DNA of 64,000 nt from NCBI GenBank assembly GCA_028534125.1, contig CM052822.1, positions 73,966,001-74,030,000 on the forward strand, read 5' to 3'. Below the pieces are notes generated by a model. The model saw only the letters and a list, made by a program, of their open reading frames with translations, was not told the origin of the DNA and did not search any database. The DNA comes from Lama glama. Its lineage: Eukaryota. Shown here piece by piece: positions 1 to 64,000 of this stretch (its first letter is position 1; each line of letters starts with the position of its first letter). Position numbers and translations under genes: made by a program.

Positions 1-1140
1 CAGACCATAGGATGCATTTTGGATCAAGTTCAGAAACAGACAAAACTAACCCGTGGTGTTTTAATCAGGGAAGTGGGTGGTCACCCCAGGGTGGGAGTGG
101 GAGTGACTGGAGGGCGAGGGGAGGGGCCACGAAGGTGACTTCTACGATGCTGGCAATGTTTCTTGATGGGATGCTGATTAAACAGGTAGGTCCAGTTTGT
201 GAAGATCTATAAAGCTGTGCATTTATAACATGTTTATAAAAGCAATTTATTGCTTTTCTGTATGAACATTACACACCAACAAAATGTTCAAAAAGTAAAA
301 TTAGGGTACACACTACTTATGGTAAGCCTGTAGACCTGCCACCTAAATGCATCTACAGTTACCACTGGGATTTTATGGCCTTGCCATGTTTAGATGTTTC
401 CCGTGGAAAGGTTGTTGTAGCATGTAGTGCTGAGCTGTTTCCGTGGCAGCATGTGATGTGGCTCAGCCTTCTAGAAGATGTCAGTGCCACTAGCGACCAG
501 GGCAATGGAGGGAGACTGAGAGCTGTTTCCCACCTATCAAACTGGCTGAGATGCTAAGGACTGGTCACACCCAGTGTTGACAGGAGTGAGGAAAGAGCAC
601 CCTCTACCCTGATGCTGGAGGACGATTTGATGACCCCATCGAGCTTTTATGTCCTCTGACTCAGCGATTCCCTTTCTAAGGACTACCCTACTGAAATACG
701 CAAATGAGGAACCGCGCGTGTGAGTGTTTGCGCATTGCGTGTGGATCATCCAGACATCCTGTCAGAGGGAAGTCTTATACATGATGGTTCCTACAAATGA
801 GGGCATCCTATGTAGTCACTCAAAAGAATGAGGTCAGTCCTGGTGTGCTGACCTTGAAGAACATCCAAGATAGGTTATTGACGAACAGCAGGGAAGTATA
901 ATATGGTCTCGCTTTTATTTTTAAAAAATAAACTATAAATATAGATATGTATGTAAGTACAATGAAATAAAGGCTAGAAAGTTAAACAGCTGTCCATGGT
1001 ACACATGCCTTAGGGGATCAAACTGGGGAAGGATAGAGTTTCTCTTTCATTACTTTACCCACTTCTGTAACATTTTCAAAAAGTCAATACCTTTTATTTT
1101 TGAAATTTTCAAAAGACAAAAAGGTACAAATAATAATAAT
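1..1140 (+). mobile_element. Degraded LINE-1 3' fragments in a NOS3 intron
   Basis: AT-rich with L1-like motifs (GACTCAGCGATTCCCTTTCTAAG, AAAAGAATGAGGT, AAGCTGTGCATTTA). Boundaries approximate. Confidence 0.45.
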
Positions 1141-1181
1141 AAGGACCAGCCTGGTGCAGGACAAACTCCTATACAGTTTGA

Positions 1182-8839
<7,658 letters not shown>

Positions 8840-10183
8840 GAGCCCGCTTGCTTTCCACTTCAGTTCCCGGAAAGAGGGGCCATCAGTCCACGACGGCGGT
8901 GCCGCTCTCCTGTCTGCCGGACCAGGACCAGCCACCTCCCCCGCCCCCTTCCCGAGGTGCCTTCCCACGCCTGTCCAGAGACTGGCCTTATTCCCGGGAA
9001 TGTCTCTATCTCTCTCTAGGCCTGTTTCCCTAACCCAGGTCTGAGTAAATCTGGAAGGCCCCTCCGAGCAGTGGTGTTCCTGAGCCTACTGTCAGCCCTT
9101 TAGTGTTGATTAGGTGAATTTTAGATTCCCCTCATCTCTTTCAGGAAGGAGTATCTTATCTTGAAACCTGATCTCTAAATCATTCAAATATTTATTACTG
9201 AAGATTCACCATAAGAGACTGGACCAGAAGTTATGAGAGCTACTAAGATGTGTGACCCAGCACTGTCAATTACAGTTACAGAATGACAAGCTTTGTCTTT
9301 TAACTTCTGCAGTGAGAGGGAGGTGGAGGGGGTAATTCTTTGACTGGGAGTCCTGCCCTACACACTCCTCTCTGACCCAGCCCTCTAAAAACATGGTTTC
9401 CAGCCAATTACGGGCAATTCTGTTGTGTCGCTCCTTTGATCTTGACTGAGAAGCAGATGCAGCCCTCAGCTACCAGGAGTGGGGATTCCAGGCACTAAGG
9501 TCACAAACATGTGCACAGCCAGGAGTAACCTTTACTGCTTGTTTCAGACAGGATGAGAAACCACACCCACTTCCTCAGGCGTCACACCAAGGCTGAACTC
9601 CAAAAACAGCAGGCCTCCCTAGAGGCTTTCCACTCACCCACCCCCATCGCCCTCCACGAGTCCCAGGGGAACCTGAAGGCCAGGCGAGCTTGAAGAACCT
9701 ACTGCCTTTCAGATCCAGTCCCTCATTGCTCCCTTCTGTGTAGCTTGGCCTCCACCTTGGCCCAGCCCTCCATGTTGAGGTCACTCGGGAACTTCTTCCC
9801 AGGCAACCACTCCAGGACAAATAGTTGTCCCCTTTGCCCCTCCATGTGGGCTCTAACATGTGTTTCCAGCTGCCTTGGGCATCTCCTCTCCTACCCTTTC
9901 TCTGCTCTCTGGGGCCAGGGCGTCACTGACTCCAAGTCCTGCCCAAATCCCCAACTAAAGCGTCCATGGGGGTCTTTAAGGGGGGCTTGGCACGTCCTTC
10001 CACTCCAGTTCGTCTGATCTCCTGGGGCTGGAGAAGCCAGGAAACCTGGAGAAGGAGAAAGCTCTTTGCAAACAGTCCAGGGGTTTGGGTTCCCAGGATT
10101 CCCATCCCTCCAAGTCTGACTCCACCCGATTCCCTACTCATTCCCTCATGCCAGTTAGGTAATACTGACCTTAAGGAGCCCTC

Positions 10184-13100
10184 TCAGTCAATGCTAGGGG
10201 CCTGGCTAGGTTCCTTCTGCGTGTCTGTGGGCTCCTGAAACCCTCCAGGGAACAGATTCTGGGCCCTCTGGGTTCTCCACTGCTGTCTGGGGCTGGAGGC
10301 GGGACTGGAGCCTGATGAGAAATCCATCAGCTGGGCAGTGCCATGATGCCTGCTGCTCACCCAGAGTCTGTCCCCTGCACACCCCGACCACCTCACCATC
10401 ACTCGACCAGGAAGGCTTCTCCTCATCCGGCGAGAGAGTCTGTGGGGGGCTGGACCAGGGCCTGGACAGGCAGGAGGCTGAAGCCTCCCCCCACAGTTCT
10501 TGCTGCTGCTGCTGCTGATGGAGCTAAAAGGAAGGGAGAAGAATGAGGGGTTCCCTTCTGCCCAGCAGCGTGAGGCCCAGCCCCTAGGCTACGTACAGAG
10601 GGTGTTGAAACCTCCTACCCAGCTCCTGTTGGATAATTTCTTACACTCCAGCCCCCTCCACAGTCTCCATTTGTTTTGAGGCTTTCTCCCCATCTATCTC
10701 GCATCCCTCTACTCACCTGGTATAGGTAGATGGCATGGAGACTCATCTCAGCAGATGCAAGTTCTGGGAGCTGGGCCAGCTTCTGGCCCCCAGTGCCTCC
10801 TGGGGACACACAGCTGAAACAGAAGGTGCAATAGATCAGAAAGACATGCCCTTTCCCCCCTGCACTCCACAAGGAACGTCAGGCTTTATCTCCTCGTCCT
10901 GCTCAGCCCCCCAGTACCCCTGCATTGGTCAGCCCCACCACCCCTGACCCCTGCATCTCAAGTCCCCACCCCTCACCTTGAGTCCTGGCCAATTCGGGAA
11001 ATGGAGGCCAGGAGGCTGGCTGTGGCTGCAGCTGGGCAAGGGGCTGTGGGGCTCAGGTCCTGTGGGGGCAGGAGGGGCTGCACCAAGAGGTTGGCCAGGA
11101 AGGTCTCCGGCTGGGAGCAAGAGAAGAGAGGGTCAGAAGAGAGGACAGAAGGGGAGGGAGGAGGGCTAAGTAAGGTGGGAGAGCAGGCTGAACGAGTGAG
11201 TAGGTTAATGCAAAAGGTGAGGCTGAGGGAGGAGAGAGGAGGGGAGGGGAGAGGAGGGGGCAGGGTGTGAAGGTGGAAGGGCAAACCAAGCTTCAACTCA
11301 CCAGAGGTGAGGAAGAGTTGCTGAGGACCCCGGGGGTGGGGGGACTGCGAATGGAGTTGGCGCCCCAGGTGGCTGCATCTTGTTGTACCCGGCCTCGAAG
11401 GTGCCCTAGGAACTTGGAGCTGTGGCCTGGGGGGCGCCATTGTGGATGAACTAGGGAGAACCTCATCAAGGACAGTTCAGTCTTCCCATCCTCGGCACGC
11501 TGAGATAGTGAGGCCTCTGTCTGTCCCTCCGAGAGCCACTGAAAGCAACGACAATCCTTCAAGTGCCGCGAACACTGCTTGTATACCTGCAGTGGGTGCC
11601 TCGTGGGGTGGGCAGGATGGAAGACAATAGCCCCATTTTCCAGGTGAAAGGATGGAGGTCACAATGGGGACTTGCTCAAGATCACCCAAAAACACAGCAG
11701 CAGAGCAGAACTTGGGTCCAGATCCAGCACTGGGATGTAGGCTCAATGTTCTGCCAGCAGGTGCACACTGGATGCCAGGGCCTGCCTTACAGCTTTGGTC
11801 AGGAAACCCATCCTTACTCCAGCCCCATCCACTGATCAACCTGTTTTCCAGCCATTCTAGCGGTCTTGGCTCCCATTTACTGGTGTCAGGATGTGCTGGA
11901 ACTCTGTTAGGGCTTTATACACGTCATCTCATGTAATCCTCATGATAGCCCTGCACGTCGGTCACTGTCCTCGTTTGACAAACGAGGGCATTAGGTACAG
12001 GGAAGTGAGGTGATTAGCTCAAGGTCACAGGTGGCAAGCCATGGAGCTGGGGGTGGAACCCAGCTCTGCTTTGAGTGAGGCAAGCAAACTCCTACCTAAC
12101 CACAACCCGGCACAGCCAGGGAAAGGCTCTAACCTGAGGGTGGCCGTGGCGCTTCACATCCATAAGGGCAAAGGAACAGATGTCTCCAACCCCGGCCACA
12201 TCCACAGTGAAGTGATGAAAAAAGTCAATAATCTCCAAGGCGCGAGGGCGGAACCAGAAGAGCAGAAACAGTGGGGTGAGGAGAGGGGACAGGAGCTCCT
12301 CCGTGAGGGAGACCTGGAGAAGCAGGGGCGAGGCTGAGAAGGGGTTGCTGAGGGCAACCACACTAGCCAGGCAGGAAACCTCCAACTCCGTCATTCCGTC
12401 TTTCCCAGACTCCCGGGATAGCCAGCCCTGAGCCCGTTTGTCCCCGCCCTCTCCCAGACCTCGAGGTTTACACAGCCTCCTCGGCAGCCCCATTTCAGCC
12501 TGGACCCTCACCGCTCGGTACTGCAACAGCCGCGCCATCTGCCGGTAAGCGCTGGCCTTGCCGGCAGGGCCGGTCTCCTCCGGCAGGTAGTGCATGTGGG
12601 CCAAGGCCGCCTGCAGCAGGAGCTGCGGTGAACGACTTTGGGCCTGCTCATCCGGAATGAAAGACCTAGAGGGCGGCATCGGGGTGGAGAAGGGGCCGGC
12701 GAGTAAAGAGGATGTGCGGGTGGGATGCATTAGCGGTGGGAGGGGTAGAGATTCGCGAGAGGTTCAGCCCCAGGCCGGAAGAACGCCCCCCTCCCTGGGC
12801 ATCTCCCACCACACCTGGCCACGGTGGCCAGGATCCCGAGGGCAGTCATGGCAGTGAGCACGTGCTCCACGGCGAGCACATCCTCGTCGTAGACGGTGAG
12901 CACCAGCAACGCGGCGAAGAGCGCGCCGGCGAAGAAGACGAGCTGGCGGGCCAGCAGCGCGAGCAGGGGCGCGGGGGGCGCGGCGGCGCGCAAGAAGGCG
13001 GCGGCGGGGCGGTAGGCGCGGGCCAGGCGCGCGCGCAGCTCGTGCGGCAGCTCGTTGAAGTGGCGCAGCTGCAGGCGGGCCAGGCGGGACCAGCGGCGCG

Positions 13101-16100
13101 TGCCCAGCGCGCCCGGCTCGCGCCGCAGCAGCTCGGCGTGGCTGTAGAAGGCGTGCAGCACCTGCCAGGCCAGCACCAGAGGGCTCAGCGCCAGGTTCAC
13201 GACGGCCAGCAGCAGCACCGAGCGCCGCCAGCGCGCGGCCAGGGCGGCCCGCTGGTCGCTGCGCTTGTAGGCGTCGGGCAGCTCCCAGCCGCCGCGGAAG
13301 AGCGAGAAGGGCCCGCGGAAGAGGAGCAGGTCGACGTTGAGCGCCAGGCCGCGGCTGAGGAAGGCCACGCTGCCTCCCCAGGGCAGCGCGCAGCGGGCCG
13401 GCAGCAGGCCCTTGTTGGCCAGCGCCACCTGGTAGTTGGTGTAGCGCAGGATGCGATGGTGGACGTCCAGCTCCGTCAGCGGCCTCGGCTGCACGCACAG
13501 GCCCCCGCTCCTCTGCAGCGCCAGGAGGCGGGACTGCACCTCTGCCCAGGACACTGAGCCGAGCTCCCCCTGAGGAGAGGGGACGGCTGAGAGCCAGCGA
13601 CCTGGATTCCTCTCCACAGTGGTGCCCACACTCACCGTGACCAGAGTCCCTGAGTGTCCTCCCGTGCCCACCACTCTCACCCAGTGTCCCTCAGGCATGA
13701 CACCTGTCACCTTCCGCTCTCTGCCTTCTCGCCCTCCCTTTACCTTGTCTCTAACAAGGGGAACCCTTACTTCCTCTCATCTGCTTCTGAATTGTGTTCC
13801 TCACGCCCCTGCCACTCCTGAGGCCATGAGCCCTGTGCTTCCCAGGGACACCTCCTAAGCTAAACTCTACGCCTATCTGAGCTCAGCTGCTTAAGAGCAG
13901 ATTTTCCTGAGCACCCCCTACCACACACACACACAGAGCCCTACACGTAGAAGGCACATCCCAGCTGCAGGTAACAGGGAAATCCCTCTTCCCCGTTCCT
14001 AGGGTACCCACCAACCCAGAAGCCTCACCACTTTTTACCTCAGCCTGCTTTGAGAATCCCAGCCCCATCCCATTCTGTCAGATTAACCTTCCTAAGACAA
14101 TGGCCACATCTGGCCATGGAGGTGAGGGCTGTCAGATCTCACTCCGATCTCATCTGCAAACCTCATTTTAGCCCAGTTTCACCCAGCTTCCCCAGTCCAG
14201 CTTAGTCAAGTCCCTCCAGGCCAGCCTCTCCAGTCCATCCCAGGGTCTCCCCTTCCCCTGGAAGGAATAGGGGCAATGAGGAAAGAAGGAAGGAGAAAGA
14301 AGGGTCAGCTGATTCCCAGCGGAGCAGCGGTCCAGCTCCTGATCTTCCCTGCCTCCACCCCTGCCCCCGTGACTCTTCCCTGTGCTATGGTTTGTGCTCT
14401 CCTACTCAAAGGGGCTTTCTGAAACCTCTCCCTTTTGCTGTACAGGAGAGCTGTGCAGAAGGTTCTGCACTTCTGAGGGGAGAAGGTAGCCTCTGTGCTT
14501 TGCCTTAAGGAAAGAATTTGGGTACAGAGCCAGAAGGAGTGTGAGCAAGGCAGGGAGGAGAGAAAGAGGAAAGCGTGACCAGGGACAGTGAAGGGGCCTG
14601 TGAAGTGGCTTCCTGCAATCAGGGGGAAGGCCAGAAAGGGAGGCAGGATTACCCACTGGGGACTGGAACTCTCAGATGCAGGCTGGTGGGTCAGTCTCCT
14701 CACTGCTGCCCACAGAGTTCAGTGTTTCCCCCCTCCCTGCCCAAGGCTTGGAATGCGTCCCCACCTCCTACCCTTCCCAGCCCCATCCCAATCCCCCCTG
14801 CCCTGTAAAGCCAGATGACTGCCCTTCCTCTAAATACCCACTGCCTGAACCACAAGCACGTGACCATACATCTTCTATAACCATCTAAATCAACTAAGCT
14901 CCACCACAGTAAGGGCCTTGTGTTACAAGTGGTAACCCACCTCCTAATAATATTCTGGGCCAAGGGTAGGGGTCAGTAAGTCCTTCTGCCCTTTTTCCAG
15001 TAGGTCCTTCTGTCTCTGCAGCCCCTCACTCCTCCCCATCCTCTTCCCCTCTGACGTTGTACCGCTCCTCAGACATGCTCACCCAACTCACCGGGGGAAT
15101 GTGGAGGGCTTCCCTGTAAAACACTTGGATGTCCCAGTAGCTGAAGAGGTTGCAGACAGAGCGAAGCAGCTGGAACAGCCAGAAGGCAGTAGCCAGGATC
15201 AGAAGGAAGACCAGCAGAGAGCTGGAGTGGATCCTGTGTCGGGTGGGACAGACAGGAAGTAGGGGCCCGGTAGCAAGGGAGACCAGACTTGGGGAGCGAT
15301 GGGGGTCATTGAGAGGGGACCCAGCCAGGCCGGTCGTTCTCAAAGTGTGGGCCCTGGGGCTCCCCAGACCCTCGCAAGTATCTACAAGGTCAAAACTTTT
15401 CAGATATTAAGGTTTTCTGCCATTTTAATTTTCATTCTCTCAAGAATATACAGAGGATTTTTCCAGAGGCTACATGACATCACATTCACAGTCAATGGAA
15501 TGTGTGCTTGGACATTTTCAGGTTTTAAAGCTGTTCTCAGCTTGAATCTCAAATAAGGTAAATAGAGATAGATTTGATTCCAATAAGCAAAATCTCTTGG
15601 GAGTTGAGTTCTCAACTAATTTTAAGTGTATTAAAGGTGTCCCAAGACCAAAAACTTGGAGAACAGCTGGTCTAGACCAAAAGACACAAGCATCTGCTAG
15701 TCCCCTCCATCACCTCCCCCAGCGGCTGTCACTCACCGCTGGGCACACTGGGATGAGGGTAGGATGGCATCCGACAAGGTCACTTTGCTGTGGAGCAGCC
15801 CAGGTCTTGTGCGGTTATTTGGTTGGTTGGCAAAGAGAACATTGTAATCCACGCAGCGAAGGAGGAAGGTGGTGAAGGTGACAATGAAAATGAATTGTCT
15901 GGGACGGCAAGGAGTGCAGTGGTCAGGCCCAAGGGCCAGTGGGCTCCAGCCCCAGCCTCCAGACTGGCCTGGTTAACCCAACCTGCTGAGCCCTGGGGCT
16001 GCCTGGGGAGGCAGTCGGGGAACTAGAAGCAGCAGGCGCTACTGAGGAAATGAGAGGAAGAGTTTGGGGCCAGGGACAAGCATCTCACCCCAGCTGGAAG

Positions 16101-17036
16101 ACATCCTCCAGCAGGATACAGGCAAAGCCGCTCCTCTGGTGGTAGCTGTAGATGTGGCTGCCCGTCAAGAAATAAGCCTGAGGTGTGATGATGGGCCTTT
16201 CCTGAGGACGCCTCCCCCTCCCTCCCCCAAGTCCCCAACCCACTGCACCCCTGGCTCCCTGCCTCCAGTGCCACTGCTGCCAGGCCAAGCACAAAAGGAT
16301 ATCTTGGTGAAGAAGCTGTCCAGGTTCTGGATATGGTGCCAGGAGCCTGGGCACAGAGGGAAGAGCATGGGGACTCGGCTCTCACCGGGACAATTCTCCA
16401 TGTCCTCAAGCTACTGCCAGAGGCCTAGTCCAGAGGAAACTCTGGAGCCCCCAGACCCTCCCCAGCCCCCGCCACTACCCACTCACCTCGGAGTCCTTCA
16501 GGTACATGAAGCAGGGGCTGCTGCTCCTCCCCGTGGAGGGGTGAATCTTGGGACCCCTCAGGGTCACAGTCCTCCAGCCGCTCATAATCCTGCTCAGGGA
16601 TCAGAGGGCCTATCCGAAGCCCAGGAGGGTCCTGGGGGCACCGGCATGGGGGAGGGGGAGTCACCGAGGCCAAGGGTGGGGCAGAGTGGGAACCCCAGGA
16701 GGGGGGTACAGAGATGGGTGTCATCGCAGGCCTGGCCTGCATTGTGGGGGTGGCTGGGGTGGAGATGGCACTATGGTGAGGCTGAGAAGCCCCTGACACC
16801 TGCACCGCTGGGCAGGGGGGCCCCAGGGCTGAAGGAGGAGCCGAGGACGGGGCACTTCTTGTGTGAGGGGCAGGGGACAGAGAGAAGATGGAGACCCTCC
16901 CTCCCCCAGGCCCCCGACTTGGAGGAGGAGGAAGAGGAGGCAGTGGCATGGGGAGGAGGGGCACTGATCCAGGCCCCAAGTCTCCCCACCGCCCCAACCG
17001 CCCCCTGGTCCCCCCCCAACCCATTCGCCTCACCAT
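10184..17036 (-). CDS. ATG9B: Autophagy-related protein 9B (lipid scramblase family), 13 coding exons, 924 aa
   Basis: Minus-strand exons 17036-16487, 16346-16303, 16153-16089, 15898-15737, 15233-15092, 13569-12815, 12665-12512, 12313-12134, 11538-11302, 11110-10977, 10813-10717, 10523-10397, 10311-10184 total 2775 nt. Pro-rich N-terminus MVRRMGWGG and ATG9 motifs WHHIQNLDSFF, HRILRYTNY, RHFNELPHEL, GDICSFA, DGKTELSL. Intron 2 is AT-AC. Confidence 0.96.
11873..12070 (-). mobile_element. MIR SINE
   Basis: Recognisable core: TCTCATGTAATCCTCA...GCTCAAGGTCACAG...GGAGCTGGG...GAACCCAG. Confidence 0.7.
15331..15669. mobile_element. Non-autonomous hAT-Charlie DNA transposon (MER-type) in ATG9B intron 4
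   Basis: Imperfect terminal inverted repeats CGGTCGTTCTCAAA ... TTGGAGAACAGCTG, followed by GTCTAGAC (Charlie NTCTAGAN target consensus). Confidence 0.7.
16154..16302 (-). other. ATG9B: U12-type AT-AC intron (ATG9B intron 2)
   Basis: Donor ATATCCTTT, branch TTTCTTGAC 10 nt before terminal CAC. Removal restores FFTK-IYSYHQR. Confidence 0.93.
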
Positions 17037-18836
17037 CAGGCCAGCGGCTTCTCCTGAAAGCTTGGAAGGATGGGAGATGCTGCAGTTCCCGCCGAGGTCT
17101 GGCTGAGCAGGGACTTCAACAAGACCAGTGACAACAACAGCCTGGTGACTCAGGTGGGGCAGGCCTCAGGCGTCCCAACTCGTAGTCACCTGTCTGACCA
17201 CTCACACCTCTTCCAGGGCAACCTGCAGCCAAACCTCTTAGGGCCCCACCTCTAGCCTGGCAGGGACAGCAGCTGGGGAGGCAGGAGCTGAAGAACATCA
17301 GATCGAAGGAGATCCCTGCTGTTCCATCTTCAGACTCCCAGTGGATTTCAGGGGAGGCCAGAGGGCAGCCGCCAATAACAAAAGCAAAGAGAATCCTATT
17401 AAGGACTATAGGACTCTGGGGTCAAGATAGTAAATCTTTGATTTCTTAAAACCTTATCTCTCCTCCCTGCATATACACACACAGAGTGATCAACAGAGAA
17501 ATGCTTTAAGACAAAAAACAGTAAGAAAGAAAAAAAAAGACAAGAAAGGCTGTATGTTTTGTGTGTGTGACAGTACTAAGGAAGGGAAAAGGGGGAGACT
17601 GCCTGACTTTGCAACCAGGTTGGGGGAAACTAAGGAGAGTAAAATAGGAGAGGTAATTATCTTGGATGTGAGATGGTTCTGGGAGCTTACAGTAGAAAAG
17701 TGGGGCTTCTTGGATGCGCCACTATGTTTACTTGTTTACTTATTTATCCTCTTGAAACCCTCTCCCCTAAATCCTGATCCAGTTTCTGGGGCCTTCTGAG
17801 AAGCATCAGGGTTGATGGCAGAGGGCAGCTGAGGGCATGGAATTTGGAAGGATAATTTCGGTGCCCCATGAATGAACTGACTGAGTTGACTTCCTTGTTG
17901 TCACCTCAACGAGGAGGCGGAGGCCCAGGCAACTGGTTTGGTGGCTTGTCCAACGCCATTCTTGAGTCCCTGAATCATCAGGCTACCTACTGAAGGCCAT
18001 TCCAGAGGTGCTGACTCAGCCACCCAGGTGTCAGAGCCACCAGGGCTTAGGCTCCAGGGCTGCTGTAGAGACCAGTATGCAGGAACCGGAGAGAGAGGAA
18101 CAGAACATTTCCCATGTTGTCCACCAGAGGAACTTAGAGGCAGTCGAGGAATTGCTCACAAAATTTGAGTCCAGGTACACCTATTTTTTCCTTGCGCCTC
18201 CTTCCTGTGAGGGGCATTGTCACAGTAGCTCAGGACTTGCATAGTTTTATCCCCTAGCAGGAGGCTGAACTATAAAAACAGGATTCCTAGTGCCCAAAAT
18301 GGAATCCCACACTGCAGAGGGGCTAGGAAATTTCCATGATCTCTCTGAGATGTCTGTCAAGATGGGTTACAAGGGGTTTCCTCTGGTCTTTTCCCAACCT
18401 CATTCACCCTGAGATACTCCACCATACTCACTTTAGGACTCTCCTATATCCCTCCGCACCCAGCTCAACCTCAGACTAATCCTGGCACATTTTCCTACCG
18501 AGTTTCACTCCAGATTCATCAATGGACAGCCTTCCTACCACCACCCCCAATTCAAGTCCGTTTATTATAAAGGAGACTTTTCCCTGCCAGGCATTTGGAG
18601 GGGAAGGAGGAGACGGATGAATGAGACAGAGCCACTACCCAAAAGGAAGTCACAGCCCAGTGAGGGAGACAGCTATGCAAACAAATCATTACACATAAGA
18701 AATAAATAAGCACACAAAGGTACAAGAGTTGTGCTTTGGCAGCCTCAGGCAAGCGAGCCTGATATACCGTGAGGAAGGCATCTGCTGGGGAGACGGAACA
18801 GAGGCCGTGCGGTGATAAGCTACAGTGCCTCCACAC

Positions 18837-18998
18837 CAGTGGTTCTAAACCATTGCGTAGGGGGAAGCGTATCAGAATCACCAGAGGAGTTCTTTTCCAA
18901 GTATAAGTGACTGTCGTCCCCGGAGCTCTGATTCGCCCGGGGAGGAGTGTGATGAGCAACGTGCACTTATTTTGAAAAAACGCTCCAGACGATTTTTG
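18837..18998. mobile_element. MER5-like hAT relic upstream of the ABCB8 promoter
   Basis: CAGTGGTTCTAAAC terminus and ATCAGAATCACC motif. Confidence 0.5.
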
Positions 18999-18999
18999 T

Positions 19000-19900
19000 C
19001 CCTTCGTCACTCAGAACCAGCACTCTACCCTCCCTCGGGACTCCAGGACGTCTCGAGTCCGCTAGAAGCACCCATAAGAGAACAGCCCCGAGGTCAGCAG
19101 CTGACGCGTTACTATGGATACCCCGGGGCGGGGGGCGTACAGCGCACACCCTCAAAACGTCACTCCAGAGCCTACTCCAGCGGCGGTCAGAGGACGGTGC
19201 CACATCCTGCTTGGCCCCAGGCCAGGACTGGGGGCGGGTTATAGGCGGCTCTCTCCAGTCACAGCTCCAGAAGAAGACGAGCGAACAAGGTGTTCTCCAA
19301 TCACAGCTTGCAACGAAATTGACGTTTCTTTCCGCCAATCATCGCCAAGTGGCGAGGGGGTTGTCGGGATGGGGGCCGGAGCCAACATGGAGCCCTCAAT
19401 GGGATAAGGGTGAAACCGCTGCTGCTGGCTGCTCCTGTTCTCCCTCGACCATGCTGGTGCACTTATTTCGGGTCGGGATTCGGGGTGGCCCTGTCCCAGG
19501 CAGGCCGCTGCTACCCCTCCGCTTCCAGACATTCTCGGCCGTCAGGTAAAAAGGGACAAACCTACGGGAGCGCGGGCCATTGACCTGCCGGCAGGGCGTG
19601 GGGCCTGCCGGGAGATAGAGTCCCGGGCTCGCGCGAGGCCTGCTGGGAGTTGTAGGCTGGCCCGGCCCAGAGCTGAATGTCGCTCCCTGAGGGATTGGCC
19701 TCAATTATTTATAGCGACGACCCAGGTACCAGCAAGAGACTCGGCGCGTCTGTATCAGCACGTGTGGGCTGGACGGAGGGGACGCTCCGGGGTGGTGACC
19801 ACTCCCGACCTGTACTCCCCACCAGGGGGCGCCATTTTGCACGGATGTTCGGGCCCCCGTTTCCTGCCCCTGTCCTTGTTCTTGGAATTGGTCTTGCGAT
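19000..19900 (+). promoter_or_regulatory. ABCB8: ABCB8 CpG-island promoter with tandem CCAAT boxes
   Basis: CCAATCA at about 19297 and 19335, GGGGCGG at about 19231, TGACG half-sites, high CpG density around exon 1. Confidence 0.7.
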
Positions 19901-22900
19901 GTGGACAAAAATTATCGGTGTCCAGAGTCATTTAGTATTGCTGTTGTTCCCAAGATTCAGTGTGAAATGGTTCCTAAATCTGGATACTTTCAGCAGAGTT
20001 AAAGAGTCAATTTAGTCAAGTGTATGTATGTGTTCTTGTATGTTGGCTCTACACGTTGGTCCTAAGAGGAAGAGACACAGGTGGGAAATGAACAAGGACT
20101 CTGAAACGGCGACTTACTGGTAAATACTTTATGAAAAGGGACTGATTCCTTTATACTCCTGGAGTGAAGAACCTGTGGGCCAGGCAGGCAGCAGATTCGC
20201 AGGGGCGGGTGGATGTGGACTTGTGCTGTTTGGAAAGCCTATCCGATTGTTGGAGGGCAAGAGCCAGGCGAAGTTGAAGCTACAAGTACCGGTGCTCAGA
20301 ACTAATCCGCCAGTTCTTGGCAGGGACCGAGTACTGCTTAGAGCCTTAGTTTGGAGAAGATGAGAAAAGCTGGAAAGTGGCCATGAAAAATTATTCAAAG
20401 GCTTGAAAACAGTCTTTAGGAAAAGAGTAGGGGTGTTGATATTATTTAAACCAGAGAGAAACCCAAGGAAAGCCATCAAATAATATTCTAGTATTTGTAT
20501 GTTCATTGGTGTTTTTCAGATGTGCAAATCACAATAGATCATAAAGTGAATTTAGTGAGTACAAACCATTTAAAAGTGAATATGATGGAATATGTGTTAA
20601 AAAGAAATTAGAGAAACTAGTTTTGTGAAGCATTTCAATTTTCTGTGACATATTGTGTTCACTATACTGGATTGCAATGTAAAATGTATTCCTTGCTGTT
20701 GTCGCAGTAAGTTTAAAACTTTGCAAATGCTGCAGTAGCGAGTCAGGTCAGATTGTTCTGCATTTCTAATGAGGGCTTGCACTCAACAAACATAACTATT
20801 GGCTGAATGATGTTATGTACCAGAGCTCTGCTAACTGCTAGGGATACAGTGGTGAATAAGATAGAGCTTCCTGCCCCTCAAGGAATACATAGTCTAATGG
20901 GGAAATGAGACATTTACCCAGTGCAGAAGGAGAGTGAGCTTCTGTATCTAAGTTTTGGATAGACATAAAGTGCACAGTGGAAAAGACAGGTGGCTAGGGT
21001 GGGGGGAGGCATAATATAAAGGTAGCAGAGAAGCCCAGGCCTCACTGAGACAAGGGAAGAATGAGATGGAGTCTGCAGTTAGGTGGGTCTGGAAATATGA
21101 AAGACCCTCATAGTAAAGGGAAAACCTCTCATCTGTTTGTTTTGAAGCCTTTCCCCATCAATAATCCCATTTGGATCTTTGAGCATCCTACCATATATTC
21201 TCTCAGCTGAATAACTTCTGCCTCTAACAGGCCTCTCTATAACCACACCTGTCCTCCAGTCTCCTCCCCTCTGCTGTGATCTTCAAAATGCAAATCTGAT
21301 TACGGACCTTTTGCCCCCTCAAGTCCAGGTCTTTTAAAAGGACTGTAATGACTCCCCCTACCCAGCCCCCCACCCATGGCAAGCTTTGTCATTAGCTATT
21401 TGTTCCCTCTTACCTGCCCCCAGCTCCAGACACACACACACTAAAGCTTAACCACCACGAGGGTAGTTACTTGGTCTGTCCTGTTCACCTCCTATTCCCT
21501 GTGCCTCAGAGCAGAACACTGGCGCACAGTAGGCCTGCGACCCTACATTGCCACCTATAGATACCAAAACTGCAGGAAGGAGGCGCTCTTGGCCTGTGCA
21601 AGATGACAAGATACATTATTTGGATTTTTATTTCTTTTTCTATCTTCAGCAGACAGAGGATTCTGTCACCCTTTCCTTCTGTGCATTGTCACATAAGCAC
21701 TGTAGGCCTGGAAGGGAAGAGGCTGATGGGGTGTAGTAAGCTCAGAGGACTTGGGTCTAGTCCTGGCCCTGCGACACATCACCTGAGCTTATTACACAGG
21801 GCAGAGTAGAATGAGCCTGGATCCTGGAATCCGACAGCAGGGTTCCTCTCTCGTCCCAGTTCCGCTGCCTGGGAACAGATTATTTCAGTTTCTCAGCCTC
21901 ACGTGATTTTTTTCGTCTATCAAGTGAGAATAACAGCGGCCCCCTCCCAGGGACGCGAGGGTCACAGGCCACAGGCTGGTGACAGTGAGGCGGGGGCCGC
22001 GTTGGTGATGTGGCAGGCACTCTCCTGCTCTACCTCTCTGAGCTGCATTCACTCAGAGCTTCCATGTTCTCTGTGAAAGGAGCGCCCTTCAGCTCCAATG
22101 TCTCATGATTCTGAAAGAGCAGGGCTTGGAGCTGTCGCTGACCCAGAGGGCCGGTGCCTCTGGAGGCTGAGAGGGCCCGGCTGTCTGAGGACGCCTTTAA
22201 GACTCGATCACTCACTGTTTTCTCATTCCTCTACTGCTTTCCGTCATGGGTTTTTGTCTCAGAAACCGAGGTTGCTTAAGAACACCCTGAGAAAGTCAGT
22301 GTGGGTCCAACAGAAGAGGAAATGCTGCTCTCCGTGGGGCTCCGCTGAGGGCTCAAGCAGTTTGTCATTCAGTCGAGGAATAGTTGGGGCCTCAAGCCAT
22401 CAATGGCATTCTCTCCCCACAGGTCCTCCGATGGCTGCCCCAGCTCCTACCTCCTCAGGGCCGTGGCCCAGCTGCGGTCCCAGCTCCGGGCCCGCATCCC
22501 TCGAGCACCCCCAGCTCCTGGCCGGAGCCCCTCTGCCTGGTGCTGGGTTGGGGGAGCCCTCCTGGGCCCCGTGGTTCTGAGTAAATGCCCCCGCCTCTGC
22601 CTTGTGGCATTGTGTGAGGCAGAAGAGGCCCCTCCTGCCTGCTCCAGACCCTGGGTCGTGGAGTCCCGCTTTAACTGGAAGCTCTTCTGGCAGTTTCTAC
22701 GCCCCCACCTGCTGATCCTGGGGGCAGCCATCGTGGTGAGATCTTCTCCCGCCCCCTCTACCCCCATCAGGGACAGGGAAGGATCCAGCCAGGGGGTTGC
22801 AGAAGCCCCAGTCAGAGGACACATCAGGACAGCTCTCCTGCCTGGGCGAATCTCAGAGGAGACCTCAGGAAGCAGCAGAGCCAGCTGGCTTGGAGACAGG

Positions 22901-25900
22901 GGCTGAGGACCTGCACAGGGCGGCTGTGTGGACATGGGGGTCCCCAGGGGCTGGCAGCTGAACTTTAACTCTCAGAGAGACATGGGAGCCTCCAATGCAT
23001 GGACGACAGTGGGAGAGGAAAGGCCAGGGATTGGGAAGAGTGTGGTTCTCCTAAACGTCTGTCCCCTCCCCGAAGCTGGCGCTGGGTGCAGCACTGGTGA
23101 ACGTGCAGATCCCCCTGCTCCTGGGTCAGCTGGTGGAGATTGTGGCCAAGTATACAAGGGACCATGCGGGCAGCTTCCTGACTGAGTCCCGGAACCTTAG
23201 CACCCGCCTGCTGATTCTCTATGGCATCCAGGTACAGCAGAAGGGAGGGCCTGGGGGCACCCAGAGGAGTTGCCTGGGCACCCCTGAGAGCCCCGTCCTC
23301 TCTCCCAGGGCCTGCTGACCTTCGGGTACCTGGTGCTGCTATCCCGCATCGGTGAGCGCGTGGCAGTGGACATGAGGAGGGCCCTCTTCAGCAACCTGCT
23401 TCGGTACTGCCAGCCGTGGGGTGCGGGGTGCAGGCAGGGGGCTGAGGGGCCCTGAGGGGGTCTGGGTGAATGTCTGGGGGTGGGGCCTTGTCCTCAGGTA
23501 ACATCTCTCTCTTTTCCCCCACCTGCTAACCCTGTGTCCCACCGCCAGACAAGACATTGCTTTCTTTGATGCTAAAAGGACAGGGCAGCTGGTGAGCCGA
23601 TTGACAACGGATGTGCAGGAGTTTAAATCATCCTTCAAACTTGTCATCTCCCAGGTGAGTGCCCCAGGTCCCCCACACTCATACACTCTCACACACGCAC
23701 ACACACACACGCACACTCACTCCCTAGTGCAGATGCACCAGGCCAGCCCTGCCCCACCCACCCCACTGTTGGGCCTCGCGCCTAGGCTCACACTGAAGTG
23801 AGAAGCCTGCTGTCTGGTGAGGGTGCGGGTGAGGGAACAGGGAAGTTCACAGAAGCGAGGTGCCACGGCACTGTCCAAGGTCAGGACAGGCTGTTTCTTT
23901 CCTGTCCTAAAATCTTACCTCCCTGGAAAACCTTCTCAAAAACTCAGATAAGAGCCTGTCTCAGCCCAGATTGCCAAGAGCAAAATCGCAGTGGCCTGTC
24001 TTGTCCTCAGAATGCCTGGCTCACTAACAGGAGAACAAGCAATGGCTCTTTGCTGTGTCCTGATGTCCCCTCTGCATACCCCCAGATTGTCACTGTAGCT
24101 GCCAGATCCTGCCAGTCACTGGCCAACAGCAGTCCCCGGGTGGCATCCCCAGGTGATTCTCGTTTTGTTCAGCTTCTAGAGCAGAAGACCAGGAGAGTGG
24201 GATTTGTCTAGGGGAAGGATGCCTTTGTCCATAGGCATCCTAACCCAGCGCCTTTATGCCTGGTCAAGGAAGGGTTAAGTTCTGTGTCCCGCAGTCTGCA
24301 GGTTGACTTCCCAGGGGTCAGACCTGTGGCCTTGCCCTTGTGAGTATAGAGCTAGTTGTAGCCAGCTGACTCTTGGTAAAGTCCCCCATGTCCCATGTCA
24401 TGGTGCTGATGTCAAACAGCCTTCCTTCCCACTCCTCAGGGGCTGCGAAGCTGTACCCAAGTGGCCGGCTGCCTGGTGTCCCTATCTATGCTCTCCACGC
24501 GCCTCACGCTGCTTCTGATGGTGGCCACGCCTGCCCTGATGGGAGCTGGCACCCTAATGGGCTCAGCTCTCAGGAAATTGTCTCGCCAGTGTCAGGAGCA
24601 GGTACCAGAAGTCCCACCCACCCTCCTTACCCTACCCTCCTTCTCTGCCCCATACTCCTCTGTCAACCCCTCTCCATCTCCAACCTGGCTCCCTATCTCC
24701 TGGACTTCTTGCAGGTCGCCAGGGCAACAGGTGTAGCCGATGAGGCCCTAGGCAACGTTCGGACAGTGCGAGCCTTCGCCATGGAGCAGCGGGAAGAGGA
24801 GTGAGTCGGGGCAGAGGCAGAGCACAAAAGCAGGGGGACCCCAAATGCACCTCCCACCTTCCCCGCGCCCCACCCCGCCTGTTTCCTGAGGGCCAGCTTG
24901 ACTTCTGTCCCCAGACGCTACGGAGCAGAGCTGGAGGCGTCCCGCTGTAAGGCAGAGGAGCTGGGCAGAGGCATCGCCTTGTTCCAAGGGCTCTCCAACA
25001 TCGCCTTCAACTGTGAGTGAGCAAGGCCGCACCTGGGGGGACCCAGGCTGTGGCTGGGGGTGAGCGCAGAGGCGGGAAGGACAGGTCCCAGCAAGGCAGG
25101 CAAGGGGCAGCTTTCCACCTGCTTGATGGTCTTCAGATGTCTGTTGAGTGCCAGTTAGCCAGTCTGTGGAGCCTGCTGATGCCGGCAGGCAACGGGCAGG
25201 TAGGCCCAGTGTCACTACGTGCAGTGTGCTGCCGGGCCACTCTGGAGGGAGCCATGGAGGTGCCCCCAACCCACTCATTTCCAAATGAGGAAACAAAGGC
25301 AGAGACCATTCGAGTGACTTGCCAAAATTCCAGTCAGTTGGGAGCACAGCAGGGACTGAACTGGAGACCAACGCGTGGGCCAGGTCTGTCTTCTGTTCTC
25401 CACAGCCGCCTTCCTAACCACCTGTCCTTTCCCCACACAGGCATGGTCTTGGGCACCCTGTTTATTGGGGGCTCCCTCGTGGCTGGACAGCAGCTGACAG
25501 GGGGAGACCTCATGTCCTTCCTGGTAGCCTCCCAGACAGTGCAGAGGTGAGTGTGGGGCTGTTGCCATTCCTAAGAGCCCAGCTGGGCCAAGGGACAGGG
25601 CGTGCCTGCCAGTCTGCTCTGGGGACGACTACCCAGGTCCCCCAGTGCAGCACTGGGCAGTGGAGAGGGAGCCCCAGGCTCCCAGCCGCGCCTCCAGCCT
25701 AATTCAGAAATATGGTTGTCATCTTCAACTTCCAAACAATTCAGAAGTTTCCTTGACAAACTTTTTTCTTTAAAAAATTTCAGTAAAATACACAAAATTT
25801 ACCATCTTAACCATTTCTAAGTATTCAGTTTAATAGAGTTACATGCGTGCATGTTGCTGTGCAGCCATCACTACCGTCCCCTTCAGAACTTCAGTTTGCA

Positions 25901-28900
25901 AAACTGAAATGCTGCATCTGTGTGACCCACCCCCCCATCCCCTGGCAACCATCATTCTGCTTTCTGTCTCCGTGAGTCTGGCTCTTCTAGGTCCTCATCA
26001 TATAGGTGACATCATATGGTACCTGTCCCCTTGTGACAGGCTTATTTCTCTGAGCATAACATCTTCCTGGTTCATACATGTCGGAGCAGGTACCAGAATT
26101 TCCGTCCTTTTTAAGGCTGAGTAAGACTCCATGTTTGGATAGACCATCTTTGACATGCTTTTTAAGAGCTGGCCTGCCGTCCTCTGCCTGACCTTCCCCT
26201 GCATGGTCCACCCTGGTGGCTCACTGGGTCCACGGCTCTGAGATCTGCCTGCCCCGCTGGCTCCGTCTGCCCATGGGCACCAGAGCTCCCAGCCGGCTCT
26301 GCTACTGGAGCCCCCAGGGAGGCCTCCCTTCTCCTGTCCCTTCCAAGCCAAGCACTAGCATCTCTGCCCACCATTTCTCTTCACTTTGTGCCCCACCCCG
26401 CCCCACCCCACCCCACATACCGCTTACACCAAAACATGTCAAACAAAGATATGTTAGGTCAATAATCAGAGTAGATATGATCTAATAAGGAATCGAAGAG
26501 TGAAGATCTGTGTTACCACCAGCTACACCGAGGGACTAGAGCATCACCCAGATGCCCCTCTGTGTCCCTTCCTCCTCACTGCTGATTCCTGTGGTCCTCG
26601 TATCCTGGCTCTGCTCTGTCTTACCGCCTCTGTAGGTCAGCCATTTCTTACAGAATCCCTCACCATCGGCCTTGCTGGCCTGGGCAGGATGGCGCTAACC
26701 CAGACGCAGGCAGGTAGAAAACACCCCCTCCCCTCTCTTGGCCCTGGATTCCCCAGCATTCTACAAAGACCAAATTCCACCCATTTCTCAGCCACACAGC
26801 ACCATCCTTGGCTCCATTTCTACCAGGTGCTCTCTAATCTGGGCCCGTTCTGACCCTCTCTGGTCCTGGCCAGCCTCATCCCTCCTTCCTAGAGGCCCAG
26901 GAACTGTTGCCTTAGGACTAAAAGGCTCTGATTATTGTGTAGATGGAACTTCTGGCCTCCCCCTGCTGCCCCTCCCCTGACCTGACCCATGGGAACGCCA
27001 CTGGCTGGCTTCATGCAGTCACGCCACGGCCTTCCCCTCGGAGCAGTGGCAGAGCTGCCCCCCTGGGGAAAGGCAGCCACACATCCCAGGCCTGGCCCTC
27101 CTCCCTCAGACTGGCCTTCACCTGTGGCTCCCTCCCCTTATGGCCGGGGTACATTTCCTTCCCTCCCCACTGCACCTCCTAGCCAGTTATAGTTTTATTA
27201 CAGGCCCAAGAAAGCATCTCTCGCAGACTGCTGGATGGGGCTGCTCCCACTAGGTCTAGCCTTTTGGGAGGCCCCTCACCACACGGAGATTCTTCATTAC
27301 TCACCTTGGAGGAATTGGGTCTTATTTTGTTAAGCTGGTGTGTTTCCTCCTGGGGTCTAGCCGGGGAGGGTGGGTGGCGAAGGAGGGAGGCAGGGCCCTA
27401 TCCGCTGAAATAAAATCACACAGTGTGAGAGTTGTGGGTTAAGTTTTATTGGGGGCAAAATGAGGACTATAGCCCGGGAGACAGCATCCCAGAGAGCTCT
27501 GAGAAACTGCTCCAAAGAGGCAGGGGAAGAGCTCAGTGTTATATATGATTTCAGTGAGGGAGGGACGTGCAGTCGAACACACGTTTAGGCAGAGACTTGC
27601 TGATAGCCAAGAGGAGCAGATGCCACCGTTAATGATTTTAGTGCTTTTCTAGATATGAGGAGACACAAGAATTTAGGCTCATAAAATCTTCTGAAAATAC
27701 CTAACTATCTGAAGGCCTGTTCAGCCAGTTTTCCCAGAGCACAGAGAGCCTCATTCCTGACCTCCATCGTGAACTCCTTGCAGGGCACGTTGGAGATCAG
27801 TGGCTGCAGTGGCTCGTGATTTAATCCAAGCAGAGTTAGATGGCAAGTGCCAATGTGATACAATTCTTGTAGGTGCAGATGGCAAGTGCCAATTTTTAGT
27901 TAGCAGTCCCAGCTTCAAGCAGCCTCAACCTTTGGACCCCATCCTAGGTGTTCCTTTTGGTGGCACTGGGGCTCTGGAAGAGATGGGGAGGTGCCCAGAC
28001 AGACCACGGTCAGGCCCAGGCCACCTGGTCTGCATGCAGGATGGGCCACCCTATCCCTAACCCGCTCCGGGCCTCCAGGGGCCTTCTCCCCCACCCCACC
28101 GCCCCCGCTTAACAGAGGTGCTGGGAATTGAACCCAGTCCTCGTGATCATGCCTGCTGAGTTCTACCCACCCCCCAGGCCTGCCTTCTGAGCCGTCTCTG
28201 AGAGCTCGGTGATGTGCATCTGGTTTTCAGTTGCTGCCCGGCACCTCCGCCAGCCCCTAGTGACCTCCAGATCTCTTGTGGCGAATGTTCTCCCTTCTCA
28301 TCAGCAGATAACAGGCTGTCCTGGCTCTTCTGTCTTGGTGTCTCCCGCTCCCTTTGGCAAGTGCTCTGAGCCATTTCCTCACGGGCTCCTCCTCCCTTCC
28401 CCCCACCCGGGTGCTGGGAGAAGTGAGATTTCTGGAGAGTCAGTCTTTCCTCTTCTTCAGGGAGGACCGGCATCCACAGTCGCAGACACACACTGTCACG
28501 GGCCAGTCAGGGGCTGGTGACTAAGGGGTAATGACTCACCTTCCTCCTCGCAGCCACCCACCCTGAGGGGCGGAGGCAGCGACCCACCATCTGGGCAGAT
28601 ACACTTGCACCATTCCTTACACAGGGCAAGCCCATAATAAAATATCCCGAGGGAATATGGGTTTGGGGTCCCCCCAGTGTTTCCCCTGTGGTCCAGTGTC
28701 TTTCGTTTTCTCTCTCTGAAAGGATTGCCATCCTGTTTTCCACCGTCAGTAGACCTCGCTTCCCCCAGGAGTCACAGCGCTAGAGCCGACCTCCCCTTGG
28801 CCGTGAGGGCCGGCCTTGGTCTCGCGCGGGAGCCGCCCGCCCCGCGGGCTGCAGGCCCGTGGCGCCCGCCCCACTGCACCCGGTGTCTGCCTTCCAGACC

Positions 28901-31900
28901 CGCTTCCCCCCTGGAGCCCCCGTCCTGAGGGAGCTGACACTCGTCAGCCCTGTCCGGGCCAGGAGAGAAAGCAGCTCTGAAAGAAGCTATTTGCCAGGTG
29001 ATCACCTATTGTCGCTGGATCCCAGGGCTCCTGGGGACTCCGGTTTCAGGAGCAGTCTCTGCATTTGCCTTTGGGCCACCTGTTTCCTTGCCCCAGCGGA
29101 CATGCCCCCCGTGCAGCTGAGACCCAGACCTTCCTCTCCGGCCCTGGCCTCCTCTCAGGCTCTTCTCATCCCCCGTCTTTCAGCCTTTCTCTTCTGCTCA
29201 CAGGTCCATGGCCAACCTCTCTGTCCTGTTTGGTCAGGTGAGTGGCAGAGTCTGGGATGGGTCCAGGGGTGTGGACATGGGATCTGGGCTGGAGTCCTGT
29301 CCGTCCCTGATGTCATTAATGTGCTGCGGGAACTGGGTGGTGGGAGGAGGGGATATCACCAGCCCCCTAAGTACTCCTCTCCGCGTGGGGACCCAGAGAT
29401 GCTGCCCGCTCCCCAGACACCACTCCCACATCACAGACTTTAAACCCAACCCCAGGTGGTGCGGGGGCTCAGCGCGGGCACCCGGGTCTTCGAGTACATG
29501 ACCCTGAGCCCAGACATCCGGCTGTCAGGGGGCTGCTGCATCCCCAGGGAGCACCTGCGTGGCTCCGTCACATTTCACAACGTCTGCTTCAGGTCAGTGT
29601 CAGTGGGTGGGCACAGGGGTGCTTCCCACCAGGCCGAGGAGCCTGTCTGCGGACCTGTGGGTCAGTGTCTCCTAAATAAGCTCCTCTCAGGGGTTCAGGG
29701 AGCCTTCAGGAGGGACCAGGGCAATGAGGGGCCTGGAACCTGGTCTGACTGAGGGTCTCTCGGCTCCTCCCAGTTACCCCTGCCGCCCTGGCTTCCAAGT
29801 GCTCAAAGACTTCACCCTCACGCTGCCCCCAGGCAAGATCGTGGCTCTTGTGGGCCAGTCCGGGGGAGGTAAGAGGAGCCCGCCACCCTCCCACCCTGTG
29901 ACTCCTCCCTGCGGTAGCCACTTAGTGTGGAAGGACAGGTCCCTCTCTCCTGGCACACTCCCTAACTGCCCCTGTCCCCCACCCCAACTCCCAGGAAAGA
30001 CCACTGTGGCTTCCCTGCTTGAGCGCTTCTATGACCCCACGGCGGGCATGGTGACACTGGACGGGCAAGACCTGCGCACCCTCGACCCTTCCTGGCTCCG
30101 GGGTCAGGTCATCGGCTTCATCAGCCAGGTAAGGAGGGGAGAGGCTTTCCCCATGGTGTGCGACACCCAGAAAGGGTGTCTTAACTCCCACTGAGCCCCT
30201 CTCCCCTTCTTCCCTGCAGCCCTGCTTCTCTCAGTCCTTACGCCCCGGCCCCCGGCCTTTTCCCTTCCCACCCCCATCACCTGCTGCTCTCACAGGGGCA
30301 GGGGCGGGCAGGCTGGCTGTCTTCACTGGTCCCCAGCATTCATCCATGTCCCGGTTGCTGCAGTTCTGCCCTTGTATCACCAGGGCTGGAACTCTGTTCC
30401 TTGATTTAAAAGGTCCAAGCAGCGGGGAGGGTAATAGCTCAGTGGTAAAGCACATGCTTAGCATGCATGAGGTCCTGGGTTCAATCCTCAGTACCTCCAC
30501 TAAAAAATAAATAAAAAATAAATTTAAAACAAATAAAATGTCCAAGCAAGCGGGAATGGGATGGCCACTTTAGGATCCCTGGGTTTTGGCAAGCCCATGG
30601 TGTCCAGGAGATCTATACACCCACATGGTGTTGCTAGGGACAGCTGGTGGCCCGCCCACCCAGTAAACAAGACCCCGCCAGCCCCACCACTTTCCCAGCG
30701 AGGGTCCACCTGCCCCCACATGTAGGTGAAGCGGATCCCCTTACAGCAGGAGACAGCCAAATTATAAAACCCCTCCACGCCCATCTCTCCAGAGAGGAGG
30801 AGTCCTGCCTGGCCAGCTGGCCTTGCTCTCCCAGCCACCTTCCTTTTCCCCTTCCTGAGGGGCTCCATGTCCTGCAGGGAGCTCAGCCTCTCCCCCATCT
30901 GATGACCCCTCTGCTTTGTCTGACCTGTAACTTCAAGCTACCCCTACCTGCCCTCCAAGGAGCCCCTCCTGACACGCCCCTTGGGTATTCAGGGCAAAGT
31001 CAGAATGTTTCCTTGTGGACCCCACCACCTCCCACCCCCAGGAGCCAGTCTTGTTTGGAACCACAATTATGGAGAACATCCGTTTTGGGAGGCTGGGTGC
31101 CTCCGATGAAGACGTTTATGCAGCTGCCCGCGAAGCCAATGCCCACGAGTTCATCACCAGCTTCCCTGAGGGCTACAACACCATAGTAGGTGAGTTCAGA
31201 GATGGCAGGCATCCTGCTCACGTCTGCAGGGCCCACGTGTGGGGCTGGGATCAAGGGGGACAGGAACGCAGTCATGGCATCAGGGGAGACCGAGGGGGAC
31301 AGAGATAACCTGCGGGGACAAGGGAGACCAGCCCATGTGGTTCAGGCACAGGCAGGCCGCAGAGACAGGAGTTTGCAGGGACACGGGTGATCTGCTCACC
31401 AGGGCTCCGCCCCCAAGACCTGGCCAGCAGCAGCGGGCTTTTATCTCCGTGTAATTCTCTTTCTGGCCCTGTTTCGCTCCTGTCCTTTCATCCTTTCACT
31501 GAACGGTGTTTCCCCTCTTGCTCTCCATAGGGGTTGATTTGGTTGAGCACGTCTCTCTCCTGACTTACCCAGAAGTGGGCTTTGGTGATTCGGGAACACT
31601 GAAATATTGTAGCATCACCCTAGAATCTTTCTCCTCTAGCTTGTAGCTTTGTGTGTTTGTCTCAGAGGTCTTTTTCTCAACCTCTGGGCCATATTTATCA
31701 TCCAGAGCCCCTTGGCTTTGTTGCACAATGTTCCAGCCTATCTCACAGTATGGGCACATCCAAGGTTCTCCACTCTTCTTGAAACTTAGGCCTCGGTCTG
31801 GCTGAGCTGAGCCTCCCAAGTGGTGCCCCCACTGTGTGTGGCCTTTCTTCATGTTCTGGGTTCTTGGATTCCCGTGAACCTCGTTCTGCCTGGAGCATCC

Positions 31901-33609
31901 GGGCCCACATCTCTCTTGCGCACTTTCCTTGTTTCTCTGGGGATTCAGTCTACCCTCGCTGCTCTGTGACTACTGTCACCTTGAGGCTCTTTTTGGCTCC
32001 CAGGCTGCCACTTCTGCTGTTCTCTGTGGGTATTTTGGACCCCAAACGTGGGCTTCCCAGAATGCCCAGTTGGGTTACAAATCACACAGTGCTGCCACCA
32101 CACCCCAGGAGGCCACCTCTGGGTCCTGGATGTCCCCAGAGCAAGAGAAACCTGGGAAGCCAGGAGAAGGCAGCTAGAGCTGCAGGGCCAGGGCAAGGGG
32201 TGGGGCCCGGGCCAGTCGTGGCTCTGAGACCTGGCCCTGGTGCGGGAGGGGAGCTCAGGGCCCACCCTGGGTGGTACTGAGCCCTACTGTGTGCACGACC
32301 CCAGTCATCCATGTGAGTGCCTGCGCACATCTGCACAGGCACGTGGGATCAGGGTGCTGCCGGCCATCGTCCCTTCCCTCAGAGAGGCGGGCCGAAGGCA
32401 CACAGGGCTCAGATGGGAAGATCCAGGCAACCCTGGTGCCCATCTGCAAGGTATATCTGCCTAAGTACAGAGCTGAGCATTGCTTCCGGCCCCCGCCCCA
32501 TCCCCTTCCTCCCCAGGTGAGCGGGGTACAACCCTGTCTGGTGGCCAGAAGCAGCGCCTGGCCATCGCTCGAGCCCTCATCAAGCAGCCCACGGTGCTGA
32601 TCCTGGATGAGGCGACCAGCGCACTGGACTCGGAGTCTGAGAGGGTTGTGCAGGAGGCCCTGGACCGCGCCAGCGCCGGCCGCACTGTACTGGTCATCGC
32701 CCACCGGCTCAGCACCGTCCGTGGGGCCCACCGCATTGTCGTCATGGCCCACGGCCGAGTCTGCGAGGTCAGCTGGGGCCCAGGGAATGGGTCGGTGGGC
32801 TGGGACAGCTTCAGCCATGGACATAGTGGAACGGGTGGCTCAGCTGAGCCATGTGAGGGAGGGTCTGGCCTGGCCCTGGGGGCTTGGGATCATGTTCTGG
32901 AAACGGCACCCATGTGGATTCAGTTCCTGCCCTTAGATGAGCCCTGGCCTCTTGGGGCCTGACTTTCTTCCTCTGTCCCCTGGAGGGGCAGGGTAGGGGT
33001 GAGCAGAGCTGCAACATGGCTCCCAGGATCAAAGGGGAAAGTTCTCAGAGAAGCGTACAGGGCTTAGTGGGTGGGGGGATCGTGGGGGCTGAGGTGCAGG
33101 AGCTGATCGGGGACTAGCCAGGAGCAGCACCCCAAGGCTGGGCTGCAGCAGGGCTTAGAGGCTGTATGGGGTCTGGTTTCCCCGGCCACTCTTTTAAGCC
33201 AAAGCTGAGGGGGGTTTGCAAGGGGCACTGGGGCCTCGTGAGGGAGGCAGTGGGACCTAGATGCTCTTCCACCATCCAGCTAAGCAGGGCAGTGATGGCG
33301 AACAAATACAGATGCGCCAGCAGCGATTTGTAACCACCTGTGCTTTGGTTTCATGGTGTCGGCAGAAGGGACACCGGTTTAGGTAAAGGCAAGCCGAAGC
33401 GCTGGATAAGAAGCTAGCCCTCGAAGGGCTCTGAACTCTTAGCTGGGTTGGGGTGACCATCTGCCCCTCCTTACTCTCTCCAGGTGGGGACCCACGAGGA
33501 GCTCCTAAAGAAAGGCGGGCTCTATTCCGAGCTCATCCGGAGACAAGCCTTGGATGCCCCACTTCCTGAGACCCCCAAAGGCCCCAGGAACCGGCACCCC
33601 AAGTCCTGA
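19451..33609 (+). CDS. ABCB8: Mitochondrial ABC half-transporter ABCB8, 16 coding exons, 713 aa
   Basis: Exons 19451-19545, 22423-22735, 23076-23231, 23309-23403, 23549-23654, 24440-24601, 24715-24800, 24915-25012, 25441-25546, 29204-29237, 29456-29592, 29774-29868, 29995-30128, 31042-31189, 32517-32767, 33484-33609 total 2142 nt. Arg-rich presequence [13 protein letters not shown], Walker A GQSGGGKTT, signature LSGGQKQR, Walker [12 protein letters not shown]-loop IAHRLST. Confidence 0.96.
25762..26140 (-). mobile_element. Old LINE-1 3' fragment (L1M-type)
   Basis: AAAATTTACCATCTTAACCATTT...GGCAACCATCATTCTGCTTTCTGTCTC...CTTTTTAAGGCTGAGTAA, typical of an antisense L1 3' end. Confidence 0.75.
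27400..27905 (-). mobile_element. Probable solo ERV LTR (about 506 bp), antisense in ABCB8 intron 9
   Basis: Abrupt lower-GC block with TA...CA ends (decayed TG...CA), flanks GCCCC/GTCCC as a near-TSD, AATAAA on the minus strand near 27445, internal 17-bp direct repeat. Resembles cetartiodactyl ERV LTRs from memory. Confidence 0.65.
28111..28172 (-). mobile_element. Degenerate fragment of the same tRNA-derived SINE
   Basis: AGAGGTGCTGGGAATTGAACCCAG resembles the reverse complement of the B-box region at 30475-30498. Confidence 0.5.
30422..30534 (+). mobile_element. Full-length tRNA-derived SINE (camelid vic-1-like) in ABCB8 intron 13
   Basis: A box TAGCTCAGTGG, B box GGTTCAATCC, A-rich tail. 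14-bp target-site duplication AAAAGGTCCAAGCA (30408-30421) / AAAATGTCCAAGCA (30535-30548) at a TT|AAAA site. Confidence 0.85.
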
Positions 33610-34189
33610 GAGGTCTGGTCACTGCCGAGCATTAGTGCCCAGGGCCAGGGCTCAGCTCGGGGGAGCTCCCAGGGACTGAGGCCTCAGGAGGGCCCGCATG
33701 CTGCTGTGGGGGCTGCTACCACTGCTTCCCCTGCTCATGGTAAAACCCGGCCAAGCGCTGGACTAAGAGGAGTTTGGGACCACTCCCCATCCTGCCTCCA
33801 GGCTGTCCCCTTCCTGCCAGAGCTGAGAGTCCTTGGGCTGCACGGGGAGGGGGAAGAGTCCCAGGCCCCCGCTCTGTCCGCTCCCTTTGCCCGGTCCCTC
33901 CCCAACCCCTCTCCCAACCCTGCCGAGTCTCCCCCTCTACCTGACAGCCTAAAGGTGTCCAGACCGTAGCTGCAGGAAATGTTTGCAAAACACTGTTAGG
34001 GAGTGAGAATGGGGACCCACACCAGGGTTTGTCCCGCACCCATGCGAGGACCTCACTCCCCTCCACTGACTCCCAACACGCCTCTCACAGCCCTGGGAGA
34101 AGGAGCCCACCCTTTGAGCTGACCCCACAAATCCACGGTCCCCATTCTGGGAACAACGTCCCTTCTTCCTGCTCCACTGATGGAGTAGA

Positions 34190-34195
34190 AATAAA
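34190..34195 (+). terminator. ABCB8: Probable ABCB8 polyadenylation signal AATAAA
   Basis: First canonical hexamer seen after the stop, about 580 nt downstream. Confidence 0.65.
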
Positions 34196-36389
34196 TTTCT
34201 CTAGACCTTGTCCTCCCCCTGCTAAATGGGACGTGCGCCTGACATGCCCCCTGGCCTTGGGGAGGGGAGGGCGGGGTGGGCAGCTGTGGAGCTGTGGTCG
34301 GTTCCAGGAGAAGCTCCCTGGAGCCAGGCTGTCTCACCACTGCCCCAGCCCTGTGAACCTCGAGTCTGTCCCCTGCAGAGATTGTGAACCACCCTCCCCG
34401 CCCCGTGTGAGGACACTTACCTCTGAAGGGGACAGAGGAGGACACACACCCTAAACTCCAGCCATGGGGGGACATTCAGTGCTAAAAGTCACCAAACCAC
34501 TAAGGAGCAGTTGATGCTAAGCTCCACGGGCTGACAAAATCCAAAATCAGTCCACAACCAGGAGGGGTCACTGCCAGATCAGCCTCCCAGGAGTGGTCAT
34601 GGAGGTTCCCTGGAGCAGGTGGGACCAGAGCCTCACCTTGAAAGAGGATGGGCCAACCTCCTAGGTAGCACGGGCCCGTGGTGCCAAAGCTAATGGGGTG
34701 GGGCTAGACTCCCGTCAGCTTCTGGGGACCTAGGAGCAGCCAGGGTTTCCCACCAGCCACGGTCGACTCCCAGAACCGGTAACCCCTCCTGCCTTGATTC
34801 TGCTCATGTCACTTCCCACCAGGAACCCTTCCCCCGTCACAGCCATGTCCAGGTTGGGGACTCCACTAGTCCTCTCCCTGGCATGAGGAAGAGGGGTTGC
34901 CTGTGCTGGCCCTTTTGGGTTTATCCTGTGGCATAGAAGGGCGATGCCATGTTTTGGGGGCAGCAGCAATGTATGGGACACGCTGGGGCAGCAGCAACTG
35001 GAGGCCAGCCTGGAAGAGGTGGCAGCGGCTCAGGTGTGAGTGCAGGAACCAAGGTTGAGAGTCCCCACAGTCTCTTCTGCATGTGGTTTAGGACCAAACG
35101 CTACTTTAGGGACAGAACACTGGAATTATCCCAGGGCCAAAGCCACCTTGGTTTGATACCTTGCCTTCTTGGTGATGAGAGGTTTTACTCCAGGGCCAGC
35201 TCAGCCCAGGAAGCAGCTCTGGGTTGCTTTGCCACTCAACGCCCCCCCTAGTGAGGGCAGTCAAGGGCAGGCCTCAACTTACCGGCCAAGTCCACACTGG
35301 CCTGCCCTGGCCCCTCCCTCAAGGGAGAGCCAGCAGAGGCCACCTCCTGCTCTACCAGCACCAGCCACAGCCTCCAACCTCCCGAGACACCTTCTGACAC
35401 CAGCTCCTAAGTCTCTCCTTACCTCTTCAGGGCAGCCTCTCCAAATCCTGTACCCCCTTTAGGGACGTAGTGAGATCTATGGCAAGCCCTGAGCTGTAAG
35501 GCCCTGCGGTCAGCCACATACTTGCTATGTGGCTTTAACCTCAACCTTGGCTCCTGTAGCAATTCCACGCAGATCATAAACCCAGCTGTACTTAATTTTG
35601 AGAGCTTGTTTTAAGAATTTAAACAATCTGAGGTAAGGTACTTAAAACTCACAGTGCTACAGCCTCAGAAGCTGGTGACAGCTGCAATAAACCCTGTTAT
35701 TCACGCCTTCAAGATGTGTTCATTAAGTACCTACCATGTGCACTGCGCCTGCGCAGGGGATGAGGCCATCCCTGCCCCCGTGGAACCTGTGGTCTCATCG
35801 GGAGGATGGACAGGAGGCCAGGCAACCGCAGCAGCACAGTGTCATCAAAATTCGGTTTGTGAACTATGTCATCCCTTCCACTCAACTGCCAAGAGCCCGC
35901 CAACATGAACCCTTAACCTCAAATGCTTTGTGGAAGGAGATAGATTAGAAATAAGTTTCAGTAAATAAATTAGTGGAAATAAACCTGCCTTACCTCAGGT
36001 TGCAGTGTAGCATCTCCCAGGTCCACAGGGGCAGGTCAGTGTGCAACCAAAAGCGCAGGGCTTTACCCTGACAAGCAGTCCTGATTGTCCATGACAGCTA
36101 CCATCCTCAGCTGCCCACTGTGCCCTGCACATTGGATCAGCAAGATACCCGAGTCCCACTTCAGGCCAGTTGGCACTAACCTTGCAGGCGGCAGCTCTGC
36201 TTTCTGGAGGTGTCTGCTCCAACCGCTGAGGGTCCTCCCCCTGCCCAACCCATCGTCTCCTCCGGAACATCTGAGCCATCTTCAGTCAAATACCCCGGCT
36301 CTGCCCTCTCCAGGCCAGCGTTGCCTCACCGTGCTAGGCGCTGTGGCCCAGAGCCCTCCAGCTTGTTCAGGGGCACAGTGTCTCTTACT

Positions 36390-36770
36390 TTAGAGAAGTC
36401 CGAGTGCAAAACAGGCATACCCCGACTACTGATGGGAGTGCAAAGTGGGGTAGCCCCTAGGACGGGGAATTTTGTGGTCTCTATCAAATTCCCTGTGCAG
36501 TTCCCTCTTCTTGACCCGGCAGCTCTATTTCTGGGAGTTTACGTCTGTGCAACGGTATTAGAGCACCACTGTTTGTAATGGAAGACTGGAAACTCCCAAT
36601 GTCCATCCATAGGGGTGCAGTTATATAAACGATGGTACTTCCACATAAATGAAATGGTATTGAACCATTTAAAACACGGGGAAGCATCCCAGGTACTGGA
36701 TATGACGTGATCCCTGGAATATGCTGCTAAGTGAAAAAAGATATGAGATCATAGAACATTCATGTTACCT
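36390..36770 (+). mobile_element. Ancient LINE-1 (L1ME-like) fragment between ABCB8 and ASIC3
   Basis: TTGACCCGGCAGCTCTATTTCTGGGA...CACTGTTTGTAAT...CAATGTCCATC...GCTAAGTGAAAAAAG pattern. Confidence 0.55.
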
Positions 36771-37744
36771 GGGACGGTTGCACGTGGGCACCCATGTTAT
36801 AGCTGGAGGGTGGTAGGTGAGCCCACCGTCACTGTGGCAGAGGCCAGCCTCCAAGACAGGAGGGCCTGAGCATGGGGAGGTGGGAAAGAGGGTCACTAGA
36901 GACACCACTGCTGGACATGGGGCCTGAAGAGTCTGTCTGTCATGTAGGCTGGGATGCTAGGGGCTCAGAAAGAAGAGTCTGTTGATGCCAAACTTCCCAC
37001 ACTTTCCAGCCTGGTCACGAGCCAGCTTCGCTCTTTGTGAAAGAGCAAGTGATCCCAAGTGAGGTTAGTGGGAAGGGAGGAGAGGGGGGAGGGGGGAGGG
37101 GCTGGGCCAAAGGCCAGCGACTGACCCTCGGGCCTGACATACAGGGGCTGTAGTTGGGAACCTAGGGGGCCCTGAGGGCACCCCTAGCCCCAGCTTATGT
37201 CTGGGCTCCCCTCAAGCCCTCCCCAAGATTGCTGTGGTTTCCTGCTGGCGCCTTTGGTCTCCACAGCCACGGCCCCCCCACACTGCACTAATGGCTCAGC
37301 CTGGGGCCCCAGGGACCTCCCCTGCCCCCCCCAGACTGCTCTGCCGGCCCCCTTGCTCCCTCACTGCTGAAACTCAATCCTCTGCGGCAGCTCAGGCTCA
37401 GCAGAGCAGCCTCCAGCAGAGCGGCCCCGCTAGCCACATCGGCTGCACCCTACCTGATCTCTGCTGCGGAGCGCTCACACCCAGCGCCGCGCCCAGCTGA
37501 GCCACAGCCCGGTCCTGGAGGAGGTCAAGTGGGACCCGCTAGGCTGCCACAGCCAGTCTCGCCAGGCCAGTGCCTCCCCACCTCTCCGCCCTCTCCTCTC
37601 CTTGCCTCACACCTGCAGTGACCCCTGCCTGACCCTCCAAATCCCCTTCTCAGCCCTAGTCCTCCAACCCACCCTCTCTCCTCCTCCTAAGCCCCTGTAT
37701 CCTGGTCTCCCAGCCCTCCCAGTCCCCCACCCCGGGCTCCAGCC

Positions 37745-40700
37745 ATGAAGCCCCCCTCAGGGCCGGAGGAGGCCCAGCGGCCTGCCTCAGACATCTGCGT
37801 GTTCGCCAGCAGCTGCACGATGCACGGGCTGGGCCATGTCTTTGGCCCGGGGGGCCTGACCCTGCGCCGGGGGCTGTGGGCTGCAGCCGTTCTCCTGTCG
37901 CTGGCCACCTTCCTCTACCAGGTGGCGGAGAGGGTGTGCTACTACAGGGAGTTCCACCACGAGACAGCCCTGGAGGAGCACGAGAGCTACCGGCTCACCT
38001 TCCCAGCCGTCACCCTGTGCAACATCAACCCGCTGCGCCGCTCACGCCTCACACCCAACGACCTGCACTGGGCCGGGCCGGTGCTGCTGGGCCTGGACCC
38101 CGCCGAACACGCCGCCTACCTGCGCGCCCTGGGCCGGCCCCCCACGCCGCCCGGCTTCATGCCCAGCCCCACCTTCGACCTGGCCCGGCTCTATGCCCGG
38201 GCCGGGCATGCCCTCGAGGACATGCTGCTGGACTGTCGCTACCGCGGTTGGCCATGCGGGCCAGAGAACTTCACCACGGTGAGCTGGCCACCGACCTCTC
38301 CAGCCGGGGACCTGGGACCCACAATCCCAGGTCTTGCTGGCCCAGGCTCCCTCAAAGCCAGGGAACCTTAACACCTGTGCTGTTGGGTCCTTTCCTTCCC
38401 AGTCAGGCCATGACCTCCCACGGCCTTTCTGTTCAGCCCAGGAAGCTGTCCTCCTTGGGCCCCGCCCTGCCACTCAGCTGGATGGCAGTGTGCAAAGTTG
38501 CACCTCCCAGCAAGGGGCACTCACCCAGGCTGGCTCTGGGCCCAAGGTCTAGTCTGTAGAGACCCTGCTTTTGGGGCGTGGGGGGTAACTGGTGTTCTAG
38601 GGCAGGAGACCCCCCTCTGCCAGGGGGAAGGGGCTTGTCTGCTTCCTCAACATTTGGCCAGACCTGGAAGATGGTAACTGGGACCTTCATCCTTTGACAC
38701 CTGTCTCTGAAGAAATGCTTGGCCTATAGGCTGCGCCCTGGGCTGGGAGTGGAGGGGAGAAGCTGAGTGATGGGAGCCCATGAGGGTCCTAATACATGTG
38801 CCTGTAAGAGGGAGGGTCGGGGGCAGTAAGAGGTGGACTCCAGTGTTCAAAGAAGAGACCCAAATAGAGAGAGGATGGGGAGGGAAAATGTCCCACGGTC
38901 CTCGTGTTGGCCCAGGGGAAAGAGCTGGCGGGGCTCCTTGTTCCTGGGTGAGATCTGTCATCTGTCTTTCCACCCCCAGATCTTCACCCGGATGGGACAG
39001 TGCTACACCTTTAACTCCGGCGCCGAGGGGACGGAGCTTCTCACCACTCCCAAAGGCGGCATGGGGAACGGGCTGGAGATCATGCTGGACGTGCAGCAGG
39101 ATGAGTATCTGCCCGTGTGGAGGGACATGGGTATGGGAGCACACGTGTGAGGCTGGGGGTGCACAGCTCGGGTGGCTCTGGGAAGGAGGGGGGGATGGTG
39201 AGGGCCCCCAAAGGCTGTCCTTCCTTGTGAGGAGAAAGCAGGGTTAGCTGGTCACAGTCCTAGGGAAAAGGGGCTGCAGCAGAGGGTCTCCTGGGACTCG
39301 AGCCTCAGGGTCCCACTTCCACTGCAGAGGAGACCCCATTTGAGGTGGGGGTCCGAGTACAGATCCACAGCCAGGAGGAGCCGCCACTCATTGACCAGCT
39401 GGGCTTCGGGGCAGCCCCTGGCTACCAGACTTTTGTGTCCTGCCAGAAGCAACAAGTATCCTCACTGGTGCCTCCCAAGCCCCAGGCTCCCAAACCCCTC
39501 CTCAGCCCACACCACCTTAGACCCCAACCGCCAGCTCCTCAAACCTGTTCCAGTGACCTCACATCCTCCCCAGGCCCACGCTTCTCCCAGAGCCTCCTTA
39601 ACACATCCCTCTACAGCTGAGCTTCCTACCGCCGCCCTGGGGTGATTGCAGCTCTGTACCTCTGGACCCTGACTTTGAGCTAGAACTCTCTGGTCCTCTG
39701 GGTCCCTCCAGTCCCAGCCCAGGCCCCAGCCCTCCATATAGTCTAATGGGGTGTCGCCTGGCCTGCGAGACACGCTATGTGGCTCGTAAGTGCGGCTGCC
39801 GAATGATGCACATGCCTGGTAAGGGGCTGGGAGCAGCAGAGGAAGAGGGCCAGGGGTGAGGGTAGAGAGGCCTGGGGGTCCACTGCTGAAGCTGTCTCCT
39901 CTGCTCCCCGCCCCAGGCGGCGTGCCAGTGTGCAGCCCCCAGCAGTATAAGGACTGTGCCAGCCCAGTGCTGGGTAAGCAGCAGGCCTCCCCAGCATCCT
40001 GTCCCCAGTCCGCTTGGCCCGCGACCCCAACCCCGACCCCGCAGGGCGTGCAGCCTTGACCGGGCGCCTGTGGCCTGCAGACGCCATGCTGCGGAAGGAC
40101 GCGTGCACCTGCCCCAGCCCCTGCGCCAGCACGCGCTACGCCAAGGAGCTCTCCATGGTGCGGATCCCCAGCCGCGCCTCCGCCCGCTACCTGGCCCAGA
40201 AACACAACCGCAGCGAGGCCTACATCACGTGAGCCGGGTCGAGGGGCTGGGGGCCGGGCCGGCACCCTCCTCCGGGTCCAGCCTCCATTCGCAAACCCGG
40301 GTGGGACACCAGTCTGTCCATTTTCACGGGGCTCAGGGACTCTGGGCAAGCTGCTTAACATCTCTGACGTCTCTTCTGAAAAGGGGGACGGTGACACCCC
40401 TCCCCAGAGCTCATGAAAGGACCAGAGAACAGGGCACCTGTTTCTGCAGGCAGCTGGCACTAGGCAAACGCTCTCGGACTCCCTTCCTCCAGGGAGAATG
40501 TGCTGGTGCTGGACATCTTCTTTGAAGCCCTCAACTATGAGACGGTGGAGCAGAAAAAGGCCTATGAAGTGTCTGCCCTGCTTGGTGTGTATGTGTGTGT
40601 GTGTGTGCACCCTGCAGTCTAGGGAGGTGTGGACAGAAAGCACCTGTGAGCTGACAGGTGACCCTGTCTCCGCAGGTGACATTGGCGGCCAGATGGGGCT

Positions 40701-41362
40701 GTTCATTGGGGCCAGCCTGCTCACTATCCTTGAGATCTTGGACTTCCTCTGTGAGGTGGGCCTGGGTCCCAGCCTGGGGTGAGAGGTGGGCAGAATCAAG
40801 CCACAGGATCCAGGGGGAAGGCATGCACTGGCCACCTCCACCACTGCTCACCCCCAGGTGTTCCGGGACAGAGTCCTGGGATACTTTTGGAACCGGAAGC
40901 GCTCCCAAAGGCACTCCAGCACCAATCTGGTAACAGCCCCCTCCTTCTGCCCTGCCATCTCCACTGTGGGTGCTCAGCCCCTCCCCCTGAAGCGTAGACC
41001 ACCATTCCTACCCAGCTGAGAAAAAAAGTGGTGGGGGAGGGCACAGTTTCCTTGGCTAGTCTCTCCCAGCCTCTGACCCTCTCCCTCCTCCCACAGCTTC
41101 AGGAAGGGCTGGGCAGCCATCGAACCCAAGTTCCCCACCTCAGCCTGGGCCCCAGGTAACAAGAAATGCCCCATAAAGTCAAGGGAGGAGGGGCAGGTCC
41201 CAACCAGAGGGTGAAGTTTAGGTCTGGGAGGACAGGGGCAGGAGCAGGGCTGTGTCCCAGTGCTGTGGTCTGTGTCTCACCAGGCCTCCCACCACTCCCT
41301 GTGCTGTCACCAAGCCTCTCTCTGCCTCCCACCACACCTGCTACCTCGTCACCCGGCTCTAG
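37745..41362 (+). CDS. ASIC3: Acid-sensing ion channel 3 (DEG/ENaC family), 11 coding exons, 533 aa
   Basis: Exons 37745-38278, 38980-39130, 39328-39455, 39617-39818, 39917-39973, 40081-40228, 40493-40584, 40676-40755, 40858-40929, 41097-41155, 41284-41362 total 1602 nt. HG motif, FPAVTLCN, Cys-rich thumb, TM2 [14 protein letters not shown] and C-terminal PDZ ligand VTRL. Confidence 0.96.
39456..39616 (+). other. ASIC3: U12-type GT-AG intron (ASIC3 intron 3)
   Basis: Donor GTATCCTC, branch TCCTTAAC at 39595-39602, acceptor CAG at 39614-39616. Confidence 0.88.
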
Positions 41363-41444
41363 ACTGGATGTCTGTATCTTCGGGGCCCCACCCCAACATC
41401 CAGGATGTGGCCAGCTTGCATGCGTCTTTGCTCTCTTCATCCCA

Positions 41445-41450
41445 AATAAA
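41445..41450 (+). terminator. ASIC3: ASIC3 polyadenylation signal AATAAA
   Basis: Canonical hexamer about 80 nt after the TAG. Confidence 0.8.
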
Positions 41451-42744
41451 GTTCTAGTACATCAGCCTCAGCGGTCCCTCTTACAGGCAGGCTAGCCCGG
41501 CCAAAGTCCACCCTGCTCAGGCACAAGGCCTCTGCCAGCCATCATCCAACGACGTGATGCCTGAAATGCCAACCAGCAGAAATCTGTCTTTGAGAGAAGA
41601 GTAGTAAGACAGCATGCAGTCAGTGCACCTCAGTGTGAATGAATCTGTCAAACCAGCATCTCAGAGAGAGCGGAGATCAGAGCCAGGCGTGAAGGCAGGG
41701 AGGAGGCAGTGGTAGGACAATCACGTTGCGGGTCCTACAAGGGAAGAGCTGGAGAAAGAATCTGATCCAGAGCCAGGAAGACTTGGGGGAGCAGGCGGGG
41801 AGAAAACAGGGGCACTAGCCCACTTCCAAGAACACAAGCTGTGGTCCTGTCTCAGGAGATCATGACTCTTTTTCTCACATTTGGGACCAAGCGCCAGCTT
41901 GCCCACCCCTCTCCATGGGAACCAGTCTTGCTTCCCCAGCCTCTCTGCAAGAGAAGGCCCCAGCCTGAGACGGGGAGAGGAGGCATTCCCTTCCCACTCC
42001 TGCCAGTAAGGACACATCCAGGCCCAGCCATGGCCCACTTTCCCACTCTTTCTCTGCATCCTAACTATTGGAAAAGGACAAGTAAGGGAACAGGGGAGGG
42101 GGTGTTCCTACCCACATCTCTGGGTCTCTCCTGCAGGCTCAGGTGTAGGGGGATGAAGAGGGAAGAGGTGGGGCAGGCACACGTGGGATAAAGAGAACCA
42201 CAAAAAAAGGCCCGGCTCTTTTCTCCCAATTCTGGTGGAAGCCCATCGCTGCTCTCAGACACTGGCGGTCTAACCCCTCAGGACCCGCCCTCCTGGGCAG
42301 AGGAGAAAGGGACATGCATGAGTGCACAGGCACATGTGTGGGGACAGCACTGCCCCTAAGCCCAGACCATAAAGGGTAAGGGTCAGAGCCTCCACCCTCC
42401 AGCTTCCAGCCCGTCACTTAGAGTGGCTGAGCCAGGACCAGACAGTTGGGTTGTGTTTGGACTGGAAGCAGGGCTGCAGAGGGAGAGGAGACGAAGCAGA
42501 GATTCCCCAACCCAGGCCCCACCCCCAAGCCACTTTACCACATCAGCCAGACTGTGGGAAAGGAGCCAATTTATGAAATTAAATAAAGTCCATGGAGGGC
42601 GTGAAGAACACGGGTGAGGGCACCTCCATCTTGGCCGGGCCCAGCACAGCTGGAGCTCAGCACACCGTGCATCCCTGCCTTTCCTCCCCTCCCCAGAGGG
42701 GGCTTAAATAGGCCAGGCCCCAGCCTGGTGGCCGAGGCTGGAGC

Positions 42745-45700
42745 CTAGGGAGGGCAGAAGTCGGAGAAGTAGGGGTGCTGCAGGGCCTCTTCTGCTGAGA
42801 TGCGCTGGACGGGGTTACACTTTAGGAGGTTCTGGAAGCAGAGAAGAGGCAGCAGGTTCAGGCCCAGAGCTTCGCACTCCCCGAGTCCCTCCCGACTAGC
42901 GCCCTGCCCTCGGTCACCTGCAGCAGGTCCCTCCCTGTGGCGTTGAGCTTGGGTACAACGTTCACCAGGGACGTTGTGGCCGGGTACATCGGGTAGGGCT
43001 GTAGGGGACAGGGAGACTCAGACTAGGGCTGTGGGGGCAGGGAGGCTGCTAGGGACATGAACTAAGGGGGGGGGGGGCAGAGGTGAACCCCGACCCCCCA
43101 TTCCCCATCACACCTTATAGTCTGGCAGCTTGGTCATGGCAGGCCACTGCTCCTCGGTTGGTGTCCCCAGCAGCGTGTCCACAGGGTCAAGGATCACTCA
43201 GGTGCAAAGGGGCAGGTGAGGGGCTCTTCCCCTCCTGGGTTCCCCACCCTTCTCACTTTATCCCCCAGCTCATGATGGAAGCCGCCCCCCACACCTGCGA
43301 TGCTCATCTTCAGTCCCACCTGTGTGCTGTTTTCGGAGGGCCAGGTGCTTTACAGACGTTAACTACTTTGACCCAAATCCTGACCCAAGACCTGATGTCT
43401 GTGGTCCTAATGAAGCAGTCAGCCCTCCCCTACTTCACTTATCATCCTCCTGTTCCTTTCGACTCCTTTGTCCTTGTTCGGCAGCTCTTAGCTGGAGAAG
43501 TGTGCACTTGGCTTCCTCTGCCAAGAAGCCCTCCTTATCTACAGGCCACACACTCTCCAGCCAGAACCATGCACCTGCCCTGCCCGGTGACAACCAGGGT
43601 GTCTACTACCCTCTGCCCTCAAGAGAAGTCCCCAGGCACCCCCAGTCCTGACCCAGCCCATCACAGCCCTCCCTCCCTGCACTCTAAGCTCCGTGGCTGC
43701 CTACTCCCCTTCCCGAGGGTGTGAGATGAAGGGAGATGGGAGGATATCGGAAGATCCTCTTCAACTGGTCATCTACGTCGTTGCCAGGAAAGAGAGGCCG
43801 CCCCGCGTTGGCCAGCTCTGGGTGAGAGGCGAGGGGACAAGGGGAGGTGACGCAGGAATAACCCCTCTCACCCACGGCACCACCTGTGCCTTCCATCCCC
43901 ATCCCAGAGGCCCCACTCCCTTCCCCAGAGGGGACTCTCCAGACCCCATCTGTCCACTTAAATGGGAGAGAGAGTGCCTCTGCAGACCCCAGCATGTCAC
44001 CTGCGAAGATGCAGCCAGCTGACCACATGTCAATGGACGTGGAGTACAGCTTGGCCCCGAAGAGGACATCCGGTGGGCGGTACCACAGCGTGACCACCTG
44101 GAGAAGACCCCACCCACGGGGACCCCCTAGTTAGTGGGCTTGGGAGGAAAGAGCTCAGAGAGGAGAGGAAAATAATGTTTGGGGTCCTGGAATAGGAGTT
44201 GGGAGACACTCCTTGGGGACTCCCTCCCTCATCCCCAAGTGCCATCCCGCCACTCACCTCAGCTGAGTAACAGCGAACAGGGATCCCAAAGGCTCGAGCC
44301 AAGCCAAAATCAGCCAATTTCAGCTCCCCGTTCTGAGGGCACGGGAAGGGGCGTGGAGGGGCTTTTCAACAGTCTCGGGGCAGGCCACGCGCTCAGGCCC
44401 CGAGCTCCCACCCTCCCGCCCCGCTCCTCACTCCGTGCCAGCCCAGATGTCCGGCCCTCTCCCAGAGAGGTACCCTGTTTATGAGCAGGTTCTGAGGCTT
44501 CAGGTCTCTGTGTAGCACGTTGCGGCTGTGACAGAATCCCAGGCCTTTTAGCAGCTGGAAGAGGAACGACTGGGGGAGGGGCAGGGAGGAGGTCATCAGA
44601 CCCTCCCGATAGGAAGCTCGCCCAGCAATGGAGCACGCGCCCCTCTTCACCCTCTGCTTTGCCCTGAAACCCCCCCGGGCTTTCAGCACCAAGCTCGCAC
44701 GACATCCTTCCTTCACTAATGAGGACCTACTTTGTACTGTGCTGAGTATTCAAAATGAACGGTGATGGGGACCCTGGTCCCCACTTTCTGAAATTGACAG
44801 CTTAGTGGGCCTTCCTCCCTTTCCAGCCTACACTGATCTCTCCCCTTCCTGGCCTCATTTAAACGCGTACATCATTATTATTCAGCACTTGTTTCCCCAG
44901 GAACCTGGGACAAGGCACTTAGTCTTGGACCTAGAACTGTGCCTGATACACAGCAAAGCATTCAGTAAGTATTTGTGGAATGAATGAATGAATGTATCTC
45001 TTGGAACCTCATCTTCCCACTTCTCAAATGTAAACCATATCACTGACATCAGAGTGTTACTGTCAGGTCAAAGAGATCACAAGAAAATGCCCTCTAAGAT
45101 GGAGGTAGTAACAGGGTATTCTCCTTCTCCTACGCCCCGGAGGGGCCCCAGAACTCGGCACTCAGCAAGCACGTTCACTGAATATAGACTCCAATCCCAT
45201 CCTCAAGGAGCTCCCAGAATGCCAGTTCCCTCACCTTCACAATTTCAGGATCTAGGTCACCATTGCAGCTGTCGAAATACTTCTTCAGGTCCTAAAAAGG
45301 GATGGGGGTGGAGGAATGGGACAGCGTTTAACCTCAGTCTGGGTCCCTATACCCTCCCAAGGCTGCTGTCCCTCGAGCCCCTCTTCACCTGGTCACAGAA
45401 CTCAAATACCAAAGTCAGCTTCTTGTCACTATGCAGGACGTCATGGAGCCTAGGGAGAAGGGAGAGCTGAGCCAGTCAGGGCCACAAGTTTGCTCCTAAC
45501 ATTCTGGTATCAGCCCAGCCCATCTCTGAAGCCCCCACCTCCTCCAAATGACCACACAGGCAAGGAGGACCCCACCCATCTACACACCTGACAATGTTCT
45601 TGTGCTTCAGCTCTTTGAGTAGGCAGATTTCCCGAAGGGCTGAGCTTGGCACTCCCTACACATTGGAGGGGACCGGGTGGGCAGCAGTCACATCCCACCC

Positions 45701-46539
45701 AGCCTAGGCCCGTCACCCCTCCCTGGTCCCAATGCCCCAGTCCTACCTCATCATCGTCATCCAGCCTCACCCGTTTCAGAGCTACAATCTCATGAGTCTC
45801 TCGGTTTTTTGCCTTGAACACTGTTCCGTAGGTGCCTAGAGGAAGGAGGTCAGGGGTGAGGGAAAGGATGGGGCACCCTTCCCCAAACCAGGAAGTCCCT
45901 GCCAGGAGAGCAGGCAGTGTGGGAACGTGTTACTTCTGATGCCTGGAGGAGTAAGGGAAGAGATTCAGGGTGTAGGCTCGGCATGGAACAGTTCTGTGGG
46001 GAGTGGGGATGTGGCAGAAAGGGGCCTGCAGATAGATGGCTTAAGGGTGTGTGCAACAGGGAGAGGCTGCTGCTGCCAGGGTAAAGAGGTCTATAATAGA
46101 GGCTGTGCTTCTGGAGGGCCTGGAAATAGTGAGCAAGGGTCTGGAAGAGGAATGAGGGCCAGCAGGAACGTTGAGGTTGAGGTCTGCAGCGAGAACTGAG
46201 GCTAGGCAGTGGGTGACGCTGGGCAAGTGGTGCTGAGGATAGGGGTAGGAAACGCAGGGCGTGCAGAGGTCGGGAGGTGGGTCTACAAGAAGTGCTAAGG
46301 ATGGGAGGGAGCGTCTATGGAAAATGCTAACAGGGGGAGGATTGGTGTCTGCACAGAGTGTTGAGCTTGGGGCCAGGGCTGCCGCCAGAGCTTGAGGTCA
46401 GGGTCCCTGGGTATTGCTGAAGGTAGAGGAGTCAGGGCTGCAAGGAATGCTGAAGGGTCTGCAGAAGAAGATCTTGCAGGAACATCTCGTGGTCCCCATT
46501 ACCTTCCCCAATCTTCTCCAGTTTCTCGTATTTCTGCAT
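42745..46539 (-). CDS. CDK5: Cyclin-dependent kinase 5, 12 coding exons, 292 aa
   Basis: Minus-strand exons 46539-46503, 45835-45747, 45655-45588, 45449-45389, 45291-45235, 44569-44474, 44332-44258, 44097-44001, 43817-43748, 43174-43114, 42998-42918, 42831-42745 total 879 nt. [23 protein letters not shown] helix, [14 protein letters not shown], ends SDFCPP. Intron 9 is AT-AC. Confidence 0.98.
43175..43747 (-). other. CDK5: U12-type AT-AC intron (CDK5 intron 9)
   Basis: Donor ATATCCTC, branch TCCTTGAC (43193-43186), terminal CAC. Removal restores [15 protein letters not shown]. Confidence 0.94.
44880..45000 (+). mobile_element. LINE-2 3' tail
   Basis: CTAGAACTGTGCCTGATACACAGCAAAGCATTCAGTAAGTATTTGTGGAATGAATGAATGAATG is the characteristic L2 end. 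Confidence 0.7.
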
Positions 46540-47000
46540 CGCGGCCGCCGCGCGGGGACCCTTGCGGGCCCTGGGTTCTAAGACTCCGGGCCCGGCGTTG
46601 CAGAGGAGGCGGCACCCCCGCCTCCGGCTCTGCCCCGCCCTCCTGCCTGCGCATGGGCTTCTGGGGCTTGTAGTCCTAGCCCTCCAGGTTTCCCTGTAAT
46701 ACCCAGGGCCTTAGACAACATGAAGACTACAACACCCAGCAGGCTGCGCTCAGGCTCTCTGCAGCACTCGCCTCCCGGGACTCTTGTTCGACCGCGGAGG
46801 CAAACCTTGGACTTCAAATCCCAGGAAGCACCGCGTGTCCGCTTCCCCGGCTCCCCGCCGTCGCGCGCGGCTCCCAGTGTGCCCTGCTCGTGCTGTTCCT
46901 TTCAGTGATTACAACCTTATTTTGAAAAAGGCCTCTCCGGGACTACACATTCCAGAATGCTGCGGGGGTGGGGGTGGGGGTGGGGTGGGGCCCTTTCCAA
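46500..47000 (-). promoter_or_regulatory. CDK5: CDK5 CpG-island promoter (divergent from SLC4A2) with GC box, NRF1-like TGCGCATG and several ZNF143-type motifs
   Basis: CpG-rich DNA immediately 5' of the CDK5 ATG; GCCCCGCCC at about 46632; ACTACA-N3-CCCAG-like motifs. Confidence 0.75.
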
Positions 47001-48099
47001 AACCTTTTTGGGTTTTGGCGGCCTGCATCACGAGTCCAGGTGGCCCTGCCCTGACCCTGGTTGATGATGTTGAAGTCCCAATGTCCTCCTGAAAATCTCA
47101 GCGCGACTTTCCACCTCTCCCTAGGCCATCTGGTAACCTCAGGATTGGCTGGGGAATGGCTCTGAGCCATGTCTTGCTGATGATGACTTCACAGGGACCA
47201 GCTGACCACAGGGCTGGAAAGAGGCAGGTGTGCCCCATTAGAGACCGGATTTACCGTAGGCCAGAGAATTCTCTTCTGGGCCCCGTTTGTTGACTCCAGC
47301 CGTTTGCTACATTCTGATAGTCCGAGGAAAGTTGGCTGGAGCACTAGGAGTACCTCTCTTCCCCTCCCCATACGAGTCTGCAGAGCCTGGACCCAGTGGA
47401 GTCAGCCAGGGTGTGGCTGAGGGCTAGTAGGTTGGTTACCGCCATCAACAGACAGAAGCACAGACAGATGCTACACTTGAAGCAGCCTTGACCTCATCCC
47501 TTAAGGAGTTGATTATAGATTTTCTTGCGGCTGCTCTCTAATTGTCTCATGATTGCATTCTTGAGGGCTGTGAACTGATGAAAATTGCCCCTAAATAGCA
47601 CTCCTCAGCTCCGGAACCAGAGTTGTTGCTAGCATTTGTTAATTAACTCGTTTATATCTGAACATCTTATGAATACCCAACACTGTGCTCACTCGGTGGC
47701 ACACTAAAGAAAAGAAGCAAAACGTATGTTCCTTATCCAGAAGAATTTATAGTTAAGAAACCCAGAAGCACGCACAGAGATCTTTAAATGACAGATGATG
47801 ACTATGAATAGGGTTTGAGGAGGGAGGTCACCGGAGGGAATCTCTCCGAGGCAGAAGATCCCCGGTTCGGAAAGCCTACGTCAGCCCAGAGTAATGGGCA
47901 TCCAGCCTCCAGCCGCCATCACCCTTATCGCCCCCCTCTACTGTCCTCCTGGCAAAGACAGGGTTTTGGAGGCGCTGGAGATACCGGGGGTGGAGGCGAG
48001 AGCCGCGGGTGGGCGAGAGAGAATCTTGACCCCGATACATTTATATTTCAACTTCCTCCGCCCCTAATTTCCTGATCATCTTTGTGCCTCCGTTTTCCT

Positions 48100-48800
48100 G
48101 CCTGGGATCCTCAGTGTGAGGCGGGCCCCTTTCCGCCCAGAGGTGTATAATGGGCCCAAGAGACGGCCTCCCCAGGGCGCCCGAGCCCCGTGCGGGGAAG
48201 CCTCGCGGGACCGCGGCGAGGGACTGGGGGGGCCGCCTCCTCGGCGCTGGGCTCCGGGAGCCGGGCAGTGCCTGGAAGCGCGCCTCCGCCCCCGGGTCTC
48301 GGCCCCCGCTCCCCGCCTCCCTACCCGCGGCGACGGGGCCGCGCACGGTGCGCCGGGGGGCGCGCACGCAGGGGGCTGTCCTGCCCGCGGCGCGGGGGAA
48401 AGTTGAGTTGGGAGAAGTTGGGAGCGGCGGGGGCGCGCCCCAAGGTGGGCACGGGGGAGTCGTCGGGAGCGCGCGAGGGCGCCAGAGAAGAGGGAGAGAC
48501 CCGGAGACCCCGAGAGTACGAAGTCCAGAGGAAGCGGGTAAGCGGAGAGGTGGCGGCAGGGGAGGGCCAGGGCCGCGGAGGGAGGAAGGGAGGGGGAAGG
48601 AAAGGGGGGAACTTGGGACTCGGAGCGGGGAGGGAGTGGAAGTGCAGGAAAGGGCGGAGACTGGGGCGCGGAGAAGCGAGATCTTGGGGAGAAGGATGGG
48701 GAGGCGAGCGAAGTGATTAATGATCGCAAGCGGGATCTAGGGTCCTCTTAGAATTCCCTAAAGCGAGGGTGCCGCGCCCCCTGCCACCAGGAGGGGGTAG
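48100..48800 (+). promoter_or_regulatory. SLC4A2: CpG island / AE2a promoter with probable non-coding exon 1 (donor GCGG|GTAAGC at 48538)
   Basis: Very CpG-dense, TATAAT-like element at about 48146, strong donor. The next acceptor (50746) precedes the ATG exon. The transcription start cannot be placed from sequence. Confidence 0.7.
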
Positions 48801-50809
48801 TTTCAGTGAGGCGCGCCGGCCCTCCCAACTCCTGGGCGAGCTCCAGACGACATCTGTCCCCTGCGACCCCCTACTCTGTCCTTCGCTCGTTGGGGGCGCC
48901 CTGCCTAGGGGGTTGCCCCGAGCCTCTTCCCCTCGATCTAGAGGTTGGGAGGCGGAGCCGGGAAGGGGGGTGGCGGGTCGGGTCAGGACAAGGGGTCAGG
49001 CAGAGGAGGGAGCAGCTGGGTGGGGATGGGAAAGACGAGCCTGGAGAGTTCGACCTAACTCCTGGGGGGCTGGCTTGTCTGGGTGGGGAGCGCTCTGTGC
49101 TGGGTGTGGGGGCGGCGCTATCTGCAATCCAGAATCCATCTTACCCTCCTCCCCTTTGCCCCCCCCCCACCGCCAGCCCCACTTCGAGGAACTGTGGAAT
49201 GTGCAAATTCACTTGGGGGCCGTTAATGCCCATGTGGGGGTCCAGAGTGCTAATCCCTTGGGCAGGGGTATAGATGCTAATCCTCCGGGCCGGTCGGGGC
49301 TGGTCCCCGGAATGTGCCCCCACCCCGGATTATCGGCACCCGATGCTCTGGACAGAAGCTGCTTTGTGTTCTGGGACCGTGGGGGAGGGGGAGGGTGTGC
49401 GGAGGTAAAGGGAGGAGGGGAGGATGGAGGAGCACATTGAGGGCACAGCCTGGAGGTGGGAGTGGGGCACTTGCAGGTACTCAGGACACTCCTTCCCAGA
49501 CCAGGTTTCCTCCCCCAGTGCCCTGGCTGAAGGCCTGCTAGGGGGAGGTTAGGAGAGCGGTCAGCTGAGTTGCAATGCCTGCCAGGAATGTGTCTCTCCA
49601 GGCTCCCCACCCTGGGCTGACCCCCTAGACCTACATTGTTTGACCCTACACTGACCTGTTTTATCCCTGAGTTAACCCTAAATCCAGTAACCCTGACCCC
49701 CCCAACAACACACTGGAGAACTTCAGTACTTTTGGAATCACAGAGTCTTGGGTGCCCTCTGCGCTCCCCCCACGAGGAATAGGTACCCCAACTGGCTCTA
49801 GTCAGGTCCCTAACCACAACCTTTCTGCCCTCCTCCCCGCATAGACAGTGTCCTTCCCAGATGCCCCTACAGTCACAGTCAGGAGGGCATCAGCCCTGTC
49901 ACTCAGATTTTCCTGGCCCCAGGCTCAGGGAGGGGAGGGATTGGGACAGCCCCTGAGGGGCAGAATTTCAGTGTCTCTGTGCCCACCCTCCTCCCCGTCG
50001 TCACGTGCCCCTCCCCCATTATAAAGCTCTGCCCTGCCTGTGCCGTCCTCCCTTCCTCCCTCCCACTGAGTGAGTGGAGTTGGGCTCCTGTCCCTCCCCC
50101 AGGGAGCCTCCTCCCCCTCACCTTGGGGCCGGGCTTTCATCAGGGGAGGGGGCACATGACACCTGCCCCCTTGCTTGCCATTTCGGGCTCTTTCCCCTCC
50201 TTGCTCCACAGGGTGTGTCACTCCCCCCAGCACACCCCTCTCCGGTCTCAGCCCTCCTCAGTGTGCTGTGCCACCACTCCACCACCGCTACCGCTCCTGT
50301 TTCTGGCTTGCCTGTCTTCCCTCCTTCCTCTGTTGTCCCCTCCCTGATCTCTGCTGCTTTTTTGGGTCTGGGCCTTGACTGCTTTCTGCCTTTTTTCCCC
50401 CCAGCCTCTCCCACCCCCTGTTCTCTCCCCCCATCACTCTCCTTCCTCCTTTGGCCCTTTGTGGCCTCCTGTGCCTCAGTCTTGCCCTTTGTTTCTCTTC
50501 GGTCTTCTCTTTTCTCCCTTTAAGTAACTTTTTTGCCCCCCCACCAAGGGTCACTCGAAGACCCTTTCTGGTCCAGGAGGATCGTGCGCAGCCAGGAGAC
50601 CCCTTGCAGCCAGCAGGCTTCTGAGAAGCTCTGGTGCCCTGCCCTCCCCTGGTCTGGGCCTGGGCTCGAAGGGCTGTACAATGTCAGGGTGCCTCCACTG
50701 GCCTGACCCCTCTCTCACTCGGTGATTGGTCCTCTCCCCCGCCCAGGTTATGCCGCCGCCTTGTTGCCCTGAAAGCCACAGCTACAGCGAGAAGGGCTAA
50801 GGTTTGGCC

Positions 50810-53800
50810 ATGAGCAGCGCCCCCCGGCGCCCCACCTCGGGCGCAGATTCCTTCTGCACTGTGAGTATTGCCAGCTGGCTGGGCCACCCTCCCATCCCTT
50901 TCCACCGGTGCTCTGGCCAAGGGTGAGGGTCTGCATCAAACAGGGGTATGCATGTGTGTATGTGCTTGTGTATGTGTGTATACAGAGACCTGGGAGGGAA
51001 GCTGGTGATGGACTTGGGAGGGACACTGCCATCCCTATTGGGGCCTTGCATAGCACACCGGGTCTGGGACAGGAATTGGTGGAGTGTCAGGCAGCTTCCA
51101 GTCCTTGGGAAGGAGTTGAGGCCCTATTTCCTGAAGACCCGGGCGGTTGTTCAGCCTCTGCAAAGGAGGAACTTTGGGAACCCTGGGTCTCTAACCTAGG
51201 GACATCACCCCCTCCCACCAACTGGGTCTTAGAGGCAGGGGCAGTCGGCTGCACGGAGTTTCTGGGCAGACCGCCCCAACCCCCGGCCCCACGTGCTACC
51301 CAGGCCCGCCCCTCCTGGCCCCCACGTGGCCAGCGCCCCACGTGGCCCCCTCCCGATTTTCCTGGGAAGGATAATGATTAACCCCGAGTGCCATAATCAG
51401 CCTGTTATTGGTCACTTTGGCCCAACGGGGCACGTGACCGGGAAGGGGCGCCGGCCAGTCCCCTCCCCCCTCCCCCGAGTTCACCCCTGCCGGCCATGGA
51501 CTTCCTTCTGAGGCCTCAGGTGCGAGGGGTTCGCGACCCCCCTCCCCCACCCCGGGCTGGCTCCCTCCGCGCTCGCTTGTTTCAGCCGCCTGCCGCCGCC
51601 TTCCTCCTGCGGGCTAATTCTGGTGAGAGTGGGGCCCAGCGCTTGGGGGGAGCTGGGCTAGAGCTGTGGAGGTGGACTGGGGAGAAGCACGCCCCGACTC
51701 CTGCATCTCCTTGCATCCAGTATCTCTGCCACCCCACCCCCAGCTGCTCCTGCCCCCACCTTGGTATCTCCCTAAGGCCCGCCCCTCTTCCCAGCCCACC
51801 TCCCCTTGCCCTTCCTTGCGCTAGTACCCCTGCCCTTGAAGATCTCGATGCCCTTCGAGTCCAGAAGCTCTTGAGCAAATATTGGCGGTGCCTGGAGCTG
51901 AGACCGGCAAGGGGTGGGTGGCCGGGCTGGATCAAGGTCACAGGCTAGGCGGCTGGCCGCTTAGCTAGGCTGAGCTCTCCAAAGCGCCACCGCAGTCCCG
52001 CCACCGGCTCCTGCAGTATGACTCAGGTGGGGCAGTGGGGGTGGGGCGGGGCGGGGCTAGGCAGTGGCTGAGGGCCCGCACTCCATGGGGGAGGGGCCGG
52101 TGGGGTGCCCCTGCTTCCAGCGGGGGGCCTCTCCTGATAAGACGAAGCGCTACATCCCTGTCTAGGAGCTGGGCTCCAGTTTGATTCAGACCAAGTCCAT
52201 CTCAGTTAGCTCCAGCACTTCTGGAAGTTAACTGTTAAGGCTCATTAGTTGTCTCCCAGCTGAGGAGTCATGTTCACTGTCAGCTGTGTGAACTGCCCAG
52301 GTCACACACTTGGCCTTGGGGGTGGGCACACAGGGTCTCTGCTGAGGCTTCCAGGGCAGACCCTTTCCACCTGCCCTGGAACTGACTGGAAATGGCACAG
52401 CCAGGGTCCAGATAGCCCAGAACTGAGGGCACAGGCTGCTGGGGCTGGGTGCTGAGTCCCCTGCATCTGAGGCGACAGGCTGTTGGGGAGAGTCTGGGTC
52501 CCTGGCATTGGAGGGGAAGGCACTGGGGGGTACCAGAAGCCTACTGTGAGGCAAGGTGGGGTTTTGAGGAACAATCCCTCTTGTGTTCTCATCACATTTC
52601 TTCCTCACAGCCAGAGCCAGAGAGCTTGGGCCCTGTGACGCCTGGCTTCCCTGAGCAGGAAGAAGACGAACTTCACCGCACCCTTGGCGTGGAGCGGTTT
52701 GAGGAGATCCTCCAGGAGGCTGGGTCTCGAGGAGGGGAGGAGCCAGGCCGAAGCTATGGGGAGGAAGACTTTGAATGTGAGGGGCTCAGGGAGGCAGGGG
52801 CAAGCGGGAGAGGCGGCGGGGTGCTCTGGCTTGAGTGCCCGGTAGGGATTGAGCTAGGGGCCTGGTGGGAGGGGCTGGGGTTGGATAGCTGGGGAGGGAA
52901 GCTGTACCTGCCGGCAGCCAGGTCTCCTCCTCCCTGCAGACCACCGCCAGTCCTCCCACCACATCCATCACCCACTGTCCACCCACCTGCCTCCGGATAC
53001 CCGGCGCCGAAAGACGCCCCAGGGGCCAGGACGGAAGCCTCGCAGGCGCCCTGGAGCCTCCCCGACTGGGGAGACCCCTACCATTGAGGAGGGCGAGGAA
53101 GAGGAGGATGAGGCCAGTGAGGCTGAGGGGGCCCGGGCGCTCACCCAGCCATCCCCTGCCTCCACACCTTCTTCAGTGCAGGTGAACGGGGGCAGGGCTC
53201 CTGAGGATATCGGCAGGGTCCCTGGCGTGGCATCACCTGCTCACACGGGTCCCTGTTCTAGTTCTTTCTCCAGGAGGATGAAGGTGCTGACCGGAAGGCA
53301 GAAGCAACCAGTCCATCTCCTCCTCCACCACTGCCCCACCAGGAGGCAGCTCCCCAGGCCACCAAAGGGGCCCAGACTGGGTAAGTGTCCCCAAACAGAG
53401 ACCTCCCCTGCTGGCATCAGTGAGGTGAGGTGGGAAAAAAAGCATGAGCCTCGAGATCATCAGACTGGGGATCAAATCCCAGTCCTGCCAGTCAGTAGCT
53501 TTTTGGGCAAGTAACAGTGTCTCTGAGCCCCGGTTTCCTCATCTATAAACCAAGACTAATAGAATCTTTCTCATAAGGTGATAGTCAGGATTAAAGAGTG
53601 GTGGGAATGAAAGTTGAAGTATGGTTTAGCCTGGCACAGAACAAATGTGCAGTTTAAGCTGCTTCTTCCCACCCCCACCATCCCCCTGCCCATGGCTTCA
53701 GGTTGAGCAGCGTCAAACGCTGGATCAGGGACTGGCGTGGTGATCTCCAAGCACCTCCTAGGGCCCCAAGAGTGTGAGATCCCTTCTTGCTCTGGGGGAG

Positions 53801-56800
53801 CTGCCAGTCCACCCTGGTTGTCACTTCATGAAATGGCATCCAAACAAGTTACTGTGCCACACAACCTGGCATGGTATGGTGTGGGTACCAGCAGGTGATT
53901 GGAGTTTGGGGATTTTGGCTAATAAAAGCTTCCTGGAGGAAGTCACTTTGAACTAGGCCTCAAGGTCACTACTGTCACCTCCCTGTTGTTTTCTAGGTGC
54001 CAGGCAGTGTGAAGAGCTTGGGGAAGTGAAGGGCATGTTGTCCCTCTAGGGTGGCACAGACTTGCTGGGGGACAGGCACTGTGGATGGAGCTGGGTCCAC
54101 GCTAGCCATCTGCACTGGGGGCACAGACCTGTGGGCGGCTGGATGGCTAGGAGGGAGTAGGGGAGCCTCAGAGCACGGCACTGGAAAAGTGGGTCAACTT
54201 TGTGGGCAGGGGTGTGAGCAGAACCAAGAGCACAGAAGGTGGGTGTAGGCAGAGAAAGGCTGGCAGGGGAAGGACTGGCAGTGGGCAGGGGACATGGCTT
54301 AGAGCTGTGGGAGGCGCCAGATGCCAGGAGAAGGATTTAGAATGATGTGGCCAGGACAGGGACCCATTGGCAATGGCAGAGAAAGGAGGCATCCTAGTTT
54401 GGGGGACGGGACAGAAGTCGGAATCTGTAAGGGTGTGTGTGACGTGGGGAGGGGTCTGCGGTTTCAAAGGCCCATTTCCATGTTCTTTACTACATTTGGT
54501 TAGAAACATGGGACTCTGTGAACCTCAAGTCCATTGTTAGGGGTATGCCTGGGAGGGGGGGCAAGCCCTGCTCTGTGTCCTTTTCTGGACTTCGCCTCTC
54601 CCCACACCCCAGAAGGCTGGCCTCAGCTCCATTTTGCTGCTGAATTTATGTTCCGAGTGGCTTGTGAGGTTGCTTGGGTGGCCCAGCCAGTAAAGGGTAG
54701 AGCTGGATTTAAACACTGCAGTCTGCTTCCAGAATCCTCACTCTTTCACATCCATACCTACCTACTGAGAGTGGGAAGTGAGGAGGGCTGGGATCCAGTG
54801 GAGTCCCCTTCCTGGGTCCCTCCTGCGTGGCTCCTGGCCGAGGGGGAGAGGCCAGCCCTCTCAGGCTCACGGCTGCTTTGTCTGTCCAGAGCCCTGGTGG
54901 AAGAGGTGGTGGCGGCAGCTGGTGGCACAGCCGGAGGTGATGACGGAGGTGCCTCGGGGCGCCCCCTGACCAAAGCGCAGCCTGGACACCGCAGCTACAA
55001 CCTGCAGGAGAGGAGGCGCATCGGAAGCATGACCGGGGCTGAGCAGGCCCTGCTGCCCCGGGTCCCGACGGATGAGAGCGAGGCCCAGACACTGGCCACA
55101 GCCGACCTTGACCTCATGAAGAGTGAGTGCTGGGCCCTGGCCAAGCCTGGAGAGGGTGGGTACGGAGGTGGGGGTAAGAGAAAGGGGCACTTTTGATTCT
55201 GTTCCTCCACCCCGCACAGGTCACCGTTTTGAGGATGTTCCTGGGGTCCGGCGACACTTGGTGCGGAAGAATGCCAAAGCATCTGGGCAGAGTGTCCGGG
55301 AAGGGCGAGAGCCAGGCCCCACACCTCGGGCCCGGCCCCGGGCCCCCCACAAGCCCCATGAGGTGATTTCTCCGCCTCACGCTCTTCTATTCTCTTCCTA
55401 TCCCTCTTCTCTCCACAGCCCACCCCTTGGACCAGCAGTAATCTCAAGCCCCAGGGTTGCCATAGACAGTCATGAAGCTTGTACACTACACAAGAGTGCA
55501 ACGTGCACGTCTTCGACAGTGTTGATTTTTTTCATTGAAAGATAGTTGATGCCCAGTATTGTTAGTCTCAGGTGTACAACATAGCGATTTCGCATTTATG
55601 TGTATTATGAAACGTTTGCTACAGTGAGTCTAGGAACTGTCTGTCCCCAAAGTTCTTACGGTGCTGCTGAGTGTGGCCGTTCTGGTTCATATCTTAGCCG
55701 TGTTGAATTCTCTATCACGGCTGTCTTCCGGCAGCTGGCAGTGAGGGGTTTGAGGACTGTTTGGGCAGAGGCGCCTTTGTGGAGCATCGCACTTCATTTT
55801 TCAGAATCCAGTCACCTCTGCGCTCATCTGATCTCCCCACAACCTGTGAAGATGACGGCCCAGATGGCATCAGCCATAAATCAGGGGCAGTGACTGGCCA
55901 AGGCCACCCAGTTACTTAGTGACATTGCCCATCTTAGACTCCAGGGCCCTGGTCCTGAACTCTTACCCTTCTAGTGGAATTTTTGTTTTAACCTTTTTAT
56001 TGTGGTTGAACAGACAGTAAAATTCACTCGGGTTAAGTGTGCAGCTCCGGGACGCTTTGCACATGTAAATACCTGGCCAACTCTACCTAGACATAAAACA
56101 CTTCCTACCCTCAGAAAGTTCCTTCGGGCCACTGCCTGGTCAGCATCCTCCAAGGTAACAGCTCTTCTGTCACTCTCAGTTAGTTTTGCTATTTCTTGAG
56201 TGCATATAAATGGATCCCCACAAAATCCCAGAGTGTGTGTGTGTGTGTGTAGTGAACATTCATCAAACACTCACTGTGAGTCACGTACCGTCGTAAATGT
56301 TTTGTGTGTTTTTAATCCCCATTACAGCCCTTTGAGGTGGGTGATCTCAGACGAGCGAGAGTCTCAGGTTGGTTAGTAACTCACCGGGCTCTGTGCCTAT
56401 GCCCCGGGCCCTCCGGGGTTACAAGCTCCATCCTGCTATGCCCTCTCATCCCGCCCCAAGGTGTTTGTGGAACTGAATGAGTTGCTGCTGGACAAAAACC
56501 AGGAGCCTCAGTGGCGGGAGACAGCGCGCTGGATCAAATTTGAGGAGGACGTGGAGGAGGAGACAGAGCGCTGGGGGAAGCCCCACGTGGCCTCCCTGTC
56601 CTTCCGCAGCCTCCTGGAGCTCCGTCGGACCCTGGCCCATGGTAACCTGTCCTGCCCTCCTCCCTTGCCCATCCCTGCCCCACGGATTCCCTTTCCTGAA
56701 CCCGTTCTCCGAGGACCAAATGGTCCCAAATTTGTCTTGAGCAGCAAGGTGTGTAATGTCACCAGAGCCCAGGAGGGAGCATCTCCTGTCGTGATGTCAC

Positions 56801-59800
56801 TTCTCACGATGCCTGCCGTTCCTCGGGCTCTGTCGTTGGGTGACTGCAGGGCAGGACTGACCCTACTCTCTTGTCTGGCATCTTCAGCAAGCAGCTTCTC
56901 TAAGTGATATTGTCAGATCACTGAAGCTGGTATGTTTTGGATGCTACAACATTGCTTAACAGTTTTGACCAAATGCTTTCTGAAACTCTAGAGATTCTGG
57001 GGAGTGTGACCTAACCCGTAGGGGTGTGTAAACTCTACTGCATGGGCACAGATAAAGGATTCTTGAGCTCTGTGTCGGATGTTTCTGCTGCTCTTTGTTT
57101 GTTTCCTCCTTCATGCTGGGGAATCATTCCCAGTGGCTGTCAGCAGGTCTGTTTCTAAGCAGCTGAGGACTAAGAAACCTGCTGTTAGCATTGTTTCCAA
57201 ACTAGGAGTAAATAGGCTCTGAGTGAGGCTTGAGGGCTTCAGGTAAGGTGCCAGCGTGCACGTGCTTGATCGCCAGGCTTTGCGATCTCAGTTTTGGCTG
57301 CTCAGGGGCCTTTGGTTCTGTTTGTCCTTTAGTTCTGTATTCCTGCAAACTGACCTTGACAGAAAAGTGACCTGGAGACTTTTGAAAGGACATTCATTTC
57401 TATATGAAATGGTAGCTCAGAGCAGTGACATTGTGGAGAGGTCTAGAAACTGTCCTCGAGCAGCTGCTGGACTTGGGGACATTGAGGAGCCCAGGGTCGA
57501 GGGAAATATCTGCAGAGAGCTCAAGGGCAGCCACATGGACAAGGCTGCAGGCCGGCCGCATTGTGCTCCAGAGGGCAGAGCTAGGACCCTAGAGTGGACG
57601 TCCATGGAGGCAGCATGCATGCAACTTGCTCACAGGAGGAACTTTCTGAGAGTCTAGTCCAAGTGGGTGGCCTGGGGCACTTCCCGCTGCATGCTTCCTG
57701 GAAGGGGCATCTGGGCAGGGTCTGGCCTGGGTGGCCTCTCTGACCGCTGGGATTCCATGGCCTCTGCTGAACCCAACATTCTGGGGGGGTGGGAGGTCAG
57801 CAGGAATGAGTCAGAGAGGCAGTGGGACCTGGGCCTCAAGGCAGAGCTGGGCCCTGCTCACCGATTTCTGGGCCGGTGCTCCCCCGCCTGGACCGCGCTT
57901 ACTTGGCTGCCCCTGGTCCCTGGCTCTGCCTCCACTCTGTCTTCAACCTTGTTTCTTGCCCGGGGATGAGGGCCCCTCATTGTCCTTTTCCTAGGGGCTG
58001 TGCTCTTGGACCTGGATCAGCAGACCCTGCCTGGCGTGGCTCACCAGGTGGTGGAGCAGATGGTCATCTCTGACCAGATCAAGGCCGAGGACAGAGCCAA
58101 CGTGCTGAGGGCTCTGCTACTGAAACACAGGTGAGGCCCTACCCGCTGCACCCTGCCTACCTGTCCCTAGCCCTGGCTGTCAGGCCTCCTCACCTCCCTG
58201 CCTCCTGCCCCACCAGCCACCCAAGTGATGAGAAGGACTTCTCCTTCCCCCGCAACATCTCTGCCGGCTCCCTGGGCTCCCTGCTGGGACACCATCACGG
58301 CCAGGGAGCTGAGAGTGACCCCCATGTCACGGAGCCTCTCATCGGATGTGTTCCCGAGACCCGGCTGGAGGTGGATCGAGAGGTGAGGGGAGAAAGTGGC
58401 CCCGCCTGGGTAGGTCCAGCCACCACAGCGGCTGCAGGGCCACAAGCAAGCCGGGCAGGAACTTGCAGGGGAGGGCGGGCAGGCTGAGCTCTGTTCTCCT
58501 GTGTCCCCAGCGCGAGCTGCCTCCTCCAGCTCCTCCGGCAGGTATCACTCGCTCCAAGTCCAAGCATGAGCTGAAGCTTCTGGAGAAGATCCCTGAGAAT
58601 GCTGAGGCTACGGTGGTCCTCGTGGGTATGTGTGACGAGTGTCGGGGGCAGGGGTCCCGGCGGCCAGGCCTGCCTCCATGCTGCTCTACTGGGCTAGGGC
58701 CTGGGAGGTGACCTGTGCTCTGCCCTTGCCCATGACGGCTCCACACCCCTAGGCTGCGTGGAGTTCCTCTCCCGCCCCACCATGGCCTTTGTGCGGCTGC
58801 GGGAGGCAGTGGAGCTGGATGCAGTGCTGGAGGTGCCAGTGCCCGTGCGCTTCCTCTTCCTGCTGCTGGGCCCAAGCAGTGCCAACATGGACTACCACGA
58901 GATCGGCCGCTCCATCTCCACCCTCATGTCCGACAAGGTCAGCCACCCCTGGGCTAGGCCCTGTGCCCCAGAGCTGGGATGCCCCCCACCTATCTTGCCC
59001 AGCCTTGCTCCAGGACCCTCAGCCCTCATCTTGCGTCCTCACCAGTCCTGGTCCCTCTTTGGCAGCAATTCCACGAGGCAGCTTACCTGGCAGACGAGCG
59101 GGAGGACCTGCTGACGGCCATCAACGCCTTCCTGGACTGCAGTGTGGTGCTGCCGCCCTCGGAAGTGCAGGGCGAGGAACTGCTGCGATCCGTTGCTCAC
59201 TTCCAGCGCCAGATGCTCAAGAAGCGAGAGGAGCAGGGCCGGCTGTTGCCCACGGGGCCTGGGCTAGAGCCCAAGTCAGCCCAAGATAAGGGTACGGGCC
59301 AGTGCAGGCTGGGGCCCAGGGCTGGGCTGTCTGGGTTGGGGCTGGAGGGGGTTGGGCCGAGAGTGGTCTGTTGTGTGCAGAGAAGAGCTCGGTGGCGGGA
59401 AGAGGGCTGCAGCAGGTGCCCTGATGGAGGCCTGGGTTGCAGCGCTCCTGCAGATGGTAGAGGCGGCAGATGCAGTGGAAGATGATCCCCTTCGGCGGAC
59501 AGGCCGGCCTTTTGGGGGCCTAATTCGAGATGTGCGGCGCCGCTACCCCCACTACCTGAGTGACTTCCGAGATGCACTCGACCCCCAGTGCCTGGCCGCC
59601 GTCATCTTCATCTACTTTGCAGCCCTTTCTCCTGCCATCACCTTCGGGGGACTGCTGGGTAAGGAGCGGCTTCGGGTGGGGGTGGGGAGCACACAGGGCC
59701 CCAGCCGCCAGCCCCTAAACTGGTTCCTGCCACCCTAGGAGAGAAGACGCATGACCTGATTGGGGTGTCGGAGCTGATCATGTCCACGGCACTCCAGGGC

Positions 59801-62800
59801 GTGGTCTTCTGCCTGCTGGGGGCCCAGCCGCTGCTGGTAGTTGGCTTCTCGGGGCCCCTGCTGGTCTTCGAGGAGGCCTTCTTCTCGGTGAGGGTCCACG
59901 GGCCACTTGGGATGGCTCTTCTGGCCCAGCTCACCTGCCCTTCCTCTTCCCTCAACACTCTACCCACTCCCACCATGTTAGCCCCCAGGCTCTGAACCTG
60001 ACTGTGCCCTTCCCCACTCCCTCTCCCCCAGTTCTGCAGCAGCAACAACCTGGAGTACCTGGTGGGCCGGGTGTGGATTGGCTTCTGGCTGGTGCTCCTG
60101 GCCTTGCTCATGGTGGCCCTGGAGGGGAGCTTCCTGGTGCGCTTTGTCTCCCGTTTCACCCAGGAGATCTTTGCCTTCCTCATCTCCCTCATCTTCATCT
60201 ACGAGACCTTCTACAAGCTGGTTAAGGTGGGCAGGCCCTGATGGTAACTGGGCTGGGAGGCGCGAGCCTTTGGGACCTAGAGGGAGCCAGGGGTGTCCTG
60301 CCCCTTTCTGTTCTCTCCTCCAAGCGTGAGGCCAGGCTGCCCTCAGAGCCCCGTTGGGCTGCAGCCCAGAACCCACAGCCAGGGCGTGGGCTGGTCCTGC
60401 CTCCTGCCCACCACGCCCACCCTCCCCGTCACCAATGTACACACCAGGGCTTCAGATCAGTCTTAAAAACTCATATATTTTTAATAACAAAGAAAACTTA
60501 TGCTTTTGTCAAACTGGCAAATGACCCAGAATGTCCAACGGGAAGGTCCCCAAGATGACAAACACGGTCACAGTCTGGGCATCAGACTCATGTCTGTGTG
60601 TCAGGATCAGAAGTGTGGCCTCATGGCCTGCCACACTCCACATGCTGCTCTTCCAAGCTGGGCTGGAGCCATGTTCCTAGCTGCCTTCCCGAATTAGACC
60701 AGCATCTCTCTTAATGCCCAGTTGTCCTATGCTCACATCTGGTCACCTTGGTCAATCAATAAGACAAACTCCTTGAGGGCAGTCCGGCCCCAACACCCAA
60801 CCTGTCCCGCTCAGTGTACAGCTGAGTCCCAGAAATGTTGCCAGTTTAGCTGATGGAATCTTTTGTCCTCTCCCCAGATCTTCCAGGAACACCCTCTCCA
60901 CGGCTGTTCAGTCTCTAATAGCTCCGAGGCAGACAGTGGCGAGAACATCACTTGGGCCAGGGCAGAAGCCACACTGGGGCCGGGGAATGGGAGCTCAGCC
61001 AGGCCGTCTGGGCAGGGGAGGCCTCGGGGCCAGCCCAACACGGCCCTGCTGTCGCTGGTGCTCATGGCTGGCACCTTCTTCATCGCCTTCTTCCTGCGCA
61101 AGTTCAAGAACAGCCGGTTCTTCCCTGGCCGGGTGTGTGGGCTGGAGGGAGGCAGGGGCTAGGGGTGGGAAGAGAGGTGATTCAGAGTCAGGGCTGGAGC
61201 GAGATGAAGGGCCTCTGAGTGTGGTGCTTGCCCACAGGTACGGCGAGTGATTGGGGACTTCGGGGTGCCCATCGCAATCCTCATCATGGTGCTTGTGGAT
61301 TACAGTATTGAGGACACCTACACCCAGGTATGGTGGAGCACATGCAGCAGTGAGGTGTTGCCTGGGGCAGGACTCGACATTCCCCTCTAGGCCCCCGACT
61401 CCCGAGCTGCCTCTAAACTGTGCAGACACCAGGCCTTTCCCACAGCATGCCCTCCCAGTGCAGCTCAGGGCACCCCCTCCAAGGTTCACCGGCCTCTGGC
61501 CCCACCCTCTGCTCTGCAGAAGCTGAGCGTGCCCAGCGGAGTCTCCGTGACAGCCCCAGAGAAGCGAGGCTGGGTCATCAACCCCCTGGGGGAGAACAGC
61601 TCCTTCCCCGTGTGGATGATGGTTGCCAGCCTGCTGCCTGCCATCCTGGTCTTCATCCTCATCTTCATGGAGACGCAGATCACCACGTGAGTTGTCCTAG
61701 CAGAGGGTGTGCTGTGCAGACAGGCAGGACCTTGTGTGTGGAGCGGTTGGAGCCCCCACTAGGCTGGCTGCTGGAATTTACTTTGTAGGCAGCAGAAAAT
61801 CCCACTGATGTTTGCTCAGATAGGCACAGGTCAGGCTGGTAGCTGTCCTAGAGTGTGGGGAGGGCCACTCAGATAAGACTCAGCTCCATGATGGAACTCC
61901 CATCCTGATGGAATGGGCAGGGACCGCCAGGTTCCAAAAAGAGACGAAGGTGACTGGCTGGTGACTGGTGTCTGAAAAGACGAGTAAGTTGTTGGGCTCA
62001 GTGAGTGCCTGTCCTCGCTCAGGCTGATCATCTCTAAGNNNNNNNNNNNNNNNNNNNNNNNNNNNNNNNNNNNNNNNNNNNNNNNNNNNNNNNNNNNNNN
62101 NNNNNNNNNNNNNNNNNNNNNNNNNNNNNNNNNNNNNNNNNNNNNNNNNNNNNNNNNNNNNNNNNNNNNNAATGCGCTCACTGTCATGAGTAAGGCTGTG
62201 GCACCGGGGGATAAGCCCAAGATCCAGGAGGTCAAGGAGCAGCGGGTGACGGGGCTACTGGTTGCCGTGCTCGTGGGTATGCTCACCTCTTGTCCCTACC
62301 CTTCCAAGAGGGGTCTCCAGGCCACTGGGGGTGGGGAGCCCCTGGCCAACTGTTCCTCTTCCTCCTCCCCCAGGCCTCTCCTTGGTCATCGGGGATCTGC
62401 TCAGGCAGATCCCCCTGGCTGTGCTCTTTGGTATTTTCCTGTACATGGGAGTTACCTCCCTCAATGGGATCCAGTTCTATGAGCGGCTGCACCTGTTGCT
62501 CATGCCACCCAAACACCACCCAGACGTCACCTATGTCAAGAAGGTGAGAGCTGGCTCGGAAGGGCCCCGGGCCTCTGCCCTCTCCTGGTCTGTGCTGGTC
62601 ACCCTCCAGCCCCCCAGCTACTCGCTTTGGCCAGCAACTGTTCAGTCTGTGCAGACCTGGCCCTGGGAAGCACCAAGAAGGCACTTCTGTCCCCTCCCCT
62701 GTGGAGGGGAGAGGGCTTATCCATCCTTTGGCAGGCCCAGGTGGCCCTCTGGGGACCAGGGTCCTTGGAGGCTGGGGAGAAGCCTGGGCTCACCTATCTC

Positions 62801-63178
62801 GCCCTGCCCCCACTCCCAGGTTCGGACCCTCCGAATGCACCTGTTCACGGCCCTGCAGCTGCTCTGCCTGGCCCTGCTCTGGGCTGTCATGTCCACAGCT
62901 GCCTCCCTGGCCTTCCCCTTCATCCTCATCCTCACGGTGCCACTCCGCATGGTAGTGCTCACCCGGATCTTCACCGAGCGAGAGATGAAATGCGTAAGGC
63001 CTCCCACCGTTCCTCCCCAGCCCCGCAGGCCCCCTCCACGGTCCTTGCCAAGAGTTCACGGTCAGTGTCAACCATCCTCTGTCCTCCCCCCACACAGCTG
63101 GATGCTAATGAGGCGGAGCCGGTGTTTGATGAGCGGGAGGGTGTGGACGAGTACAATGAGATGCCCATGCCCGTGTAG
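50810..63178 (+). CDS. SLC4A2: Anion exchanger 2 (AE2a isoform), 22 coding exons, about 1237 aa; exon 62023-62276 partly N
   Basis: Exons 50810-50860, 52611-52776, 52940-53181, 53262-53380, 54890-55122, 55220-55362, 56461-56641, 57995-58130, 58217-58382, 58511-58625, 58753-58937, 59066-59291, 59443-59658, 59739-59887, 60032-60226, 60878-61132, 61238-61327, 61520-61686, 62023-62276, 62374-62543, 62820-62993, 63098-63178. Starts MSSAPRRP; contains [32 protein letters not shown]; ends [10 protein letters not shown]. Confidence 0.97.
51496..51519 (+). CDS. SLC4A2: SLC4A2 alternative first exon 1b2 (AE2b2 N-terminus MDFLLRPQ)
   Basis: gccATGg Kozak context, 8 codons, then phase-0 donor CAG|GTGCGA compatible with exon 52611. 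Matches the known AE2b2 N-terminus; E-box CACGTG motifs lie upstream. Confidence 0.85.
52018..52026 (+). CDS. SLC4A2: SLC4A2 alternative first exon 1b1 (AE2b1 N-terminus MTQ)
   Basis: ATG ACT CAG|GTGGGG phase-0 donor in intron 2; matches the known AE2b1 N-terminus. Confidence 0.8.
53440..53650 (+). mobile_element. MIR SINE
   Basis: TTGGGCAAGTAAC...CTCTGAGCCCCGGTTTCCTCATCTATAAA core. Confidence 0.7.
55790..55965 (-). mobile_element. MIR SINE fragment
   Basis: GTGACTGGCCAAGGCCACCCAG...CTCCAGGGCCC pattern. Confidence 0.5.
55980..56300 (-). mobile_element. Old LINE-1 3' fragment
   Basis: CAGTAAAATTCAC...CCTCAGAAAGTTCC...TAGTTTTGC...CATATAAATGGATC pattern. Confidence 0.6.
62039..62170. other. 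Assembly gap / masked run of 132 N inside a SLC4A2 coding exon
   Basis: Read directly from the sequence. Confidence 0.99.
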
Positions 63179-63306
63179 CTGCTACCTGGACGGACAGCTG
63201 AGGAGCGGACGGACAGAGGGAACGGGCTGGGGGTGCTCTCCTCATCCTCCTCCCTCCTCATTTTTATTTAAGTGAATAATTTAAAGTCCCCCTCCCCACC
63301 CCTCGC

Positions 63307-63312
63307 AGTAAA
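63307..63312 (+). terminator. SLC4A2: Probable SLC4A2 polyadenylation signal AGTAAA
   Basis: Variant hexamer with a U-rich upstream element and GT-rich downstream tract. Confidence 0.6.
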
Positions 63313-63451
63313 GTGCTTCGGCCCCCACCTGTCCTTGGCCTTCTGTCTGTACGTGAGCGTGTGTGTTGTCCAGGCATGAATGGAAAAGAGGTGGGGAAAC
63401 GCAGCCCACTCTATCCCAGAAAGGAGAAGTGCAGTGGGGAAGGAAAGGGGC

Positions 63452-63457
63452 TTTAAT
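63452..63457 (-). terminator. FASTK: Probable FASTK polyadenylation signal ATTAAA
   Basis: TTTAAT on + strand, about 80 nt beyond the FASTK stop. Confidence 0.65.
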
Positions 63458-63538
63458 GACAAATCAAAACAGAAGGAGCCAAAGTGCAAATTGTCCACCC
63501 CCCATAGGGGGGCCATCCTGAACCCTGTGTCTACCCCC

Positions 63539-64000
63539 TCAACCCCCTTCAGGCCCCCAGCGGAGGCCCAAGGCCTGGAGCTTCTGCCTCAGGTAGCTCT
63601 TGAGCTGGGGCAGACCTCTCTGTGACTCCAGTTCCTCGAAGGGTAGCTGCAGGGGGAGAGAACAACAGGTTATCCTTAGGGCCTGCGGGGGGGTGGGGGA
63701 CAGTGAGGATGCACACGAAGTGTCCCGAGGGGAGGGGAGGGGATGGGCGAGGCCCTCACCGGCAGGAGCTGGTAGCCCATCAGACCCAGGTGCCGCTCCC
63801 GCAGGGCCCGGGAGCCCAGCAGCACTCTGCCGTCCCTGCAGTAATGCCAGCGTTCCCGCAGCATCAGCACCACTCTAGAGAGGAAGCGACTGCGGCTCAG
63901 AGTCGTTGTGCACCCAGGCAGCTGAGGCTCTCCCATCCTCTCCCCTTACCTTTGGGCAGGGTCACGGGTTGTGTGGGGACAGGACCTGGGAGGATATGGT
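63539..64000 (-). CDS. FASTK: Fas-activated serine/threonine kinase FASTK, last three coding exons (RAP domain); continues beyond the window
   Basis: Minus-strand exons (>64000)-63950, 63874-63760, 63646-63539 encode PYPPRSCPHTTRDPAQR-VVLMLRERWHYCRDGRVLLGSRALRERHLGLMGYQLLP-LPFEELESQRGLPQLKSYLRQKLQALGLRWGPEGG*. Position matches known synteny. Confidence 0.93.

Follow-up and report, generated by a model that had tools for sequence, protein, structure and literature searches.

The window, by which we mean the whole analysed stretch of 64,000 nucleotides, carries on its plus strand an intact ASIC3 gene of 11 exons (37745-41362), whose spliced frame of 1602 nt encodes 533 amino acids with no internal stops and whose introns have AG/GT ends in all ten cases (Table 1). 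The product is a member of the DEG/ENaC family (PF00858) and, as judged by best match and tree, an ortholog of mammalian ASIC3. Exon 1 finds its best match in alpaca ASIC3 (98% identical), and in a tree of 56 sequences the window protein is paired with alpaca ASIC3 (support 1.00) within artiodactyl ASIC3 (0.96). Over residues 1-488 the window protein is separated by 4 differences from alpaca and by 7 from the Bactrian camel record, which marks the window as camelid. The genome holds a single copy of the ASIC3 stretch, the remaining matches being paralogous exons. Protein-kinase exons lie just downstream of ASIC3 on the minus strand (44252-45448) and are matched by a lizard gene model in which a kinase and ASIC3 are fused; we take this neighbour to be CDK5, which is expected here. 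Intron 7 (40585-40675) has a length of 91 nt and starts with a TG repeat directly at its GTGTGT donor. The draft gene model of the wild camel reads through this intron, ASIC3 isoform models of horse, rat and marmot also continue beyond the exon 7 donor, and the models of horseshoe bat leave exon 7 just before codon 435 and then run out of frame.

Table 1 Exons of ASIC3 and two codons discussed in the text (nucleotide positions within the window)
Feature	Position	Strand	Remarks
ASIC3 exon 1	37745-38278	+	codons 1-178: N-terminus, TM1 and start of the outer domain
Codon 65, TGC (Cys)	37937-37939	+	position of a lipid-facing Arg (human R65, rat R66) at the top of TM1
ASIC3 exon 2	38980-39130	+	contains Glu211, equivalent to the acidic-pocket Ca2+ residue Glu212 of rat; kept
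ASIC3 exon 3	39328-39455	+	contains Glu234, equivalent to Glu235 of rat; kept
ASIC3 exon 4	39617-39818	+	
ASIC3 exon 5	39917-39973	+	
ASIC3 exon 6	40081-40228	+	
ASIC3 exon 7	40493-40584	+	codons 407-438; Asn421, Glu423, Glu426 and Glu432 kept; Ala435
Codon 435, GCC (Ala)	40575-40577	+	pore-mouth Ca2+ site Glu435 of rat; one helical turn above the Asp439 gate
ASIC3 exon 8 (TM2)	40676-40755	+	Asp439 gate and Gly-Ala-Ser filter (449-451), kept
ASIC3 exon 9	40858-40929	+	
ASIC3 exon 10	41097-41155	+	
ASIC3 exon 11	41284-41362	+	ends at the stop codon

The sequence-only reading had assigned a GCC triplet to codon 435 of a 533-residue ASIC3, and the intact frame of 11 exons confirms this assignment. 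It had also given Glu for this site in rat and human and equated the residue with the Ca2+ site Glu435 of rat. The aligned records of rat, human, pig and cattle all have Glu in column 435, which is 435 in rat numbering as well, and the identity with the Ca2+ site agrees with PMC5970173. Ala435 is present in independent public records of two alpaca isoforms (XP_072820291 and XP_031529664) and one Bactrian camel isoform (XP_074223981) as well as in the gene model of the wild camel. Because these records agree with the window, Ala435 is, on the sequences compared, the camelid-wide state and no error, and it was likely fixed before the camel-alpaca split. Sequencing error and paralogue mix-up were both rejected on the basis of the separate camelid records and the placement of the window protein among ASIC3 sequences. 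The earlier argument that the passage from GAR to GCC needs two base changes is correct for the codon and fails for the protein: Glu is turned into Ala by only one amino-acid-changing step, GAG to GCG followed by a silent change, and another route leads via Asp (GAC). Of the words sampled from 39300-41400, 14 DNA runs under three organism labels contain a share of 0.96-1.00; since a change of two bases would cost no more than about 1.5% of these words, the shares cannot confirm codon 435.

Residue 435 was surveyed in 208 species named from protein listings, the site being read by pattern; dromedary, llama, guanaco, vicuna and hippopotamus are absent by name from these listings. There were 174 placentals named and 167 read, seven having been set aside because the site was missing from the isoform used (one of the seven, a horseshoe bat, has Glu at 435 in another isoform). 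Among the matches listed, 155 of the 167 placentals carry Glu, two (both elephants) Asp and ten Ala, the last comprising 3/3 camelids and 7/7 strepsirrhines (galago, slow loris and five lemurs). Tarsier, monkeys, apes, pigs, peccary, ruminants and whales have Glu435. Outside the placentals Glu435 occurs in none of the 34 species among the matches listed: nine marsupials have Asp and two (tammar wallaby and sugar glider) Ala, the two monotremes have Gly, and so do 20 of the 21 sauropsids, the sole exception being the gopher snake (P0313) with Ser. The sites thus sampled form a natural series of Gly (sauropsids and the monotremes P0092 and P0227), Asp (the elephants P0045 and P0217 and most marsupials, P0088, P0090, P0091, P0093, P0094 and others) and Glu (most placentals).

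Within this sample Ala435 is rare yet recurrent, and the suggestion that it is special to one lineage was not upheld, given that all seven strepsirrhines and two marsupials among the matches listed share it. The Ala435 groups stand at three separate places in the tree, and therefore Ala would have arisen at least three separate times, wallaby and glider accounting for one event or two. From the distribution on the tree we infer that an acidic residue at 435 characterises therians, and Glu in particular placentals. When changes were counted on a placental tree of 124 sequences (four poor gene models excluded), site 435 required 3 and Asp439, Gly442, Gly445 and Leu446 required none; 67% of 427 sites need fewer changes than 435. 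At the equivalent position ASIC2 has Ala and ASIC1 has Gly, as is also given in PMC5970173, and within the same genome an ASIC4-like exon has Ala and an ASIC1-like exon Gly. The literature search, with most subscription papers outside its scope, found nothing relevant on natural variation at ASIC3 435, and none of the camelid positive-selection papers among the matches listed included ASIC3/ACCN3. The papers found on E435A dealt with engineered mutants. The gene, the site and the effect of E435A are already known, and it is the natural distribution of residue 435 that did not turn up in this search.

The remainder of the channel was compared with rat at 29 functional or neighbouring positions, and all acidic Ca2+ residues except 435 are kept. 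The residues equivalent to rat Glu212, Glu230, Glu235, Glu322, Asp358, Asp414, Asn421, Glu423, Glu426, Glu432, Asp439, Glu79 and Arg64 are identical in the window. The pore Ca2+ site of placental type (Glu435 with Asp439) is represented by Asp439, with Glu211 and Glu234 also in place and Ala instead of the acidic residue at 435; the window protein has no new acidic residue adjacent to 435. The gate and filter residues Asp439, Gly442, Gly445, Leu446 and Gly-Ala-Ser 449-451 are present, as are His72 and the acidic pair 77/78 of proton gating. The filter motif Gly-Ala-Ser and His72 both have functional roles in the channel. Glu77 in place of rat Asp78 is common (45/126), and rat D78E behaves as wild type (PMC2151616).

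Two further positions deserve mention. Cys65 is shared by the window, alpaca and Bactrian camel, and 0/126 non-camelid placentals have it. The corresponding R66 of rat is described in a preprint (bioRxiv 10.64898/2026.01.02.697424) as a surface arginine helping to recruit polyunsaturated fatty acids, R66Q modestly reducing the effect of DHA. Coupled change of residues 65 and 435 was considered and rejected: Ser65 occurs in five lemurs, but lorisiforms combine Arg65 with Ala435, tarsier combines Ser65 with Glu435 and many Glu435 species have His or Gln at 65, all of which break the pattern. Codon 79 (37979-37981) encodes His in the window versus Arg in the alpaca and Bactrian camel records (R80 of rat). 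His79 is found elsewhere in canids, musk deer, hedgehog, platypus and most marsupials, and Cys in horses, rhinoceros, ground squirrels and moles. In rat, R80A, R80C and R80E make desensitisation 2- to 11-fold faster (PMC2151616). His79 may be peculiar to the species or to the individual, and it may alter kinetics more strongly than E435A.

The functional meaning of Ala435 can be approached through the rat mutant E435A (PMC9768671 and PMC2151616), in which the residue, its number and the substitution are the same and the neighbouring pore and the other Ca2+ residues match. The rat change is engineered, whereas camelid Ala435 is natural and stands in a background with other changes (Cys65; Lys429 versus Ala in rat). 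According to PMC9768671, E435A cuts the shift of pH50 between 2 mM and 80 nM Ca2+ from 1.34 to 0.77, the effect of E212A is similar, the double mutant leaves 0.24 and Asp439 counts more. The pH50 at 2 mM Ca2+ is stated in its text to be "remarkably constant across mutants", the mutations acting "mostly by lowering the pH50 at the 80 nM Ca2+ condition" and altering it little or not at all at 2 mM, and mutation of Glu435 leaves the Ca2+ modulation of steady-state desensitisation intact. Table I of PMC2151616 gives desensitisation times of 395 ms for E435A and 385 ms for wild type, and PMC11335074 repeats the picture of Glu435, Asp439 and Glu212. For rat E435G, PMC5970173 reports that the current evoked by removing Ca2+ dropped from 73% to 28% of that at pH 6.6, together with very small currents (134 versus 5397 pA) and poor expression, no pH curve being given; the reverse change in chicken ASIC1 shifts pH50 at 1 mM Ca2+ merely from 6.90 to 6.98. 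The preprint, in its accessible part, lists a pH0.5 of 6.71 for rat E435G versus 6.60 for wild type and reports no trouble with this mutant.

We consider it probable that the intact camelid ASIC3 with Ala435 is a working proton-gated channel in which Ca2+ tuning is partly weakened and the pH threshold at normal Ca2+ is about the same. The trimer would lack the three carboxylates that form a ring one turn above Asp439, the gate, a loss that is visible in the sequence. Asp439, Glu432, Glu211 and Glu234 are kept, so that competition between Ca2+ and H+ should persist; in terms of the Ca2+ block site of rat and human ASIC3 (PMC5970173), which is orthologous, the camelid channel retains Asp439, Glu432 and the acidic pocket without Glu435. 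By analogy with rat E435A, about 57% of the pH50 shift on Ca2+ removal would remain, opening on Ca2+ removal at pH 7.4 would be reduced and not abolished, desensitisation would be unchanged and pH50 would stay near normal at 2 mM Ca2+. The proposal of the sequence-only reading that Ca2+ modulation is altered is thus made likely by the fall from 1.34 to 0.77 in rat. Its companion proposal of an altered pH threshold finds no support in the constancy of pH50 at 2 mM, in the E435G value of the preprint or in the desensitisation of E435A, which resembles wild type. The bearing on acid pain that it suggested is likewise unsupported, and one on muscle metaboreception would be speculative.

Ala435 looks like a tolerated, mildly tuning substitution because ASIC2 and ASIC4 carry Ala and because it recurs in strepsirrhines and two marsupials. 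ASIC2 (PDB 6l6p) and ASIC4 share Ala at the equivalent pore position with camelid ASIC3, although they are different genes and the window protein is ASIC3 throughout; strepsirrhine, tammar wallaby and sugar glider ASIC3 have the same Ala435 in separate tree lineages, the marsupial cases sitting among relatives with Asp and not Glu. Two points argue against a weak effect: the prevalence of Glu in the placentals among the matches listed argues that Glu matters in most lineages, and the tiny currents of rat E435G indicate that other residues at 435 can have large effects. R65C and the few other camelid changes could add to the effect of Ala435 or offset it.

The size of the effect in a setting resembling exercise was estimated by modelling. 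Lactate acts through chelation of Ca2+ and Mg2+ (PMC7801124). Two simple competition models were fitted to the rat numbers, with a drop of 0.29 mM Ca2+ from an assumed 2 mM and with Mg2+ ignored, and gave rough lactate-sized pH50 shifts for Ala435 versus Glu435 of 0.056 versus 0.065 or 0.030 versus 0.053. The part of the lactate effect lost with Ala435 would be 14-43%, or roughly 0.01-0.02 pH units. At 0.1 mM Ca2+, a level given for ischaemic brain in PMC9768671, the modelled shift decreases from about 0.9-1.0 to 0.5-0.7 pH units with Ala435, a gap of 0.35-0.4. Because the modelled loss is so much smaller for lactate than at 0.1 mM Ca2+, Ala435 probably has little effect during ordinary exercise and a greater one only on a steep fall of Ca2+.

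The same numbers bear on the possibility, in our view an unlikely one, that Ala435 is effectively neutral in vivo, Glu435 mattering only at the extremely low Ca2+ of the laboratory and heteromers of ASIC3 with ASIC1 and ASIC2 at 1-2 mM Ca2+ being unaffected. It overlaps with the partial weakening proposed above and differs just in whether the effect reaches the animal. Neutrality agrees with the action of the rat mutants mostly at 80 nM Ca2+ (PMC9768671), with the use of Gly435 by monotremes and sauropsids, and with the finding that two thirds of sites change less than 435, which places 435 outside the most constrained positions. The retention of Glu435 in 155/167 placentals among the matches listed and the modelled fall of the shift at 0.1 mM Ca2+ speak against it.

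It is also rather improbable that camelids, strepsirrhines and some diprotodont marsupials lost the acidic residue by adaptive convergent retuning, each having profited from a reduced response to lactate or low Ca2+, for example through milder metabolic pain or a lower reflex drive from muscle at work. Among the matches listed the non-acidic residue at 435 is always Ala in placentals and marsupials, in at least three separate lineages, and a role of residue 435 in Ca2+ tuning has been measured (PMC9768671). Under a plain mutation model, Gly and Lys are the favoured replacements for Glu, and three changes all to Ala have p of about 0.0003-0.003 in a post hoc calculation; for three changes to any one shared residue p is about 0.03-0.06, also computed after the pattern was seen. 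Because repeated Ala is improbable under this model, selection is filtering the outcome at 435. The same pattern is, however, expected if Ala is the one non-acidic residue that the placental pore tolerates, and its use in ASIC2 and ASIC4 makes this the simplest reading. The small size of the modelled lactate effect also counts against adaptation. We know of no obvious physiology common to camelids, strepsirrhines and the Ala435 marsupials, which weighs on the same side. The poor expression of E435G (PMC5970173) fits Ala as the tolerated residue; the preprint recorded E435G without trouble reported in the part seen. A broader version, similarly doubtful, would make gating by relief of Ca2+ block a late mammalian invention that camelids, strepsirrhines and some marsupials independently turned down by Ala, this being favoured as weaker lactate and low-Ca2+ sensitisation of muscle and cardiac afferents, with the camelid change at 65 also blunting sensitisation by fatty acids.

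Relaxed selection, under which camelid ASIC3 would be weakened or decaying and E435A one of its losses, we judge very unlikely. The replacement of the lipid-facing Arg65 by Cys, seen in no other placental of the 126, would suit it, and the naked mole-rat provides a precedent for a natural species variant of ASIC3 function (PMC5798305), with a proton-insensitive homomer (PMC6790391). The naked mole-rat channel keeps Glu435 and so has a different lesion, whereas the camelid change predicts only a partial loss of Ca2+ tuning. The window ASIC3 shows no sign of frame damage or of excess change at conserved sites: of the 336 columns on which at least 90% of 126 placentals agree, it departs at only 6 (rank 53/128, median 4), and the camelid stem branch is 0.053 compared with 0.043 for pigs and peccary. 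A pseudogene or relaxed gene was rejected, the frame and splice sites being intact and the conserved-column rank and branch length ordinary. Finally, although the ASIC4-like exon of the same genome has the identical GCC codon at the site, it is scarcely conceivable that Ala435 is an artefact of assembly, of a mis-assigned paralogue or of a short gene conversion from ASIC4 or ASIC2, since the other camelid records are independently Ala, the window protein groups firmly with alpaca ASIC3, and the bases flanking codon 435 are unlike the ASIC4-like exon, leaving for conversion an unsupported candidate tract of just a few bases, indistinguishable from chance.

Glu435 is cited as making ASIC3 uniquely Ca2+-gated and, via Ca2+ chelation, lactate-sensitive. 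The importance of its replacement in camelids is limited, as the effect of E435A is already published and partial. The distribution of residue 435 qualifies the published expectation (PMC5970173) of a mechanism that ASIC3 broadly shares from species to species: Glu435 is no fixed mark of ASIC3 but a feature of placentals, and entire clades naturally carry what in the laboratory is the mutant E435A. Camelid, lemur and wallaby ASIC3, together with the Asp of elephant and the Gly of platypus, offer natural test cases for the long-standing question of the share of pore Ca2+ release in ASIC3 gating, and caution is advisable when ASIC3 pain is modelled in mouse lemurs or camelids. If the doubtful view of Ca2+-block relief as a late mammalian invention were true, camelids would carry a naturally de-sensitised acid-pain receptor.
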